Shown here: positions 1-64,000 of the stretch, piece by piece | How positions within the stretch are numbered: the stretch's first letter is position 1 | Layout: each line of letters opens with the position of its first letter | IMG/VR virus record: IMGVR_UViG_3300012921_000046 | Span: 629-64,628 of that record | Strand: one strand, 5' to 3' | DNA length: 64,000 nucleotides | Source of the DNA: a virus | Lineage: Duplodnaviria > Caudoviricetes | The notes under the pieces: model-generated | What the model saw: only the letters and a program-made list of their open reading frames with translations | Database searches by the model: none | Told to the model about the DNA's origin: nothing | Made by a program: the position numbers and the translations under genes

Positions 1-17
1 GATTTCGCGTCGCGATC

Positions 18-1235
18 ATGGTTAATGGGCGGCTGCTTCGGCGGCGTGCAAAGGATAAGGACGAAGCTCTCGCCATTCTCAGGCAAATTCGGGAGGAGCA
101 CGACCGTATTGCCGTAGCGAGCCGCAGTCGCCAAACACTTGGCGCCTGGCTTGAACATTGGCTGGTAGAACTTCTACCGGGAACTGTGCGGGCAAAGACC
201 CTCGAAGGGTACGCTGATACCTGCAAACGCTACATCACCCCGTACCTGGGTCACATCCGGCTTGACCGCCTGACGAAAGGCCACGTTCAAGCCTGGTTGA
301 AGCTGCTCAGCAAGACAAAGGTGAAGACAAAGTACAGCAAGCAACGTCAGAAGGAGGGGGACATCCCGCTCAGAACACTCTCAGCCGCGACAGTTGCCAA
401 CGCCCATCGACGCCTTCAAAGAGCCCTCAAGGCCGCTGAAGATGCTGGTTTGCTGACAATTAATGTCGCAAAGGGCGTTGACCGACCGAAACCGGACGAG
501 GTGGTAACTGACACTGATGAGGAGGAGAAGGTGCGGGCGCTCGACCAGAGCCAGATTAAAGCACTCCTCGCTGCGCTGCGTGGCCATCGGCTCTATGCCC
601 TATTCGCGTTGGACTGCACGCTCGGCCTTCGTAGGGGGGAGCTAATCGGTCTGCGCTGGCGCAATGTTCGGCTCGATGGGCCGAAGGCCCACATTCGGGT
701 TCGTGAGCAGCTTCAGCGTCTCAAGAACGAAGCTACGGGGAAGCGAGAGCGAGTTCGCGTCACCACCAAAACCAAGGCGGGTGCGCGAACCGTTCCCCTA
801 TCGGCCGCGCTGGTAGATCTACTCCTTACCCACAGGGAGCAGCAGAAGCACGAACGTGAGGCTATCGGTGAGTCTTGGCACGGTGAGGATCTTGTCTTCA
901 CGTCGGAAATCGGCGGGCCAATCAATGAGCGAAACCTGCTTCGCACGTTGAAGAGGGCGCTGCGCCGTGCTCAGCTCCCTGATGTGTCGCTTCACTCCCT
1001 CCGTCATAGTGCCAGCTCAATCATGATGGCGAACGGCGGCAAGCCTGTAGACGTGGCTGCCATTCTCGGCCATAGCTCTCCAGAGATTACAGTGAGGATC
1101 TACGCCCACAGCTTTGACGAGGGGCAACAGGAGGCGGTAGAAGGAGCAAGCAGCATCCTGGGTGGTGACTCGGTCGCGGGAAAGGCTCCTGACGAGCCTG
1201 GGAAGCCTGCTGATGGACAAGAGGCGGAAAAGTAG
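18..1235 (+). CDS. int: Tyrosine recombinase/integrase of a neighbouring element to the left (N-terminus may extend beyond the window)
   Basis: Catalytic motifs LGLRRGEL (R), LHSLRHS (HxxR), LGHS and RIYAH (Y); SAM-like N-domain TLGAWLEHWL...TLEGY; ends 160 bp from an att core. Confidence 0.95.
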   Translation: MVNGRLLRRRAKDKDEALAILRQIREEHDRIAVASRSRQTLGAWLEHWLVELLPGTVRAKTLEGYADTCKRYITPYLGHIRLDRLTKGHVQAWLKLLSKTKVKTKYSKQRQKEGDIPLRTLSAATVANAHRRLQRALKAAEDAGLLTINVAKGVDRPKPDEVVTDTDEEEKVRALDQSQIKALLAALRGHRLYALFALDCTLGLRRGELIGLRWRNVRLDGPKAHIRVREQLQRLKNEATGKRERVRVTTKTKAGARTVPLSAALVDLLLTHREQQKHEREAIGESWHGEDLVFTSEIGGPINERNLLRTLKRALRRAQLPDVSLHSLRHSASSIMMANGGKPVDVAAILGHSSPEITVRIYAHSFDEGQQEAVEGASSILGGDSVAGKAPDEPGKPADGQEAEK

Positions 1236-1348
1236 CGCCCTGGTAGCCTGGATGGGGCTGAGGGCCACCCGGTGGCCGCTCAGCCCCGCCCTTGATGCCG
1301 GGCAGGAGCAATAACGAAAATGTCTACTCCCACAACTACTCCCATAGC

Positions 1349-1388
1349 AAAAGGAAACGCGGAACCCCTCGAAGAGATTCCGCGTCCC
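1349..1388 (-). terminator. Intrinsic terminator downstream of the tRNA 3' end
   Basis: Minus strand GGACGCGGAATCTC-TTCG-AGGGGTTCCGCGTTTCC followed by TTTT. Confidence 0.75.
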
Positions 1389-1395
1389 AGAGCAG

Positions 1396-1437
1396 TGGAG
1401 CGACGGGGATTCGAACCCCGGACCTCCTGCTTGCAAA
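1396..1437 (-). other. att core: 3' half of tRNA-Ala(TGC)
   Basis: Minus strand TTTGCAAGCAGGAGGTCCGGGGTTCGAATCCCCGTCGCTCCA = anticodon loop, T arm (GTTCGAATC) and acceptor 3' end; no tRNA 5' half upstream, so it is a displaced fragment. Confidence 0.9.
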
Positions 1438-1772
1438 TCAGGGGCGGGGTGTCTTTTTTGACCTATTGGGGTGCGCTATTCCGCACTACAGCGCGAAATT
1501 ACTGCGGGTCTAGCTCGGTTGTTCTTGGTTGAGATTGGGGGAGTTTGGGGTAGTATTGGGGTATCACTGATCTCGCCCGTAATGGAGGTGGCCTGTCGGT
1601 CGAGGGTGTGTGGGTTGCTGACGACGTGCTGGTTGTGGCGGTACAGCTCGTCGAGTGCATCGTAGAGCGTTGGACGCTGGCAATGAGTTAGCTGCGCTAG
1701 CGGCGGGGGTGAGCTGGCCGGCGAACGCCTACCACGACTGTATTACTGCTATGTTATAGGTAATATTTTGTA

Positions 1773-2783
1773 TTATTCTTTTGTAAAGAGATGGGGATTT
1801 TCAAAGTAAAAAGCTTCTTTGGTGTCAACGATGATATTCCATATGCCAACAATTCCTGCTTCGGTTGCGCTTGTTGCAAAAATTACAGTATCGTTATCGA
1901 CAAATTCTCCTAGCATAAAGTGCTTTGGCATGGACCACTCTCCGTATCCATGAACTTCCTCTTCACCAAGAGTGTGAATTTCAAGATTCTCTAAATCAAT
2001 AACACTTATTCTCTCTTCCCAAGCGGCTACATCCAGTGCGCCCGCTTCGTCGTCATCTCCCAATGTGAGAGCAACCTGTCTGAGATTGTTTGCTGTGGAA
2101 AACGCTAAGTATTTACTATTGGAAGAAAAAACAGGCCCACTAAATACATATTGATCAGGCAAAGATACATACACAGGTTCTTTTTTATCGTGACTATAAA
2201 GATTAATTATTCGATTGTAGTTTTCGCTCATTCCATGAAAGTGAGCTGTGTGGAAGTTACCTGTTAGAAGAGCAAGATGTTTTTTATTAGGGGATATTAC
2301 TGCCCGCTCTTTCAGCATTTCCATTTTTCCTCCAAACATTTCTGGGTCAAAGTAGTCTATCTTAAAATTGAACACTTCGTCAAACTCAAAGATTCTATTG
2401 TGTATTTCCACGAAATCACTTCCAATTGTAAACCAAGATGGACTCCATCTAAAGTCAACTGGAATAATAGGCAAGTCTCTCTCACGCCCGCGTGACACTT
2501 CATTGCCAGCGGGCAGCCTCCCATTAAATATATTAACCAAACGCTCCTTCCATTGTCGAATTGCTTCCTGCGGAATGTTCCCGCGATGATACATTGCGTG
2601 ACAGTTGGGGCAAAGCGGAAGAAGGTTGTCTACAGTGTTTCCCCCCCCTTTATGGACTTCCAACATATGATGCAGATCCAGAACAAGTGCAGTGCCGCAG
2701 TGCGGCACGGCGCAGCGGTATCCAGCTTGTGTCAACACTGCAATCCTGATGGATTGAGGGATGGTTTTCCGCCTAGCTGACAT
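1773..2783 (-). CDS. HNH endonuclease domain fused to an unknown beta-rich C-terminal domain (low-GC cargo)
   Basis: CAVPHC...LHH...GGNTVDNLLPLCPNCHAMYH; start taken at MSARRKT; visibly AT-rich versus flanks. Confidence 0.85.
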   Translation of the reverse strand: MSARRKTIPQSIRIAVLTQAGYRCAVPHCGTALVLDLHHMLEVHKGGGNTVDNLLPLCPNCHAMYHRGNIPQEAIRQWKERLVNIFNGRLPAGNEVSRGRERDLPIIPVDFRWSPSWFTIGSDFVEIHNRIFEFDEVFNFKIDYFDPEMFGGKMEMLKERAVISPNKKHLALLTGNFHTAHFHGMSENYNRIINLYSHDKKEPVYVSLPDQYVFSGPVFSSNSKYLAFSTANNLRQVALTLGDDDEAGALDVAAWEERISVIDLENLEIHTLGEEEVHGYGEWSMPKHFMLGEFVDNDTVIFATSATEAGIVGIWNIIVDTKEAFYFENPHLFTKE

Positions 2784-2787
2784 TTTT

Positions 2788-4068
2788 CTATTCCTCTTTT
2801 CGCGGTGGTCGCGACTTAGCCACACGGCGGCTCACGCCAGCGACCGCAGCCTTCTGGCCGTCGTCGAGTGCGTGGGCGTAGAGGCGCTGGGTAATGACGC
2901 TGGAGCTATGCCCGAGCACACGCGACACGTCGACCAGACTTCCGCCCTCGGCAAGCTGGATGCTCGCGGAGCTGTGGCGCAGGTCGTGGAGGCGGATGGT
3001 GCGGGGGAGGCCGGCGGCCGCGAGTACCTTCTTGAAGTGGCGCAGGAGGTTGCGCGGTGAGATCGGGGTGCCTACTTCGCTGGGGAAGATTAGCCCGTCC
3101 GGCTTCCAGCCCTCGCGGTGCTCCTCCTGCTGCATGCGCTCGCGGTGGCGCTGCATCTCCCCACGCATGTACTCGTCGAGGTAGATCGTCCGCTCGCCGT
3201 GCTCGGTTTTGGTCGGTCCAACCCGGCGCTTGCTGTCCAGCGACCGCTCGATCGTCAGTGCGCCGCTCTTCGGGTCGTAGTCCGACCATCGCAGGGCCAG
3301 CGGCTCGCCGCGCCGCGGGCCGACGACGACATACAGCAGGTAGAGCATATACAGACGGGTGTCGATCGGGGGGTAGTGCTTGCTACGGCCCTTCTTCGCC
3401 ACGCCGGCCGCAGTCTGGTAGTTCCGGGTGGTGTAGGTGCCGCGCTTGTCCAGCTCGCCGGCAGCGGCCGCCAGCAGCTTCTCGACCTGGGGGATGTCGA
3501 GAAAGATCGCCTTTCGCCGTGTATAGCGCGGGGGTTTGCTGCGCTTGGCGACGTTGTCGGCGAGGATGCCCCACGCGACGGCCTGGGAGAGTGCAGCGCG
3601 CAGGATGCCGTGCGCCTTCTCGACGGTGCGCCCGCCAACACCAGCCTCGCGCAGCTCCTTCATCCACTTCGTCACGCCGGGGGCGGTCAGCTCGTTGAGG
3701 GGGGTCTTGCCGATCGAGGGGGTGACGTGCTTCTTGATCGTGCGGATGCGGTCTTCGGTGGTGCTCGCGGCCCATTCGCCGGTCTTGACGTAGGTCAGGA
3801 GAAACGTGTCGAGGGTCTGGGTCTGGTCAGCACTCGGCGGGCCGTCGGGGTTGGCCGCCATGTGAGCGTCGTACTTGGCCCTTACCTCCGCCTCGGTGTC
3901 TCCGGTGAAATCTTTGTAGACAGCTTTTCCCGCAGCAGTGCGTCCCACGGCGACTCGCCAGCGGAGCTGGCCGTTGGGGAGGGTGCGCCACGAGCCGGAG
4001 CCGGCCTTCGCCTTGCGGCGAGCTTTGCCAGCGGAGGCGTCGTTTTTTCGGGTTCGCTTAGCAGCCAT
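2788..4068 (-). CDS. int: Prophage tyrosine integrase
   Basis: Start taken at MAAKRTRK (4068) inside ORF 2788..4881; GPRRGE, LHDLRHS, LGHS and RLYAH motifs. Confidence 0.95.
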   Translation of the reverse strand: MAAKRTRKNDASAGKARRKAKAGSGSWRTLPNGQLRWRVAVGRTAAGKAVYKDFTGDTEAEVRAKYDAHMAANPDGPPSADQTQTLDTFLLTYVKTGEWAASTTEDRIRTIKKHVTPSIGKTPLNELTAPGVTKWMKELREAGVGGRTVEKAHGILRAALSQAVAWGILADNVAKRSKPPRYTRRKAIFLDIPQVEKLLAAAAGELDKRGTYTTRNYQTAAGVAKKGRSKHYPPIDTRLYMLYLLYVVVGPRRGEPLALRWSDYDPKSGALTIERSLDSKRRVGPTKTEHGERTIYLDEYMRGEMQRHRERMQQEEHREGWKPDGLIFPSEVGTPISPRNLLRHFKKVLAAAGLPRTIRLHDLRHSSASIQLAEGGSLVDVSRVLGHSSSVITQRLYAHALDDGQKAAVAGVSRRVAKSRPPRKEE

Positions 4069-4223
4069 TCCTGGTACCACGCAGCCGGGATGATGATGCG
4101 ACGCCCAATGCGCTTCGAGCGTAGCCGGCCAGAGTTGACCTCCGCTCGGATGCTGTCGATACCGAGCCCGGTCAGCTCGGCGACCTCTTTCATACTGTAA
4201 GCGTCGCGGTTCGGAGTTGTCAT
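3882..4223 (-). CDS. xis: Excisionase-like HTH_17 protein
   Basis: YSMKEVAELTGLGIDSIRAEVNSGRLRSKRIGRRIII directly upstream of and overlapping int. Confidence 0.85.
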   Translation of the reverse strand: MTTPNRDAYSMKEVAELTGLGIDSIRAEVNSGRLRSKRIGRRIIIPAAWYQEWLLSEPEKTTPPLAKLAARRRPAPARGAPSPTASSAGESPWDALLREKLSTKISPETPRRR

Positions 4224-4268
4224 GGTATCCACCAATGGAACTTTTGCAAATGACAGGACGGTGACGAA

Positions 4269-4739
4269 CTAGCGTTCGACTACGCGCAGCTCGATATCCG
4301 AGTAGCGCTCGCGGAACCACTTCATCCGGAGCGTCGATTCGTCGGTCTGTGTGCCCTGGCCACCCCGCTTCGCGCCCTTCACGTCCTCGACCACCCGGCG
4401 CCCCTGCTCGGTATAGGTAAAGTCGGGCGTGTAGACCGGCGGACGCTTCCCGGTGCCGAGCACAAAGCGCTGCTTCTTGGGGTGCTCGGGGCTGGGGCGC
4501 AGGTCGCTGATGGCGCCGGCACGCTCCAGCAGCCGCAGCTCCAGCCAGCGATCTCGCTCGGCCAGGCTGTCGAACGTCACCCCGTCGACCTCGCACCGAA
4601 CGTTGCCGTAGCGCGACGCCTTCGGCTCGGGTGTGAGATCCGCACCAGCCAGGGCCGCGCGCACCTCGGCTGGCTGGCGCACGCCCTGAGCCTCCAGCCG
4701 GGCCACGATGGCGGCTACGTCCTTCGGCGAGAAGTTCAC
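4269..4739 (-). CDS. DUF1064-like PD-(D/E)xK nuclease
   Basis: SRYGNVRCEVDGVTFDSLAERDR...YTPDFTY...VVEDVKG pattern. Confidence 0.8.
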   Translation of the reverse strand: MNFSPKDVAAIVARLEAQGVRQPAEVRAALAGADLTPEPKASRYGNVRCEVDGVTFDSLAERDRWLELRLLERAGAISDLRPSPEHPKKQRFVLGTGKRPPVYTPDFTYTEQGRRVVEDVKGAKRGGQGTQTDESTLRMKWFRERYSDIELRVVER

Positions 4740-5230
4740 GGCCGCACCTCGTCGATAGGCTCGGGCACCACCGTTGCACAGGTGGCGAGGGCGGCCAGGA
4801 GCTCGGCGCGCGCCTGCACCCTGACGCTGACCAGCGCCTCGCGCAGCAGCGGCCGCAGCGGCACGGGGATGGCGCGCTCAATGATCTCCTCGCCCTGGTC
4901 CGCGATCAGGTCGGCGCGTACCGCGTGGACCAGGCGTACCAGCGGCGCCGGGAGCTGGTATACCTTGGACTGCTCCAGCGCCAGCTCAGCCTTCGCTTTG
5001 TCGAGCTGGCGCCGTACCTCCTGGACCACGTCGCCGATGACGCCGGCCGGCGTATCGGGCGGCAAATCGAGCGCGGCGCGCAGGGCCTGCAGGAGTGTCT
5101 TTAGCTTCGGGTACTCGCGCACGGCCTCCTCGACAAAGGCCGGCGCGTGAGTCGTCCCGTTGATCCGCACGGCCACGACGTGGCCGGCGCTGTCCTGAGC
5201 CAGGGCGATGTCGGTCGTGTAGTCGCTCAT
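4736..5230 (-). CDS. Hypothetical protein
   Basis: Start MSDYTT with GGAG RBS; 4-bp overlaps with both neighbours. Confidence 0.7.
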   Translation of the reverse strand: MSDYTTDIALAQDSAGHVVAVRINGTTHAPAFVEEAVREYPKLKTLLQALRAALDLPPDTPAGVIGDVVQEVRRQLDKAKAELALEQSKVYQLPAPLVRLVHAVRADLIADQGEEIIERAIPVPLRPLLREALVSVRVQARAELLAALATCATVVPEPIDEVRP

Positions 5231-5613
5231 GGTTGGGGCTCCTCCGGGGCGGCCAGCACCCGCCAGCCGGCGTCGGCCAGCGCCTGGCGGGTCTCGGGGG
5301 AATAGTCGCGGAGCAGGTGGCCGACGATCAGGACAGCCACCGCCTGGCGCAGCTCGGCCTCGCTTAGTGCTGCGGCGTAGAATCCGTGCTGCACGCGCCG
5401 GATATAGCCCCGCTCGACGAGGCGGTACAGCGTCGTGCTGATGGTGGTCGGTGCCAGGCGCGACTCCTCGCGCGCAAACGCCAGGTACAGATCGTTCGGA
5501 GTCAGCGGCCGCGCCGCTGACCACAGGATCTGGAGCACGCGGTAGCTGAGCGGGCCCAGGATCGTGATAGCTGCCTGGTCGACAGCGATGTTCCAGTCGG
5601 GCGGGGTGTTCAC
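5227..5613 (-). CDS. BlaI/MecI/CopY-family winged-helix regulator
   Basis: LGPLSYRVLQILWSAARPLT...LAPTTISTTLYRLVERGYIRR; GTG start with AAAGGAG RBS. Confidence 0.85.
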   Translation of the reverse strand: MNTPPDWNIAVDQAAITILGPLSYRVLQILWSAARPLTPNDLYLAFAREESRLAPTTISTTLYRLVERGYIRRVQHGFYAAALSEAELRQAVAVLIVGHLLRDYSPETRQALADAGWRVLAAPEEPQP

Positions 5614-6383
5614 GCGGCCTGCTCCTTTCGCCGACGCTGGCGGCGCAGCCGGGCGATGTACCCGTCGGGTAGCACGGGCAGCGATGCCCCCGTGGGCAGC
5701 CACCACCAGCGGTCGGTGCCCCAGGTCGTCTGCTCCAGACCGTCGAGCCACCCGCCCTGCACGCGCTCGCTTGCGGTCGACGGCGCGACGCAGGCCAGGT
5801 TGGCGATCTCGCTCATCGTCAGCCAGCGCCCGCCCGCGTTCCGTCGCAGCGTTTCGGCGACTGTACGGTAGACCGGGTCGCCCATCATGCCGGGGGCGAC
5901 GAGCGGCCAGTAGCGCCGGTCGTGGACGAAGCGAATCACATCCGCCCGGGCGAACCGGCGGAAGGTGCGCGTTGGCCCGCGCCGGCGGTGGGGAGCCGGC
6001 ACACGGTGCGCGCGCAGGACGCCGCGGCGCACGAGGGCGTTGAGTATCGGCACGGACAGCCCGAGGGCCCGGGCGGCCTGCGGCGTCGTCAGCAGCGCCG
6101 CCCGCTCGCGCTCCTGGGCCGGCAGCTCGGCGATGACGGCCTTAACACTGCGCGTGCTGCGCTTCACCGTGCGCGCGATGGTCTCGATCGCCGCACCCTT
6201 TGCCCACAGGTCGCGGACCTGGGCCCGGTAGCGCCGCGCTGGCTGGCGGTTTCGCACGCCCCGACTGATGTGACCGGGGCGGCACGACTCCTGGTGCGCC
6301 GTTCGGTTCTTGAACTTGAACTCAGTGTGGCAGCGCAGGCAGCACATCCGCGCCGAGTAGTAGGAGCTGGCAGCGTTACCCAT
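5610..6383 (-). CDS. Multi-HTH DNA-binding protein
   Basis: LLTTPQAARALGLS...VRRGVL and WLTMSEIANLACVAPSTA HTH-like segments. Confidence 0.65.
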   Translation of the reverse strand: MGNAASSYYSARMCCLRCHTEFKFKNRTAHQESCRPGHISRGVRNRQPARRYRAQVRDLWAKGAAIETIARTVKRSTRSVKAVIAELPAQERERAALLTTPQAARALGLSVPILNALVRRGVLRAHRVPAPHRRRGPTRTFRRFARADVIRFVHDRRYWPLVAPGMMGDPVYRTVAETLRRNAGGRWLTMSEIANLACVAPSTASERVQGGWLDGLEQTTWGTDRWWWLPTGASLPVLPDGYIARLRRQRRRKEQAA

Positions 6384-6387
6384 CGTC

Positions 6388-6918
6388 CTACTCCGCCCGC
6401 CCCAAGCTCGCCGCTGCGCTGAACCCGTCAGGGTAGCGCTGGGCTAGCTTGCGGATGTTGGCCTGCATCACCTCGCCGAGCTCGACTCCCATGGCGTCCG
6501 CCGCCTGGGCGACATACCACTGCGCGTCCCCAAGCTCCAGCGTCAGCTCGGGCACGTCGATGCCCACATACAGTGCCTCGGGGGGCGGTGCACCGCGCTC
6601 CCCCTCGCGCCGGATCGTCTTGATCACGTAGTCGCTCATCATTTCGATCTCAAACGTCTGGCCGATTAGCGCCTGGTAGTCGAGCGAGTGGCCGTGGTAG
6701 CGGCCTTTCTTCACCCGGTCGGCCACGGCGCCGACGGCGGCGATCAGGCTCAGCAGCTCGCGCGCGAGCGGGTCGCCGTTCATGTCGGCCCCGATGCTGG
6801 AGGCCAGCTCGCCCGCCTCGCCCGCAAGGCCGAGCACGGCGTTTACCATGCGGTGCTCGGGGCGGTCGTGGGCCGTGCTGGTTCGCATTGCCAGCCGCTG
6901 GTACTCATTCGCATCCAT
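6388..6918 (-). CDS. mazG: MazG-like nucleotide pyrophosphohydrolase
   Basis: LGLAGEAGE ... LELGDAQWYVA ... VMQANIRKLAQRYPDGF phage MazG signature. Confidence 0.88.
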   Translation of the reverse strand: MDANEYQRLAMRTSTAHDRPEHRMVNAVLGLAGEAGELASSIGADMNGDPLARELLSLIAAVGAVADRVKKGRYHGHSLDYQALIGQTFEIEMMSDYVIKTIRREGERGAPPPEALYVGIDVPELTLELGDAQWYVAQAADAMGVELGEVMQANIRKLAQRYPDGFSAAASLGRAE

Positions 6919-7225
6919 CGATGTTCTCCCGCGCGAGCAGCTTCGCCAGCTCCTGCATCACAGGAGCTTCTCGATGAAGCACGGCGTAAAAGGCCATAAG
7001 CCTCCCCCAACAACTGATCGCGAGAGCCTCTGCAAGCGTGCTGGCTTCTGCGGTGTCAAACGATGTGTTTCCAACGCGCACTTCGTAGGCGTACAGCACC
7101 GCCGCTGGTGTGCCATGCTCGCCGGTCAGCTTGAACTTCGGCGTGATCGTGATCGCTCTGTCCGTGTGCAGCACCAGGTCAACCATGCGCAGCACCGCCG
7201 CAGGATCAGTGTTCAATGGTTTCAT
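6905..7225 (-). CDS. Hypothetical protein
   Basis: ORF with coupled overlaps in the early operon. Confidence 0.7.
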   Translation of the reverse strand: MKPLNTDPAAVLRMVDLVLHTDRAITITPKFKLTGEHGTPAAVLYAYEVRVGNTSFDTAEASTLAEALAISCWGRLMAFYAVLHREAPVMQELAKLLARENIDGCE

Positions 7226-8367
7226 AGGCTCATCACTTCTTGACGAAGCGCAGGCACCACAACGCGGCCCTTCGCCGCATGCGCTGCCATCAGCTCCTCA
7301 TAGCGAGCCAGAATGCTCTCGGGCGTCTGGTAGTCGATGGTGAGGCCGACCGTCCCGGCCACCGCCTGGCGCACGTCGGCGAGCAAGCGCGCCTCCGACC
7401 ACGTCGGCATGCAGGTGGGCCAGCCCTCCGTGTACTCCAGGTGTGGCGGGATCGCCGCCTCGGCCTCGGCTCGGCGGGCGGCGCGGGCCTTCGCCGGCGA
7501 GAGGGCCGCGGCCTGCGCCGGGGTCAGAACCTGCGGCGCGATGTCGGCCAGCCACAGCCGATCGTGGAAGCTGAAGGTCGAGCCCAGCTCCAGGTCAACC
7601 ATCAGCCGGTACAGCTCGTGGTTGGCCGGGTTGGTCGCGGCCTTTACCATGTCGTCCACGTTGGACAGGATGCAGAAGACGCACGACACCCGCGACATGC
7701 CCCAGACCGTGTAGGCGGGGTGGATGGGAAGGCCCGCCCGCTGGTGCTCGGCCCAGACGTCGTCGAGCGTCCAGTCGACGAGCCCCTTCCAGTCGAGTCC
7801 GCGCGTGCCGTTCGCGCGGGTCAGCAGCGGCTGTGGCTTGCTGACCCACGCCTGCTTCCGCTTCGGGCTCTCCTCGCGCCGGATGCCGGTCGCGCTGGCG
7901 ATCAGCTGACCCGGGAAGCGCTGGGCGAGCGCGCGGCAGATAATCGCCGTCTTCAGCTCCGAGGTGCAGAAGCGCATGCTCGCCGTCGACCACGGCAGGA
8001 TGAGCTTCACACACGAGAGGGAGGCGTAGCGCTCGACGTTGTTGGCCCAGCGGGTGAGCCAGCGGTCGAGCATGTCGCCGGCCTGCCGGCGCACGACGAC
8101 CAGCTCGACGCCCACCCGCTCGGCCACCTGCCGGCACACGTCCAGGCTCTCGCGGTGCTCTGTGCGGCCCAGGTCGCTGTGGATAGCGATGCGCGGCCCG
8201 GTATGGCCCAGCAGGTCCAGGGCGCGGCAGCCGGCCGACAGCTTCGCACTGCCGTCCTTGCCGCCCGACAGCCCGAAGGCAAAGACCGCCCCCGCCGCGG
8301 CCGCGGCGCGGATCTCGTCGGTGACGGCGATCCGGTCGCCAATGGAGGTGTAGGCGGGGGCGGCCAT
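7222..8367 (-). CDS. Phosphoadenosine phosphosulfate (PAPS) reductase-family protein
   Basis: PP-loop LSGGKDG, HSDLGR, RFCTSELK, TGIRREES, HPAY, RVSCVFC. Confidence 0.88.
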   Translation of the reverse strand: MAAPAYTSIGDRIAVTDEIRAAAAAGAVFAFGLSGGKDGSAKLSAGCRALDLLGHTGPRIAIHSDLGRTEHRESLDVCRQVAERVGVELVVVRRQAGDMLDRWLTRWANNVERYASLSCVKLILPWSTASMRFCTSELKTAIICRALAQRFPGQLIASATGIRREESPKRKQAWVSKPQPLLTRANGTRGLDWKGLVDWTLDDVWAEHQRAGLPIHPAYTVWGMSRVSCVFCILSNVDDMVKAATNPANHELYRLMVDLELGSTFSFHDRLWLADIAPQVLTPAQAAALSPAKARAARRAEAEAAIPPHLEYTEGWPTCMPTWSEARLLADVRQAVAGTVGLTIDYQTPESILARYEELMAAHAAKGRVVVPALRQEVMSL

Positions 8368-8377
8368 CGTGCTGCTC

Positions 8378-8716
8378 CTACCCTCGCGCCAGCGCCGGCC
8401 GGCGCTCGACGCTCACCCCGGCCCGCTCCATCGGCGTGATCGTCCCCCCCGACTGCCGCAGCGTGCCGAGGTCCTTGAACTTGCCCGCGTAGTGGACCTT
8501 GATGTCGGGGTCGCGCTGGCTCAGCTCCTCGTCGATCTCGTCGGCCGCCTCCAGCAGGTCGTCCATGTCGCCGAACTCGAGCGTCAGCTTGATCTTCGCA
8601 CCCGGCTGCTCGTAGAGGCGGGCGAGGCGGTTGAGCATGTCCAGCCGCCCCTCCGGGCTGCACTGATTGAAGTCGACCTCGATCGTCAGCTCGCTCTTCT
8701 CGTTCACACGGGGCAT
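8378..8716 (-). CDS. Hypothetical acidic protein
   Basis: Start MPRVNEK with GAAAGGA RBS. Confidence 0.7.
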   Translation of the reverse strand: MPRVNEKSELTIEVDFNQCSPEGRLDMLNRLARLYEQPGAKIKLTLEFGDMDDLLEAADEIDEELSQRDPDIKVHYAGKFKDLGTLRQSGGTITPMERAGVSVERRPALARG

Positions 8717-8738
8717 GTCGCTGTTCCTTTCGTTGTCG

Positions 8739-10523
8739 CTATCCAAGCACCGCAACGCACTGCTGCACCAGCCAGCGCATCACCGGCGGCGTCACGGCAT
8801 TGCCGTACTGTTTCACCCGCTCGCGCTGGTTGCCGACCACCTTGTAGCTCGTCGGGAAGGCCATTGCCCGCCCGATTTCGTGTGGCTGGAGCATCCGGAA
8901 ACCGCAGTCCTCGACGGCCGGCGTCTCGCCGGGCTGAGCCAGCGCCCACGTCCGCGTGCCCGTCATCGTCGGGCTTGCCTTGTCGATCGGCGCCGGTACC
9001 TTCTGCCCTTGCGCGCCGTAGATGCCGACGAGAAACGGCGCCAGCACCAGGGCGTGCCGGTCGCGTGTGTCCTGCGTGGGCATCGGCTCGTCGACACCAG
9101 CCCCGGTCGCCGTCGAGTTGTAACTGGCCAGGAAGGGCACGACCACACCGTGATGGTTGCCGCTGCCGACAACGGTTGAAAGCGCCTCGTCGAGACCCTT
9201 GGGCGCGTTCTCGCCGCGCAGGTCAACGAGGTAGGGCGGCACCACCACGCCCAGCTCAGCGCGGTTGGTCTGCGTTGGCAGCGCACGCTCGGTCGGCCAC
9301 TGCTTCACCGTGTTGTCGCCCTCGGGATGGGAAGTTTGCACAACAAAGGGCGGAGTGACGAGAGCGTGATGCACGTTGCCCACTTGGGTTGGCCAGGGGC
9401 CTTCGACGCTACTGGCCCGGCTGCTCTCACTGCCGCTCTGCACGAAGTTGACGAGCATCGGCGGCGTGACCAGGGCGTGCGTGTGGATGCCGAGCATCGT
9501 GCGGTGCGACTTGTCGGTCGTCCACACCATCTCGCTGCCCTTGCCCCGCGACGTATGGACGCAGTCCATCAGGAACGGCGGAGTGACCACGGCGTGCTGG
9601 TTGCCGCTCGTCTGCGTGGGCATCGGCTCGTCGAGCGGCACGTTGGGGCGGAAGTAGTTGACGCTGGTCAGCATCGGTCGGGCAAACTTCTTCAACCCGA
9701 TCTCGATCCGCTTCAGCGTCTTCTCCTTCAGCGGCCGGGCGCGGTCGCCGATGCGCGGCGCCGGCAGGCTCCAGTCGATCGCGTTGAAGGCCGCAAAGTA
9801 GTAGGGCGTGACCTCGATTGCACACTCGGGGCAGCGGTAGAGATACTGCTGACCGTACTTGCCCCAGGGCTTCTTCGGGTTCTTCCAGCTCTGAACGCTG
9901 GCGACATCCTTGCCGCACTGGGGACAGTGGGCGCGCGGCCGAAAGTCGAGATCGGGGGCGCGCAGGCTTTTCTGCCAGAAGACGACGTACATCCGGTCGC
10001 GGCTCTGCGGCGTCGGGTGGGCGAACATCGAGTTGAGATAGACGCACTTGTGGTTGTAGCCCAGCAGGTCCATCGCCTGGAGCCAGGCCGGAAAGGGCAC
10101 CCACCAGCGCGCCTCGACGACGTTTTCAACGATGACGATCCGGTAGCGGTGGTGCTCGGCGAAGCGCACGACGTCCCACATCGTGGCCCGGCTGCGCTCC
10201 TCGGCGGGGTCGAGCTTGAGCGTACCGAACAACTCCAGCTGCGCCTGCATCTTCCTGACCTTGCCCTTCGCAAGCGAGTGGTTCGTGCACTCAGGCGAGG
10301 TGATCAGAATGTCGGTCGAGGGGTAGCGCCGCGGGTCGCACGCGCTGATGTCGGTACAGTCGTGGTCGGCCTCGGGAAAGTTCGTGTTGTGCGTCTCAAT
10401 CGCCAGATGCCAGTGGTTGAGGGCCAGGCGCAACTCGGCGCCGGCTGCGGTGGCGCCAATGCTGGAGCCGCCCGCGCCGCAGAACTGATCCGTGACCGTC
10501 ACGAAGCTGGTGTTCGGTGCCAT
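8739..10523 (-). CDS. dcm: DNA (cytosine-5) methyltransferase
   Basis: Motifs I DQFCGAGG, IV SPECTNHS, VI ENV, VIII QSRDR, IX RML, X GNAV. Confidence 0.93.
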   Translation of the reverse strand: MAPNTSFVTVTDQFCGAGGSSIGATAAGAELRLALNHWHLAIETHNTNFPEADHDCTDISACDPRRYPSTDILITSPECTNHSLAKGKVRKMQAQLELFGTLKLDPAEERSRATMWDVVRFAEHHRYRIVIVENVVEARWWVPFPAWLQAMDLLGYNHKCVYLNSMFAHPTPQSRDRMYVVFWQKSLRAPDLDFRPRAHCPQCGKDVASVQSWKNPKKPWGKYGQQYLYRCPECAIEVTPYYFAAFNAIDWSLPAPRIGDRARPLKEKTLKRIEIGLKKFARPMLTSVNYFRPNVPLDEPMPTQTSGNQHAVVTPPFLMDCVHTSRGKGSEMVWTTDKSHRTMLGIHTHALVTPPMLVNFVQSGSESSRASSVEGPWPTQVGNVHHALVTPPFVVQTSHPEGDNTVKQWPTERALPTQTNRAELGVVVPPYLVDLRGENAPKGLDEALSTVVGSGNHHGVVVPFLASYNSTATGAGVDEPMPTQDTRDRHALVLAPFLVGIYGAQGQKVPAPIDKASPTMTGTRTWALAQPGETPAVEDCGFRMLQPHEIGRAMAFPTSYKVVGNQRERVKQYGNAVTPPVMRWLVQQCVAVLG

Positions 10524-10529
10524 CGTTCG

Positions 10530-11045
10530 TTACCTACTCGTTAGCTGATCAAGGGCGGTGTCGGCTCGGTCGCAGCGCGCCAGGCCGGTCTGGACAATGG
10601 AGAGCGTGGCGACACGCGCGGTCGCCGCCTGGATGAGGGCAGCCCAGCTCGGGCGGCTCGTGTCGGTGAGGTAGGCGTGGAGCTGGGCCCGCGCCGCCGG
10701 CGAGCGGGGGGCGGCCGCGCGCAGGATTTCGACCGTGCGCAGCCGGGCCAGGTCGGCCGGGTCCGCTGCTGCGCGGGCCAGTTGGAACGCCGCCTCCGCG
10801 TCGACGAGCCGCCGGTTGGACGCCTCGCGTAGCCGGGCGATATGCGCCCGCGCCCGGGCCAGGTCCTCGCCGCACAGCTCGCACACGGGCGGCTGGCCCA
10901 GGGCGAACCGCCCGGTCAGGCCACACACCAGGCAGTCACCGCCGTAGCTCCCGCGCGGAGTCAGCGGGAGCTGCTCCACCTGCGGGGGGAACAGCTCGTC
11001 CGGGGCGTCCAGGTCGAGGACCACGGCGACGGTGCGGGTGCTCAT
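10530..11045 (-). CDS. Hypothetical protein with CxxC...CxxC zinc ribbon
   Basis: CLVCGLTG...VCELCG. Confidence 0.7.
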   Translation of the reverse strand: MSTRTVAVVLDLDAPDELFPPQVEQLPLTPRGSYGGDCLVCGLTGRFALGQPPVCELCGEDLARARAHIARLREASNRRLVDAEAAFQLARAAADPADLARLRTVEILRAAAPRSPAARAQLHAYLTDTSRPSWAALIQAATARVATLSIVQTGLARCDRADTALDQLTSR

Positions 11046-11938
11046 CGGGTCCAGGCTCCGCTGATCATCTGCGCCAACGACACAACGTCCACCTCGGGAG
11101 CGTCATAGCGCGGCGCCTTGGCCGTGCCACGCATCGCCACCCAGCCCTGCGGGTGCTTGAACCAGGAGTTGAGCTCGGCAGCCATTTCCGGCATGCCGCT
11201 GCCGTACGCCACGTTCTCCGCGACCTCGACCACCTGGCCGACATGCACCGCAGCGCCCCGGCCTACGCGCTTGCAGCCGACGCTATAGCTTTCCTCGGAG
11301 CCCTGTGTTGTGCGCTGCCACCAGACGACGAGCCCAGCGCCCAGCACCTCGCCAGCAGCATCCGTCACGCTCCGGTCGCCATTCTCGATCGCCACGACCA
11401 GGCCGTCATCGCTCTGCCAGCGCAGTGCGGTATGGACCTGCTGGCGCGCCTGGTCCTCGGTGTGAAGGTAGCGCGCGATGCGACTGAGCAGGTCGAAGCC
11501 GAACGCCAGGATGGCCTGGTTGCTGGGCCGGGGCGTCTGGTTCTTGTAGTCGGTGAAGACGGCGTGGATACCGAGCTGTCGGGAGCTTGCGGAGACTGGC
11601 CCCCAGCGGTCGCCGTCGTCGATCAGGTCCACTAGCGGGAAGAGATAGGCCGGGGCCATGTCGCGGGCTCGCAGGGAGCGATACACCAGCGTGATGGCGC
11701 TTGGCAGGTTGGGGTCCTGGTGATGATCAAACCGCCAGCGCACCGGATCATGCTCGCCGCCGATGTCTACCACAGCCGCCGCCGAGGCAAGCAGCGCGGC
11801 CGGCACGTCGGCGAAGCTCACAAGCTCAATGTCTGCCAGGCTGAACCCGCCGAAGTGCTGGAGCAGCCAGAGGGCCCCAATACAGTCGAGGTCGGGGGAT
11901 ACATGACCAACCAGGTACTGAGTCTTTGCCGTCGTCAT
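11042..11938 (-). CDS. MYG1/DHH-like metal-dependent phosphoesterase
   Basis: Start MTTAKT; GHVSPDLDC and VVDIGGEHDP...RFDHHQ resemble the MYG1 family signature. Confidence 0.72.
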   Translation of the reverse strand: MTTAKTQYLVGHVSPDLDCIGALWLLQHFGGFSLADIELVSFADVPAALLASAAAVVDIGGEHDPVRWRFDHHQDPNLPSAITLVYRSLRARDMAPAYLFPLVDLIDDGDRWGPVSASSRQLGIHAVFTDYKNQTPRPSNQAILAFGFDLLSRIARYLHTEDQARQQVHTALRWQSDDGLVVAIENGDRSVTDAAGEVLGAGLVVWWQRTTQGSEESYSVGCKRVGRGAAVHVGQVVEVAENVAYGSGMPEMAAELNSWFKHPQGWVAMRGTAKAPRYDAPEVDVVSLAQMISGAWTR

Positions 11939-11981
11939 CGCTGTCGTCCTATGGACTATGCATCGGACAATACGGTACAAA

Positions 11982-12028
11982 TGTCCTATAAGTAGGACAA
12001 TGATACCGAATTGACGACAGGCTGTCAA
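11982..12028 (-). promoter_or_regulatory. Sigma70 promoter followed by an operator
   Basis: TTGACA(12028-12023)-17 bp-TATCAT(12005-12000), then TGTCCT-N6-AGGACA at 11982-11999. Confidence 0.8.
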
Positions 12029-12088
12029 TGGGCGGGCGGGCGCTGGCCGTCGGAATGACGGTTTAGCGCGCCCCAATGCGCTATTCGC

Positions 12089-12434
12089 CTGCTCGGGCGC
12101 TGTCCAAACGGTCAGCATACCCCCTCCCCCCAAGGTTTAGCGCATCAGGAAGGGGTAAAGCCGTGTTCGCGGGTGGAGGGCGAATATTGAACATTCCCAT
12201 GTATATATACCTTTCAGGATCATGATCATGGGAATGTTCAATATTCCGGCCTGTATACCCTCCAGGGGTATGCACCAGCCGCAGAGACCGCTCGCCCTCA
12301 GACGATTGTACAGCGTGAAGGACAAAAAAGCCCCGCTGGGGCGGTTCTCCGCCACGCTGGCAAGCTGAGGGGGTGGGGGCGGTGTCTTGGGTGGTAGGCA
12401 CCCGCTAGCGCCCCGCAGAATGGCGCTCAGCGCG
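12089..12434. repeat. Copy 1 of a 346-bp non-coding element with a 20-bp inverted repeat
   Basis: GAATATTGAACATTCCCATG (12182-12201) / CATGGGAATGTTCAATATTC (12227-12246); homologous blocks recur at 59823-60168. Confidence 0.85.
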
Positions 12435-12444
12435 TCTGGGCATG

Positions 12445-12477
12445 AAAAAGCGGGGGATGTGGTGTCACATCCCCCGC
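12445..12477 (-). terminator. Intrinsic terminator
   Basis: GCGGGGGATGTG-4 nt-CACATCCCCCGC with a 5-nt U tract on the minus strand. Confidence 0.8.
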
Positions 12478-12502
12478 GACCCGCGCCCGCTGCTGGTTTT
12501 GG

Positions 12503-12757
12503 TTATCGCTTGGTGCGGCGGGCCTTACCCTCAGCTCGGGCCGCAAGCTCAGCCTGGATACGAACCCCGGCGGCGAGAAACGCGCGGGCGTTGGCGATGT
12601 TCGTTGCAAGATCAGACATGGCAAAGACAACGGGCGCCTGCTGCGCACCGTGGTTGTCCCAGACCAGGAACCGGGAGTCGGCTCGGTCCAGCGCAATCCC
12701 AGCAGCGACAAGATCCGCGGGAAGTTCAGGGAAGAGCGGGAGCTGTTCAATCGCCAT
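12503..12757 (-). CDS. Hypothetical protein
   Basis: ORF in operon context. Confidence 0.7.
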   Translation of the reverse strand: MAIEQLPLFPELPADLVAAGIALDRADSRFLVWDNHGAQQAPVVFAMSDLATNIANARAFLAAGVRIQAELAARAEGKARRTKR

Positions 12758-13481
12758 TGATCACCTCGAGGGCGAGCTGGTGGTAGACCGACCGCCCGGG
12801 CGCCAGAGCCGCCGTTGGCGTGGTCGGGGGCGGGAGCGCGAGAAAGGGCCGAAACGCTCGGTCCTCGGGCATAGGCGGGCCGTAGTCCCAGCGCAGCCAG
12901 CCGCCACTGTACCGTCGTGGATAGGTTCCCTTCTGCCACACGAAGATGCTGTAGGCGGTGGCGTCGGTCTTTCGGTTGCCGGTGAACGACGGCCGGCGGG
13001 CGCATGCGTCGACGCTGATCGGCCCTTGGGCAGCCCACAAGCTCTGGGCGCGCTCCTGTCCCTCCAGGAAGTTGTGGCGGAGGAGCAGGAGCAGGTGCCC
13101 CCCGTCCTCCAGCATGGCCAGACTCAGGCGGATAAACTCCTCGGCCCAGCGGAAGGGCGGGTTGCCGACAACCAGGGTCGGGCGAGGGAGACGCTGGCGG
13201 AGCGCGAACGCGGCGTAGGCGAAGAACTGGGTGCAGTGCCAGTAGTCGTAGGTGGCAGGGCGCGGGCTGGCCTGGAGCTCGACGCCAGTGATCGTCGGCT
13301 GCTTGCCCCAGCGCTCGCGGACAGCTGCGCCCCACACGCCCGTGCCCGCCCCCGGGTCGAGGGTGTGGGCCGGGTCGGTGTTGGGTGGCAGCAGGTCGAG
13401 AGCGGCGCGGCACAGACCGGAGGGCGTTGGGTAGTGATCGTGCCGCTCGCGCGGGCGCATGCTCTTGCTGGTGATGATCAC
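12747..13481 (-). CDS. N6-adenine DNA methyltransferase
   Basis: HDHYPTP, LDPGAGTG (SAM binding), GNPPF (catalytic). Confidence 0.88.
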   Translation of the reverse strand: MIITSKSMRPRERHDHYPTPSGLCRAALDLLPPNTDPAHTLDPGAGTGVWGAAVRERWGKQPTITGVELQASPRPATYDYWHCTQFFAYAAFALRQRLPRPTLVVGNPPFRWAEEFIRLSLAMLEDGGHLLLLLRHNFLEGQERAQSLWAAQGPISVDACARRPSFTGNRKTDATAYSIFVWQKGTYPRRYSGGWLRWDYGPPMPEDRAFRPFLALPPPTTPTAALAPGRSVYHQLALEVINGD

Positions 13482-13482
13482 A

Positions 13483-14322
13483 TTATTCTCCAGATTTTCG
13501 CAGCACGATCACGTCTTCTTCTTCGATCACGGGCATGCCCTTCTCGCGCCGCCGCCGTTGCCACAGCGAGAAGGTGGTGAGCTTGCGGGCGTGCCGCTCA
13601 ACGAGCGTGAAGCCGAGCGCCGCACACCGCTCGGCGGTTTCCGTGGCCACGCACACCCGCCGTCCCTTGACGATGTGGTCCTTGATCACCAGGAGCATCA
13701 GGCCGCCTGGCTGTAGGGCCTCGTGAGCGCGCTGGTAGATGGCTGTCATTGCCTCCCAGTAGCGGGCGCCCCGGAAGTGGCCGACCTGATCGGGGTGCTT
13801 GCCGTAGTGCATGAGCAGCGCGCCTTGTGCGCCCACGGCCGCACCGGATAGTGCACGCTCCCAAATCTTTGAGTTGTGGGACACCTTTGCAAGTCGGCGT
13901 CGAACTGCCTCCGGATCCATGCCGTGTCCGGAGCTGTTTCGGGCAACATCACAGGCATACGGCGGGCTGAAAAGCGCCACGTCGGCCGAGAGCCCCCAGG
14001 GCTGCCGAGCGTCGCGCTGGGCCACGGTCATCCGCCCCGCGAAGAGGCCCGCGGCCGCGTGGATGCGGGCAGCATTCTGGTGGGCCTCAGCGAGCCAGGC
14101 GGGCTCCACGTCGAAGATAGTCACGTCCCGCTGGAGCAGGGCGGCATAGAGCGTAGAGCCGATCCCGCCCATCGGGTCAACGATGTGCTGGCCCGGCAGC
14201 GTGTAGCGCTCGACCAGCCAAGCGAGCAGCCCCAGATGCAGCTTAGCCGGGTGGGCGAAGCTCGCCTCGGTGAAATAGCGCTGGCGGAGGCTGCGATCAC
14301 TGCCAAGTTCGATGATCATCAA
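13483..14322 (-). CDS. Amino (N4-C/N6-A) DNA methyltransferase
   Basis: HPAK, DPMGGIGST, FSPPY, E.E.VIVLRK. Confidence 0.85.
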   Translation of the reverse strand: MMIIELGSDRSLRQRYFTEASFAHPAKLHLGLLAWLVERYTLPGQHIVDPMGGIGSTLYAALLQRDVTIFDVEPAWLAEAHQNAARIHAAAGLFAGRMTVAQRDARQPWGLSADVALFSPPYACDVARNSSGHGMDPEAVRRRLAKVSHNSKIWERALSGAAVGAQGALLMHYGKHPDQVGHFRGARYWEAMTAIYQRAHEALQPGGLMLLVIKDHIVKGRRVCVATETAERCAALGFTLVERHARKLTTFSLWQRRRREKGMPVIEEEDVIVLRKSGE

Positions 14323-17300
14323 TCCTCCTCAGTCTTTGGGCTCAGGCCGTGGCTTGGTCGCCCCCGGCCGCGCGGGATCAGGGCGGGCACCTGCCAGCGG
14401 TCGCGCTGCACGTCGTAGAGGTGGGCCAGGTAGCGGCGGGCGGTGGGTGCGGCCACGCCGAGGGCCTTGGCGATCTGCCCCGCCGTGATCGGCTCGCCCT
14501 GTTGGTAGTGCTGCTCGGCCAGCTCTAGCACCTTCGCCCAGCGCAGCGGGTCAACCGGGACGTCGCCGCCGCCGCGCAGCAGCTCCTCGACCGTCCAAAC
14601 GCGGCTCGGCGGCAGGTCGTCGAGGGGCAGGTTGGAGAAGATCCACACGTCGACCGGCCGCAGGCGGATGCGGGCGCGCTCAGCGGCCTGGACGATCTCG
14701 CTTTCGCGGAGCTGTCGCACCAGTGCAGCCAGCGGGGGCTCGTTCCAGAAGTTCGCCACGGGGTAGCTCAGCCCGCTGCCGTCCGCGGCCTGGTAGCGGT
14801 AGGGGACGTGGCGATCCTCCCAGGTTAGATCGAAGGCGGCCGTGCGCTCCAGGTAGAGCATCGCAGCCATGCTCTGGAGCGCGTAGGGGTTGGGGATCGG
14901 CGTGCCTACGACGAAGTGCCCGTCCACGCCCGGCCCCTCGGCCCGGTCGGTGAAGGCGTTCGACCCGCGCGACCCGTAGAAGTGCGCCGCCGCGGCGAAC
15001 TGGTCCGCTATGTGGCTGGTGACCTGCTGGAAGCTGATCAGTCCGGGCCGCTCGTAGCCCTGGCGCCGGATGAGTAACTGGGCCAGCTCGATCGCCTCGT
15101 GCGCCTGGCGCGTCAGCACGACGGCCGGCTTCGGCTCAGGCTCCGGCCCGTCCTCCGCCTCAGGCTGCTCGCCGCGGGCTTCGGCGATGGCAGGGTGCTC
15201 CTCAGGCGGCGGGGGCTCGACAAGCGACCGTTTGCCGTAGGCGCGGCTGATCACCTGGTGCACCTCGCCGCGGTAGGGCAGCTCGAGGTCGAGCACCTCG
15301 ACCGGTCGGCCAAAGATGGCCTCGTAGATCGCGGGGTCGCCGGTGCCGTCGAGCCAGATCAGGTGGTGTGGCACGGAGTCGTGCAGCGACCGGCGCTGGA
15401 GCAGCATGAGCTGGCCGTGGCCGGCCACCAGCCGCTGGATGTAGTCGCGCCCCTCCAGCGCCTCGGTTGCCTCGCGCTTCAGGTGCCAGAGCAGGTCGCG
15501 CACGTAGCGGAACGGGGCGTCCGCCGCGTCGCTCGGGTGCTTCAGCCGGACCTCGTCGGCACTCCAGCGCGAACGCCGGCGGCGCTGTCGCCCCTGCTGG
15601 CGCTCGCGCCGGCGTTGGCGGCGCCGCTCGGCGGCCTGCTGCCGCTGCTCCTCGCGCTCGACCGTGGACGGCAAGCCCGCGGGCAGCGAGGCCTTGCGCC
15701 GCTCGTAGTCCGCGATGACGGTCAGCACGTCAGCCGCACCGCCCAGCGCGTCGAGCAAGGCCGGCCCGGCGAGGCGGGTCGAACCCTGGTCCTGACAGGC
15801 GGTGTGCAGCGCGTGCAGCAGCTCGGCGAGCGGGTCGGTGGGGTCGAGCTCGGGGGGCACGATCCACATGGCCGGGATCTCCCACTGCCAGAGCATTGCG
15901 CCAAGCGGCAGCTCGTCACCGAAAGCCACAGTCGCGTGCAGGTCGCCCGGCACGCCGGCCCACAGGTGCTGGTGCTGGAGGTACAGGATGGGCCGGGTGC
16001 TGTTCTTCTGCGCGTGGTAGACGCATTCGTTTTTGATGTAGCCGTAGCCGCAGATCCTGGCGCAGAACTCCATTGCATCGTGGCCACGGTGCAGCCAGAT
16101 GTCGATCGGCCCCGGCGCGGAATCACCCCGCTTGCGGGCGTGCAGGCAGGTCGCCCCATCGCCCGTCACCTTGTCGCCGCTGTGCCGGCTCTGCCACTCC
16201 TGCCACCACGCCGGCTGCTTGGCCTCCGCCATCAGATCCTGGAACAGGGTGTGGCGCGGGCCGTAGTAGCAGGTGCGCCGCTGGTGGCCGCGGTTGTCCG
16301 GCTCAGCCAGGAACTCGGCGATCTCGACGCTAGTCGACGTCTTCCTCGCACCCGGGGGCGGCCGCACCAGCAGGATGGGCAGCGGGCCGTCGAGGGGGTT
16401 GCGCGCGAGGTAGGCGATCATCCCCTCGCGCATGCGGTCCTGCACCCAGTCACCGACGTCGGTCGTCCAGGTCGCGGGGTTGGCCCAGCTCGGCGGCGGC
16501 GCCAGCGTCGGAGTGTCCGTGCGCGCCGTGCGCCAGCGCCGGCTAGGCTCCGCGTCCGCCGGGGGGCGGGGTGCGGTAGATCCGGGTGGGTCGAACGCCT
16601 GTAACCCATTGGTAATGTGTCCATGGCGGGGGGGGTGGGCGCCGCTCCCGGCCTCGGCCGGGTGGGGCACCTGCGCGTCATACGCGGCGGTGTCGTGCCG
16701 TGCGAGTGGTGGGAGCCCGAGGAGCTTCGCCGCGGCTTTCACCGCCTCTCGCACATCGCCTCGGTGCTCCCAGGTGCAGTACACGTCGAAGGCGTTGTTC
16801 CAGTGGCCGTTGCTCAGCGGGTCGTTGCTGTTGTGGTGGAAGCTCTTGCCGTCGCGGACGACGACCGATGGGTTGCTGGCGTCGGAGTCGGGGCGAATCC
16901 AGCGTCCCCGGTAGGGCCCACGGTCCACCTCGACATACCGCGCTGCCGACAGCTGCTCCTCGATGGTGTACCGCGCGTTGAACTGGTCGATCACCTTCCC
17001 GTGGCCGTTCAGCCCGGGGCGGTAGGTTTGATCGTAGGTCTTGCTCGCCGGCGGCGCCTGCTCGCGCTTCGGCTGTGCGGCGGGGAGCTCGTCGAGCGCC
17101 TGGGCGGCCGCGAGCAGCTCGGCCACCCTGGCCTGGGCGACGACGGGGATACGGAGGGGGTCGCCCTCCAGGAGCACGTAGCGGCGGCCCGAGGGATGGA
17201 GCGACGGCGCCAGCACGGCGTAGCCGGCCTCGCCGCGGGTCTCGATGGCGATGTGCTTGACGAGGTGCTGGTTCTGGTCGCGCTTGGGGTAGCCCCGGTC

Positions 17301-17849
17301 GTCGAGCTCCACCCGCCAGGCGAGCTTGTCGTTCCGTCCTGGCTCCGCGCAGCGCAGCCACACCTGGTAGCCCCCGCTCCCGGTCTGCTGCACCAGCACC
17401 CCGGCAGGCAGCGTGACCAGTGCCCGCCAGCGGTGGTAGAAGCCGGCGTCGTCGAAGTCGATCACGAGCAGCCCGCCGGACACCTGGCCGCAGGCCACGG
17501 CAACCCCGACCGGTTCGGCCAGGATGGCGGCCTGCACCTCGGCCGCGGGCGGGGTGGCCTTAGGCGCAGCCCACACCCGGCGCGCCGCCTTCACCCCGTG
17601 GAGCAGCCCGCCCGGGCTGAACCAGCGGGCGATGGCGTCGGGGGGTGCAATGGTATGCTGGGCGTCCAGCCACGAGCCGTGGCCGCGCCCGGCGTCGGGT
17701 AGCTTGGTGCGGGGGTCGGTGGCGCGGGGGAAGTCACAGATGGCGGGGAGCAGGGCCCCGATCGGTCGCTTGCTGGCCGTCGACACCGGGACGACCGACA
17801 GGCCGCCCTCGGTGGCGTACGCGCTGATGATGGCGGAAAGGTCGTGCAT
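14319..17849 (-). CDS. Bifunctional DNA primase/polymerase fused to a helicase-like region and C-terminal HTH
   Basis: VACGQVSGGLLVIDFD, TGSGGYQVW, ETRGEAGYAVLAPSLH; degenerate P-loop PPPGARKT and FGDELP; AGQIAKALGVAAPTARRYL. Confidence 0.8.
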   Translation of the reverse strand: MHDLSAIISAYATEGGLSVVPVSTASKRPIGALLPAICDFPRATDPRTKLPDAGRGHGSWLDAQHTIAPPDAIARWFSPGGLLHGVKAARRVWAAPKATPPAAEVQAAILAEPVGVAVACGQVSGGLLVIDFDDAGFYHRWRALVTLPAGVLVQQTGSGGYQVWLRCAEPGRNDKLAWRVELDDRGYPKRDQNQHLVKHIAIETRGEAGYAVLAPSLHPSGRRYVLLEGDPLRIPVVAQARVAELLAAAQALDELPAAQPKREQAPPASKTYDQTYRPGLNGHGKVIDQFNARYTIEEQLSAARYVEVDRGPYRGRWIRPDSDASNPSVVVRDGKSFHHNSNDPLSNGHWNNAFDVYCTWEHRGDVREAVKAAAKLLGLPPLARHDTAAYDAQVPHPAEAGSGAHPPRHGHITNGLQAFDPPGSTAPRPPADAEPSRRWRTARTDTPTLAPPPSWANPATWTTDVGDWVQDRMREGMIAYLARNPLDGPLPILLVRPPPGARKTSTSVEIAEFLAEPDNRGHQRRTCYYGPRHTLFQDLMAEAKQPAWWQEWQSRHSGDKVTGDGATCLHARKRGDSAPGPIDIWLHRGHDAMEFCARICGYGYIKNECVYHAQKNSTRPILYLQHQHLWAGVPGDLHATVAFGDELPLGAMLWQWEIPAMWIVPPELDPTDPLAELLHALHTACQDQGSTRLAGPALLDALGGAADVLTVIADYERRKASLPAGLPSTVEREEQRQQAAERRRQRRRERQQGRQRRRRSRWSADEVRLKHPSDAADAPFRYVRDLLWHLKREATEALEGRDYIQRLVAGHGQLMLLQRRSLHDSVPHHLIWLDGTGDPAIYEAIFGRPVEVLDLELPYRGEVHQVISRAYGKRSLVEPPPPEEHPAIAEARGEQPEAEDGPEPEPKPAVVLTRQAHEAIELAQLLIRRQGYERPGLISFQQVTSHIADQFAAAAHFYGSRGSNAFTDRAEGPGVDGHFVVGTPIPNPYALQSMAAMLYLERTAAFDLTWEDRHVPYRYQAADGSGLSYPVANFWNEPPLAALVRQLRESEIVQAAERARIRLRPVDVWIFSNLPLDDLPPSRVWTVEELLRGGGDVPVDPLRWAKVLELAEQHYQQGEPITAGQIAKALGVAAPTARRYLAHLYDVQRDRWQVPALIPRGRGRPSHGLSPKTEED

Positions 17850-17933
17850 CAGTCATCAATCGGCCGCCCGCTTGTCCTATGTGTGGGACAAACGGGCGAA
17901 CCGAGGCGCAAGCGGCGGGACCCGGTGGGGCGA

Positions 17934-19331
17934 TCAGGCGACGGCGCGGGTCGCGGTGAGCCGGGCCACGATCCGGGCGTGGAGGTCTGCCATGCTCTCG
18001 GGCGTGGCCTGCTGGAGGTCAGCGCTCACCTCGGCGGCGGGGTTGTGTCCGCCCCCATCGCGCTCCGCCTTCCACGCACCCTGCACCGTGGCGATCATCG
18101 TGGCCCGCAGCGTGCGCCCGTGGCTGGTGAGTTGCGCCAGCGGCAGCGATTCCCAGCGGTCAGGAATCTGAACCGTCACGCCCATCCGCTCGGCGGCGGC
18201 GATCATGCGCCGCAGCAGGTCAATGGCAGTGGCGCGCGGGTCCGCCGGCGCCTTCAGGTCGCGTGCACCAGCCAGATCGCGTACCTCCTGGGCCACCGTA
18301 ATCCAGCCCTCGACCGTGGCCGGCCGGGGCAGCAGCCGGCCCATGTAGCGCTGCACCACCTGCCACGTGGTGCCGCCGACCGTCTCGCCGTAGCGCGCGA
18401 AGAAGCGCGCCTCCGCATCGGCCACCGTCATGCCTGACGGGTGCGCGGCCGGCTCCCCCGCTCCTTCGGCCGCGTCATCCTCGTCCTCGGCCTCCGGCGC
18501 CGGGGCGGGCGCGCGCTCCGGCGCGGGCGGTGGCGGAGGCTCATCGCTGCCGGCGAAGCCTAGCGCCCAGGCCTGCACTCCAGGCCAGTGCACTACGGCG
18601 GCCTCGGCTACGGATTCGGGGCGCCAGATGCCCTTGATGTAGGCGGAGTCAATCGTGGGCGGGTGGAGCGAACGGAACGGAGTCACCATCGTGGTGTCTC
18701 CCTTGCCGAAAGGCTCTTCTTCCCCCGGGCCGAGCCGCAGTGCCAGATCACAGAGCAGCACGGGCTCAGACAATCCATCGGGGCGCAGCGCATCGGCCGC
18801 CTCACAAACGCGTACGTGGTCGATCAGCGCGACCAGCAGCTTGTCGGTCATCCGACTCTTCGTGGTGATCTGGACAGGATCGACTATGCCGACGCTGCCA
18901 AGCAGCCCGAGATAGCCGCGGACGCTGAGACGTGACTTGTCACCGTCATCCCAGCGCAACCCAAGGCCGGCCTCCAAAGTGGACTGGTAGGCGCTCGGAT
19001 GCATCGACGCGGTGATGGTTGGGGCGACCGGCCCTTGGGTCAGGGGGTAGAAGTGGAGATCGAACTCCTGCGCCCCGAATGGTGTCAACGCCCAGTGTGC
19101 CTTCACCTCCGGCGAACCTGGGCGCTGGTGCTGTACCTCGATCAGTTCAATGCCGAGATCCTTGCCGAGATCCTTCAACGCAGCATCGAGGTGCTCGAAC
19201 ACACCGGCTTCCGTCCGAAAGCCGACGTGCGAGACAAAGCGCCCCTTGCCTGCCTTGCGAGCCATAGTCTTCCCGTTGTCGTACACGACAACTGGCGCCT
19301 TCTGGATGGCCTGGACCTTGTTCCGCTTCAT
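17934..19331 (-). CDS. Hypothetical protein
   Basis: Long ORF with phage-like codon use and RBS. Confidence 0.75.
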   Translation of the reverse strand: MKRNKVQAIQKAPVVVYDNGKTMARKAGKGRFVSHVGFRTEAGVFEHLDAALKDLGKDLGIELIEVQHQRPGSPEVKAHWALTPFGAQEFDLHFYPLTQGPVAPTITASMHPSAYQSTLEAGLGLRWDDGDKSRLSVRGYLGLLGSVGIVDPVQITTKSRMTDKLLVALIDHVRVCEAADALRPDGLSEPVLLCDLALRLGPGEEEPFGKGDTTMVTPFRSLHPPTIDSAYIKGIWRPESVAEAAVVHWPGVQAWALGFAGSDEPPPPPAPERAPAPAPEAEDEDDAAEGAGEPAAHPSGMTVADAEARFFARYGETVGGTTWQVVQRYMGRLLPRPATVEGWITVAQEVRDLAGARDLKAPADPRATAIDLLRRMIAAAERMGVTVQIPDRWESLPLAQLTSHGRTLRATMIATVQGAWKAERDGGGHNPAAEVSADLQQATPESMADLHARIVARLTATRAVA

Positions 19332-19384
19332 GGTCGTGGATCTTCCTTGTGCTTCGCTGATCTTCCTGTGCGGTGCGGATGTGC

Positions 19385-19951
19385 CTAGAAGGGTATGTCT
19401 TGGCCCTCGTCGCCGGTGGGCTCGGGAGGCGGAGCGTCGTCACCAAAGCCCGGTAGGCGGAGCGGGGGCGGGGCGCCGTATTCAGCGCGGGGCGCGGCCT
19501 TGATGCCGGCCTTGTGCGCCTCAGCCAGCTGCTTCATCCCGTCGATAAAGGTCGACGCCTGGCCCTTGGTCAGCGTCACCAGGTCGACACCCTGCTCGGC
19601 GGCATAGCTGGCAAGCTGCCCGCCCGACCAGCCCAGGTCGTCCTGCAGCCGGGCGATGTAGTTGCGCTGCTTGTCGCTGGCCGGGGCGTCGGGGTCGCGG
19701 GGCGCGTAGCTGGCGCCGTTGCCGTTGCTCGCCGGGAGCGCGGCCGCCCGCCCCTGGCGTGCCTCCTGTGCCTGCTCCTCGACGGCCTCGCGCTGGGCGC
19801 GGTAGATGCGCCAGCCCAGGTCCACGGCCCGCTGAACCTCGTCGTCCGTTGCGTTTATTGGAAGAGCAACCGTCTCCTCCAGCGTGATAAAGTCTTCGCC
19901 GACACGGATCGCCGCGCGGTAGGTCCGGGTTACGAGCTGCTCGTTACTCAT
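19385..19951 (-). CDS. Hypothetical protein with SSB-like acidic tail
   Basis: APASDKQRNYIARL, LTKGQASTFID; ends GDEGQDIPF. Confidence 0.75.
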   Translation of the reverse strand: MSNEQLVTRTYRAAIRVGEDFITLEETVALPINATDDEVQRAVDLGWRIYRAQREAVEEQAQEARQGRAAALPASNGNGASYAPRDPDAPASDKQRNYIARLQDDLGWSGGQLASYAAEQGVDLVTLTKGQASTFIDGMKQLAEAHKAGIKAAPRAEYGAPPPLRLPGFGDDAPPPEPTGDEGQDIPF

Positions 19952-19983
19952 GGTGGTTGCTCCGTTGCCGCTGTCCAGGCGGC

Positions 19984-20448
19984 TCAGAAGGGCATCGGCT
20001 CGTCGGCCGGGAGCCGGCGCACCACCCGGGCGAGCAGCCCGTGTAGCAGCCGGTCGGCCACCTGATCAAGGGCCTGGTCGAAGGTCGCGGTATCGTCGGG
20101 GTCGCCGTCGAGCTGGAACGCGCGGCTCAGCGCGTCCGCCATCCGTGCGCGCGTCGCCCACTCGCTCGCGCGCCGCTCGTCCTTCCAGGTTTCGATCTGC
20201 GCCTCCACTCGCCCGTGCTCGGCTTCGACCTGGCGCAGGTGGCGGAGTGCGGCCTGATAGCCCGGGTGGTCCGCGACCGCAACGGCCAGGACACGCTTGC
20301 GCTCCTCGTCACTGGAGCCCAGCGCTTTGACACTGCCGGCCGCCGTGATCGCTTCCTGTTCGGCCCGAAGCTTGGCCCGGGATTCGGCGTCCCGCGCGTC
20401 GCGCAGGCACGCCATGCAGTCTGCGAGCTTTATGTGGAGGTCGTGCAT
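19984..20448 (-). CDS. Hypothetical coiled-coil protein (alternative GTG start at 20595)
   Basis: ORF track 19984..20595; helical heptads; ends ADEPMPF. Confidence 0.7.
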   Translation of the reverse strand: MHDLHIKLADCMACLRDARDAESRAKLRAEQEAITAAGSVKALGSSDEERKRVLAVAVADHPGYQAALRHLRQVEAEHGRVEAQIETWKDERRASEWATRARMADALSRAFQLDGDPDDTATFDQALDQVADRLLHGLLARVVRRLPADEPMPF

Positions 20449-20644
20449 ACTCGTCCTGATTTCTGTCCGCGTGTCCGGCGCATATGCGCTGTCCGGAATT
20501 GACAAACGATTCAAGCGTGATACTATGACTAGGCGTTCGAGTGGCTGTAGGCTATCATCGCCGAGAGGAGCGACGATGAAGCCCCCATGGCACACAACTC
20601 AATCCTTTCTGTTCAGCGGCGCTGTATCAGCGTCGCTTTTTTCA

Positions 20645-20711
20645 TGTCCAACGCGAAGGATATTTGTCCTATCGATAGGACAATGATACCACTTGCACAC
20701 CCTGGTGTCAA
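20645..20711 (-). promoter_or_regulatory. Main leftward early promoter with tandem operators
   Basis: TTGACA(20711-20706)-17 bp-TATCAT(20688-20683); perfect palindrome TTGTCCTATCGATAGGACAA (20664-20683) and second site TGTCCAACGCGAAGGATA (20645-20662). Confidence 0.85.
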
Positions 20712-20771
20712 TGACAGCGGGGGGCGAGGCAGCATGGCAACGAGGATCACCCTGACGACGAGGAGCAGCGC

Positions 20772-21188
20772 ATGGCGCGCAAGCGGTCTGAACGCACACT
20801 CATCGACAACGGCCTTGCCCGGCGCCTGTTTCAGGACGTGGAACGCACGTCGATACGGGAGATTGCCGACAAGATTGGCATTTCAAAAAGTGCCTTGGAC
20901 CATCTCCTGTACGAAATCGACGAGTTCCCGAAGCTGGAAACGATCGAGCTGATCGCCCGGTATCTCCAGATGCCGAGCTATGAGGTGCTTCGCCTTGCCG
21001 GGTTCGACGCGCAGATCCCGGCGGACGTAGATCAGGGTGCGCGCCTTATCCAACTCGCCGAGAAGCAGCCGGAGCTGCGCCGGGTGCTGCGTCAGATTCC
21101 GAAGCTGAGCCCGGAGCAGACGAAGTCGTTGCTGATCTATCTCGAGGTGCTTCAGCGAGAGACGACGTCGGAGGACGACGACGAATAG
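20772..21188 (+). CDS. XRE-family HTH repressor (CI-like)
   Basis: SIREIADKIGISKSALDHL...PKLETIELIARYLQMP; divergent from the early operon; GAGGAG RBS. Confidence 0.88.
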   Translation: MARKRSERTLIDNGLARRLFQDVERTSIREIADKIGISKSALDHLLYEIDEFPKLETIELIARYLQMPSYEVLRLAGFDAQIPADVDQGARLIQLAEKQPELRRVLRQIPKLSPEQTKSLLIYLEVLQRETTSEDDDE

Positions 21189-21425
21189 GGGCCAGAGCGC
21201 GGTCGATGATGCGGGTCAGGTTAAGCCACTCCTGCGAGTCCATGCGCTTCCCTCGACTATGCCTGTCGGACTCCCAATCCTAGCAGGCGAACACACGTTC
21301 GTAAATGACGATCGGATGACGGCGCGACGCCAGCATTCGATACCGAGTCCCATCATACGATAAGCGACGAACACTCAGTACCGTACACATGCGGGGCGTG
21401 GTGTTTTCACCACGCCCCGCATGTG

Positions 21426-21641
21426 TTATGCCACTGGCGCTGGCGGCGAGGCGGCGGGCTCGGCCTCGCGCGGGGCGGCGGCCGCGTCGATCAGCTGGGT
21501 CTGGAGCTCGGCCAGCGCACGGGCAATCACGAGCACTCGGTCGCGGGCGATGCTGTTGCTGGCGACGACAGGCACACCGTCGGCGCCGATGGCGATGGTG
21601 ATAATGGCGATGGGCGGGGCGGTCGGGGTCGGGGTGGACAT
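21426..21641 (-). CDS. Small hypothetical protein
   Basis: RBS-preceded ORF at the end of the tail operon. Confidence 0.6.
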   Translation of the reverse strand: MSTPTPTAPPIAIITIAIGADGVPVVASNSIARDRVLVIARALAELQTQLIDAAAAPREAEPAASPPAPVA

Positions 21642-21644
21642 GGG

Positions 21645-22139
21645 TTATGAGCCTCCGAGGATAGGCAGCCACAGGGTGGCCGGCTGTGGGCCGTCGAGCA
21701 GCAGCCCCGACGGCGGGATCGGCGCGGCGGACAAACGGTAGGGGCCCCAGGTGCGAGTCGGGCCGTAGCCGGACTCGACGATGTAGTACACGTCGTCTGG
21801 CTGGGCATCGGCATAGAAGTGGACGCACGCCACCGTGCCCCCGCGGTAGGAGCCGTAGCCCGTGACGCCCCAGCCGCAGCGGTGGCGTGGTGGATCGGTG
21901 ACAGGGTTGTCGTCGGCGTGGTAGTGGCGGGCTTCCAGCGCGGTGGTGTCCGTGTTGACGGTGATCCGCAGCTCGCGGACGGCCGGGTTGTCAGGAACGG
22001 CAAAGATCATCACCCGGGGCGGAACCGGGGCGGACGCTGCATTGTCGGCCCGGGCCCCGCCGCCGAGCAGCGGGAGCAGCGCGAGCAGCGCGAGCAGGCC
22101 GACCAGCAGGAACCGAACACGGGATGGAGTCGGGTACAT
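21645..22139 (-). CDS. Secreted/membrane-anchored hypothetical protein
   Basis: Signal peptide RVRFLLVGLLALLALLPLLGGGARA. Confidence 0.7.
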   Translation of the reverse strand: MYPTPSRVRFLLVGLLALLALLPLLGGGARADNAASAPVPPRVMIFAVPDNPAVRELRITVNTDTTALEARHYHADDNPVTDPPRHRCGWGVTGYGSYRGGTVACVHFYADAQPDDVYYIVESGYGPTRTWGPYRLSAAPIPPSGLLLDGPQPATLWLPILGGS

Positions 22140-22148
22140 GGGCGTCTC

Positions 22149-24590
22149 CTACGCGGCCGGTGGCCGCAGCTGGTCCACCATCATTTCGAGCCGGTCGATC
22201 CGGCGGCGCAGGTCGGTGATCTCCTGCTCCTGCGCGGCGTTATCGGCGACCAGGTACGGGATCAGCTCGGTGGTCGCCACGGCGTGGTAGCCGTCCTCGC
22301 CGGTGACGACCATCTCGGGGAACACCTCCTTCAACTGCTGGGCGATAAAGCTGACGGTGCGACGTCCGCGCGGGTCACCACGGTAGCGGGCCTGGGCCGG
22401 GCGCAGGCGACGAAGGCGGCGCCGAATGTCGCGCAGGGTATGCGCGTCCTCGGCGGGGTACGCGATCTCGTCTTTGCTGCGCTCGTCCGACTCGTAGAAC
22501 CAGGCGGAGGCGTGGAGGTAGCCGGAGTAGCGGCTGAGGTTCATCACCTCGGGGCCCGTGCCGCCGTCGGCGTTCCAGTTGACGGCCTGGTTCACACCGG
22601 TCGAGACGGGCGAGACCATAAAGCGCATCACGCCCCCGCTCGACGAGAAGAAGATGCCGCCGGCCCGCTGGCTGCTCGCCCCCGCGGCCACGGTGTAGGC
22701 GGTCTGGTTCGCGGCGGATGGCAGCGCGGTCTGGGCGGCGAGGTAGCAGTTGAACAGGATGCAGGATGTATTGCCGAACCCGCTCGACTGGACGTATGTC
22801 GTCGCCGTCGAGCGGTAGGCCTCGAAGATTCCGCCGGCGCTCGCCGCAAACCCGGTCGGGTAGTTCGGGTCGCTGCTGTTGTTGGTGACCATGACACTGT
22901 GCCCGGCGCGGATCTGGCCGTCCGGGCCAGTCGTGAAGCTGGCCGGCTGCTGCGTGACGCCGACAAACAGGTGCCGGTCAACCCGCAAAGCACTCGGGAT
23001 ATACACACCCTGCGACCACCACTCGGCAGGATCGGCAAGCCGGACCCAGTCAAGGCTGGCCGCGCGGATGAGCGTTGCTCCCTCGTCGATGAGGCCGTTG
23101 CTCTGCTGCCAGCGGTACTCCTTCGCCCGCATGATCCCCTCGCCGGCCTGGGACGTGTAGAATGCGCTCACCCCGTGCCGAACGCCCAACCCCTGGTTGT
23201 CATTATTGAGCGCCAGGACGTCGGTGCCGCTGAAGCTCAGACGGAGCCCCGAGGCAAACCCCTCGCTGTTCTGTGCGCGGACGGTCAACGCCACGCTCTG
23301 GCCGGTCGCCGTGGCCGTGAACTGATGGGCTGCCACCACCCCGCCGGTGTTCGCGGAGGTGGCGGAGAAGGCCAGGAACCCGCCCCCCGCCACCTGTCCG
23401 GTGATCGAGGCGATGGTGTTGGCCCCGTTCAGCCAGCGGATGCGCTTGGTATCGGTGTTGCCCTGGGTCAGGGTCATCCCCGCGGCACTCAGCCGCAGGT
23501 CGCCGCCGCCGGCGACGATCGAGCCGTCGGTGTCGACATACGCCTGGACGAACGTGCCGCCGCGGAACTGGAGCTGCCCCAGCGCCTGGCTGTACCGCAT
23601 GTTCGCCTGGTTCACACCGTTCCGCCCGATCAAGATGTCCCCGGCGGCCAGCGTCTCGCCGGCCTCGCCGGCCGCCCCGGCCGCGCCCTTCACCAACAGC
23701 AGCGTGCCCGCTGCGATCGCGACGTTTGTGCCCTGAACAATGTCGCCGTTGGCCTTCAGGCCGATCCGCTGCGTCCCGTTGCCCCAGAGCTGGATGTCGC
23801 CGCCGGACAACTGGACGAAGCTCCCCCCGCCCGGGTCGTTCACCCTGACACTCGGCACCGTACTGTCGAGCACGATGTACTCGGCCGTGTTCACCCGGAG
23901 CGCCAGGCGGTTGGTCGTGATCCGCACGTTCGCCTGTGACGCCGCCTGCTCCCCGATGGTGATCGTGCCGTCGTTGAACCAGCGGCCCTTGGCCACCGAG
24001 CCCTGCATGATCCGCACACCGTTGGACGCGTCGGCGCCGATCCAGCTCTTGTCCGGCGCGTAGCGGCCAACGGCAACGCCATACACATCCGTGCCGTAGT
24101 CGTAGAGCCCCTTCAGGTTGCCGAGCGCGGCGTGCTCGGTCCAGTCGTTGTAGCTCGTTGAGTTGCGCACATTGAGCGCAATCGCCGGGCCGGCTTGGTT
24201 AGCACTCTTCACCCCGCGCAGGGAGTACAGGTCGATGAAGCCCGAACCCGCCTGGCCGGTGTTGAAGATCGCGTCGCCGGCGTACCAGTCGTTGGCCCCA
24301 CTGCCGTCGAGGTTGCGGGTCACGGTGTACAGGTAGGTGCCGCCGGCATCGGCCGTGTTCAGGCGGAACAGGCCCGGGCTGGTGCCGGCCTCCAGGAGCA
24401 CCGCGTCGAATTCCGTGCCCGCGCCGCTGACGTCCTCCAGCACAATGCGAATGATGCCGCTCGCGGGTGCCGTGCGGACGACGCTGATCGTCTGCCACTC
24501 GCGGCTGGCCGTGACATCCTGGCTCGTGGCCGGCGTGAAGACGCCACCTTGGGCTAGGTGCACACGTGCGGCGGTGGCGGGAGTGGTCAC
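22149..24590 (-). CDS. Tail fibre/spike with C-terminal peptidase S74-like intramolecular chaperone
   Basis: SDERSKDEI...LRRLRPAQARY...FIAQQLKEVFPEMV followed by a coiled coil; Gly/Ser/Thr-rich beta repeats. Confidence 0.85.
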   Translation of the reverse strand: MTTPATAARVHLAQGGVFTPATSQDVTASREWQTISVVRTAPASGIIRIVLEDVSGAGTEFDAVLLEAGTSPGLFRLNTADAGGTYLYTVTRNLDGSGANDWYAGDAIFNTGQAGSGFIDLYSLRGVKSANQAGPAIALNVRNSTSYNDWTEHAALGNLKGLYDYGTDVYGVAVGRYAPDKSWIGADASNGVRIMQGSVAKGRWFNDGTITIGEQAASQANVRITTNRLALRVNTAEYIVLDSTVPSVRVNDPGGGSFVQLSGGDIQLWGNGTQRIGLKANGDIVQGTNVAIAAGTLLLVKGAAGAAGEAGETLAAGDILIGRNGVNQANMRYSQALGQLQFRGGTFVQAYVDTDGSIVAGGGDLRLSAAGMTLTQGNTDTKRIRWLNGANTIASITGQVAGGGFLAFSATSANTGGVVAAHQFTATATGQSVALTVRAQNSEGFASGLRLSFSGTDVLALNNDNQGLGVRHGVSAFYTSQAGEGIMRAKEYRWQQSNGLIDEGATLIRAASLDWVRLADPAEWWSQGVYIPSALRVDRHLFVGVTQQPASFTTGPDGQIRAGHSVMVTNNSSDPNYPTGFAASAGGIFEAYRSTATTYVQSSGFGNTSCILFNCYLAAQTALPSAANQTAYTVAAGASSQRAGGIFFSSSGGVMRFMVSPVSTGVNQAVNWNADGGTGPEVMNLSRYSGYLHASAWFYESDERSKDEIAYPAEDAHTLRDIRRRLRRLRPAQARYRGDPRGRRTVSFIAQQLKEVFPEMVVTGEDGYHAVATTELIPYLVADNAAQEQEITDLRRRIDRLEMMVDQLRPPAA

Positions 24591-24599
24591 AGTAATCTC

Positions 24600-26345
24600 C
24601 TACAATACATCCAGGACGTGGCCGAGGTTGACGCCGCCCTGGGTGCCGAGGTGGAGGTTCGGCGCCGTTGGCGCTGGCGCCGGGGCCTCAACCTTGTTCC
24701 CCGACGTCCGCACCCGCACGCTCACGACATACGACGCTCCGGGGGTCAGCCCGCCCACATCCTGCCAGATCCGTCCGCTCTTGACCTGCACCACGCGCCG
24801 GCCGTGCGGCAGCGTCCCTGGCTCGCCGTAGCTGTAGTCGACCGTTGCCCCGGCATCCTTGCTCCAGAAATTTGGCGTGCTCCCAGTCCAGTCCTCGAAG
24901 CTCGCGTTGCGCACCGGGTTCTGGAGTACCCCGGTCACCCCGAAGAACTCGACCTTGCCGTCCGCCTCCATCCGCAGAATGTCGCCCGTATTGACCCGGT
25001 AGCGACTCAGCAAGGTGGTACTGGTGGACAGCAGGTCAGCGTCGAGGATCGAGGTTGGGCCCACCAGGATGCGCCCGCCGATGGTGGCCTGAGTCTCCTG
25101 CGCGACCAGCGTTTCGATCCACAGTTCGGCCCCGTGGATGCTCAGCCACTTCTTCTGAATGCTGCCCAGGTTCGTTTCGTAGGCGTTGGCTGGCCGGACG
25201 GTGCGCCCGCGCGGGTTCAGGATGAGCTCGCCGAGGGGCTGCACCTCCATGCTCCCACCGCCACCCACCATGAATCGCGCATAGTTCGCGCTGTCATAGC
25301 GCAGCCGCAACTGCTCGGTGCTGCTGCGCGCGTCGAGCGCCGCAGTGGGTACTACGTTGTCGCCGAAGGCGCCCCAGCCAGCGACGGCCAGGTTGCCCGC
25401 CTCCGCCCCTGCGCCCTCGCCGCTGACCAGGAGCGTCTTCGCTGCCAGGCGCGACAGGAACACGTCGGGCCGTGCGGCTCCTGTCCCCATCCCGATCATG
25501 CCGTTGGTATGCAGCGCCAGCCGGGGGTGCGCCTCGCCGCTGACCTGGCTGACCAACGCCCGGCCGTTCGCGAAGCCCGTCGCCGCCGGTGCGGTGACCT
25601 GGATGTGCGGGGCAGTCTGCTGTCCGGCCGCCGTAATCACCAGCCCCGTGTTCTCGACGATCGGCGTCAGGTCGAGGTCGACCAGGGTCAGGTTGCCCGC
25701 GCCGTCGGTCTTCAGCAGACTCGTGGCCGCGCCCGGGGCTGAGGATGCCGCGACGGCGTGGGTGTGGCTGCCCGCGGCAGCGTTGGTCGAGCTGGCGCTG
25801 AGGGTGCCCGGCGTGGTCAGCGCCACACTGTTGGCGTTCACGGTCAGCCCCGCGCCGGCGCCGACGGCCAGGTTCTGAGCACCATCGATCACGAGCCCGC
25901 TTATGGCCGCTAGAGTCAGCCGGATAGTGAGGCTCGATCCCAAGGCCGCCGTGGTAATGCCGTCGCCTCGGGCAAGCACGACGCGCTGGCCCGCGTTGGG
26001 GACCGCGTGTGCACCGCTGGCATCGGTCAGGGCGATGAACGCGGCGTGGTGCGCGTTGGGGTTGGCGACGTGGATATCGTAGGCGGCCTTGAAGATGTCG
26101 AGGTCGACGCCGTCGATCGTCACCCCGCTGCCCACCGCGAGGTTGCCGACTAGGGACCGCGAGCCGTCGAGCTTCAGGAACTGCGGCGCCTGGCTGTCGG
26201 CCAGCGTGCCGGTGTGCAGGCCCCCGCTGAGGCTGTGGGCCGTCGTCGTGCCGCCGCCCACGATCTCCAGGTCGAGGAGCCGCCGAAACGTCTTGACGAC
26301 GAGGGGCTCCAGGCGCAGCCACAGGTTGCTGACGGAGTCGGCCAT
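24600..26345 (-). CDS. Tail fibre/minor tail protein
   Basis: Beta-repeat composition (TIDGVDL, EQLRLRYD), tail-module position. Confidence 0.75.
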   Translation of the reverse strand: MADSVSNLWLRLEPLVVKTFRRLLDLEIVGGGTTTAHSLSGGLHTGTLADSQAPQFLKLDGSRSLVGNLAVGSGVTIDGVDLDIFKAAYDIHVANPNAHHAAFIALTDASGAHAVPNAGQRVVLARGDGITTAALGSSLTIRLTLAAISGLVIDGAQNLAVGAGAGLTVNANSVALTTPGTLSASSTNAAAGSHTHAVAASSAPGAATSLLKTDGAGNLTLVDLDLTPIVENTGLVITAAGQQTAPHIQVTAPAATGFANGRALVSQVSGEAHPRLALHTNGMIGMGTGAARPDVFLSRLAAKTLLVSGEGAGAEAGNLAVAGWGAFGDNVVPTAALDARSSTEQLRLRYDSANYARFMVGGGGSMEVQPLGELILNPRGRTVRPANAYETNLGSIQKKWLSIHGAELWIETLVAQETQATIGGRILVGPTSILDADLLSTSTTLLSRYRVNTGDILRMEADGKVEFFGVTGVLQNPVRNASFEDWTGSTPNFWSKDAGATVDYSYGEPGTLPHGRRVVQVKSGRIWQDVGGLTPGASYVVSVRVRTSGNKVEAPAPAPTAPNLHLGTQGGVNLGHVLDVL

Positions 26346-26346
26346 G

Positions 26347-27438
26347 CTACATCCCGATGCTGAACAGCTCAGCGAACACGTCGGCCTTGCCGCGGGTCGT
26401 GAGCGTCCAGCTGCCGGCGGCGGTGTCGAACTCCGCCGCCTCCAGAAAGAAGCGGGTGGGGTCCTGCACCGCGCCGAGGTTGAGCGTGGCGGGGATGTCG
26501 CGCACCCGGCCCCAGCGTCCCACCGGGGGGATGTGGGGCGGCAGCGGCTGGTTCATTGGCGTGTGGACCCGGCCCTCGCGCGTGACGAGCAGGTAGTCGT
26601 CGTCAGCCGGCTGGGCGGGCTCCGGCACGATGCGCAGGTAGCGCTCCTGGGTCACCGTGGCCAGCGAGCGTAGCCCGCCGCCCACGCCCTGCTTCAGCAG
26701 CTCCAGGATCACGTCGCCGGCCTTCGTGTTGCCGTCCTGGGTCGGCTCGCTCGTCAGGCTGCTCGTCTGGTCAATGCGGGTGCCGACGAAGAACTGGCCG
26801 ACCGTCGACACGCAGTCCACGATCTGCTGCGTGAGGCTGACCTGCCCCGTCGCCGTGGTCGCCCAGTAGCGCCACCAGAGCGTTTCCCACCAGCCCTTGC
26901 ACACAAAGCGGATTTCAGCCGCCGCCTCGTCCCCCGAGTCAAACGCGATCGTGCCCATCGGGTAGGCCTGTTGGCCGAGCAGCAGGTCGCGCCGCGCGTC
27001 CGCGAGTGCCGCGTTCGCCTGGCTCAGGTTCTCCCGCAGCTCCTTGATCCCGAACAGCGCGATGCTGCGCTCATTGAAAGCGGGCGCGGTCGGCAGGCTG
27101 TCCGTGCCCGCCCCCTCCTCGGAGTAGAACACGGTGACCCAGTTGCTGAGGCTGTCGAGCGTCGCCCCAAGCGTGATGCTGCCGTAGCGCAGCGCCACCT
27201 CATGGACATAGCCCCACCAGACCGGCACCCCGCGGCCCGAGCGCAGGATGACCGGGCAGCGCAGCCGGTCGAACTGTGACGCCAGCGCGGCGAGCGAGCC
27301 GCGGCCCACCACCTCGGCCTGGGCCGGCCCCCCGATGGCGGCCCAGCCAAAGCGGGTCACGTCCCAAGTGATGCCCGGTGTCGCGATCGGCTCCAGGAAC
27401 GACCGGGTCTGGATCTCCGGGGTGATGACGACGCTCAC
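26347..27438 (-). CDS. Tail tip/baseplate hub-like protein
   Basis: GTG start VSVVITP; position after the distal tail gene; SIALFGIKE motif. Confidence 0.65.
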   Translation of the reverse strand: MSVVITPEIQTRSFLEPIATPGITWDVTRFGWAAIGGPAQAEVVGRGSLAALASQFDRLRCPVILRSGRGVPVWWGYVHEVALRYGSITLGATLDSLSNWVTVFYSEEGAGTDSLPTAPAFNERSIALFGIKELRENLSQANAALADARRDLLLGQQAYPMGTIAFDSGDEAAAEIRFVCKGWWETLWWRYWATTATGQVSLTQQIVDCVSTVGQFFVGTRIDQTSSLTSEPTQDGNTKAGDVILELLKQGVGGGLRSLATVTQERYLRIVPEPAQPADDDYLLVTREGRVHTPMNQPLPPHIPPVGRWGRVRDIPATLNLGAVQDPTRFFLEAAEFDTAAGSWTLTTRGKADVFAELFSIGM

Positions 27439-28847
27439 AGCGCACCTCGCCGCGGGCGGTGCCAGAGGCGCACGGTCAGGGTGCGCAGCGGCTCCGCCCC
27501 GCCGCTCGCGGCCCGGTGGAGGATGTGGATGCGCTGGGTGCGCCCGGGCCAGAGCATCAGCGGCTCGCCGTAGCCGATGTAGTGGCCGACGTTGCCGCCC
27601 GCCCAGCCCTCGGAGCGAATGGCGCCCTCGACCGTCTCGCGGACCAGCGTGCCCGAGTCCAGGCCGTAGCCCCGCGGGCGGAAGTGGCGGAACCGCTGAA
27701 GCGGCAGCAGGTACAGGTAGTCGACGACCACCGACCGCGACGAGCCCGCCGGGCTGTAGCCCGTCAGGAGGATCGAGAGCCCGGCCAGCCCCGTCTCGCC
27801 GGGCAGGTACGGCGGGAGCTGGAACACGCCCAGGTCCTGCAGCTCCTGGTTGGTGGCGAGCAGGAGCTGCTGGCCCTCCGTGATCGTCGTCACGTCGAAG
27901 AGCTGCACCGAGGCGCGCAGCCAGGTGTCGCTCGGCGGGTTCTGCGTGAAGCGCGCGAAGACGCGGAAGTAGCCGCCCCGGGCGGCGGCCAGCAGCGCCG
28001 AGGACAGCGCGAAGCGCCCCAGCGGCGTCTCCGCCGTGCCGCTCCACGTGAACGACCGGGCCGACCCGCCGCTCCAGTCGGTGTTGTTCGGCACCGACGA
28101 GGTGGTAAGCGCGGTCGCCGCCTCGCCCTCCAGCGCCGGGGTGAAGCCGGTCGGGTCGCCCCAGCTCTGGACACCGACGTAGAGGTCGTACGCCCGGCTC
28201 GAAAAGCCGCTGGCCGTGTTCGCGATCTCGATCTCGGCCCGACAGGGCAGGGCGCCGGTGACGTTGGCCGCGGGGACGGTGACCCAGCTGTCGTGGCCGG
28301 TGTGCCCGTCGTCGTGGTTGTAGATGGTGAGCGCAGCGGTGGTGTTCGTGCCGTTGCCGTTGGTCAGCGCGACCTGCGTGCGTGGGCCCTCGAAGAACGG
28401 CCACCGCTCAATCATTATGACAAGCGCAATCGCCTTACCACGCCACTGCCAGCCCAGGGCGCCCTCGTCGAGCTGCACGCTGCCGGCCAGGATCTCGGAG
28501 CGCCAGTAGCCCTCGCCCGCGACCAACTCGAACTCCCAGTAGATCGGGCCGGCGGCGTCCTCGGGATGGCGCTGATGATGCATCGCCCGCGCGAACGCCG
28601 CGCGCAGCGCATTCTCAACCGTCCGCGCCAGCGTGGTGCTGTCGAGCACGGCAACACGCAGCGACTCCGTGATGTTTGGCTGGGTGACGGTGAGCAGTTC
28701 GGTGCGCTCAAAGTCGCGGGCCGTGCCGACCTCGGTCTCGGGGTCGCTGCTCTGGGGGATGTAGTCGAGCGGCACAACGCTGCTCGTGCTGAGGCTTTGC
28801 AGCACGGCGCCGGTGCTATCGACGACGCGGAGGTTGTAGATCGGCAT
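27435..28847 (-). CDS. Distal tail (Dit-like) protein
   Basis: Immediately downstream of the tape measure gene; RWPFFEGP; start MPIYNL. Confidence 0.65.
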   Translation of the reverse strand: MPIYNLRVVDSTGAVLQSLSTSSVVPLDYIPQSSDPETEVGTARDFERTELLTVTQPNITESLRVAVLDSTTLARTVENALRAAFARAMHHQRHPEDAAGPIYWEFELVAGEGYWRSEILAGSVQLDEGALGWQWRGKAIALVIMIERWPFFEGPRTQVALTNGNGTNTTAALTIYNHDDGHTGHDSWVTVPAANVTGALPCRAEIEIANTASGFSSRAYDLYVGVQSWGDPTGFTPALEGEAATALTTSSVPNNTDWSGGSARSFTWSGTAETPLGRFALSSALLAAARGGYFRVFARFTQNPPSDTWLRASVQLFDVTTITEGQQLLLATNQELQDLGVFQLPPYLPGETGLAGLSILLTGYSPAGSSRSVVVDYLYLLPLQRFRHFRPRGYGLDSGTLVRETVEGAIRSEGWAGGNVGHYIGYGEPLMLWPGRTQRIHILHRAASGGAEPLRTLTVRLWHRPRRGAL

Positions 28848-28959
28848 GCCGGCCGGCCCAGAGCGGACGCGGGGCGCGGCTAGGGCGCGAGGGGGAAGGG
28901 CGCAGCAGGGGCGCACGAAGATTATAGCCTATCAATAGGACAAGGCAAGCGCGCGCAGC

Positions 28960-31900
28960 TTACGACCGGTTCCTCGTTTTTTCGACCTGGTACTTGAACT
29001 CATTAGCCAGATCGCGGGCCACCCGCCGCACATCGAGCTGGTTGCTGATCGTCGTGCCGGGGAGCGCGATATTGACGTTCTCGATGGTTGTGGCACTCGA
29101 TGTGGGCGCGGGTGCTACGGGCGCCGTGATCGCGCCTACCCGGTCGGCGACCGCGCCGGCCGCCACCACCGGCAGGGCGGCTCTGGCGCCGCTGAGGACG
29201 GCGGCAGCGTTCTGGAGCGTGCTGGTGTCGAGGGAGGGCAGCTTCACCTTCACGCCCGCCAGGCGTTCCGCCATCCGCTCCACCGCACCCACCGCGCGCG
29301 GCGTCCCTTTGTCGATACCCACCTCCGCGCCGGCCGGGATCTCCTCGCCGAATTCGTCGCGGAACCGGCGCGATGGCGAGCGCATCCCGAGCGCACCCCG
29401 GGCGGCCGCTAAGAGTTCGGCGGCCTTCTCGCGGACAAAGCTTTTCAGGCCCTCCCAGCCATTGGCAATGCCGTTGCGCACCCCGTCGACGATGGCCGTG
29501 CCGATCTCAGCGGCCTTCGTGACGATGCTACCAACCTGCTCGCCGATGAACGACAGAACATCGCCGATCATCACCCCCAGAGCGATCAGCAGCGCCGGGA
29601 TGGCAGTGTCCGCGACCCAATCGACAAAAGCGTTCGACCATTCGGCGATGGCCTCGACGATCTCCGGCACCTTCTCAATCAGCCACCCCAGAAGCTGACC
29701 AAACATCAGCCCCAGCGCGACGATCAGGTCCGCGGCGGCCGGCCCGACCCAGGCGAGGAAGGCGAGGGCCCATTGCGCGAGCTGCCCTGCGATGCCTGGC
29801 ACCCGCTCAATAATCCAGCTCAACAGCCGCCCGATCAGCACGAGCAGCGCGGCGAACAGGGGCGGGGCTGCCTCGATGGCCCACTGGACGAAGGCCGCGG
29901 CCCACCGTGCGACTGATTCGACAATGCCAGGCAGGGCCGCGCCCACAGCGTCGAGCATCTGGCCGATCATGGTGCCCAGAGCCAGGAGCAGCCCCGGCGC
30001 GGCCTCGACGAGCCACGACAGAAAGGCCAGAGCCCACTGGCCGACCGCCGCGATGATGCCGGGCAGCGCGCCCCCGAGCACCCCGATCAATCCAGCCGTC
30101 ACTCCGCCGACGGCCGCGAGCAGGGCCGGGGCCATGCTCGTCACCCAGCCCAGGAAGGCCAGGGCCCACTGGCCGACCTGCGCGATGATGCCGGGCAGGG
30201 CCGCCCCGATCTGGGCAACGAGCTGGTTGCGCGCCTCGCCCATCCGTGTGATCAGCTCTGGTAGGGCGGTGGCGAGCCAACTCAGAAACGCCGGGGCGTA
30301 GGGGGCAACGGCCGTCATAATGATGCCGGCCAGGGTGCGCAGGGTCGAGGCGATGATCCCGCCGATGCTGCCAAGGGTAGTCTGGAGCTGGGGGCCGGCT
30401 GTCACTAGCCCGGACCCGAAGGCGAGGGCCCACTGGCGCACCTGGGCGACGATGAGCGGGACCCGCGCAACGATCCAGCTCAGGAACCGCGCCGCCAGCA
30501 CGCCCAACGTCCCGAGCAGGAACGGCAGCGCCGGCGCTGCCCAGGACACGAAGGCCTCGGCCCACTGTGCCGCTGCCGCGACAATCCCAGGCGTGGCACC
30601 ACCAATGGCGTCGAGGATGGCGCCTACAGCCCCGCCGATTCCGGCAAGGATGGCCGGGATGCCTGACACCACCCGCGTTGCGATGGCCAGCACCCAGCCG
30701 CCGGCCTCGGTGATGATGCGAGGCAGGGCCGCGCCAAGAACCGTGATCACGCTGGCGATCAGCGTCCCCAGCCCGGCTAGCAGGACGGGGATAGTCGTCA
30801 CAACCCAGCCTGCCAGGCCCAGGCCCCACCGTCCTGCGGCTGCGATGATGCCAGGAAGGGCAGCGCCAATCGCGGAAGCTACCCCGGTCGCCACATCGGT
30901 GACCGCCGCAAACATGCCCGGGAGCCGGGACGTCAGGCCGCTCAGGATGCCGAGCGACCAGGCCGCCGCCGCATCGATGATCGTGGGCACGGCCGTAAGC
31001 AGCCGCAGCACCACCCCCCCGACCATCTGCCCGACCGTCTGCGGCACCTGCTCGACGGTCCGTTGCAGCCGCTTGAAGCCGCGCTCGGGCTTCTCGATGG
31101 CCGTGGTCATCTTCTGCATGGCGTTGGTCGTCTCGCCACGCAATCGCCCGAGCAGCGCGATGGGCTTCTGGAAGGCCCCGGCGACCTTTTGCATGGCTCC
31201 GCCGACTTGGCCCGCGAGGTCGTTGGCCTTCTTCGCCACCTCGCTGATGCCGCCAAGCGCCCCGCCCGCGTCGATGTCCGGGACCTTGATCCCGCCCCCA
31301 CCGCCGCCTCCAGCCCGCCCGCCCGCCCCCTTCTTGGCGGCGCGCTCGGCCGCCTTCCGCGCAGCCTCGGCCTCCCGCTTCTGCTGCTCCTCGAGCTGGG
31401 CAATCTCGCGGAGCTTGTCGTAGTACTCCGCACTGCCCTCGGTCAGCCCGGCGAGCTCGGCGCGCCGGTCGGCCAGCTTCTCGGCCGTGGTCGACACCTG
31501 GTCCTTGTAGGCGCGCTCGGCCCGGGTGATGGATTCCTGGTCGCGCCTGGCCTTGTCTGCCTCCTGCTGCTGCTCGCGGGACTGGCGCTCTTCGAGCTGT
31601 CGGATCTCGCGCAGGGTGTCGTAGTATTCGGCGCTGCCCTCGTCGAGCCCGGCCAGCTCGTCGCGCCGGCGCTGGAGCAGCTCGTCGGTCGAGGCGATGC
31701 TGTCCTTGTACGCTTCCTCGGCTTTTGCCGCCCGCTCGGCGGCCAGCTCCTCCTCGGTCTTTTTGGCCTTCTTGGGCCCGCCACCCCCGCCGCCACCCCC
31801 GCCCCCGCTCGCGCGGCTGGCCTGCTCCTGCAGCCGGATCTGCTCAGCGAGCAGGTCGTTCTGCCGCTTCTGGGCGTCGATGAGCGCCTGCTGGCGGGCG

Positions 31901-34323
31901 TACTGCTCTTTCGCCGCGTCCTCAGCTACCTTGGCCGCATCGACCCGCTGGCGGGCCTCGCGCTGCTTCGCTACCGCAGACGCCAGGGCCGCCCGGCGCT
32001 CGGCGATCAGCTGGGGATTGCCACTGGCGAGCGCCTTGGCCATATCGACCTGGGCCTTGCCCACCGCAGCACTCGCGGCCTTTTGCCCCTCCTGCGCCTG
32101 GCGTAGCCGCTGGCTGGCCTGGAGCGTGGACAGGTAGGCCCGGGCCACCTGCTCCGCGGCCGCACCTGCGGGCCCCGCCGCGTCACGGATGCCGGCGAAT
32201 GCCGCCTCGGACACCTCGCCGGTACGACGCAGCTCGTCGATTGCGGCTTCTACGGCTGACTGGGAGCCAACCATCGCTTCAACAATGGTCTGGTCGCTCG
32301 CCCCCAACGCCGTGCCGAACGAGCGGATGAGCCCGCTCACCTGGTCGCCCAGCGTGTTGAGCGCCCCCAGGTCGGCCTCGGTCCACCCCTCCAGCCAGGC
32401 TTCAGCCGCGCCCTTCCCCCACACATCGAGGTTCGGGAGCAGGGGTGGCGGCGAGCCAGGGGTCAGCCAGTAGGCAATGGCATCGCCGATCTGGCTCAGC
32501 ACCGCCACGACAGAAGCTACGGCGGCCGCCATGCCGTCGGCGTAGGCCTCGATCAGGCCCGAGCCCCATCCGACGGCAGCGCTAGCTATTCCAACAAGCG
32601 CCTCTTCGGCAAGAGACGCAAGTCGCTGGAGCTGTTCTAGGACGGGGCCAAGAAGTCCAAGTTGAGACGCGACGGAAACAAAGGCAGTGCCTACCGCCGC
32701 GCCAGCGCCAGCAAGCAGCGCGAGCGGCACATTGACTGCAACGAGGGCGCTTGTGATTGTTCCGAGGATGAGGCTTAGCGGGCCGACGGCTGCGGCGACA
32801 GCCAAAAATGCCACGATGGCACTACGGATACCGGGATCAACTGTGGCGAAGGAGGAGACAACTTCCGCCAGTTTTCTGATGATGGCTTCCAGTGGACCCA
32901 GGAATGGATCGGCAGCGGCAAGGCCGGCTGTCTGGAACGCGCTTTGTAGACCATCGAGCGCGCCCAACAGACCCTTGTTGTAGGCTTCAGCAGCAGCAGC
33001 AGCAGCGCCTTCCTTGGTAATCTCCGATTGCAATGAAGCAAAGCCACTGGTTCCAAGTTGGAGCAATGGGATGATGGCCTTCATGCCATCGGACAAGAAA
33101 ACGGTGTTGAGTGCGGCCGCTCGCTGTGCAGGTGTAAGGCCAGCAAGTCCACGCTCTAGGTTGGCGAGGATTTGCTGGAACGGGAGGAACTGGCCTTGTG
33201 CATTGGTGGTCGCAATGCCGAGTCGGGAAAGTTCGGCGGCGCCCGCAGCGGTTGGAGCCTGAATTTTGATAATCGCATTTTTAAGCGCCGTCGCCCCATC
33301 ACTGCCGGACAAGCCCGCCTTCTGAAGTGCCGTCAGTCCTGTCGTCAGGTCGGTTGCAGCTTGGAGTGCGGGATATGCATCGCTTGTAAGTGAGCTGAAT
33401 GCAAAACCCGCCTGTGCCAACCCCTGTCCGAAGTCAACAGCATCGCCCGAAGCCGCATTTGCCGCAGCAGCAAACTGATCGGCAATAATTGTTGCTTTTT
33501 CACCACTAAGGCCAAAAGTGTTCAGGGCGCTCGAAATTAGAATCGCAGCAGTCGCGTTGTCGGTCTGTGCAGCGGCGGCAAGTTGCAGTGTTCCTCGCGC
33601 CGCAGCCATCGTGTCTGAAACCGACAAACCCGCCTTGTTCAGCTCCAACATCGCGGCCGCTGCATCGGCTGCGCTTGTTCCAGGGAGGGTTAGATCGCCA
33701 CCAAGCTCAAACGCTCGCTGGCGTAGCTGCTCCATCTGGGAATCGGTTGCCTCAGACGCAGCTTGGAGTAGATTAAGGCTTTGCTGGAACTCTCCCGCCG
33801 CCCGCAATGCACCGCCTGCGGCCGCAGCGAGCGGCGCTGTTATGGCAACGCTGAGGGTTGCGCCAACTCGGGTGAACTGACTGCCAAGCGCCTGTAACCG
33901 CTGACTAACAGTAGACAGCGGACCATCTAGAGTACTAACCGTTGATCGGACCCGCGACAGCGCTGTGTCAACTTGCTGAATGGGGGGGGCGGCTCGCTGA
34001 GCCTGAGTACCAACTGCGCCAAGCTGCACGCCGGTTGCACTGATACGAGCGACCGACTGTTGAGCACTGTCAGCCGCTTGGCGGAAGTCTTGGCTAAATT
34101 GACGGAGGGGAGCAAGTGCCCCGGCAATGCGGGAAGGCGCCTGAGCTAGTTCAGTGAATGATTGGCTAATGCGTTGGGCGTCAGCGGCACTCGCGCTGCC
34201 CAGAGCGTTGAACGCCTGGCGGATCTCTTGGAAACTCTTCGTAACCTGCGCTGCCGCACGGCTCAGCGAGGAAACATTGAGATTGATAGATCCCCTGACG
34301 GAACCTAACGATCCGGCCGACAT
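28960..34323 (-). CDS. Tail tape measure protein (TP901-like core)
   Basis: 1787 aa, Ala/Gly-rich helical; ELNKAGLS, KAGLSGSDGATALKN; C-terminal W-containing periodic repeats and RSPSRRF. Confidence 0.93.
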   Translation of the reverse strand: MSAGSLGSVRGSINLNVSSLSRAAAQVTKSFQEIRQAFNALGSASAADAQRISQSFTELAQAPSRIAGALAPLRQFSQDFRQAADSAQQSVARISATGVQLGAVGTQAQRAAPPIQQVDTALSRVRSTVSTLDGPLSTVSQRLQALGSQFTRVGATLSVAITAPLAAAAGGALRAAGEFQQSLNLLQAASEATDSQMEQLRQRAFELGGDLTLPGTSAADAAAAMLELNKAGLSVSDTMAAARGTLQLAAAAQTDNATAAILISSALNTFGLSGEKATIIADQFAAAANAASGDAVDFGQGLAQAGFAFSSLTSDAYPALQAATDLTTGLTALQKAGLSGSDGATALKNAIIKIQAPTAAGAAELSRLGIATTNAQGQFLPFQQILANLERGLAGLTPAQRAAALNTVFLSDGMKAIIPLLQLGTSGFASLQSEITKEGAAAAAAEAYNKGLLGALDGLQSAFQTAGLAAADPFLGPLEAIIRKLAEVVSSFATVDPGIRSAIVAFLAVAAAVGPLSLILGTITSALVAVNVPLALLAGAGAAVGTAFVSVASQLGLLGPVLEQLQRLASLAEEALVGIASAAVGWGSGLIEAYADGMAAAVASVVAVLSQIGDAIAYWLTPGSPPPLLPNLDVWGKGAAEAWLEGWTEADLGALNTLGDQVSGLIRSFGTALGASDQTIVEAMVGSQSAVEAAIDELRRTGEVSEAAFAGIRDAAGPAGAAAEQVARAYLSTLQASQRLRQAQEGQKAASAAVGKAQVDMAKALASGNPQLIAERRAALASAVAKQREARQRVDAAKVAEDAAKEQYARQQALIDAQKRQNDLLAEQIRLQEQASRASGGGGGGGGGGPKKAKKTEEELAAERAAKAEEAYKDSIASTDELLQRRRDELAGLDEGSAEYYDTLREIRQLEERQSREQQQEADKARRDQESITRAERAYKDQVSTTAEKLADRRAELAGLTEGSAEYYDKLREIAQLEEQQKREAEAARKAAERAAKKGAGGRAGGGGGGGIKVPDIDAGGALGGISEVAKKANDLAGQVGGAMQKVAGAFQKPIALLGRLRGETTNAMQKMTTAIEKPERGFKRLQRTVEQVPQTVGQMVGGVVLRLLTAVPTIIDAAAAWSLGILSGLTSRLPGMFAAVTDVATGVASAIGAALPGIIAAAGRWGLGLAGWVVTTIPVLLAGLGTLIASVITVLGAALPRIITEAGGWVLAIATRVVSGIPAILAGIGGAVGAILDAIGGATPGIVAAAAQWAEAFVSWAAPALPFLLGTLGVLAARFLSWIVARVPLIVAQVRQWALAFGSGLVTAGPQLQTTLGSIGGIIASTLRTLAGIIMTAVAPYAPAFLSWLATALPELITRMGEARNQLVAQIGAALPGIIAQVGQWALAFLGWVTSMAPALLAAVGGVTAGLIGVLGGALPGIIAAVGQWALAFLSWLVEAAPGLLLALGTMIGQMLDAVGAALPGIVESVARWAAAFVQWAIEAAPPLFAALLVLIGRLLSWIIERVPGIAGQLAQWALAFLAWVGPAAADLIVALGLMFGQLLGWLIEKVPEIVEAIAEWSNAFVDWVADTAIPALLIALGVMIGDVLSFIGEQVGSIVTKAAEIGTAIVDGVRNGIANGWEGLKSFVREKAAELLAAARGALGMRSPSRRFRDEFGEEIPAGAEVGIDKGTPRAVGAVERMAERLAGVKVKLPSLDTSTLQNAAAVLSGARAALPVVAAGAVADRVGAITAPVAPAPTSSATTIENVNIALPGTTISNQLDVRRVARDLANEFKYQVEKTRNRS

Positions 34324-34487
34324 AGTGCGCCCCTGAGCAGAGAGGCGCTACAGGGGCGCGGGAACGGGCTGCGAAGCAAGGTCGCGAGGTATGAGAAAGC
34401 GCCCGGTGGTCGGGCGCTACAGGGGCGCGGGGGAGGACGGGCGCGGCAAGGGCGCGGCTTGGCTTATTATACGTTGGCCGTCAATCG

Positions 34488-34769
34488 CTATAGCTCGTGA
34501 AGGAACAGTTCCGCTTTCTTGCCCAGGTGTGCCAACCTGAGGCGCTCCGATACTCGCGCGATAGCTCGCTGCACTTGATGCATATCGAACTCAACTGGCG
34601 GCCGCCCAGCATCCACTCTCAGAATTTGCTCACCGATCAGCAGCACCCTCCCGCTGCGCCACCATGCCAAGTTGTTCTGTTCTGCCAGGCGAATAAGGTA
34701 TGCAATCGATTCCTCGTCATCAAACGTGTACTTCGTAGCACAGCAGATAATAGTCGCACGGCTGGTCAT
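34488..34769 (-). CDS. Hypothetical protein
   Basis: ORF 3 bp downstream of the HNH gene. Confidence 0.6.
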   Translation of the reverse strand: MTSRATIICCATKYTFDDEESIAYLIRLAEQNNLAWWRSGRVLLIGEQILRVDAGRPPVEFDMHQVQRAIARVSERLRLAHLGKKAELFLHEL

Positions 34770-34772
34770 CGC

Positions 34773-35063
34773 CTAGCCCTCCCATACCAATTCGCGCCAG
34801 TTTGGAGGAATGATACCATCGGCAAGGGCCTTGCTTATCATCCCCCGATGCCGGTTGTCAGCTCGCAGCACATGGCAGCGGCGACACAAAGTGCGGAGGT
34901 TGGATAACCCGTTGCCCCCATAGCGGCCGCTCTGAATGTGATCAATGTTGGCCGTTCGTTCCGTGAGAGGAATGCGACAGCGCACGCAAGTATAGCCGTC
35001 GCGCGCCAGGACAGCGCGCCGTGTTTCGGCCCATATCTCGCGCGGCTGCCGCTTTACTCCCAT
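34773..35063 (-). CDS. Small HNH endonuclease
   Basis: RDGYTCVRC...IDHI...GGNGLSNLRTLCRRCH. Confidence 0.9.
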   Translation of the reverse strand: MGVKRQPREIWAETRRAVLARDGYTCVRCRIPLTERTANIDHIQSGRYGGNGLSNLRTLCRRCHVLRADNRHRGMISKALADGIIPPNWRELVWEG

Positions 35064-35070
35064 TGTGTTT

Positions 35071-35133
35071 ACCCAACCCTGCCAGACCTAACCATGCCAT
35101 GCCAGACCTAACCTGACCCTACCACGCCCCACC
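35071..35133 (-). ncRNA. GGY-NN pentamer array 1 (putative vrRNA-type guide)
   Basis: GGT-GG-GGC-GT-GGT-AG-GGT-CA-GGT-TA-GGT-CT-GGC-AT-GGC-AT-GGT-TA-GGT-CT-GGC-AG-GGT-TG-GGT: 13 of 13 GGY units, 24 nt after the RAMP stop codon. Confidence 0.85.
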
Positions 35134-35157
35134 GGATTGTGGCCGCCCCGAAGCGTG

Positions 35158-35742
35158 TTACCGCTCCTGAACGTCGAAACTCACAATCTCAAAGCGTCCG
35201 AACCCGATCCCCCGCCCGTCGCCCAACCCCGAGAGCACGCCCGCATCGCGGGCTACGGCCTCCATCTCGCCACGGCTCACGATGGTTTTGTCCCACAGAA
35301 TGCCGAACGCGGTCGTCCAGCCAGGCCCGGCCGCAATGCGATACCTGACATTGCGGCTTTTTGTTGCCGGGTTTCGCACAGAGGACACATGGAGGTATAC
35401 CGGCTGTGACTCGTCGCGGGTGATCGACTCGGGCATGTAGCGGTCGAACAGCAGACGGTCGGTTGTCACCTGAAGCGTGGCCGCCATAGCGGACTGAATG
35501 CTGCCCTTGCCTTTCTTCGTGTACTTTGCACCCTCCCGCAATACACTGAATGCATAAGTGCTCGGGAGATATAGTTGCCGATCCGAGGTATAGAGCACGG
35601 TTTTGCGCCACTCTTCCGGATCGTTGCCCGCCACGCCCGTGCGCTCTTGCTTCTCCAGAGGGATCGAGTCTGGGCCAAAGCAGTGCCACAGCAGCGGACG
35701 CACGCCCCGGATCATGATGGTTGCGGTCAACAGGTTGCCCAC
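35158..35742 (-). CDS. Solo Cas7/RAMP-like protein (Vipr-like)
   Basis: N-terminal IRGVRPLLWH, LYLPSTYAFSVLREGAK, C-terminal G-rich loop GLGDGRGIGFGRFEI typical of RAMPs; no other cas genes. Confidence 0.8.
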   Translation of the reverse strand: MGNLLTATIMIRGVRPLLWHCFGPDSIPLEKQERTGVAGNDPEEWRKTVLYTSDRQLYLPSTYAFSVLREGAKYTKKGKGSIQSAMAATLQVTTDRLLFDRYMPESITRDESQPVYLHVSSVRNPATKSRNVRYRIAAGPGWTTAFGILWDKTIVSRGEMEAVARDAGVLSGLGDGRGIGFGRFEIVSFDVQER

Positions 35743-35744
35743 GG

Positions 35745-36473
35745 TTACTGCCCTTCCTCTGCTTCATGTCGGCGGGGGCGGAGCGCGATGCACGGGGCGC
35801 CCCTCCCAGCTTCGTTTCGTAGCCGAATTGCCTCCCACCGGGCGCGTTGAGCGTGGCGGATGCGCATGAAGTGCATCCGCGCGCCGCCGATGGTCAGATC
35901 GAATGCTTCTGCCAGAGCGCGGATCGTAAGTGGTTTTCCTGCTTGCCAGTAGGAATCGGCAAGACGATCTGCCAGGACAGCGGTTGTTTCAACCTCCGAT
36001 GGAATCGGCACGGGGAGAGCTGGCAGGGCTGGCGGAGCCTCCAGGGCGGCGAGCCGGCGCAGCAGTTCACTCGTCTGCTGTTCAAGCGCGACCAGGCGTG
36101 CTTCCTGGTGATTGGCGGGGGCGCCGCCCCGCCGGTAGGCCATCGCCCACTCGTTCCATTGCAGATAGAAACGCGGGCTGAGGTAGTGAGCATAGGCGGC
36201 TGCGATCTGCCAGTGCGCCCAGGTGCCACCTGTGCGCCCGCTACGCGCTGCCAGTAAACTATGCGAATTTGCACAGTTTTCGCGCTCCGCCAGCGCTGCG
36301 ATCAAGTCCTGTACGTGCTGATTGCGTAGCCACTGAGCCGGCGCCTTGTTGGGCGCGCCGCCGACCGCCCGGTGCATGGCGTTGAGATTCCAGTGCTCTG
36401 CCGACGAATCGAAGATGACTTCGCTACCGTCGTATTCAAACAAGACAAGATCAGTGGGCATGAGCGACCTCAC
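35745..36473 (-). CDS. KilA-N/APSES domain protein
   Basis: WNLNAMHRAVG...KAPAQWLRN...GGTWAHWQIAAAYAHYLSPRF. Confidence 0.85.
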   Translation of the reverse strand: MRSLMPTDLVLFEYDGSEVIFDSSAEHWNLNAMHRAVGGAPNKAPAQWLRNQHVQDLIAALAERENCANSHSLLAARSGRTGGTWAHWQIAAAYAHYLSPRFYLQWNEWAMAYRRGGAPANHQEARLVALEQQTSELLRRLAALEAPPALPALPVPIPSEVETTAVLADRLADSYWQAGKPLTIRALAEAFDLTIGGARMHFMRIRHAQRARWEAIRLRNEAGRGAPCIALRPRRHEAEEGQ

Positions 36474-36691
36474 TTCCGGGCCTGTCGAAGCAGGAAGGAA
36501 CGCCGCAGGATGGTGGCTGCGCCGGGAGAGCGCAGCAGCTCGGCCAGGTCGAATGTCTCCGCCGGGGTCAAGGCCAGGAGGAGATCGCCGTCGTCCTTCT
36601 CTAGCGCCACGCTGCCATCATCCGAGAGGGTGAGCCGGCCCGTGTCCAGGCGCCGGGTGATCTGCGTCGGGTTGATCGTCGCGTCACTCAT
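36470..36691 (-). CDS. Small hypothetical protein
   Basis: Start MSDATIN with AAGGAAGG RBS; 4-bp overlaps. Confidence 0.65.
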   Translation of the reverse strand: MSDATINPTQITRRLDTGRLTLSDDGSVALEKDDGDLLLALTPAETFDLAELLRSPGAATILRRSFLLRQARK

Positions 36692-36945
36692 CGCATGTTC
36701 CTTCCTTGCTTTAACCGAAGAACGAATCCCCAGCAACCCCAGATGATCAGAGCGGCAATACGATCTGCCGCGTGATGTAGGGCCAGGTGGCAGCCTCGGC
36801 ACACTGTTACAAGGTTGTCGCTGTGGGTTTGGCCGCCGAACTGGCGTGGGCGGATGTGATGGGCGCTCAGGCGGTCGGTTCCACCGCACAATAGGCAGCG
36901 CCCATCTCGCGCGATTGCTCGCTTGTGCGACTCTCTCCGAGGCAT
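36688..36945 (-). CDS. Small HNH endonuclease
   Basis: RDGRCLLCG...LSAHHIRPRQFGGQTHSDNLVTVCRGCH. Confidence 0.85.
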   Translation of the reverse strand: MPRRESHKRAIARDGRCLLCGGTDRLSAHHIRPRQFGGQTHSDNLVTVCRGCHLALHHAADRIAALIIWGCWGFVLRLKQGRNMR

Positions 36946-37154
36946 CTTTACGCTTCCACCTGCTGCATAAGCCAGCGGCCAGCGCGCTCCTGACAAGCCT
37001 GGAGGGAAAGCCATGTACGAGCGCGATACTTGGCGACAAGGCGACTAAAGAACGCAAGCTCGGTGGGAGTAGGTTCGTGATGGAAATCATCGCAGGGCAT
37101 AGCAATGCTCCTGAGAGGGGCGCCGGTTGAGCCGGCGCCCCTGCGAGCTGAGGG

Positions 37155-37739
37155 TTAAGCGGCGAGGGCGGAGCGGAAAGCAGGGCTAGCGGCGATTCGG
37201 GTGAAGGCAGCCGCGAAGGCGGCGAGCTGATCGCGGGCTACGTCCTCGTTGACCCCGTGGCCGATAATGGCACAGCGGTTGGACTCGACGCTCACGGTCA
37301 CATCGCCCGAGCTGAACACCAGCCAGTCGGCGTCGCGCTCGTCAACCTCAACGGCGCTCTCAGCATCCCGGTCGGCCTGCTCATCCGCCAGATCGGCGGC
37401 GAGCTGGGCCGCCTCCGCCTGCAAGTCCAGGGCGCGGCGCACGATGCGAGCGGCGGCGCGATGCCAGCAGATGCCCTTGCCGTGCGTGAAGGCGCGGCAC
37501 TGGCAATCGCCGTTGCTCACGTAGAACACGCCCGCCTCGGTCGCGCTCTCGACACGGATGGCGTGGTGGTCAAGGTCGTAGCTGATCGCGTCGGCCTGGA
37601 GCAAAAAATCGTAGGCGCTATCGATCGCGCGGAGCCAGGAAGGGGAGACACTGGCCGCTTCGCGGGCGTTGTCCACGGCCTCGACGATGAAGTCCAGCAG
37701 GTGGGCCGTGCGGATGGTGGTAAAATCGCTGGTAGCCAT
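37155..37739 (-). CDS. SWIM zinc-finger protein
   Basis: YVSNGDCQCRAF...ICWHRAA (CxC...CxH); start MATSDF. Confidence 0.8.
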   Translation of the reverse strand: MATSDFTTIRTAHLLDFIVEAVDNAREAASVSPSWLRAIDSAYDFLLQADAISYDLDHHAIRVESATEAGVFYVSNGDCQCRAFTHGKGICWHRAAARIVRRALDLQAEAAQLAADLADEQADRDAESAVEVDERDADWLVFSSGDVTVSVESNRCAIIGHGVNEDVARDQLAAFAAAFTRIAASPAFRSALAA

Positions 37740-37819
37740 TGGGGAACCTAGCCTTTCCTGGTGGTCAGGCCCTGCGGGAAGGTGACAGCTTCCGTGGGGC
37801 CGCTTGCTTGTATGTGCTA

Positions 37820-37891
37820 AGTATACCATAGTGCAATCGCAATGTCAATACAATTAGAGCTATTGACATAGGGATACGCACTTGCTATAAT
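37820..37891. promoter_or_regulatory. Back-to-back sigma70 promoters
   Basis: Plus: TTGACA(37863-37868)-17-TATAAT(37886-37891); minus: TTGACA(37848-37843)-17-TATACT(37825-37820). Confidence 0.88.
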
Positions 37892-37928
37892 CGGGGCGTG
37901 GTGCTACTATCGGAATAGGAGAGTCGGC

Positions 37929-38207
37929 ATGCCAGAAAGCATCACTATGCCCGTCCGGAGCGCGGTGCCGCTGCTCATTGCTCGCATGAATGTGACGCGG
38001 GCTGAGCGTGGCATGCCGCCGTTAAAGCAGACAGAGATCGCTGCAAGTGCCGGTGTCTCCCAGTCCGTGATCAGTACGCTGTCCTCGGGCAAGTCGAAGC
38101 GGATTGACTTTGAGACGATCGATAGGCTTTGTGGCTTTTTCGGCTGCACACCAGGCGACTTGTTTATCAGGGAGCCTGATCCGGAGCCGGATTCCGGCGA
38201 CCAGTAA
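37929..38207 (+). CDS. Cro/C1-type HTH_26 regulator
   Basis: LKQTEIAASAGVSQSVISTLSSGKSKRIDFETIDRLCGFFGCTPGDLF. Confidence 0.88.
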   Translation: MPESITMPVRSAVPLLIARMNVTRAERGMPPLKQTEIAASAGVSQSVISTLSSGKSKRIDFETIDRLCGFFGCTPGDLFIREPDPEPDSGDQ

Positions 38208-38246
38208 CTAGACTAAGTGTGGCGCAACAAGACAAGGGAGTGATGA

Positions 38247-38471
38247 ATGGCGATCAAACTGAAAACGTTCTGGATTCAGGAGGATGATCCGGGGCAGGCC
38301 CTCCAAATCGCTCATAGCAAAGCATTGGAGTTCTTCCACGACTCTAAGCTCACAGCACCCCAGGTGGTAACGATCAACGAGCAACTATCATCAAACCCGG
38401 CGAACGGCAAGACTATAGCGGTTGTTACGGTCTGGTACGACGACAGCAGGATGCCCCTCAGCGGTCAATAA
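38247..38471 (+). CDS. Small hypothetical protein
   Basis: AAGGGAG RBS; compact ORF. Confidence 0.65.
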   Translation: MAIKLKTFWIQEDDPGQALQIAHSKALEFFHDSKLTAPQVVTINEQLSSNPANGKTIAVVTVWYDDSRMPLSGQ

Positions 38472-38509
38472 AGCGGGCGGCGCTCGCCACGGGCGTGAAC
38501 GTGGCACCA

Positions 38510-38676
38510 TCCCCGCAAGGGGAAGACGATGGGGCGTGGTGAGGTATGGTACGGCGAGGTATGCCGAGGTATGGTCCGGTGAGGCTCGGTGGGGCATGGC
38601 TGGGCTAGGTGCGGCAAGTTAGGGATGCGCCTCCCGCGAAAGCGATCGGAAACTCCGGTCGCTTTCGTGCTTTTTT
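38510..38676 (+). ncRNA. GGY-NN pentamer array 2 (38533-38615) with 5' GNRA hairpin and 3' terminator
   Basis: 16 GGY plus one GCC unit at exact 5-nt period; TCCCC-GCAA-GGGGA upstream; GAAAGCGATCGGA-AAC-TCCGGTCGCTTTC and T6 downstream. Confidence 0.82.
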
Positions 38677-39430
38677 ACGGGTTCTGTCCAATACCAATAT
38701 TAAAACCAAACACCCCCTGACCATCCATGCGATAGACAACCGCAATATCGCCGGGCTCGCCGTTTGTCCACAAACTAAAACCACCCACCTTATCAGGGAA
38801 GCGTTCAATGAGCGAAGCGCTGTAATAGCGGTCTACCATAGAACCAGTGCTATTCATGAATGATTCACGGTACTCAACATCAGACGGTAACAGGGCTTGC
38901 GCAAGCGCGCGGGCTTCGTCTCTTGATACTCGCACTTCACGGTAGGAATAATCGATAATCCACGCTACATCTTCAAGGTACATTACCGAAAGACTTGGGC
39001 CATAGAAAACGAAGCCACCGCTTTCCCTAGTTGGACTTCCATGCTGCCGCTCAAAACTAACTCGCTCCAGGCCCAATCCATTTGAGGCGTACATTGGCGC
39101 TGTCGTTGGCATAGTAGTACGATTCGGCAAGGGCGGACTTGTGCGTAGTGGGCGAGATGTTGGAATGCTCGTGGGGGAGGGTGGCGCAGCGGGGGAGGGT
39201 GGCATAGTCGATTCAGCCGAAGCAGGCAGAGCGGTTAACACTGCGGTTGGAGAGACTTGTGCAGCTTGGGAAGCCGTACCAGTCGGAATTGAGGCTGTCT
39301 GGCGAATACTCCGACTAAGCGTGTTGAGGGCAATCCCGGGAATGCAGCCACAGCACGAAACAAACAACCCAAGCACAATAATAGCTTTGTTAAGCAAGCT
39401 CCGATTCCAAAACGCACGTAACCCCTGCAT
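38675..39430 (-). CDS. Membrane-anchored/lipoprotein moron with Pro/Thr/Ser linker
   Basis: Start MQGLRAFW with AGGAGG RBS; TM helix, PT-rich linker, globular C-terminal domain; lower GC. Confidence 0.75.
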   Translation of the reverse strand: MQGLRAFWNRSLLNKAIIVLGLFVSCCGCIPGIALNTLSRSIRQTASIPTGTASQAAQVSPTAVLTALPASAESTMPPSPAAPPSPTSIPTSRPLRTSPPLPNRTTMPTTAPMYASNGLGLERVSFERQHGSPTRESGGFVFYGPSLSVMYLEDVAWIIDYSYREVRVSRDEARALAQALLPSDVEYRESFMNSTGSMVDRYYSASLIERFPDKVGGFSLWTNGEPGDIAVVYRMDGQGVFGFNIGIGQNP

Positions 39431-39511
39431 GATGCCTCCTGGTGGTGAAGAGGGAACGCAGGGAAGTGTACACACGACAGCCTGTCCCAGCAAGGACAGG
39501 CTGTCGTTTTT

Positions 39512-39810
39512 TCACCAGATTCCGTCGGGCGGGACTTCCATCTCCACGATGTCGATGCCCTGGCCTTGAAAGCGCGCGAGCTCGGTCGGCGGGGCGAAGC
39601 CACCGCGCGCGGCCGGCTTCGTGCTGCTTCGGCGCTCGTGCTTCCGCTTGGGGTCCTGGCGCCGGCTCGTCTCATCCATCCCGACAACCATCACGTTCAG
39701 GTCGATGATGAAGTCCGACCAGTCGGTCTTCATCAGGCTGCTGGGCCGCTGGCCGAACTCCTTGGCGATCGTGTAGAGCAGGTAGACCTCGTCACGCCGC
39801 TCCAGGAAAG
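39512..39810 (-). CDS. Tail assembly chaperone, downstream (T-like) segment
   Basis: Open +1 frame overlapping the 3' end of the G-like gene. Confidence 0.6.
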
Positions 39811-40367
39811 GTGGCGAGCTGCTGCGCTTCCTCCGTGAGCAGCGTGAAGAGCGCCATGCGATCCTCAAACGCGATGTCGGTCACCAGCACCGCGCCGATG
39901 TAGCGGGCCACCAGCTCCGCCCGCGCGGGGTCGTCGAGCTCGGGAGCCTCTTCGCCAGCAGCCGCCGCGTCCAGCCACGCCGCGACCTCCTCGCGCCGCA
40001 CGGCCGTGCCGGCGAACGTCGCGTGCACCTGGTCGATCAGCGCGTTGGCCGCCTCCACGCTCAGCACATGGGGCTGCTTGACCGTGGCACAGACCACAGC
40101 GTTGATCGCAACGACCAGATCGTCGATCTCGTTCAGCACGGCGCTGGTGTCGCCAGTCTGAAGCTTCTCCAGCTTGGCGAAGAGCGGCATCGGCACGACG
40201 CCCTGAGCGGCCAGGTCGGCGAGGTGGATCTTGCGGTAGGTGAGGGCGAGGCCGTCCGAGGTCACAAACGTGCCAACCCGCTTCTTGCGCCAGTCGCGCA
40301 GGTCGAGCGGGGCGGGCGTGGCGGGTGGGGTAGGGGCGGCGGGAATGGGGGTGGGCGTCTTGGGCAC
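39792..40367 (-). CDS. Tail assembly chaperone (G-like)
   Basis: Located right after the tail tube gene; ends ATFPGAA. Confidence 0.7.
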   Translation of the reverse strand: MPKTPTPIPAAPTPPATPAPLDLRDWRKKRVGTFVTSDGLALTYRKIHLADLAAQGVVPMPLFAKLEKLQTGDTSAVLNEIDDLVVAINAVVCATVKQPHVLSVEAANALIDQVHATFAGTAVRREEVAAWLDAAAAGEEAPELDDPARAELVARYIGAVLVTDIAFEDRMALFTLLTEEAQQLATFPGAA

Positions 40368-40447
40368 GGGCTCCTCCTGGGGGAGACGGGCGGGCCGGTT
40401 GGAACGCCGGCCCGCTGCGGGGCATCAAGCCGCGCGTGCGGCAGGAA

Positions 40448-40966
40448 CTAGGTCGACGGCAGGGCGGTGGCGGTCTTGTTGCGCACCATCTGGCAGATGC
40501 CGTTGGTGCTGTCGTCGATGGCGGTGCCCTCGCACTTGGTGACGAGGAACTCGCCGTTCTTCATCTCGCCTTCGAGGCTGGTCACCTTGGCCTTGTAGAA
40601 CTTCACGTGGAAGTCACCGTCGTCGGTGATGGCCCGGCCGTAGAGCTTGACGTAGGGGTAGCTGTCGCCGCCCGACGCCTTCATGGTCGAGGTCTCGGTG
40701 TTGCCCGTGCCGGCCGCCGTGAGCGTCCGCCCGGTGAGCGCCGCGTAGGCCTCCAGCGAGATACCGCCGGCCTCCAGCTCCCAGCTCATCGACTCCAGCG
40801 TGGTGACCGTGGCGACGATCTTGTCGTCGCCCTTCAGCTCGTTGGAGCTGGCCTCCTCCGTGAACTTCATCGTCTGCGCCCAGGGCAGGGCGACGGCGCC
40901 GCCACTGGCGGGGACGATCTTGATCTCCCGCATACCGTATGCGGCAACACTTCCAGTCAGGGGCAT
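40448..40966 (-). CDS. Major tail tube protein
   Basis: ELKGDDK...WELEAGGISLEAYAAL...FYKAKVT...KCEGTA; size and position. Confidence 0.8.
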   Translation of the reverse strand: MPLTGSVAAYGMREIKIVPASGGAVALPWAQTMKFTEEASSNELKGDDKIVATVTTLESMSWELEAGGISLEAYAALTGRTLTAAGTGNTETSTMKASGGDSYPYVKLYGRAITDDGDFHVKFYKAKVTSLEGEMKNGEFLVTKCEGTAIDDSTNGICQMVRNKTATALPST

Positions 40967-40968
40967 GG

Positions 40969-41334
40969 CTACGCCTCCGGGGTGGTGTGGGCGCGGGCAT
41001 CAGCAACCCAGCGCTTCAGGGTGGAGAGCGGCGCAGCAAGGGCGTCGGCGAGCGCCGTCGTGGGGCGCAGCGCGGCGAGGTCGGACACGCTGGCGACCTT
41101 GGCCTCCAGCGCGAGGGTGACGATCTGGTCGAGCGTCAGCCCGAGGGCGGCCAACGGCTCGTCCTTGGCCAGGACAAACTCGCCCGAGGCCAGGCTGCTG
41201 CCCGGCAGGGTCAGGAGCTCGGCGGCCAGGGCGGGATCGGCCACCTCCTGCACGCGTGGCTCGGGGCCCGGCTCCCAGGAGTAGGGCTCGACGACGCGGC
41301 GCACAAAGCTCGGGCCGGTGAAGACGATCCGCAT
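40969..41334 (-). CDS. Hypothetical virion protein
   Basis: Operon position. Confidence 0.6.
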   Translation of the reverse strand: MRIVFTGPSFVRRVVEPYSWEPGPEPRVQEVADPALAAELLTLPGSSLASGEFVLAKDEPLAALGLTLDQIVTLALEAKVASVSDLAALRPTTALADALAAPLSTLKRWVADARAHTTPEA

Positions 41335-41336
41335 CG

Positions 41337-41768
41337 CTACCTCATCAGGACCGCCTGGAAGCGGCAGATAATCAGGGCTGCCCCGAAGAGCGCGTCGTCG
41401 CTCCCGCCCATGTCGTCGTCGAGATGGACGATCTCGTACAGCGTGCCCTCGCCCGGCCCCAGTGGCATGCTCTGGCCGTGCAGCAGGGCGAAGGCCCGAC
41501 GCCGGGCGGGCTCGATCACCGATGTGCCCCCGAGCTGGTACAAAAACAGCCGCACCACCTGAAGCATTGCCCGGCGGCCGGGGCCGACGCTCGTCGCCGT
41601 GCCAGCCTTCACCAGCGCGGCCGGCCCCTTCAGCCGGGCCGTGGTCGGGTCGAAGGCGGCCGGGGTGGTCTGCCGGCTGATCTCGACCACGCCGTCGTAG
41701 AGCCCGCCCGCCATGCCGGCCATGAACGTGGCGTCCGCGCGGAGCGTGGCGGCGATGGTGGCGATCAC
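41337..41768 (-). CDS. Tail terminator-like protein
   Basis: GTG start VIATIAA; position in the head-tail joining cluster. Confidence 0.6.
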   Translation of the reverse strand: MIATIAATLRADATFMAGMAGGLYDGVVEISRQTTPAAFDPTTARLKGPAALVKAGTATSVGPGRRAMLQVVRLFLYQLGGTSVIEPARRRAFALLHGQSMPLGPGEGTLYEIVHLDDDMGGSDDALFGAALIICRFQAVLMR

Positions 41769-42133
41769 CGCAGCACCCCCTCCAGGATGGTCCGAATCTG
41801 CGGCAGCAGCCGCTCGATCGTCGGCATGATGATCGCCCACTTCGCCCCGCGGGACCGCTCCAGGAACACGCCGTGCGGCGCTTCGTGGAACAGGTAGATC
41901 TGGACGAGGTCGCGGGCGGCCAGACTGGACAGCGCGGCGGCGGTCAGGCCCTCGCGCGCCTGCTTGGTGCGGTCGGTCCACCGCGCGTTCTTCCGCGCCT
42001 CGCTCTCCAGCAGGTCGACGATCTGGCTGATCGCCGCCCCCAGCCGCTCGTTGGTGCGCTCCAGGTAGGCCAGGGCCGCCCGCTCCAGCGCCTCGGGCGA
42101 GCCCTGCCACCGGATGTCCAGCTCGACCGTCAC
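41765..42133 (-). CDS. HK97 gp10-like neck/tail completion protein
   Basis: ARKNARWTDRTKQAREGL...HGVFLE...AIIMPT. Confidence 0.75.
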   Translation of the reverse strand: MTVELDIRWQGSPEALERAALAYLERTNERLGAAISQIVDLLESEARKNARWTDRTKQAREGLTAAALSSLAARDLVQIYLFHEAPHGVFLERSRGAKWAIIMPTIERLLPQIRTILEGVLR

Positions 42134-42459
42134 TGGCGCACCTTTGCCTCGGCCGACGTCCGCACCCGCCGCTGCGGGTCGACAAACGTCACCAGATAGC
42201 CCACGCCCGCCACCGCGAACTCGTCGCCCACCTGGATGTCCAGGTCGGCCGGCCCCTTCACCAGCACCGGCCCGCGCGTCTCGGCCGTCTCGTCGTTGCC
42301 GACCCGCACAGCCTGCCCGCCCGCTCCGACGATCCGCACCCGCTGCGTGGCGGGGGTGGTCGTTCGGTTGAGCACGGTGATCGTCACCTCGTTGTCGCCG
42401 CGGGCGCTGGCGAGGTCCGCGCGCATCTGCGCCCAGTCGTCGGCGTCCATCAGGCTCAT
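42130..42459 (-). CDS. Head closure protein
   Basis: DIQVGDEF...YLVTFV; size and position. Confidence 0.65.
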   Translation of the reverse strand: MSLMDADDWAQMRADLASARGDNEVTITVLNRTTTPATQRVRIVGAGGQAVRVGNDETAETRGPVLVKGPADLDIQVGDEFAVAGVGYLVTFVDPQRRVRTSAEAKVRQ

Positions 42460-43136
42460 AAGGTCACCCGCGCACGACTGCCGTAGGGTGTGACCGTCCC
42501 GTTGCCCCCGCCCTGCTGCACGCGGGCGACGGCCGCGGCGAACTGCCCGTCGAAGTCGGTCGCCTGCTCGCGCAGGGCGGCCGACAGCTTCTCTTTGCTC
42601 ACCCGCTCGTCGCCCTGCTGGTACTGCCAGGCCTGGCGCGCCGTGAACGTGGCCTGGAGGCGCAGCGCGTTGGCCCGGGCCTTCAGCAGCACCACCCGCC
42701 CCAGCGCGTCGGACAGCAGCGGGTACACGTCGTTCTCGTCGAGGAGGTAGGCGGCGTCGTAGGCCAGGTCGCGGGTGAGCGTGTAGGCCGGCGTGGGCGA
42801 GATGGTAAGCTGCCCACCGTCGACAGTGAACCGCTCGCTGTCGCGGGCGGACGTGGCCCCGCCCATCGGGATCAGCCCCTCAGCGGCGACGATCAGTGAC
42901 CCGTAGGCGGGCAGGCCGCTGATGCTCCGCAGGCGGAGGAAGTCGGCGGGGAGGGCGTAGGCGGCCGTGCCCCGCTGCACCGAGACGGTGACCGACCGGG
43001 CAGCCGGGGCCCGGTCGGTCAGCTCGGCGACGGCATCTTTGACCGCATCCGCGGCCTGGCTCGGGTCAGGGACGCCGCTCAGGGGCGGGACGTCCGCGCA
43101 GAGCCGGCTGACGAGGTCTGCGAGCCGCTGGGCCAT
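42456..43136 (-). CDS. Head-tail adaptor/connector
   Basis: YALPADFLRL motif; position after capsid. Confidence 0.65.
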   Translation of the reverse strand: MAQRLADLVSRLCADVPPLSGVPDPSQAADAVKDAVAELTDRAPAARSVTVSVQRGTAAYALPADFLRLRSISGLPAYGSLIVAAEGLIPMGGATSARDSERFTVDGGQLTISPTPAYTLTRDLAYDAAYLLDENDVYPLLSDALGRVVLLKARANALRLQATFTARQAWQYQQGDERVSKEKLSAALREQATDFDGQFAAAVARVQQGGGNGTVTPYGSRARVTL

Positions 43137-43160
43137 CCGGTTCCTCCTCCGCCGCTCGTC

Positions 43161-43685
43161 CTACTTCCCGCGCTTCCGCGCGGCCGGCTGCTTCGGCTCG
43201 GGCTCGGGCTCCGGCTCGGGCTCCGGCTCGGGCTCCGGCTCGGGGGCCGCCTCCTGGGCGGCGTCGCGCACCGCGGCCTGGGCCTCGATCGTCGGCTGGT
43301 GCTCGGGCGCCGGGTCCGGGTGCGGCTGCGACACCTGGTCGACGGCGGCCTGCGCCTCGGCCCGGACCCGCTCGGCCTCCAGGTAGCTCTGGAAGCCCGG
43401 GTCGGTCACTGAGCCGGGGGCGAGCTGGCCGGTCGCCGCGTCGTCGGCGATGCCGGAGGTGGGCGGGACGGCCACCGCACCGGCGGCCGGCTGCGGGCCG
43501 GCGATCGGGTCGACAACCGGGGTGGGAGCGGGCGTGCCCTCGACGATCTCGAGGTCGCCCTTCTGGCCGTCGTCCACTTGGTTGTAGAAGGCGATGTTGA
43601 CCGTGCGGCTTTCCCCCGGGCTGAGGAAGTGCCCGGCGAGCAGAACGGGCTCCTTGCCCGTGTTCTTCACCGTAACCTGAGACAT
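43161..43685 (-). CDS. Hypothetical protein with (Pro-Glu)n tract
   Basis: C-terminal PEPEPEPEPEPEPEPEPK encoded by a 6/12-bp tandem repeat at about 43192-43245. Confidence 0.7.
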   Translation of the reverse strand: MSQVTVKNTGKEPVLLAGHFLSPGESRTVNIAFYNQVDDGQKGDLEIVEGTPAPTPVVDPIAGPQPAAGAVAVPPTSGIADDAATGQLAPGSVTDPGFQSYLEAERVRAEAQAAVDQVSQPHPDPAPEHQPTIEAQAAVRDAAQEAAPEPEPEPEPEPEPEPEPKQPAARKRGK

Positions 43686-43755
43686 GGGCCCTGCCTTTCG
43701 TAGGTGGGAGGGAGGGGGCGGCCCCTCCCCGAACGCGAAGCGGAACAGCGCGAGC

Positions 43756-46542
43756 TTAGGCGACCTTGATGTAGGCGCCCTTCTCCGGCATGTGGGCGTC
43801 CGTGCCGTCGAACTGCTCGGCGTAGTACTGATCGGCGGCGATCAGCTCGCCGTCGGTCGAGTAGGTCGGGAAGGGCCCGCGGAGCACCATCGCCTGGAAG
43901 ATGCGGTGCTGGACGAGCTCGCGGGTGCCGACGAGGATGTGGCTGTCGGGGAACTGCGTGGTCGAGAAGACCGGCAGGCCCTTGATGCGGCCGACCATGC
44001 CGGTCGCAGTATCGAGTGCGGCGTCGGCCCGCTGGCCGTTGTTCGTGAAGCGCTCCGAGTTACTGAGCCGGTCGGAGTTCGACATCGACATCAGCACGAA
44101 CTCCGGCTGGTAGTAGCGGCCGGCCACCTTAACCTTGGCGTAGCCGATCTTCGCCTCCAGATCGGTGAGCGGGTCGCTCGCCGACACCCACGTGCCGCCC
44201 GAGTTGCCGGGCAGGCTCAGCACGGCGGCTAGGCCGCGCAGCAGGATGCCGCGGTCGATCACCTCGGCGATCCGGCGGGTGATGCCGGCGAGCATCCGGG
44301 TGGTAGCGTCGTAGTTGATCTGGGACCGGCCGAAGACCACCGCCTCGCGGCTGATCTGCCCGGCCAGGCGGTTGGCGTGGATCTCGAGCGTCTTGTAGAG
44401 CAGGGTCTGCTTGCCGCGCTTGATCGCCGCCATCTCGCCGCGCCGGATCGCGTCGTACGTGTAATCGACGTAGAGCGACTGGCTGTTGGTAATAGACCCG
44501 GCGGCCAGCGCCATCACCCGGCCCTCGATGTAGTCGATCACATAGTCGGTACCCTCGACGTAGGTCGTGGTCCCGGCCGTGTTGGTCACCACCACGGTGC
44601 CGAAGCGCAGCGCCTTGTTGGCCAGGGCCACCCACGCCCCATGCGCGGCGACCAGCACCTCGTTGTTGATGGTGGGCTCGGAGCCCGTCTCGCCCTGGTA
44701 CTTCTCGAAGTAGATGCGCGTCGGCGCCGCGTCAGTGAGCTGCACGTCGAAGATCGACGGGGCCACCAGCATCGGGGTCGCCTCGGCCACGATGGTGCGC
44801 GCCACCGTGTAGGGCAGATTCAGGTCGGCGGTGGTCTCCGCCTCGTCCCACTGCCGCGCCTCCTGCTGGAGGTGGTGGCGGTTCTGCTCGTCGAACTTCT
44901 TCAGGATCTCGGCCGTGAACCGCTCGTTGACGGTCTGCGGGGCCGTCATCAGGTGTGGGCGCGGGGTGGCGTGGTTGCCGCGCACCAGCGCCTCGTGCAG
45001 TTCGAGCGCCGGCTTCGCGTAGGCCGGGTGGCCCGTCGCACTCTCGATCACCGGGCCGACCACCTGCACCTGGCCGGAGGGGCGGCCCTGCCGGCCGAGC
45101 TCGGCCTGCGCCAGGGCGGCGTCCAGGGTCTTGCGCCGACGGGCGAGCAGGGCGTCGGCCTCCTCGACAGTCTTGGGGGCGTCGGCCTGCACGTCCTCAA
45201 CGAGCTGCTGCCGCGTGGCACCGTTGTAGGCGTCGATCTTGGCCACCACCGCGGCGATGTGATCGTTGACCTTGCGGCGCTGCTCGGCCTCCTCCAGCCG
45301 CTGCTTCTCGGCCTGGACGGCGGCGAGCTCCTTGCCGTGCTCGGCCTTGGCCTCGGCGAGGGCCTGGGCCCGGGCCTCGTCGCGGATGGCGTCCAGGCGC
45401 GCCTGCTCCTGGAGCTTCTTGTGCTCGGCGTCGCGCCGGCTGGCGTCGGCCTCGGCCAGAATGGCCTTGACCTGATCGGGGTAGCGCTCCTTGAGCGCCT
45501 CCAGGGTCAGCTGGTCCTCGTCCACGGGTCGTGCCTCCTTACGGGTGGTGGGGGTCGGGGCGGAGGCTGCCGACGGGCGGCGGCTCTCCAGCATCGTGAC
45601 GGCGCCGTTCGGGTCGCTGGGCTCGAGGACCAGGTCGTACCCGGAGATGTGTAGCTCGGTGATGTCTTCGACCTTCTGGCCGTCGACCGTGATCAGGTCG
45701 GCGTAGCCCCAGGCGCGCTGGCTCAGCCCGGGCAACACCTCGTGATCCATCAGGGTGATCGCGTCGCGGCCCTTCGAGGTCGGCACGATGATGCCGCTGA
45801 CCTTGGTGCGGCCGTCCTCCTCGATCGCCCAGTCGTCCCAGCGGACGATGGTCTCCAGGAATTCGGCCCGCTGGCCCTTGTCGCTGGGGTGGCCGCTCTC
45901 GCCCAGCACCGCGCGGGCGCCGAGCTGCTGGCGGTTCTGCCGCGCCTCGGTGAGCGCGGCGTCGAGCACCGCTCGACTGTAGCGCCGGCCGTTCTTGTTG
46001 ATCGCGTCGGCGGTGATGCCGTAGCCGGTGATGCGCCGGGCACCCGTCTTGGCGTTGGCCTCCTCCAGCGGGGCTACGGTCAGGGTCTCGACGATCTCGA
46101 CCCGGCGCCGCTCCGGGGGCGCCGGGGGCGCGGGCGGCGTTGTCTCGGCGATCTCGCGCGCCGCCTGCCGGGCCGCCTCGCTCGTCACGGCCTGAATGCG
46201 GTAGCCCAGCTCCACCTTCTCCCACTGGTCGCGGGGGGTGAAGCTGTACACACCCTGCTCGTCGCGGCTGTAGGTGACGTAGTAGTACTCGTCGGGGGGC
46301 AGCTCCTCGGCGCGGACGATCACATACCCGTCGAAGATCTCTTCGATGTAGATATAGGTGCCGCTGTCGTAGGTGTAGGAGCTGCGGAACTGGCGGTAGA
46401 ACGCCGAGCGGATCATCGCCATCGTGTAATCGAGCGAGCCCTTCACGAGCTCGTCGAGCGGCTGGCGATCGGGGGGGAGGGCGGCACGCACCGCGTCGAC
46501 GAGCGGGCGCCCGGGGGAAAGCTTTCGGAGTGGCTTGGCCAT
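43756..46542 (-). CDS. Prohead protease-scaffold-major capsid fusion protein
   Basis: NKNGRRYS...LGESGHP...GLSQRAWG...YDLVLEPS protease; coiled-coil scaffold; HK97-like capsid C-terminus; start MAKPLR. Confidence 0.85.
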   Translation of the reverse strand: MAKPLRKLSPGRPLVDAVRAALPPDRQPLDELVKGSLDYTMAMIRSAFYRQFRSSYTYDSGTYIYIEEIFDGYVIVRAEELPPDEYYYVTYSRDEQGVYSFTPRDQWEKVELGYRIQAVTSEAARQAAREIAETTPPAPPAPPERRRVEIVETLTVAPLEEANAKTGARRITGYGITADAINKNGRRYSRAVLDAALTEARQNRQQLGARAVLGESGHPSDKGQRAEFLETIVRWDDWAIEEDGRTKVSGIIVPTSKGRDAITLMDHEVLPGLSQRAWGYADLITVDGQKVEDITELHISGYDLVLEPSDPNGAVTMLESRRPSAASAPTPTTRKEARPVDEDQLTLEALKERYPDQVKAILAEADASRRDAEHKKLQEQARLDAIRDEARAQALAEAKAEHGKELAAVQAEKQRLEEAEQRRKVNDHIAAVVAKIDAYNGATRQQLVEDVQADAPKTVEEADALLARRRKTLDAALAQAELGRQGRPSGQVQVVGPVIESATGHPAYAKPALELHEALVRGNHATPRPHLMTAPQTVNERFTAEILKKFDEQNRHHLQQEARQWDEAETTADLNLPYTVARTIVAEATPMLVAPSIFDVQLTDAAPTRIYFEKYQGETGSEPTINNEVLVAAHGAWVALANKALRFGTVVVTNTAGTTTYVEGTDYVIDYIEGRVMALAAGSITNSQSLYVDYTYDAIRRGEMAAIKRGKQTLLYKTLEIHANRLAGQISREAVVFGRSQINYDATTRMLAGITRRIAEVIDRGILLRGLAAVLSLPGNSGGTWVSASDPLTDLEAKIGYAKVKVAGRYYQPEFVLMSMSNSDRLSNSERFTNNGQRADAALDTATGMVGRIKGLPVFSTTQFPDSHILVGTRELVQHRIFQAMVLRGPFPTYSTDGELIAADQYYAEQFDGTDAHMPEKGAYIKVA

Positions 46543-46702
46543 GCAAACGCCCCTGCCGCGGCGTGAGGCGCGGCAGGGGCGCAAACAGGCGATACAAGGT
46601 CGCTCGGGGAGATAAATTGTCAGGTGCCGGGTAGGGTTTCCGGCGCCAACGCTGCGCTAGCTCAGCGGACGGCCCACGCAACCACCGTTACAACTGGAGC
46701 AT

Positions 46703-46777
46703 TGGTACCGGGAGCCGGATTTGCACCGGCGACCTTCGGGATATGAGCCCGACGCGCTGCTCCTGCGCTACCCCGGA
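46703..46777 (-). tRNA. tRNA-Met(CAT), initiator-like
   Basis: TCCGGGG TA GCGC AGGAGCA GCGC G TCGGG CTCATAT CCCGA AGGTC GCCGG TGCAAAT CCGGC TCCCGGT A CCA; 1:72 mismatch, three consecutive G:C pairs in the anticodon stem. Confidence 0.88.
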
Positions 46778-46850
46778 TCAGGCGGCTGTCCTATACGTCG
46801 GACATGCCTGGCCTGATTATAGGGGATATGTCAACCATTGTGCAACACAC

Positions 46851-47510
46851 TTATGAGCAAAGGGTAAGACCGCGCTCAATTAATGGACCTATATCTTTCT
46901 TCAGTCCCAAATCGCCTGGCGCATCAGCCCAAATTTCTTGAATGTCGCGCCATCCTCGCTGCGCCATATTACCTCGCGCCAATCCGTTCACCGCATAAAC
47001 TTGGCCGTTCGCAAACAATACGATCCGATTACCTGGAACACAGGCGAGCGTGCCTTCCTCAATCGTCAAGGGCCACGCTTCGCCAAAATCCGCGCGGCTC
47101 ACCTTACCCCCTGACGCCCCACTGCTCGCTGGTTGGGCTGTTGGTGCTTTTGTTGCGGTCGGCGGAACAGGAGTGTTGGTCGGAACTGGGGTGTCGGTCG
47201 AAGTCGAGGTTTCGGTAGGTGCTGGTGTATTGCTCGGGGCCGGTGTGTCTAGGGGAACGAGCGTCGTCACCACGGTGGGCACCCTAATCACCACACCTGG
47301 CTCAGCCGCGCCGCCCGCAGCCGGTCGCGGGGTCCACGTCGGGTCCAACCCCATGCCTTGACGTGTTCCCTGAACAACACCGACAAAAGCAGCCGAACCC
47401 ACAAATAGGCAGGCGGACGCGACACACAGCACGACACTGCCACCGCAGGTCGCAACGACGACGCGCCAAAGACCCGATAGCCCTCGCCACCAGTTCAGGA
47501 CGTTCTGCAT
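46851..47510 (-). CDS. Membrane-anchored moron with YebY/DUF2511-like C-terminal domain
   Basis: TM helix, PT linker, VSRADFGEAWPLTIEEGTLAC...YAVNGLA. Confidence 0.72.
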   Translation of the reverse strand: MQNVLNWWRGLSGLWRVVVATCGGSVVLCVASACLFVGSAAFVGVVQGTRQGMGLDPTWTPRPAAGGAAEPGVVIRVPTVVTTLVPLDTPAPSNTPAPTETSTSTDTPVPTNTPVPPTATKAPTAQPASSGASGGKVSRADFGEAWPLTIEEGTLACVPGNRIVLFANGQVYAVNGLARGNMAQRGWRDIQEIWADAPGDLGLKKDIGPLIERGLTLCS

Positions 47511-47560
47511 TGCACCCTCCGTTGTCGCGGTGAAACGGAGAGAACTATACCACGCGCTCA

Positions 47561-47920
47561 CTACACCGTGTCGTCTGCATTTGCGGGCGCGCGACGGGCG
47601 GGGAGCTTCAGCCGGTCCTCAATCCAGGAGCCGTAGCGGCGGAAGCTAATCTTCACCTGGTGCTTGGACGGATTGTAGAAGCACAGCCGCACGCGGAAGT
47701 TCACCCCGACGACCGGCACCCAATCGTCGAGGATCGGATCGGCGTCGGGAAGCGGGCCCACCGCACGAATGTTGTCGCCATGCCAGCGACGGCTGACGGC
47801 GATTTCGTTCGTCGTGGGGTTGTAGTGCGCGACGGTCTTTCCGGTGATCGTGCGACTGATGAGCGGCAGCCACTCGGGCGCCGGCGTCGCGGGCTGCTCA
47901 CGCTCCGGCGGGGTCTGCAT
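47561..47920 (-). CDS. Hypothetical protein
   Basis: ORF in the late operon. Confidence 0.55.
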   Translation of the reverse strand: MQTPPEREQPATPAPEWLPLISRTITGKTVAHYNPTTNEIAVSRRWHGDNIRAVGPLPDADPILDDWVPVVGVNFRVRLCFYNPSKHQVKISFRRYGSWIEDRLKLPARRAPANADDTV

Positions 47921-49037
47921 TGATGAGGTCCTCCATGTCATCGGGGTCGGATGTGAGCCAGCCCGCGAGGGCCAGGGCCAGGATCGGGATCAGGGAGGTC
48001 AGCGGCAGGGCCTCCCGCTCCACGCCAAGCCAGGCGCGGTAGTCGTCGAGTGCCGCGTCGCCCGTTCCGACCACGTAGGCGGCGAGCCGCGCGCGGAACG
48101 TGTCGGCCGGCACCAGCACCGGCGCCTGGTAGCACAGGCAAAAGGGGTGGTAGGGCGGCACAGGCTGATCGCCCACCGGGTACACCCCGCCGCCGTTCGG
48201 GCCGCCGTCGGCGTGCTGGTCACAGATGTCGGGCTTGGGGTGCGCACCCGACAGGCGGATCGCCACCCCCTCCACCCAGGGCGACCGGGCCATGGCCAGC
48301 GCGGCCGCGAGCTGGTGCGCGGCCGTCAGCTCCGTGTGCGCCAGGCGCAGTGCGTTGAACGCCACGCCCTTCGCCGCACACGGCGAACTGCCGACCAGGC
48401 CGGTGGTGTCGCCGGCGGCAATGCGCTTCTTGCTGAGCCGCAGCCGCTGCCACGTCCAGCGCGGGCACTCCGCCCCGGCGCCCAGATACTGCTCCAGCTC
48501 GCGCGCCAGCTGCGCCGCACTCTGCCCGTCGGCGATGCCGGTCAGCAGCGTCAGCTCCAGCCCCTCCTGGCCGCCGTTGTCGAGCTGCCACAGGCGCTGG
48601 CTTAACTTCAGGCCGCCCAGCACCCGAGCATCCGCCGCCGCGATCACGTCGTCGAGGTCGGCCACGAATTTGGCCGACGGCCCTTGCCGCGCCTCCGTCG
48701 CCGCCCCGGCAACACCCGCCGCCAGCGTGTCGTGCTGGGCGGCGAGCGCGCCGTAGGGGATGGCCGCCGCGTGGCGCCGCGCCTGGGTCAGCAGGTCCTG
48801 GTAGTCCTTGCGGAACGTCGCCCAGGCAGCGTCGGCCGACTCACGCAGGCCAAAGTAGCTCTCGCTCGACAGGCTCCCATCGTCGCCGGCCACCGCCCGG
48901 ACGCGCCGCTCGACCGTGGCGAACACCTCGCCCACGAGCTGATGCACCCGCCCGCTGACGTAGAGCATCAGGCGCAGCAGCGCGGTCTGCTGTGCCTCGG
49001 CGAGCTCGCCCAGGTCGATGTCGGCGACGTCGGTCAC
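47898..49037 (-). CDS. Minor head morphogenesis protein (MuF-like)
   Basis: LRLAHTEL...W...CDQHA...PPYHPFCLCY. Confidence 0.85.
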   Translation of the reverse strand: MTDVADIDLGELAEAQQTALLRLMLYVSGRVHQLVGEVFATVERRVRAVAGDDGSLSSESYFGLRESADAAWATFRKDYQDLLTQARRHAAAIPYGALAAQHDTLAAGVAGAATEARQGPSAKFVADLDDVIAAADARVLGGLKLSQRLWQLDNGGQEGLELTLLTGIADGQSAAQLARELEQYLGAGAECPRWTWQRLRLSKKRIAAGDTTGLVGSSPCAAKGVAFNALRLAHTELTAAHQLAAALAMARSPWVEGVAIRLSGAHPKPDICDQHADGGPNGGGVYPVGDQPVPPYHPFCLCYQAPVLVPADTFRARLAAYVVGTGDAALDDYRAWLGVEREALPLTSLIPILALALAGWLTSDPDDMEDLINADPAGA

Positions 49038-49040
49038 GCG

Positions 49041-49277
49041 CTATCCCCTCCCCGCCTGGCGCAGGTCGCGGAACCGCGCCCAGGCCTCCTTCCGTTCCAT
49101 CGCGGCAAAGATGGACTCCGGACGCTCGCCAAGCACGTCCTCTTGGCGTAGCGCCTCCAGGATGTCGCACAGCGCCTGCGCGCTGGCCTCGTCGCTCCAC
49201 GAGGTACAGATCAGCGTCGGGCCCCACCAGATGGCCCAGTACTTTCCCTCGGGACGAACGACGAAGCGCTCGCTCAC
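49041..49277 (-). CDS. Hypothetical protein
   Basis: Tightly packed ORF. Confidence 0.6.
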   Translation of the reverse strand: MSERFVVRPEGKYWAIWWGPTLICTSWSDEASAQALCDILEALRQEDVLGERPESIFAAMERKEAWARFRDLRQAGRG

Positions 49278-49505
49278 CTACGCCCCCTCGTCGAGCTTGC
49301 GGAGCCGGATGAGGTCCGCGATCGGCCGGTGCTGCTGAAGCGCCTCGACGACTGTCGCATGAGCCACCCCGCGGGCGCGGGCCGCGCAGGCCGCGCGCAG
49401 GAACTCGCTGTCGTCGGCGAGCGCGCGGTAGCGGTCGGCCTCCTCGGCCGTGATCCCATACTGGCGGGCGAGCTCCACCAGCGGTTGCAGATCAGGCATG
49501 TTCAT
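49278..49505 (-). CDS. Hypothetical protein
   Basis: Tightly packed ORF. Confidence 0.6.
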   Translation of the reverse strand: MNMPDLQPLVELARQYGITAEEADRYRALADDSEFLRAACAARARGVAHATVVEALQQHRPIADLIRLRKLDEGA

Positions 49506-49740
49506 GCGTGTCGCCTTTCGTGATGGTTTTGGCTTGGCCCACGGACGACCAGGTGGTGGTGCCGGGCCGGATCTCTAGCGAGCCCGGCCCGCGGTCCTTG
49601 TTTGCCTGTCCGGTGCCGGGACGCTTCCCGCGCGCATACTGCACCATGCCCCACACGACCGCGCCGATCACGATCCAGACAAGCACAATGAGTCCCGCGA
49701 GCAGCGAACCGAGCAACAGTTGCCAGAGCGTGTCGATCAC
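49492..49740 (-). CDS. Small single-TM membrane protein
   Basis: LWQLLLGSLLAGLIVLVWIVIGAVVWGMV. Confidence 0.65.
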   Translation of the reverse strand: MIDTLWQLLLGSLLAGLIVLVWIVIGAVVWGMVQYARGKRPGTGQANKDRGPGSLEIRPGTTTWSSVGQAKTITKGDTHEHA

Positions 49741-49745
49741 GTTGC

Positions 49746-50033
49746 TTACTCCTTCGGATTAAGGTCAAGGGGCGACACAGTCTGGGGCAGGCCGTCGAGC
49801 AGTGTGACATCCCACACTGCCCGCTCGCGCTGCTCCTCTGCCCAGACCTCAGAGTCAGCTCGCATGGCTGCATACCCCGCGTTCGCCGTATCGGCAATGC
49901 ACTTCCGGCGGAACTGCTCAACAATGCGATCAAGCAGCGCAGTGAGCGTGCTGCCTTCCTGCGCTGCCAACTTCTTTAGCTTCTCGTGGGTTGCGACACT
50001 GATTCGGAGCGTGGTCGATGGACGGCTAGCCAC
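49746..50033 (-). CDS. Ribbon-helix-helix antitoxin-like protein (orphan)
   Basis: STTLRISVATHEKLKKLA...LLDRIVEQFRRK...NAGYAAMRAD...W.EE..ERAVWDVTLLDGL resembles antitoxins paired with PemK/MazF; GGAGG RBS. Confidence 0.7.
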   Translation of the reverse strand: MASRPSTTLRISVATHEKLKKLAAQEGSTLTALLDRIVEQFRRKCIADTANAGYAAMRADSEVWAEEQRERAVWDVTLLDGLPQTVSPLDLNPKE

Positions 50034-50496
50034 GAACGAGCCTCCTCCCTTGGTACACAATGGTCAGATGCACCGTGTTGACGGGCGACGGCGCCTGGTG
50101 CAGCCGCACAGCGAACGCGCCAGGCCAGGCCACCGACGAGCAGCGCCCCTCGGCCAGCGTGTGCAACCCATCGATCAGCCAGCGCACGCGACCATCCCAC
50201 CAGGGCAGGGCCGTGGACAGGCCGATGCTGAGCAGGAGGCCGTTGCGCTCCGTCAGCGTCGGGTTGGCGCTCACAAAGCCGGTGAAGGTCGCCTTCCACA
50301 GGTTGCCCCCATCGCCCGCCAGGTCGACCTGGAACAGCGAGTCCGACGTCGCCCCGATTTGCCGCATGCATCGGACGGTGCGCAGATCGCTATACTCGCC
50401 GTCGGTGCGGTAGCCCACCTCGCGCAGGGTCACCCGGCGGGGCGGGCCGAAAACCACGCCCCAGCGCCCCAACTCGCGGCATAGGTCGCGGCTCAC
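50026..50496 (-). CDS. Hypothetical protein
   Basis: GTG start overlapping the portal stop. Confidence 0.55.
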   Translation of the reverse strand: MSRDLCRELGRWGVVFGPPRRVTLREVGYRTDGEYSDLRTVRCMRQIGATSDSLFQVDLAGDGGNLWKATFTGFVSANPTLTERNGLLLSIGLSTALPWWDGRVRWLIDGLHTLAEGRCSSVAWPGAFAVRLHQAPSPVNTVHLTIVYQGRRLVRG

Positions 50497-51881
50497 GCCG
50501 CCCTCCCCAGCCCGCGCCACGTTCCCAGCAGCTCGCTGATGCGCGCCGCACGCACCCCGTCGAGCGCTGCCACCTCCTGCGCCAGCCGCGCCGTGTCGTC
50601 GGGCGGCAGCTCCTGGTTGGCCGCAAGTGCGGCGACGACCGCCGCCGCGTCGAGCGTGGGGATGAGCCGGGCGACCACCGGCCACAGGAATTCCGGCGGC
50701 AGGCCGGCCGCCTTCAGCTTCACCGCCGCCTCGGCCGCGGCCTTGACCGTCTCGGCACTCAGCGCCTCCGTCGTCGGCTGGGCGATGGTGTACTTCAGCG
50801 AGGCCGGCCAGATGCCGTCGAGCATCCACTGGAGCCGGACGATCGGCTCGACCAGCTCCCCCACCGCCCAGCCCGTGATCTCCATCAGCGCCAGGTGGTA
50901 CTGCTCCTGCTGCTCCTTCAACACGTCGCGGTTGACGTTCTCGCCGTAGCCGAGCAGCGGCAGCGGCACGGGCGAGCTGATCGCCCACGTGCGCAGGTGG
51001 TGCAGCACGTCGTCGATCTCGCTCAGCCGGGCATCCCCCTGGATCGCCTCGACCCCGCCCTCGAAGTTCACAAAGAAGTCGGCCAGCGCGATGAACGGGT
51101 CGTTCAGCGCATCCTGGTTCTGGCGCTTGTACTCGTTCACCTGCTCCGGGCTGGCGCCGATCAGCTTGTGGACGAACCGCAGCCCGGCCCGGGTCTTCCG
51201 CCGCACCGCGATGTCCAGCTCCCCCTCGCGCGTGCGCTTGTAGGCGGTGCGGGCAGCGGCAAACAGCGGCCGCCCGTAGCGCTGGCCGTCGTCGTGATCC
51301 CACCGCGCGTGCGTGACCTGCCACTGGGCGAACCAGACCGCGTCCTTCGGTGGGTCGCCCGTCCAGCTCTCGCCCCACCAGTAGGCCCGCGTCGGGTCCG
51401 CGAAGCGGTCGGTGCGGTCGCTGGCCCGGTTGAACTCCAGCGTCGGCTTCCGAGTCACGAGAGCGATCTGCGCATCCTCGTCGACCGAGTGCTCCAGGAA
51501 AATGTCGCCGTCGTCGAAGGCCAGCCGGATCCAGTCGTCGAGCCGGTGGTTGAGCTTCAGCCGCGTGAAGAGCGCGTCGGCGCTCTCCTGCGCCCGCTGT
51601 GCGTCCGGGCCGTCCGCCACCTGTACCTGGAGCCCGCCGCGCACCGCGTCACGCGCCACCGTGGCAATCACCCCGCTCGCGCGCGTGTCCTCGCGGCGCA
51701 TCCGCCGGCAGTCCTCGATCAAGGAGCGCCGGTCGTCCTGGGCCCGGAAGCGTTGATCCAGGTCGACCAGCCCGGTGCGCGGCGGCGATGACGGAAGCTC
51801 ATCGGTCGTCGTGCGGCGCGGCGAGTCCTCGGCCGGGCGCCGGCGGAAGAAGCTGTTGAAACGTGCGGTCAACCCGGCCAT
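50493..51881 (-). CDS. Portal protein
   Basis: 462 aa helical protein between terminase and MuF; HARW...YGRPLF motif. Confidence 0.85.
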   Translation of the reverse strand: MAGLTARFNSFFRRRPAEDSPRRTTTDELPSSPPRTGLVDLDQRFRAQDDRRSLIEDCRRMRREDTRASGVIATVARDAVRGGLQVQVADGPDAQRAQESADALFTRLKLNHRLDDWIRLAFDDGDIFLEHSVDEDAQIALVTRKPTLEFNRASDRTDRFADPTRAYWWGESWTGDPPKDAVWFAQWQVTHARWDHDDGQRYGRPLFAAARTAYKRTREGELDIAVRRKTRAGLRFVHKLIGASPEQVNEYKRQNQDALNDPFIALADFFVNFEGGVEAIQGDARLSEIDDVLHHLRTWAISSPVPLPLLGYGENVNRDVLKEQQEQYHLALMEITGWAVGELVEPIVRLQWMLDGIWPASLKYTIAQPTTEALSAETVKAAAEAAVKLKAAGLPPEFLWPVVARLIPTLDAAAVVAALAANQELPPDDTARLAQEVAALDGVRAARISELLGTWRGLGRAA

Positions 51882-51884
51882 GTG

Positions 51885-52136
51885 TCACTCCTCCACCCAC
51901 TCGACCGACAGCGCTCCGTCAGCCCACGCAAAGCTAGTCACTCGCGCCCAGCGCTGGACGCCCCCGATCATCACCACCACGCGCAGCGTCTCGCCAACGG
52001 CGTAGCGCCGCGCCAGCTCGTCCATCGCCGCGTGTCGCTCCGGCGGCATACGCACCGCGATCGATCCCTCGGCCTTCCCGCGCCACTCCTGCGGCGGCGG
52101 CCAGAACCAGTCATGGATGCAGAGCTCGCCGCTCAT
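51885..52136 (-). CDS. Hypothetical protein
   Basis: 4-bp overlap with upstream ORF. Confidence 0.55.
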   Translation of the reverse strand: MSGELCIHDWFWPPPQEWRGKAEGSIAVRMPPERHAAMDELARRYAVGETLRVVVMIGGVQRWARVTSFAWADGALSVEWVEE

Positions 52137-52417
52137 CTTCGCTTCCGCTGGATCGCTGCCCACTTCCGCCGCTCGTGCCGGTTCCGCGGCGGCCCGCCGA
52201 AGAGTTCTTGCATCCGCTCGTCTGTAAGGTATCGCTCGGCGGCGGTCGCCTTGTCGGCCGCCATAAGTCGCAGGCCCGCCGTGCTCGCCGCCGCCAGCGC
52301 GGGAGCGGACGCCGCAACCGCCTTGGCATACTCTTCCAGCGCCCGGGCGGCCTGGTCAGCCATGCGCCGGGTCGAATCCGGGTCGATGACAAACTCGTGC
52401 AGATTCGGCTCACGCAT
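52133..52417 (-). CDS. Hypothetical protein
   Basis: Operon packing; NRHERRK motif. Confidence 0.6.
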   Translation of the reverse strand: MREPNLHEFVIDPDSTRRMADQAARALEEYAKAVAASAPALAAASTAGLRLMAADKATAAERYLTDERMQELFGGPPRNRHERRKWAAIQRKRR

Positions 52418-52919
52418 CTCCGGCCTCCCCCTTCGGCGCCCGCCCCGTCCACGGCCGCGCCGGCCGGTGCATCACCCCGGGTACGGTGGTCGGCGCAAAG
52501 CCAAACGAGCCGTAGAAGACCGTGAGCCGGGGGACATCGATCGGCTGGTCGGTGTAGGGCGCCACTTGAAGGTAGAGGTCATGCGCCTGCCACTCCCCGA
52601 CGGCGCGGGCGAGCAGAGCCGCCGCCCAGCCCTGGCCGCGCTTCGAACCCTGCACCCACAGATTGGTCAGCCAGAGCACGCCGGCGTCGTCGCGTATCTC
52701 GACGTGAGCAACCGTGCTCCCCTGGTCGTCGTCGATGCGGTAGCGGTGGGACGCGATGATCGGCGGGCCCGGCGCGGGCGCCGTATGCTCCAGCGCATCC
52801 AGCTCGCGCAACTTCGTGTAGTACGCTGCACTGCCCTGCTCCAGAGCCGCCAGCTCGCGACGAAGGTCTGCCGCGGTGTTCGGCCGCCGGTCGGCCAGCG
52901 CATATGACGGCTCGCTCAC
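52410..52919 (-). CDS. GNAT-family acetyltransferase
   Basis: WLTNLWVQGSKRGQGWAAALL (acetyl-CoA loop) ... LTVFYGSFGF. Confidence 0.85.
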   Translation of the reverse strand: MSEPSYALADRRPNTAADLRRELAALEQGSAAYYTKLRELDALEHTAPAPGPPIIASHRYRIDDDQGSTVAHVEIRDDAGVLWLTNLWVQGSKRGQGWAAALLARAVGEWQAHDLYLQVAPYTDQPIDVPRLTVFYGSFGFAPTTVPGVMHRPARPWTGRAPKGEAGDA

Positions 52920-53179
52920 AGCAGCTCCTCCAGCGCGGCTAGCGCGGCCGTCAGCCGCTGCTCGGCCTTCGCCACCATCTCGCGCGCGGTTTCGGCCGGC
53001 TCCTCGCGGGCCACCGCGCGGCCCAGCGCCGTGAAGGCCACCCGCCGCGCTTTGAGCGCGAGAATCAGTTCCTGCACCGCCGCCTGGAAGCGCTCGCGCC
53101 GCTCCTTACTCGCCGTACCGATCTCACTGTTGAACAGCTCAAGCATCAGCAGCGATCCGTCCATCAGCCCTGACCCCAT
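52916..53179 (-). CDS. Hypothetical helical protein
   Basis: ORF with coupled overlap. Confidence 0.55.
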   Translation of the reverse strand: MGSGLMDGSLLMLELFNSEIGTASKERRERFQAAVQELILALKARRVAFTALGRAVAREEPAETAREMVAKAEQRLTAALAALEELL

Positions 53180-53348
53180 CAGCGTGTTCCCTTCTTCGAC
53201 CGGCGGCGCTTTGACGCCGGCGCCGGGGGCGGGTCGTCGCGCCGCTCCGGCGCAGGCTCCGCCTCCTCCGGCGGGATCGCCGTCCGCTCGGGCTGCGGCA
53301 ACTGCGGCTCGTCCGTCGTCGGCTTCGGCGTGCGTTTCGTTGGCATCT

Positions 53349-54863
53349 CTAGGCCTCCCCCAGCCGCGACCGGAGCGCGGCGCTATGATTGCGGCTGTGG
53401 CCGCTGACCTGCTCTGCCCCGATCAAAGCCCGCGCCCGGGCCACGATCGCCAGCGCGTAGCTGTCCGCCCGGTCGTCGTGCGCCCCCTCGGGCGCCCGCA
53501 GCGTGCGCCCCTCGATACTCGCCAGTTGGAGGTAGCTGCCCATGCTGTGGAGCGTCGTCTGCTCCTGGCGGAAGGCGTCCGCCGCGTCGGCGTACAGCTG
53601 CGTCTTGCCCAGTGTGGACGACACCCAGCCCGGCCGGCCGTCCAGCCCCGGCAGCCGGCGCACCTGGGGCGCGTTGTCGCCCAGCCACAGCAGCACCGCG
53701 TGGCCGTGGTTGTTCCGCTCGACCAGCGCCGGCGCCCCGTGGTAGGCGGCGCTGATCATGCGCAGGTGAGCCGCGAACACCGCCGGCTCGTACAGCCCCG
53801 ACAGCACCGCGCACTCCTCGCCGGTCGCCGCGTCCAGCACGGTCAGGCTGCTCTCGTCGCTCGACGGGTTGCCCTCGGCCGGATCCGCGCCGATCACATA
53901 GCTCCGCGCCGGCTGCGGCTTCACGTACACCTCGAGCGCGTCGAGCCCCGCCAGCAGCCCGCCGGCGTCGGGGATGGGGTCGAGCGGCGTGTAGCACTGC
54001 TGGAGCCACTGGCCGGCGATGCGCTTGTCCTTGGAGCGGGGGGCCAGGGCCTCAGCGTCGGTGGCGGGGTACTGCTCGTGGAGGTTGTCGAGTGTCCCGT
54101 CGATCGCCAGCGAGTCCGCCCGGCGGGCGTCGTACCACGGCTGGGTCCGGTCGGGCCGGGCCGACCAGGGCAGAAAGATCGGGTGCCACTCCACCTTGCC
54201 CGCAACGGCCGCCGCGTAGATGTTCTGGAACTCGCTGCCCGGCGTTTCTTTGTTCACCCGGGACAGCAGGATCAGCTGGCCGCCGGCGTCCGTGGTCGGC
54301 TTCACCCGGCCGAGCATCGTCTTTAGGTCAGGCACCAGGTCGGCCTCGTCGATGAGCGCCACCGACGCGGTGTAGCTGTCGCCGCCCGTCGTCGGGAACG
54401 CCATCGCCTGCGAGCTGTCGACCAGCTCCCATGTGTGGTCGTTGTCCTTCACCGCGCGGCGCTGCATCCAGATCGGCAGCCGGCTGTGCATGCCCTTCAG
54501 CCGCCACATCAGGTGGGCGGCCTCGTCGTCGCGACGGGAGAACAGCAGGGCGGTGGCGATGGGGCGGAAGCGGATCAGCCAGAGGATGTAGGCGAGCAGC
54601 AGCCAGGACAGCCCGAGCTGGCGGGCTTTCAGGATCACCAGCTGGCGGTGCTCGAACAGCGCGCGCAGCACCTCGACCTGCGCGGGCCACAGGTCGAAGC
54701 GGAACCACTGCCGCGTGGTCGCATCATAGATCTGGACGTAGGTGCCGATGAAGTGCACGCAGCCGGCAAAGCCATCCGCGCAGCGCGCGAGCTCGCCGGC
54801 GCGCTCTTGCTCGCGCCGACGTCGTTCTCGCTCCACTCTGGCCCGGTCTTCGACGGAAAGCAT
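53349..54863 (-). CDS. terL: Terminase large subunit
   Basis: ILKARQLGLS (Walker A), LIDEADL (Walker B), IGADPAEG and HDDRADS nuclease motifs. Confidence 0.93.
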   Translation of the reverse strand: MLSVEDRARVERERRRREQERAGELARCADGFAGCVHFIGTYVQIYDATTRQWFRFDLWPAQVEVLRALFEHRQLVILKARQLGLSWLLLAYILWLIRFRPIATALLFSRRDDEAAHLMWRLKGMHSRLPIWMQRRAVKDNDHTWELVDSSQAMAFPTTGGDSYTASVALIDEADLVPDLKTMLGRVKPTTDAGGQLILLSRVNKETPGSEFQNIYAAAVAGKVEWHPIFLPWSARPDRTQPWYDARRADSLAIDGTLDNLHEQYPATDAEALAPRSKDKRIAGQWLQQCYTPLDPIPDAGGLLAGLDALEVYVKPQPARSYVIGADPAEGNPSSDESSLTVLDAATGEECAVLSGLYEPAVFAAHLRMISAAYHGAPALVERNNHGHAVLLWLGDNAPQVRRLPGLDGRPGWVSSTLGKTQLYADAADAFRQEQTTLHSMGSYLQLASIEGRTLRAPEGAHDDRADSYALAIVARARALIGAEQVSGHSRNHSAALRSRLGEA

Positions 54864-54934
54864 GGGCGCTGGTCTGCCGTGCTACAATGTCCGATGTATA
54901 GGACAAGCCAAAGTGTAGCACACCCCGCAAACCC

Positions 54935-55591
54935 ATGACAACTCCCCGCCCCGTGCTCACCGACCTACGCGACCGCATCCTGGGCCTGGAGCGCCACTGC
55001 CCCCGCGACCTGCGGGACAACCCCCTCCAGCACAAGGATCACCCCGAGCACCAGCAGGACGTGCTCACCGGCCTGCTCCAGGAAGTCGGCATCGCCGGCG
55101 CCCTGCTCATCTACCGCTCCGAGGCCAACGACGGTGCACTGACCCTGGTCGACGGCCACCAGCGCAAGGGCCTCGCCCCCGATGTGCCCTGGCCCTGCCT
55201 GCTCACCGACCTGAACGACGCCGAGGCCGCCAAGATCCTCGCCGTCGGCGACGAGGTCGCCCGCCTCGCCACCTACCGCGCCGACAAGGTGCCCGCCCTC
55301 CTGGCCGCCGTCGAGACCCGCAACGCCGCCCTGACCAGCATCCTCGAAGAGCTGAACCTGCACGCAAAAGCCGCCAAGCTCGTGCAGGACCGCGTGAGCA
55401 GCAGCGGCCAGCCCGCCGCCCTGCGGGCCTCCAAGCGCGTTGGTGTCGTCAAGGCCGTTTTCTCCGTCGACCAGGTGGACGTCGTCGAGCAGGCAATGCG
55501 GGCGGCGCATATCCCCAACCGGGGCGAGGCGCTGGCCACAATCTGCCGTTTCTTCCTGGAGCACCATGGCCAAGCCACCGCAGAAGGATAA
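54935..55591 (+). CDS. ParB/Srx-like N-terminal domain protein
   Basis: NPLQH...L...VG.AGALL...LVDGHQR. Confidence 0.78.
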   Translation: MTTPRPVLTDLRDRILGLERHCPRDLRDNPLQHKDHPEHQQDVLTGLLQEVGIAGALLIYRSEANDGALTLVDGHQRKGLAPDVPWPCLLTDLNDAEAAKILAVGDEVARLATYRADKVPALLAAVETRNAALTSILEELNLHAKAAKLVQDRVSSSGQPAALRASKRVGVVKAVFSVDQVDVVEQAMRAAHIPNRGEALATICRFFLEHHGQATAEG

Positions 55592-56183
55592 CTCCACCGG
55601 GCCGCAGAAGGTCGCCCTCCGGCGCGAAGCGCTCCGAGCCATGACCGTACCGCCGGTCGTGATGGAGACCCACGGCGGCGCCGGGCACCTGTGGCGCCAG
55701 TGCTATAGCCACGTCCGCGACGGCATCGTATTCGAGCAGCAGCCGGCCAAAACCGCCATCCTCGCCCACCAGCGGCCGACGTGGAGCGTCTACGAAGGCG
55801 ACTGTATCGGGGCGCTGGAGGCAGGCGCCGGGCGGCACCTCGCGGTGACCTTTCTCGACGTGGACCCCTACGGCGAGCCCTGGCCCGTGCTGGAGGCGTT
55901 CTTCACCAGCGAGCGGCCGCGCGTGCCAGAGCTTCAGGTCGTCGTCAACGATGGGCTACGCCTGCGTATGGCCCTGGCCGGGGGCGCCTGGTCGACAGAC
56001 AGCCTGGCCCCGCTGGTAGCGCGCTACGGCAACGACCTGCACGACACATACCTGGCATGCTGCGAGGAGTTCCTGGCAGAACTAAGCGCCCGGGCGGGGT
56101 ACACCCTGGCGCTCTTCACGGGCTATTACTGCGGCCACAACCAGGCAATGACCCACTACTGGGCCACCCTGGTGCTGCGCTAG
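55566..56183 (+). CDS. SAM-dependent methyltransferase-like protein (TcmP-like)
   Basis: METHGGAG and FLDVDPYG motifs; adjacent to a radical SAM gene. Confidence 0.62.
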   Translation: MAKPPQKDNSTGPQKVALRREALRAMTVPPVVMETHGGAGHLWRQCYSHVRDGIVFEQQPAKTAILAHQRPTWSVYEGDCIGALEAGAGRHLAVTFLDVDPYGEPWPVLEAFFTSERPRVPELQVVVNDGLRLRMALAGGAWSTDSLAPLVARYGNDLHDTYLACCEEFLAELSARAGYTLALFTGYYCGHNQAMTHYWATLVLR

Positions 56184-57073
56184 AACAGCAGCGCCTGCTC
56201 CAGCTGGAGCACGGGCACGTCGCGCGCTGGCGCTGGCGCCGCAGACCGGGCTTCCGGCGAGCGGGGGCTGTCCGGGCGGTGGAACTGGTCGATGTACTGC
56301 GGGTTGTAGTATCCCTTCGGCAGGTACTTCTGCAAGTCCTTCTTGATGTAGTGCTTTACCCCGAGCCGGTTCACCACCTCGAGGATGCGATGCGTGTACT
56401 CCTCCCAGTCGGTCTCCCCCGTCATCGGCAGGTAGTTGGCCCGGCCGATCTTGAAGAGATCCACGAACTCGTGGGTGTGCTCGATGATCGACAGGCTCGC
56501 CTCGGTGCTCAGGGTCGGCTCCAGGCTCACCCAGGTGAAGATCCCGGCGCGGTGAAACGCCTGCAGGGCCGCGATGCGGTCGCCTGGCAGGGCTGCGCCC
56601 CGCTCCCATTTCAGGCTGAAGGCGTCGTCCAGGCTGGTCAGGGTCGAGGCAAAGGCATCGTGATCGGGGCGGAACAGGTCCAGGTCGCGCAGGGCCCGCC
56701 GGCCGCCCTTGGTCAGCGTGCACACGCCGAGCCCGTGGGCCTGCACGGTCTCCAGCACCGGCCGGGTCAGCGTCGTGTCGCCGGGGTGGTACGGGTCGGT
56801 CGTGAAGGACAGCATCACCTGCTCGGTGATGCCATGCGCCTGGTACTTCGCCGCATCGTTTCGCAGCAACCGCAGAAAGTCCGGGCGCGGCGTGGCACCG
56901 GCGTCGAACTCCGGCCGCGACATCCGGAGCACCTTGGGCACGTAGCAATAGGCGCACTTGTGCCCGCACCCCCGATAGGGGTTCGTCGCCAGCTTGCTGT
57001 ACTCACCGGCCTGGCCCCGCGGCGCGTAGATGATCGAACAGCCCTTCACGCTCCACCCGTTCGGCTCCAGCAT
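56180..57073 (-). CDS. Radical SAM protein (SPL-like/Rv2578c-like)
   Basis: NPYRGCGHKCAYCY (CxxxCxxC), SFTTDPY, TLTK, WERGAA...RIAAL; start MLEPNG. Confidence 0.88.
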   Translation of the reverse strand: MLEPNGWSVKGCSIIYAPRGQAGEYSKLATNPYRGCGHKCAYCYVPKVLRMSRPEFDAGATPRPDFLRLLRNDAAKYQAHGITEQVMLSFTTDPYHPGDTTLTRPVLETVQAHGLGVCTLTKGGRRALRDLDLFRPDHDAFASTLTSLDDAFSLKWERGAALPGDRIAALQAFHRAGIFTWVSLEPTLSTEASLSIIEHTHEFVDLFKIGRANYLPMTGETDWEEYTHRILEVVNRLGVKHYIKKDLQKYLPKGYYNPQYIDQFHRPDSPRSPEARSAAPAPARDVPVLQLEQALLF

Positions 57074-57176
57074 GTCCGTGTCCTTTCCTGTTGGTTGCTC
57101 GCCTGTGCTATGCTGAGGGTAACAAGGATTGACGTAGAAGTCTACGTATTCCGCATCTCCGTGCGGTACCACCACC

Positions 57177-57716
57177 ATGACCCGTAAACGCACCCCGCCC
57201 ACCGACCTGTCCAGCAGCCGCGCCACCGGCCGCCCGACCGGCCGCCCATCCAAGTTCACGCCCGAGGTGCGTGCGAAGATCATCGCCGCCGTGCGCGCCG
57301 GGAACTTCCTGGATACCGCCGCGCGCTATGCCGGGGTTGAGTACCAAACCTTCCGCAACTGGATGGTGCGTGGCGAAAAGGAACTGGCCCGCCTGGCGCA
57401 ACCCAACGCCAAGCCGCGCGAGTCCGAGGCACCGTTTGTTGAATTTTTTGAGACCGTGAGCCAGGCCGAGGCCGAGGCCGAGGTCGCGGCGGTGACCTAC
57501 TGGCAGGACGCCCTGCCGAACAACTGGCAGGCCTCGTCCGCCTTTGTGCGCTCGCGCTACCGCCGTCGGTGGGACCCGCCACAGCAGCAGGTCAACGTGC
57601 AGCTCAACCTGTCCCCCGACGAGCTGGCCCGGCTGTCCGACGAGGAGCTCGCCGAGCTGAGCGAGGGGCGCGTGCCCGCCGGCCTCCTCGAGCGGCTGGG
57701 CCGGCCGCCGACCTAG
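57177..57716 (+). CDS. Terminase small subunit-like HTH protein
   Basis: GRPTGRPSKFTPE...IIAAVRAGN...AARYAGV...TFRNW...G. Confidence 0.7.
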   Translation: MTRKRTPPTDLSSSRATGRPTGRPSKFTPEVRAKIIAAVRAGNFLDTAARYAGVEYQTFRNWMVRGEKELARLAQPNAKPRESEAPFVEFFETVSQAEAEAEVAAVTYWQDALPNNWQASSAFVRSRYRRRWDPPQQQVNVQLNLSPDELARLSDEELAELSEGRVPAGLLERLGRPPT

Positions 57717-58120
57717 CACAAGGGCACCTGCGCGGCGGGCGGCTCCAGGTGCACAACCAGCGCGTCCAGCCGCTCGCCCAGGTACTGCGCCGCCACCAGC
57801 CGGTGGCAGCTCCGCCAGTCCTTGCAGCCACACAGCAGCACCAGTGGACGACGACCCAACACAAGCGCCGCGGCGCCTATCATGGCCGCCGGGTTGACCA
57901 ACTCGATCGGACCACCGTTCTTGTAGTTGCGGTTCCCCAGCGCCGGGACGTAGACGTAGGGAGCACCAAGCAGGGCACGCAAGCTCGGCCCCTGCCACTC
58001 CGGCCGCCGGCTGCGCGGGCTGTAGCGGATATCCCACAGCGACGCGCCCAGCTCAGCGACTTGGGCCCTCAACTGGGCCGGCGCCCAGCCGCTGTACCCC
58101 ATCGTGTAGATCGTGTGCAT
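57713..58120 (-). CDS. DUF488-family protein
   Basis: IYTMGYSG, DIRYSPRSR, Y...ALG, LLCGCKDWRSCHR. Confidence 0.85.
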   Translation of the reverse strand: MHTIYTMGYSGWAPAQLRAQVAELGASLWDIRYSPRSRRPEWQGPSLRALLGAPYVYVPALGNRNYKNGGPIELVNPAAMIGAAALVLGRRPLVLLCGCKDWRSCHRLVAAQYLGERLDALVVHLEPPAAQVPLC

Positions 58121-58133
58121 CCGCTTCTCTCTC

Positions 58134-58388
58134 CTACCCGTAGCGGCGGGCCCCGCGCCCCGCGATGATGGCCAGCGTGTTCAGGCCGTCGATGATGTCG
58201 GACAGCGCCATGTACGCCTGATCCGCATCGTCGCCCGGCTCCTGGGCCACTGGGAAGATTTCGGCAACCAGCCCGTCCAGGCGGGCGATCAGGTCGTACA
58301 GGCTGTGCTCGGCGCTCGCCAGCTGGCGCGTGGCGGCCGCGCGCTGGCGGTCCTCCTCGAACACGTAGTCAATGTGCAGGGCCGTCAT
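58134..58388 (-). CDS. Hypothetical protein
   Basis: Start MTALHI with GAAAGG RBS behind promoter cassette A. Confidence 0.65.
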   Translation of the reverse strand: MTALHIDYVFEEDRQRAAATRQLASAEHSLYDLIARLDGLVAEIFPVAQEPGDDADQAYMALSDIIDGLNTLAIIAGRGARRYG

Positions 58389-58412
58389 CGCGGTGCCTTT
58401 CGTCTCGTTGCT

Positions 58413-58476
58413 TGTCCTGTACATAGGACAATTATAGCACCATATTAGATATTGTCTAGGGGTTTGGGGCGTCTCT
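58413..58476 (-). promoter_or_regulatory. Promoter/operator cassette A
   Basis: TAGACA-16-TATAAT with extended -10 TG, then TGTCCTGTACATAGGACA. Confidence 0.85.
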
Positions 58477-58498
58477 TTGCCCCAAACCCCTAAACTCG

Positions 58499-59404
58499 TT
58501 ACAGGGTCGTCCAGTAGGTGTCGAGCAGGTCGTCGAGCAGGGTGCTGACGGTCAGGGCCTGGTCGTCGAGGCCGTGGGCGCGGAGCTGTTCCGCGTAGGC
58601 CAGGATCGCCTGGCCGACGGTGGCCGCCTCACCGCCCGTGCGCCGAATCGTGATCTTCGGCAGGTTCGGGTCGCGGGCCACGCGCGGCCGCCGCACGCCG
58701 GCCGCCGGGCCCTCCAGCTCGGCCAGGCGCTCGACATAGAACGCCTCCAGGTCGAAGAGCTCGGCCTGATCCTGCTGGGCGGCCAGCTCGCCGCAGATGC
58801 GCCGGAACTCCGCCAGCGTCGGCGAGCGGCCGGCCGTGAACACGCGCAGGGCGATCAGCTGGCGGTTCGCGTCGAGGTCCGCCAGCAGCTCGGCGTGGCC
58901 GATCGGGAGCTGGCCCGCGCGCACCAGCCGCTGCACGTCCGGCAGCAGCGCCAGCAGCGCCAGGCGCCGGCGCACCCGGTCGGTGCTGACGTTCGCGTGG
59001 CGGGCCACATCCGCCACACTCCACCCGTGCCGCGCCATGCGCTTCTGGTACGCGCCCGCCTCGTCGAGCGGGTCGAGGTCGGCGCGCGCCAGATTCTCAG
59101 CCAGCATGATCGCGTCGGCCGCCTCGTCCGAGAGCTCGCGCACGATCGCCGGGATCGTTTCCCAGCCCAGCTGGCAGGCCGCGCGGAAGCGCCGTTCGCC
59201 AGCGACCAATTCGTAGCAGTCGCCCTGCGGCCGCACCGTGATCGGCTGGGCCAGGCCGTGGGCCGCGATGCTGGCCGCCAGCTCCGCCAGCGCCCGGTCG
59301 TCGAAGCGAGTCCGGTCGTTCGCGCCGGGCACGATCTGCGCGACCGGCAGATGCACCGCCACCGCGGCCGCCAGGGCGTCGTCAAGATTCTGCTGCTGTG
59401 CCAT
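58499..59404 (-). CDS. parB: ParB/RepB/Spo0J-family protein
   Basis: LAASIAAHGLAQPITVRP...YELVAGERRFRA...ENLARADLDPLDEA plus HTH. Confidence 0.92.
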   Translation of the reverse strand: MAQQQNLDDALAAAVAVHLPVAQIVPGANDRTRFDDRALAELAASIAAHGLAQPITVRPQGDCYELVAGERRFRAACQLGWETIPAIVRELSDEAADAIMLAENLARADLDPLDEAGAYQKRMARHGWSVADVARHANVSTDRVRRRLALLALLPDVQRLVRAGQLPIGHAELLADLDANRQLIALRVFTAGRSPTLAEFRRICGELAAQQDQAELFDLEAFYVERLAELEGPAAGVRRPRVARDPNLPKITIRRTGGEAATVGQAILAYAEQLRAHGLDDQALTVSTLLDDLLDTYWTTL

Positions 59405-59417
59405 CCTCGTCACCTTT

Positions 59418-59714
59418 CTACGCTGCGCGGCCGAAGCGGGCCGCGCCCACCAGCTCGACAAACCGGCGCTCCACCTCGTCAGCGGCGAGCGTGACCGGGC
59501 CCTCCAGGGTGTACCGCAGCGCCTGGGCGCGCAGCGTGTAGCTGTCCATGGCACCCAACAGCTCGACCAGCCCGCCGGCCCGCTGCGCCGCCTTCAGCTC
59601 CGCGTAGGAGTAGGGCGCCCGCATGGCCACGGCCTCGACCGCCGCCGCCTTCGCCGCCGACACGTCCTGGACAACGATCTCGCGGACCCGATTCTCGCGC
59701 TCGCTGAGGTTCAT
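59418..59714 (-). CDS. Hypothetical protein
   Basis: GGAGG RBS behind promoter cassette B. Confidence 0.7.
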   Translation of the reverse strand: MNLSERENRVREIVVQDVSAAKAAAVEAVAMRAPYSYAELKAAQRAGGLVELLGAMDSYTLRAQALRYTLEGPVTLAADEVERRFVELVGAARFGRAA

Positions 59715-59734
59715 TGGATGCCTCCCTGACCGCT

Positions 59735-59813
59735 TGTCCTACTCACAGGACAATTATAGCACCATAATACAATGCTGTCTAGGGGTTTAGGGCGTCTCTA
59801 TGCGGAATTCGTC
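59735..59813 (-). promoter_or_regulatory. Promoter/operator cassette B
   Basis: TAGACA-17-TATAAT, then TGTCCTACTCACAGGACA. Confidence 0.85.
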
Positions 59814-59822
59814 GCTTTCCGT

Positions 59823-60168
59823 CTGCTCGGTTTGGGCCAGCATACCCCCCCCTTCAACCTGATATTGCGGTTTACGGCATCAGGACGCATTCCGCAGTAT
59901 TTCGCGCAAGATACAAACGGTTCCTCGGAATATTGAACATTCCCATGTAGATCTACCTTTCAGGAATATGATCATGGGAATGTTCAATATTCCCGGGAAG
60001 ATACCCCCGAGGGGTATGCAGCACGCTCAGCCAGAAACATGCTTGGTCGGTGAATAGTCCAAATGGCCGGAAACGGGGTTGAATGACACGGAGACGAGCG
60101 CAGGGGGTGGGTGTGGTGTCTTCGGTGGTAGGCACCCGCCCGCGCCCCGCAGAATGGCGCTCAGCGCG
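59823..60168. repeat. Copy 2 of the 346-bp non-coding element with a 21-bp inverted repeat
   Basis: GGAATATTGAACATTCCCATG (59927-59947) / CATGGGAATGTTCAATATTCC (59973-59993), 25-bp loop as in copy 1. Confidence 0.85.
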
Positions 60169-60312
60169 CCCGGCCCCCGCGCCCGGCATCAGAGCGCCAT
60201 CCCCCGCGCTACACGTGATCAGGTGTAATGGGTCGAGGCATACCCTCGGAGGGTATAACACATGACGAAGGGGCGGCCTGAGTAGGCCGCCCCGGTGGCG
60301 TTGTGATGCGGT

Positions 60313-61209
60313 TTAGGCGCGCTGGGCGGCGGCGCGGCGGGTGGCCCACGCCTTCCGGGCGGCAGTCGAGCGGGCGGCGGGGTCGTCGGTGTGCACGGTG
60401 TACTCGTCAGGGGCCAGCTCGATGACGGCGCCGGTCGGCACCAGGTCGGCGGCGCGAGTGGTCATGTCCCACAGGCCGGTGTTGATCTGCAAGTTGGCCT
60501 GGACCGAGGTGACGGGACGGGTCCGCATGCGGCCGCCGTTGGAGCGCCGGCCGTCGAGCCCGCCACGGATCATGTGCTCCTGCACCGTGTTGAACAGGGT
60601 CCACAGGTCGGCGCTCTTGTCCTCCAGGCGGCGCGGGGTCGTCACGTCCTCGGGTCCGAGTGGGCCACGGCGGCCGTAGCGCAGCGACAGGGCGGCCAGG
60701 GCGTAGGCGCGGGCCTGCTCCGGGGTGAGCGTGATGCCGCGCCACGCGGCGATCCGCTCCATCAGGGCGGGCAGCTCGGCGGCCAGCCGGAAGGTGGCGG
60801 CGAGCACGTTGTCGACCACGGCGCCGAAGTGACTGATCTGCATCGCGGCGACTGAGTCGCCGACGATCAGGCCGTTGGCGCACACGAAGCGGTACACGCC
60901 GCCGTGGAGCTTGTAGCGGCTGGTGCGGTCGTGGGCGTTGTACAGGACGAGCTCCGGCGCCTCGCTGCCCGCGCGGGCCAGGGCGTCGGCCTGGCGGAAC
61001 CGGATCATGTGGCGGGTGAAGGACTGGTTGCCCACCAGCCGCACCTTGGTCTGGCCGGCGGCCACGGGCAGAAATCCCTCGCCGCGCAGCGCGTCGACCA
61101 CCTGCACGGTGGGAAGAAAGGTGTAGCGCTCGCTGACGTCCGGGTGGGCGTGCGGAGCGAAGACCGACGGGGCCAGGGCGCGGATCTGGTCGTTCGTGAG
61201 GGCGTTCAT
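60313..61209 (-). CDS. DUF932-family protein
   Basis: APSVFA..H...SERYTFLPT...F.P...Q...HMIRFR...NAHDRTS...YRFVCANGL...DLWTLFN.VQE. Confidence 0.9.
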   Translation of the reverse strand: MNALTNDQIRALAPSVFAPHAHPDVSERYTFLPTVQVVDALRGEGFLPVAAGQTKVRLVGNQSFTRHMIRFRQADALARAGSEAPELVLYNAHDRTSRYKLHGGVYRFVCANGLIVGDSVAAMQISHFGAVVDNVLAATFRLAAELPALMERIAAWRGITLTPEQARAYALAALSLRYGRRGPLGPEDVTTPRRLEDKSADLWTLFNTVQEHMIRGGLDGRRSNGGRMRTRPVTSVQANLQINTGLWDMTTRAADLVPTGAVIELAPDEYTVHTDDPAARSTAARKAWATRRAAAQRA

Positions 61210-61248
61210 CGTGGGTTCCTTTCGTCGTTGCTTGTCCGATACGTAGGA

Positions 61249-61276
61249 CAAAGGGGCGGAGCACTCCGCCCCTTTG
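61249..61276 (-). terminator. Terminator-like hairpin abutting an operator
   Basis: CAAAGGGGCGGAG-CA-CTCCGCCCCTTTG next to TGTCCGATACGTAGGACA (61233-61250). Confidence 0.7.
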
Positions 61277-61286
61277 CGGTCAGCGG

Positions 61287-61751
61287 CTAGGCGGGCTGGG
61301 CGGCCTGGCGCGCGCGGCGGGTCTCGACGGCCTTGCGGGCGGCCTCCTTGCGGATGGCGGCGCGCTCGTCATCGCTGATCGGGGCCTTCGGGGCCGGCGC
61401 CGGCGCCTGACCGGCGGCGCGCAGCTTGCGAGTCTGCGCGGCCTTCTGCGCGGGGCTGAGGGCGACCGGGGCCGGCGCGGCGGCAGCCGGGGCGTCGACC
61501 GGGGTCTCCAGGTCGAAGGGCTGAAGGCGCTCCACCGCGCCCATGTAGGTGCGGTAGGCGAGCTTGCGGCGATCGCCGCTGAACTGCTCGGTCTTGCCCG
61601 CGCCCTCGCCCTGGGCGACCGTCACGAAGAGCACACCCATGGTGCTGCCCTGCTCGCGCCGCCACAGCCGCACCGTGGTGGGTTCGCCGTCCAGCATCCC
61701 GCTCTGCTCGCGCACCGTCTCGGCCCCGCTCAGCGCCTTGATGCGTCCCAT
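61287..61751 (-). CDS. Hypothetical protein with basic Ala/Lys-rich tail
   Basis: Start MGRIKA behind cassette C; KAAQTRK and KEAARKAVETRR motifs. Confidence 0.7.
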   Translation of the reverse strand: MGRIKALSGAETVREQSGMLDGEPTTVRLWRREQGSTMGVLFVTVAQGEGAGKTEQFSGDRRKLAYRTYMGAVERLQPFDLETPVDAPAAAAPAPVALSPAQKAAQTRKLRAAGQAPAPAPKAPISDDERAAIRKEAARKAVETRRARQAAQPA

Positions 61752-61780
61752 CGTTCTGTCCTCCGCTGGTTCAGCAGGTC

Positions 61781-61859
61781 CGTCCTGCTGATAGGACAAT
61801 TATAGCACCATATTACATACTTGTCTAGGGGTTTGGGGCGTCTCTATGCGGAATTCGTC
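61781..61859 (-). promoter_or_regulatory. Promoter/operator cassette C
   Basis: TAGACA-17-TATAAT plus CGTCCTGCTGATAGGACA. Confidence 0.85.
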
Positions 61860-61903
61860 AAACTCGTGGGCGGGGCGGGCGGCCCGCCCCGGGGTGGTTG
61901 GGC

Positions 61904-62533
61904 CTAGCGGGGAAAACCCAGGCCCAGCTCGCGCAGGCTGGAAAAGGTGCCGCGCGCGATGACGAGGTGGTCGAGCACCTCACAGTCCAGCAGCCGGCCG
62001 GCCTCGACGATCTGGCGGGTGACCAGGATGTCCTCGGGGCTGGGCGTCGGATCGGCGGACGGGTGATTGTGAGCGATGATCATCGCCGTGGCGTTGACGC
62101 GCAGGGCGTCCTTGAACACCTCGCCGACCCGGATCATGGCGCTGTTCACCGAGCCGCTGTAGACCGTGACCACGCGGATGACGCGGTTCTTGGTGTCGAG
62201 CAGCACGGCGCGCAGCTCCTCGTGGTCGAGGTGGCCCATCTCCACCATCAGCATGGCGGCCACATCGCGGGGGCTGCGGATCTGCACGCGCGCGTCGGGC
62301 GTGACCAGGGCTGAGACGAGCTTGACCAGCTGCTCGGCCTCCGGGATAGCGCCCGTGCGCAGCGCGGTGAACACGTCGCCGCCGAGCTCGACGGCCTTGG
62401 TCAGGGTGTCGAGGGCAACGTACTCGCCGATGGCCTCGCGCAGCTGGGCGGCCCGCGGGTCGACGGCCTGCGCGGCGGCGCGGGCGCGGCGGGTGGCGGC
62501 GGCCTTCTTGGCGGCGGTGCTGCGGTCGGTCAT
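61904..62533 (-). CDS. radC: RadC/JAB (MPN)-domain protein
   Basis: [14 protein letters not shown]...[21 protein letters not shown]...LDHLVI. Confidence 0.92.
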
Positions 62534-62558
62534 GTGGGCCTCCTCGGTGCTGGGCGCG

Positions 62559-62627
62559 TGTCCTATCTATAGTCTATTATAGCACCATATTACAGCTTTG
62601 TCTAGGGGTTTAGGGCGTCTCTATGCG
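62559..62627 (-). promoter_or_regulatory. Promoter/operator cassette D
   Basis: TAGACA-17-TATAAT plus degenerate TGTCCTATCTATAGTCTA. Confidence 0.8.
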
Positions 62628-62713
62628 AAAATCGCCCATATCCGTGGGCGCACAAAAAGGCCCACCCCGGGTGGCCGGAGCGGGTCTTTGTGCCAGAAGG
62701 ATCAGTGCAGATG

Positions 62714-63226
62714 TTACGGACCTATTAAATCCCCTTCTGTTGTAATATCCCTTGTCTTTCTTCGTTTTTTAAGCTTCCTACACATTCTCTCGAAATCGAC
62801 GAATAAGAAGGTTTGGTCGTCCTCGTGTTGAATTCTCGCATGTCGAATATAGGGATCAAGGCGTTCGCGCATTTTTATGAAGTAGTGACCTGACATCCGA
62901 TTTACAATCTTGGCATCGTATACGTGCGTATTCACCCCAACTGCGAGATGTTCTACTATAGAAAGCAACTCTCTAATATCTGTTATTGAATCCTTGTCTA
63001 CTGTATGGATGTCGATAATCTGATCGCCATACTTCTGAGCTAGACCCTCGTTAAGCTCGCGGTACAACTTTCGGATCGTATTTACATATTCAATTGTAGA
63101 TTGCTTCTTGCGTCTGGCATGGTCAAGGTAAGTGGTGATGCAAAGGGCGAGTAGCTCCGCGAGTGCAATGATAACTGCGGCATATGCAAAATACAGAGTT
63201 CCACGTTCATATCCCGTCATTGTCAA
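62714..63226 (-). CDS. Low-GC membrane-anchored protein (DUF4760-like)
   Basis: N-terminal TM helix; LLSIVEHLAVGVNTHVYD...YI...FERM pattern; AT-rich. Confidence 0.7.
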   Translation of the reverse strand: MTMTGYERGTLYFAYAAVIIALAELLALCITTYLDHARRKKQSTIEYVNTIRKLYRELNEGLAQKYGDQIIDIHTVDKDSITDIRELLSIVEHLAVGVNTHVYDAKIVNRMSGHYFIKMRERLDPYIRHARIQHEDDQTFLFVDFERMCRKLKKRRKTRDITTEGDLIGP

Positions 63227-63322
63227 CCCTCTTTATCGAATGTGATGCGGCCGTTCAACGGTGTTGTATTGAACGGCTGCAATCGATAATATCTAATTCA
63301 GTGGGTTAACAAAAGATGTCAA

Positions 63323-64000
63323 TTAACCAGTCAGGTAAGGCTCGCGCGGCTCGACGTGCTCGACGCGCCGGCCGCGGTACCAGCGGCGCTCCTCGGGGTC
63401 GAAGGCGGCCCAGATGATAGCACGGCCCACCCGGATCTGCTCCGGCCGGAGCTGGCCGTAGACGAAGTCGCGCGCGGTGCCGTCGGACTCGGGGTCGCTG
63501 AACGGCTCAGCTGGGCGGATGGCGCGACCCGGGCGCAGGGTGCGGATCGCGCGGCGCGGGTCGTCGACCATGTGGGGCTCGGCGGCCGGCACGGACTCGT
63601 GGGTGTCGAACAGGTGGAGCTGGCCCAGCTCGTCGCCGAGCAGAGTCGCGCCGCTGCGCTCGTCCTGGTACAGCAGGGTCGCGCCACGAATGCAGCGGTC
63701 GGCCGCCACTACCTCGTCAGCACTGCTGACGACGATCAGCCAGGTTGTGGGCGCGGGATCGTCGAGGCGATGCACGTGCATCGTGCGCGTGCTCTCCGTG
63801 CCGGCCATCCCTGGCGCCCAGGGGTCGGTGACGCGGACGAGCTGGAGCGCGGGGCCGGCCAGCTCTGCGAAGAGCTCAGCGCCCAGGGCCTCACGCAGCC
63901 CGTCGTGCCACTGGTCGAGGGACGCGCCGCGCTCGATGTCCTGGGCCAGCATGGTGAGCGCGAAGTGCTGGGCCGGGGTGATGATCAGCAGGTTAGGCAT
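63323..64000 (-). CDS. Hypothetical protein (start at the window edge)
   Basis: ORF track 225 aa, high-GC codon use. Confidence 0.6.
   Translation of the reverse strand: MPNLLIITPAQHFALTMLAQDIERGASLDQWHDGLREALGAELFAELAGPALQLVRVTDPWAPGMAGTESTRTMHVHRLDDPAPTTWLIVVSSADEVVAADRCIRGATLLYQDERSGATLLGDELGQLHLFDTHESVPAAEPHMVDDPRRAIRTLRPGRAIRPAEPFSDPESDGTARDFVYGQLRPEQIRVGRAIIWAAFDPEERRWYRGRRVEHVEPREPYLTG

Follow-up and report, generated by a model that had tools for sequence, protein, structure and literature searches.

We analysed a locus on the minus strand of a 64,000-nucleotide stretch of viral DNA (here called the window), which comes from a single virus record of 64,628 bp with two integrases. A string of seven features is found there, headed by a SWIM zinc-finger ORF (37155-37739) and continuing with an HNH gene that we call HNH2 (36688-37014), a KilA-N domain gene (35745-36473), the vipr gene (35158-35742), whose GTG start codon stands 2 nt past the KilA-N stop codon, a tract of GGY-NN repeats (vrRNA-1, or guide 1; 35071-35133), the gene of a 96-aa HNH nuclease (34773-35063; Pfam HNH, E 1e-7), which is the vap-like partner of vipr, and orf93 (34488-34769), of unknown function and the last in the string ahead of the tape-measure gene. 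Three of these genes show no wider conservation: neither the SWIM ORF nor the KilA-N gene is conserved with vipr elsewhere, and orf93 is not conserved in other loci. HNH2 finds at most a weak HNH-domain similarity elsewhere (E 2e-5 to 7e-4), and as these matches mostly overlap the vap-type HNH of the other loci, it does not represent a separate conserved partner.

The vipr gene codes for a protein of 194 aa, in whose translation the motifs GVRPLLWH, QLYLPSTY and GLGDGRGIGFGRF are found, which bears out the RAMP hallmarks read there by the original prediction. Among all PDB sequences this protein has a sole match, 36pp_D ("SUSP1 Vipr protein"; phmmer with a single sequence, E 7.4e-5), and the profile of its family (35 members) matched the same chain at E 4.8e-10, with residues 8-191 aligned. 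It also matches PHROG 4652, of unknown function (E 6e-12), and it has no match in Pfam. The residues that hold the GGY triplet in the cryo-EM structure of SUSP1 Vipr are given as H17, R138, D177, W178 and R179 in the preprint on it (bioRxiv 10.64898/2026.04.26.720927; PDB 36pp). Four of these five guide-RNA-contacting residues are kept: H17, R138, D177 and R179 correspond in the profile alignment to H20, R135, D175 and R177 of the window's Vipr, all invariant or near-invariant across the 35 family members, whereas W178, the stacking partner of G2 in the SUSP1 complex, is replaced in the window's family by an invariant Gly (G176). The G-loop GLGDGRGIGFGRF is aligned with GVGDWRPRFGRF of the SUSP1 protein.

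The original prediction had staked its reading of this protein on a RAMP fold. The top Foldseek matches of the AF2 model (pLDDT 88) were Csm3 and type VII Cas7 (probability 1.0, E ~6e-9 to 1e-8, TM ~0.55), so that the objection of a missing RAMP fold falls away. At the sequence level, the resemblance to the solved Vipr is more specific than that to any Cas7. Residues 21-44 form a strongly conserved Gly/Pro-rich loop, modelled with low confidence, at the place where SUSP1 Vipr has a DNA-contacting helical bundle. The alignments and the model together identify the protein as a Vipr-family RAMP with a predicted Cas7/Csm3-like fold.

The repeat tract of vrRNA-1 begins 24 nt past the TAA stop codon of vipr and ends 8 nt ahead of the start codon of the HNH gene. 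It is composed of 13 perfect GGY units, which follow each other at an exact 5-nt period from 35133 down to 35071, with 12 internal dinucleotides (GG GT AG CA TA CT AT AT TA CT AG TG) and GGT-AA at its end; triplet count, period, distance from the stop codon and dinucleotides are all exactly as originally described. The chance expectation for 13-unit GGY-NN runs is about 3e-12 per window, and in 200 shuffles the longest run had 3-6 units. We found no significant structured 3' tail behind guide 1 (z 0.2), the tract running into the HNH start codon, whereas the vrRNAs of SUSP1 have a pseudoknot-like structured tail. The Rfam scan of the window returned tRNA only, and thus no hammerhead ribozyme. 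CRISPR-like direct repeats are absent from the 64-kb window and cas genes are absent among the neighbouring genes (Pfam and PADLOC scans), in agreement with the earlier statement on both.

A degenerate scan of both strands of the window identified exactly one further GGY-NN array, at 38533-38615 on the plus strand (vrRNA-2, or guide 2). The original prediction, right about the 13-unit array, had missed this one. It has 17 in-register units, of which unit 7 is GCC, and ends in GGC-AA. The two guides share their first 11 nt (TGGGGCGTGGT). We rejected this 11-mer as a fixed 5' handle, as array starts differ within other multi-array loci and as it also occurs once in coding DNA. The array is followed by a 3' extension (38616-38679, plus strand) with an intrinsic terminator, made of a 16-pair stem (38635-38669) and a T run.

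Two promoters of the sigma-70 type are predicted back to back in front of these genes. One, with perfect boxes (TTGACA-17-TATAAT; 37863-37891, plus strand), faces HTH92, orf74 and vrRNA-2; the divergent one (TTGACA-17-TATACT; 37820-37848, minus strand) faces the SWIM ORF, HNH2, KilA-N, vipr, vrRNA-1, HNH and orf93. HTH92 (37929-38207, plus strand) codes for a 92-aa XRE-type HTH regulator, assigned by PHROG to the transcriptional regulators and with homologues in five homologous loci, and is followed by orf74 (38247-38471, plus strand), of unknown function and matching no family. Guide 2 occupies the 3' end of the HTH92 transcription unit. Framed by the predicted promoters and the terminator, the locus appears to be organised as two divergent transcription units. 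Opposite-strand arrays were found in five loci in all, one of which (L046, with the same array coordinates as L008) was left out; in the 4 distinct loci the array stands, as judged by eye, directly behind a small HTH or RHH-like gene. This position behind a small gene of the DNA-binding type in four other loci suggests that the second module recurs.

The cassette sits within the tail genes of the phage, between the tail assembly chaperone (39792-40367) and the tape measure (28960-34323), the major tail protein being found at 40448-40966. An ORF that overlaps the chaperone gene downstream, and extends to 39512, was read as the frameshift T part. In a window of 67% G+C, likelihood change points at ~32583 and ~39572 delimit a low-GC island of 7 kb, with a G+C content of 0.55-0.59 inside and 0.69-0.71 outside. 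The island enters the tape-measure gene, the first ~600 codons of which have a GC3 of 0.42-0.66, and the remainder mostly 0.8-0.94, and this step implies that the tape-measure gene is mosaic. The island, its own consensus promoters and the two integrases of the phage fit the "prophage moron" that was first proposed. Relatives of the phage were looked for without success: chaperone and tape-measure queries gave none in IMG/VR, the chaperone T ORF had no homologue in the protein collection searched, and tblastn and megablast found nothing among GenBank phages.

We then took a comparative view of the clade. The window's Vipr has matches in more than 1,800 proteins, of which the 120 best listed have 62-74% identity, apart from the window's own protein, found at 99%. 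Viral sequences make up 85-100% of the ESM Atlas clusters nearest to it. We compared 85 loci, each extending only 5 kb to either side; 36 were taken from IMG/VR, and the other 49 came from genomes and MAGs that span many phyla. With a strict threshold of at least 7 of 8 GGY-NN units, arrays were present in 52 of the 85 loci, almost always on the vipr strand and within ~1.3 kb of the gene. Of the loci below this threshold, most have an array that is shorter or degenerate in one of these positions. The original reading would have been in difficulty had the homologues lacked adjacent arrays, and this is not what we found. Arrays stand between vipr and the next gene in 26 loci and just past the next gene in 28; in 7 loci they are found just upstream of vipr, and in 5 they lie farther upstream on the opposite strand. 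The 63 unique arrays of the clade have 9-20 units on a constant GGC/GGT scaffold. Between them they make use of all 16 dinucleotides; AA is enriched in the last units across the clade, and no common tail was defined.

The same comparison revealed the partner of vipr. In 81 of 84 loci vipr is immediately followed by a same-strand homologue of the HNH gene (41-74% identity); no other neighbour is conserved. The CxxC...DH...N...N...CxxCH residues (catalytic and zinc) are kept in these proteins, which also share a C-terminal extension going beyond the generic HNH domain. The domain itself is nearest to those of IscB (E 1e-10) and ZorE, below the family cut-offs. The vipr gene, first described as "solo", is therefore not so, with an HNH gene 8 nt past its array in the window and directly after it in nearly all loci. 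Other neighbours vary from locus to locus, and the cassette is mobile. The unit is vipr with its guide or guides and HNH, which fits the two-gene layout "vipr plus vap" given in the VIPR preprint.

The system named in the original prediction is real: VIPR was described in 2026, between April and October, in three preprints (bioRxiv 10.64898/2026.04.26.720920, 10.64898/2026.04.26.720927 and 10.64898/2026.10.15.759431). VIPR loci are mostly carried by phages or proviruses, and their vrRNAs have some 9-16 YNNGG units in tandem, with hypervariable NN, ahead of an invariable structured 3' tail. The homology to Vipr, the predicted Cas7/Csm3-like fold, the arrays beside the gene and beside most of its homologues, and the phage-borne two-gene cassette all support the VIPR-type identity then proposed, and the alternative of an undescribed relative can be dropped, as the locus belongs to the published kind. 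Sequence analysis could hardly make this membership more certain: the locus is a real and complete VIPR with an HNH partner and two guides, VIPR itself being already known. We put the probability that it is an HNH-associated VIPR system of a temperate, siphovirus-like phage at roughly 0.9.

How such a system would work can be proposed in part from the solved SUSP1 complex. By analogy with it, Vipr protomers would assemble along each vrRNA, one per pentamer, burying every GGY and leaving the NN dinucleotides presented, and the filament would read double-stranded DNA in a gapped register (NN, one base skipped, NN), such that the skipped base would fall on the wobble positions of codons. Processing of the vipr-HNH transcript would release guide 1, and the transcript of the regulator would supply guide 2 from its 3' end. 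The HNH protein may act on the DNA bound by the filament, in which case the outcome would be cleavage and not only silencing.

The gapped-pattern target search proposed with the original prediction gave no exact match in IMG/VR, either for guide 1 (10 NN) or for guide 2 (15 NN, its 5' half and its 3' half). One exact-pattern match was obtained in metagenomes (L086); it lies on a low-GC non-coding contig, and about one is expected by chance on a rough estimate. A relaxed 8-NN pattern gave 11 matches, all on low-GC contigs (27-46%) and all adjoined by stop codons in the frames checked. The L087 site, with an open tape-measure-like peptide, was discarded because it lies antisense inside an unrelated 389-aa ORF. 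When all clade guides were compared with all 85 loci, there was no skip-1 excess for cross-locus targets, and the window's guides had no NN match of at least 80% in the 85 loci, vipr and HNH genes included. Nor did the peptides coded by the guides show, by eye, a convincing match to the Vipr consensus.

We also searched the phage's own genome for near-matches, each NN of a guide being taken as a codon that a wobble base completes. The best near-match of guide 1 under skip 1 is at 32459-32493 on the plus strand (17/24, the first five NN being perfect); it lies in frame on tape-measure codons 610-622, on a conserved YWLxPGSPP motif, and its score is not significant alone (P 0.31). That of guide 2 is at 39510-39556 on the minus strand (21/32, or 25/36 with the end units); it is also in frame, covers the C-terminus and the stop codon of the putative chaperone T ORF, and is significant against shuffled guides (P 0.005). 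The two sites lie 16 nt (guide 2) and 90 nt (guide 1) from the GC change points of the island, the guide 1 site standing on the high-GC side of its junction. Shuffled guides fall within 100 nt of an island edge in 1.2% and 0.5% of trials, and the real guides, when read with skip 0, 2 or 3, have their best sites 3.5-30 kb from the island edges. A promoter cassette at 58429-58457 was considered as a target of guide 1 and rejected: it is the best own match with 10 NN (14/20) and not the best with 12 NN, and by a rough binomial estimate a stretch as long as the window should hold a few matches of this quality by chance.

The tape-measure segment at the guide 1 site has 1,185 homologues, and the motif I-x-Y-W-L-x-P-G-S-P-P is found 129 times among the best 150 of them. 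The peptide coded by guide 1 matches 8-9 of 13 positions in five homologues, versus 0 in 3,000 shuffled-pattern trials, a comparison that is partly circular as the motif was found via the phage's own site. At one motif position guide 1 codes for a Tyr that occurs in none of the 129 instances. Since this Tyr is absent from the family, and since the phage itself has a consensus-like allele, a perfect coding target is hypothetical. For the latter reason we also rejected the idea that the phage's allele deviates from the family consensus for escape. With an in-frame NN match of 66-71% for the two guides, and none of at least 80%, the phage's own copies of the tail genes would nevertheless be expected to escape.

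The near-matches of other guides of the clade point to the same register. Own-locus near-matches with z of at least 4 were obtained for 4 of 51 clade guides under skip 1, and for 0 under skip 0 and 0 under skip 2, and all three of those skip-1 near-matches that lie within ORFs place the skip on the wobble position. This enrichment, restricted to skip 1, supports a one-base-skip code within the clade. The closest viral relative (L001) has its cassette at the same chaperone/tape-measure position; its guide has a 20/24 in-frame match in its own tape-measure gene (z 6.9), and a weaker one beside its HNH gene. In L012, L033 and L038 the near-matches follow shortly after the cassette, those of L012 and L033 falling in the next ORF. 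Because of the limited extent of the loci, near-matches close to the cassette are partly built in, the window's phage excepted. That the near-matches of both guides of this phage are in frame at the island edges suggests that the guides are directed against rival alleles of the adjoining tail genes. We infer, with moderate support, that the targets are such alleles, namely of the chaperone 3' end and of the tape-measure motif.

These observations have to be weighed against other explanations of the locus. In a genome of such high G+C content, where GGY runs of 4-6 units do arise by chance, one might take the array for a fortuitous G-rich repeat beside an unrelated small protein, or else for the decayed remnant of a type III CRISPR system. 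We consider this extremely improbable, given the expectation for a 13-unit run, and the comparative data refute it, since arrays with variable dinucleotides recur beside homologues across phyla; a CRISPR remnant is at odds with the lack of repeats and with a protein closer in sequence to the solved Vipr than to any Cas7. A more serious question is whether the HNH protein has a part in the system at all. HNH genes are common in phages, an unrelated one being present in the same gene string, and the type II VIPRs characterised so far work by transcriptional repression, so that the locus might act by silencing only, with the nuclease as an independent selfish or packaging-type endonuclease travelling beside vipr. 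This is very unlikely in view of the constancy of the association, HNH being the one neighbour that is conserved when the others vary, with the same orientation and the same place immediately behind vipr in all 81 loci. The arrays, moreover, stand between the two genes or right behind the HNH gene, and the C-terminal extension of the nuclease is conserved. The VIPR preprint itself names nuclease vaps, and HNH is among the Vap domain structures of its fig. S21 (10.64898/2026.04.26.720920).

One might further speculate that the cassette is an RNA-guided homing element. Both guides would then mark sites in the flanking genes of cassette-free relatives, HNH would cut there, and repair during co-infection would copy the island together with the adjoining 5' part of the tape-measure gene. 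This would account for the best skip-1 sites of the two guides lying one at each end of a 7-kb low-GC tract, into which the first ~600 tape-measure codons fall, and it agrees with the mobility of the cassette and its variable neighbours, as well as with the near-matches found beside the cassette in L012, L033 and L038 and, in L001, in the flanking tape-measure gene and on the HNH side. It remains a doubtful explanation. No perfect site in a cassette-free relative came out of the IMG/VR patterns or of the searches for chaperone and tape-measure relatives. A shared preference for conserved sequence could by itself bring mosaic junctions and guide targets together, the near-matches close to the cassette are subject to the bias of the 5-kb flanks outside the window's phage, and the site of guide 1 is on the high-GC side of the junction. 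If true, this explanation would give intronless homing its first RNA-programmed counterpart.

We thus retain the reading of the locus as an HNH-associated VIPR. It adds to a recently described family a well-formed, HNH-linked member from a high-GC temperate phage. For a clade of more than 1,800 proteins, our data show that the nuclease partner is obligatory and that the cassette is mobile. The locus further indicates that a VIPR cassette can occupy a tail operon, and that the transcript of a small regulator can carry a second guide at its 3' end. Finally, the near-cognate sites at the island edges suggest that nuclease-armed VIPRs compete with related phages, or spread into them, via adjoining genes, an idea that we did not find in the parts of the three VIPR preprints available to us.

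Among known systems, the closest likeness is to type II VIPR, represented by Escherichia phage SUSP1 and a Pseudomonas fulva prophage in the first preprint (10.64898/2026.04.26.720920). The window's locus shares with it a small single-RRM RAMP with G-loop and thumb, the His, Arg, Asp and Arg that hold the GGY, guides made of GGY-NN pentamers (~9-17 units), and a minimal phage-borne cassette of two genes, with no CRISPR array and no self-target at 80%; in both, one guide is upstream or divergent and others are downstream. The relationship to SUSP1 Vipr is nevertheless distant (~20% identity by eye over the aligned stretch), with Gly in the place of the stacking Trp178. Guide 2 ends here in a plain terminator hairpin and has 17 units, relatives in the clade reaching 20. 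For type II, the preprint gives the vaps as predicted DNA-binding proteins, whereas the partner here is an HNH nuclease. In this respect, a Vipr together with a predicted nuclease, the locus resembles types III-V, which carry predicted nucleases or helicases and for which the same source proposes destruction of the target rather than repression (10.64898/2026.04.26.720920). Types III and V are reported there to be enriched in cellular defence islands (10.64898/2026.04.26.720920); unlike them, the window's clade is largely viral, and the cassette is found here within a phage tail operon. The mobile character of the cassette calls for another comparison. The T-even phages have free-standing homing endonucleases, the Seg and Mob proteins, and the locus is like these in being a mobile nuclease cassette between conserved genes, with candidate sites in the flanks and divergent copies in the carrier; recognition would be RNA-guided here, and not protein-encoded, homing being only one reading of our data. 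The fold, finally, is held in common with Csm3 and type VII Cas7, as is the principle of an RNA-bound filament with a thumb that flips bases. Unlike class 1 CRISPR-Cas, the locus has no repeat-spacer array, no other cas genes and no adaptation module, and unlike in Cas7 systems, the guide would carry its information in scattered dinucleotides and read its target with gaps of one base.

The pairing of a regulator with a trailing guide is a recurrent module. Among the homologous vipr loci that we collected, vrRNA arrays on the opposite strand were examined in four distinct loci (L008, 3026-3302; L009, 3560-3908; L014, 3632-3904; L015, 932-1394), and in all four a small gene, whose product by eye resembles an HTH or RHH DNA-binding protein, lies directly before the array. 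Locus L046, whose array coordinates are identical to those of L008, is not among the four. The window offers a parallel, with guide 2 (38533-38615, plus strand) coming after the XRE-type regulator HTH92 and the small ORF orf74.

At the chaperone-side edge of the VIPR island lies a 272-aa ORF (38675-39493, minus strand), low in GC, for which a family search returned no match. Its product, a possible membrane or exclusion protein, has by eye an N-terminal hydrophobic segment and a middle part rich in Pro, Thr and Ser. The spacer separating orf93 from the start of the tape-measure gene carries two copies of an exact 18-nt direct repeat, CCGCGCCCCTGTAGCGCC (34344-34361 and 34413-34430, minus strand), each adjoined by hairpin-like sequence; by chance, no such repeat is expected. 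The tape-measure gene is a compositional mosaic whose 5' part (32374-34323) stands apart from the rest: GC3 is 0.42-0.66 over codons 1-600 and mostly 0.8-0.94 over the remaining codons, and the composition changes near 32583. It seems that this 5' third and the VIPR island arrived jointly. Elsewhere in the window we found a tRNA-Met (CAT) gene (46706-46777, minus strand) and two genes matching PHROG 1 'integrase' (18-1235, plus strand; 2788-4881, minus strand), both near one end of the record; at 697 aa, one of the two integrases is of unusual length.

A resemblance between the variable part of the window's guide 1 and a promoter cassette (TAGACA...TATAAT) had been described in another first-reader note, and it was borne out at 14 of 20 positions (58429-58457, minus strand), the five leading dinucleotides being perfect. 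Roughly estimated from a binomial model, chance would give a few matches of this quality in a sequence as long as the window, and the cassette is not the best site of guide 1 once all 12 dinucleotides are counted. In the IMG/VR phage L001, that phage's own guide 1 matches its tape-measure gene, in frame, at 20 of 24 dinucleotide positions (1930-1964 of L001, minus strand). Because this match (83%) exceeds the 80% level at which targets are called in the VIPR preprint, the site is possibly a self-target or a very recent escape.

Follow-up and report, generated by a model that had tools for sequence, protein, structure and literature searches.

A likely second VIPR guide RNA gene at the 3′ end of a divergent regulator unit in a temperate phage

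The repeat tract at positions 38531–38617 (+ strand) of the window, by which we mean the whole 64-kb stretch of DNA analysed (64,000 nucleotides), most likely encodes a VIPR guide RNA (vrRNA), the second one of a temperate phage. VIPR, described for the first time in 2026, binds DNA under RNA guidance in a CRISPR-like manner and combines a minimal RAMP protein, Vipr, with vrRNAs composed of GGY/NN pentamers, where one protomer per repeat hides the GGY and the NN bases pair with double-stranded DNA such that every third target base is skipped (bioRxiv 10.64898/2026.04.26.720920,.720927). The reference type II systems are those of Escherichia phage SUSP1 and of a Pseudomonas fulva prophage (PDB 36pp; same preprints). 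GGYNN-type arrays have been recovered by language-model surveys, and solo vrRNAs of satellites and vipr-null phages redirect Vipr (bioRxiv 10.64898/2026.10.15.759431). The original prediction for the tract, here termed vrRNA-2, was a guide RNA with fixed GGY and programmable dinucleotides for the protein encoded at 35158–35742; this matches the VIPR literature, and the protein tests as Vipr. Likewise, the two guides for one effector that had been proposed conform to the published norm of several guides per effector.

The source contig is a 64.6-kb virus record that encodes integrases, a Prim-Pol, a protease-capsid fusion and a tape-measure protein, and we therefore regard it as a temperate phage; the locus has no match among GenBank phages (blastn). 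The VIPR concept itself is already published, from guides of the GGY/NN type and their one-base-skip code to solo guides and several guides per effector, and the vrRNA-2 finding opens no new question. Rather, we present a clear case of a temperate phage whose VIPR system is HNH-linked, together with modest additions, namely a recurrent divergent unit of regulator and guide, a 3′ signature of the clade, and a phage-specific 10-mer common to both guides and a promoter.

Sequence reading together with a scan for GG in 5-nt phase places 17 GGY-NN units at 38533–38617, where a strict 5-nt phase is maintained through six GGY units, one GCC variant (38563–38565) and a further ten GGY units, and where the dinucleotide GG precedes the first unit (38531–38532). 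The variable dinucleotides read GT GA AT AC GA AT GA AT CC GA TC GG AT TG TA GC AA, so that the array length, the single GCC variant and the dinucleotides listed in the original prediction are all exact. The scan covered the entire 64-kb window, which has a G+C content of 67%, and recovered in-phase GG runs of 17 and 13 units (vrRNA-2 and vrRNA-1, respectively), with all other runs spanning five units or fewer; the two tracts thus lie far beyond chance. A vrRNA tract is defined by at least 4 (typically 9–16) tandem pentamers with a fixed GGY and a variable NN, of which vrRNA-2 has 17, with GGY in 16. This unit number differs from the 9–16 published for VIPR type II, and the dinucleotides of vrRNA-1 and vrRNA-2 differ from each other.

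The heptamer GAGGTAT, noted before as an internal repeat, is present three times within vrRNA-2, and a perfect 10-nt duplication at 38555–38573, detected by TRF, repeats the dinucleotides GA-AT. Together with the GCC unit, this duplication fits growth of the array by slippage or recombination and could equally mark some decay, or a guide that was recently rearranged; the slippage put forward earlier is therefore consistent with the duplication rather than demonstrated by it. Taken to its end, decay would leave vrRNA-2 without function, as the duplicate of a guide array now out of use, a reading that could also draw on the lack of an adjacent promoter and on the target searches described below, in which vrRNA-2 found none. 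We consider this improbable, since GGY is retained in exact phase in 16 of the 17 units, and both the 3′ signature of the clade and a strong terminator are intact. In addition, the arrays of relatives contain occasional degenerate units, GCC among them (12 GCC in about 1000 units), and internal degeneracy is frequent in working vrRNAs according to the VIPR literature.

A reading of the tract as something other than a guide can be given almost no weight. An open 66-codon frame does span the tract, which might then belong to a Gly/Arg/Val-rich ORF, either at 38422–38622 on the + strand or as a 17-codon ORF with an ATG at 38529. The 5-nt period, however, shifts the codon phase of each successive GGY, and no reading frame can therefore explain the conservation; moreover, the period-5 GGYNN pattern is kept in 481 viral-contig arrays of unrelated dinucleotide content. 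The Gly/Arg/Val repeat peptide that was originally named as an observation that would overturn the guide was not found, as the translated frames across the tract are not repeat peptides. In principle, two-layer quadruplexes could form from GG runs spaced by 3 nt, such that a (GGNNN)n tract might act as a G-quadruplex element, but this model predicts neither the pyrimidine after GG nor the association with Vipr. Binding sites for a TRAP-like ring protein, CsrA-type sponges and Rho sites on the opposite strand were, like G-quadruplexes, dropped as candidates once the link to Vipr was established.

At its 3′ end (38613–38629), vrRNA-2 reads GGCAA, then GTTA, then GGGATG, which fits the signature of the clade, GGYAA followed by GGRWT. 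Of 65 distinct arrays of the relatives, 43% close with the dinucleotide AA, compared with a frequency of 6.5% for AA at internal positions, and a GGYAR unit is found among the last units in 51 of 67 clade arrays, usually followed by GGRWT. An intrinsic terminator with a 16-pair stem and a CTTTTTT tract follows at 38635–38676 (+) and is likely to form the 3′ cap or tail of vrRNA-2; the terminal arrays of the relatives L127, L133, L134, L135, L137 and L150 also run into a hairpin. In VIPR systems a structured 3′ tail that does not vary follows the repeats; the present end, GGYAA...GGRWT plus a terminator hairpin, differs from the pseudoknot tail of SUSP1, to which it has no similarity. Upstream of the tract, a CCCC-GCAA-GGGG hairpin (38512–38523, +) is present in the minimum-energy fold. 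Both of the structures that had been described as framing the RNA are thus present, although a counterpart of the hairpin was not found at the vrRNA-1 tract.

Both tracts start with TGGGGCGTGGT and end in GGY-AA, as originally predicted; in vrRNA-2 the start comprises 11 nt at 38530–38540 (+), and a common start of this length would arise by chance in about 1 in 2000 comparisons. Of the fixed ends that had been proposed, GGY-AA stands as a 3′ signature across the clade, whereas TGGGGCGTGGT was rejected as a family-wide 5′ handle, because the 481 other arrays, with 6601 units in total, contain a single in-phase copy, which is internal. A scan of the whole of IMG/VR for TGGGGCGTGGT yielded 10 distinct matches; that six of these stand where an array begins is no more than suggestive. 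The 3′ signature of the clade, the recurring position of the tract (see below) and the 11-nt start common to both tracts together assign vrRNA-2 to the VIPR system.

The 10-mer GGGGCGTGGT is present in six exact copies in the phage, compared with 0.27 expected. Two of these copies form the starts of vrRNA-2 (38531–38540, +) and vrRNA-1 (35121–35130, −), and another follows directly after the -10 box of a consensus promoter, in the region of the transcription start (37893–37902, +). Of the remaining copies, two make up the arms of a palindrome (21385–21425; perfect over 18 bp, GTTTTC loop) and one lies inside a coding region (50453–50462, −). We raise, as a rather doubtful suggestion, that GGGGCGTGGT is a phage-specific recognition element that ties the production of VIPR guides to the early regulatory switch. 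It may act as a 5′ element of the RNA, for Vipr nucleation or as the 5′ end of the guide, or as a DNA operator. As an RNA site, it would provide the regulator mRNA with a two-unit mini-handle at its start; were the suggestion true, the guides on either side of the divergent promoter would be deployed under different regulatory states.

The vipr gene (35158–35742, −) encodes a 194-aa RAMP/Cas7-like effector and is the single Vipr in the contig, being the one match of a Vipr HMM against the contig ORFs. The protein matches the PDB entry 36pp, "SUSP1 Vipr protein", with an E value of 7.4e-5 (phmmer against the PDB), and a profile of 29 homologues matches SUSP1 Vipr with an E value of 3.7e-10 over positions 8–190 (183 of 196 positions). 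An AF2 model (pLDDT 85) has its best Foldseek matches in Csm3/Cas7 backbone subunits, with E values of about 5e-9. By its sequence profile and predicted structure, the product is a Vipr with a Cas7/Csm3 fold, Viprs being minimal RAMPs built from an RRM core, a glycine-rich loop and a thumb.

In SUSP1 Vipr, the residues that contact GGY are H17, R138, D177, W178 and R179, with W178 stacking on the second G (bioRxiv 10.64898/2026.04.26.720927). Their counterparts in the profile alignment are H20, R135, D175, G176 and R177, respectively, such that four of the five contact residues are kept (H20, R135, D175 and R177), each being invariant or nearly so in the clade. The exception is residue 176, an invariant Gly in this Vipr clade in place of the stacking W178 of SUSP1, whereas the flanking D175 and R177 are conserved.

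The adjacent guide, vrRNA-1 (35069–35133, −), consists of 13 perfect GGY-NN units and lies 24 nt after the vipr stop codon and 5 nt before the start codon of a 96-aa HNH nuclease gene (34773–35063, −; Pfam HNH), the CxxC, DH, N and CxxCH motifs of which are intact. For comparison, we collected 39 related vipr loci from viral contigs, giving 40 with the present locus. A homologue of the 96-aa HNH protein (36–70% identity) is encoded directly downstream of vipr in 39 of the 39 related loci and is accordingly assigned as the accessory (vap) gene. By contrast, the KilA-N protein, the SWIM protein and the 211-aa ORF of the vipr operon have no counterparts in these 39 loci, which leaves vipr, one or more guides and the HNH accessory gene as the core of the system. 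GGYNN arrays lie beside vipr on the same strand in 35 of the 39 loci, and a comparison of L140 with L143, where the flanks of the array are common but the dinucleotides and the unit number differ, indicates that the guides vary.

We also note that the 3′ end of vrRNA-1 (window positions 35064–35073) overlaps the ribosome-binding site of the HNH gene. Similarly, arrays between vipr and HNH in relatives (L132, L140, L142 and L143) often have GGAGA as the last unit, followed by ATG. Judging from this sequence arrangement, binding of Vipr to the 3′ end of vrRNA-1 could gate translation of the HNH protein.

The setting of vrRNA-2 is distinct from that of vrRNA-1. On the + strand, a sigma-70 consensus promoter (37863–37891; 12/12 matches, extended -10 TG) is followed by a gene for a 92-aa Cro/C1-type HTH regulator (37929–38207; Pfam HTH_26, E 2.1e-14), by a 74-aa ORF of no assigned family (orf74; 38247–38471), by vrRNA-2 and by the terminator. 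Besides this promoter, which is 640 nt away, no promoter-like site was found upstream of vrRNA-2. Because the consensus promoter, the HTH gene as first gene of the unit, and orf74 precede the tract and its terminator, vrRNA-2 is read as the 3′-terminal part of a regulator transcript running divergently, rather than as a free-standing gene, and the "stand-alone" guide of the original prediction does not hold. Its distance of 2.8 kb on the opposite strand is correct as to the strand, but counts from the start of the vipr gene; from tract to tract the distance is 3.4 kb. A second promoter (37820–37848, −; 11/12 matches, extended -10 TG) heads the leftward vipr operon, such that back-to-back near-perfect promoters at 37820–37891 split the unit of HTH gene and guide 2 from an operon comprising the genes for SWIM, KilA-N, vipr, guide 1 and HNH.

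The divergent layout recurs in five relatives (L128, 3616–4005; L129, 4558–4908; L134, 4661–4988; L135, 4630–4904; L136, 1930–2394), in which arrays are present on the opposite strand 1.3–4 kb upstream of vipr. Each of these arrays lies directly 3′ of a small ORF, an arrangement matched here by the HTH gene, orf74 and vrRNA-2. In four of the five relatives the small ORF encodes a DNA-binding regulator, and these regulators are non-homologous (HTH_17, ribbon-helix-helix, HTH_3/26); the small ORF of L129 has no match to an HTH or ribbon-helix-helix regulator. Homologues of the 92-aa HTH regulator itself adjoin vipr in L131, L137/L138 and L157. Overall, 6 of the 40 loci examined have a guide that follows a small gene, mostly one for a regulator, on the strand not used by vipr, a layout that bears on the expression and timing of guides and that would be missed by annotation pipelines looking only beside vipr.

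The location of vrRNA-2 on the other strand, 2.8 kb from vipr and in a separate transcription unit, might suggest that it is not used for the phage's own targeting but serves as a decoy or solo vrRNA that redirects or titrates Vipr complexes, whether its own or those of a competitor. Solo vrRNAs that redirect Vipr are documented (bioRxiv 10.64898/2026.10.15.759431) and, like vrRNA-2, these solo or orphan vrRNAs lie away from a vipr gene in a small unit of their own; the target search for vrRNA-2, which found none, would also suit a decoy. Unlike the orphans, however, the phage keeps vipr and HNH genes 2.8 kb away, which makes vrRNA-2 a remote guide rather than an orphan. With a vipr gene of its own, a start and a 3′ signature in common with the vipr-adjacent tract, and a divergent layout that recurs in five vipr-positive relatives, vrRNA-2 is better read as an ordinary second guide, and we regard the decoy as unlikely.

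Targets were sought with the published one-base-skip code, a match being defined as at least 80% of the dinucleotides. In its own contig, guide 2 has no target with three or fewer mismatches, its best gapped self match being 20/30 (67%) and therefore below 80%; guide 1 likewise has no self-target at 80% (best 14/20), which agrees with the lack of self-targeting described in the VIPR papers. Two exact windows of 11 dinucleotides from guide 2 have no match in viral contigs, and the 3′ window has none in genome and metagenome contigs. A 3′ seed of nine dinucleotides yielded 0 viral, 4 genome and 6 metagenome matches, none of which extends beyond chance or lies in a long ORF in a codon-phased frame. 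A 5′ seed of nine dinucleotides yielded 12 viral matches, all in ORFs for peptides resembling D-I-T-D/E-I-D/E-I-P-E, and none of these fits the 3′ half of guide 2 (best 26/36). The core of guide 1 has no match in viral contigs, and neither guide rose above permuted-guide controls when compared with the 39 related VIPR loci and a further 120 loci with arrays. The exact-window and seed scans require a perfect match in the seed, and their sensitivity falls short of that of the nhmmer search in the VIPR papers, so that the absence of a target is weak evidence.

By analogy with the SUSP1 and P. fulva systems, vrRNA-2 would be transcribed, probably from the promoter at 37863–37891, together with the HTH gene and orf74, at the 3′ end of an RNA that would stop at the terminator, and would then be trimmed to a guide of about 90–150 nt, VIPR vrRNAs being about 100 nt long. 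Vipr protomers (35158–35742) would polymerise on this RNA, one per pentamer, thereby sequestering GGY and giving a filament of ~17 protomers. The exposed dinucleotides would pair with double-stranded DNA reading NNxNNx, where one base is skipped per unit, and, as in the reference systems, R-loop formation would begin at the 3′ end. The target would be set by about 15 dinucleotides (GA...GC) and in nature is presumably a competing mobile element. The gene content suggests that the HNH partner may turn binding into cutting of the bound DNA, as opposed to silencing alone.

The locus resembles the type II systems of SUSP1 and P. fulva in several respects: it encodes a ~200-aa Cas7-like Vipr with the G-loop motif GxGDxR..FGRF, it carries GGY/NN pentamer tracts in non-coding DNA with several guides per effector, and it is phage-borne, without CRISPR repeats and without a self-target. 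Consistently, no CRISPR array was found in the window, where the only Rfam match is a tRNA and TRF reports no repeat-spacer array. The accessory gene differs, being a 96-aa HNH nuclease here and the DNA-binding vap1 in the type II systems, as do position 178 of SUSP1 Vipr, which is W in SUSP1 and Gly in this clade, and the position of one guide, which follows a regulator gene on the other strand. As far as the figure legends of the preprint describe them, the nuclease-associated VIPR types III and V (HNH-containing Vap, fig. S21) likewise combine vipr with a predicted HNH and few guides per locus, and going by these legends the present HNH-linked clade looks like type III. Compared with types III and V as described there, the present clade was recovered from 39 viral contigs and resides, in the case studied here, in a temperate phage with integrases.

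A broader parallel is offered by the crRNA of class 1 CRISPR systems on its Cas7 backbone, where a RAMP filament also assembles on a guide RNA and the duplex is interrupted at regular intervals by thumb insertions, the guide being variable and flanked by fixed ends. VIPR differs in having neither a repeat-spacer array nor adaptation genes, and in its period of 5 nt with 2 pairing bases per subunit, as opposed to 6 nt with 5 pairing bases in class 1 CRISPR.

Beyond this clade, a pattern scan revealed that runs of at least 8 GGYNN units are common in viral contigs, with some exceeding 100 units. Very large GGCNN arrays were observed in L022 (6301–7015), L078, L003, L019, L025 and L069, the largest reaching 135 units in one run and more than 250 units in L078 (− strand, about 875–2432 in reverse-complement coordinates). 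These arrays are organized into higher-order units of 9–12 pentamers that end in a fixed GGCAG, GGCAC or GGCGT, and they are probably multi-guide or staggered VIPR arrays. In L128 and L135, an identical leader of ~15 nt, for example GTCTTAAGTTTTCGA in L128, precedes every array within the locus on either strand, which is suggestive of guide 5′ processing or promoter elements particular to the locus.
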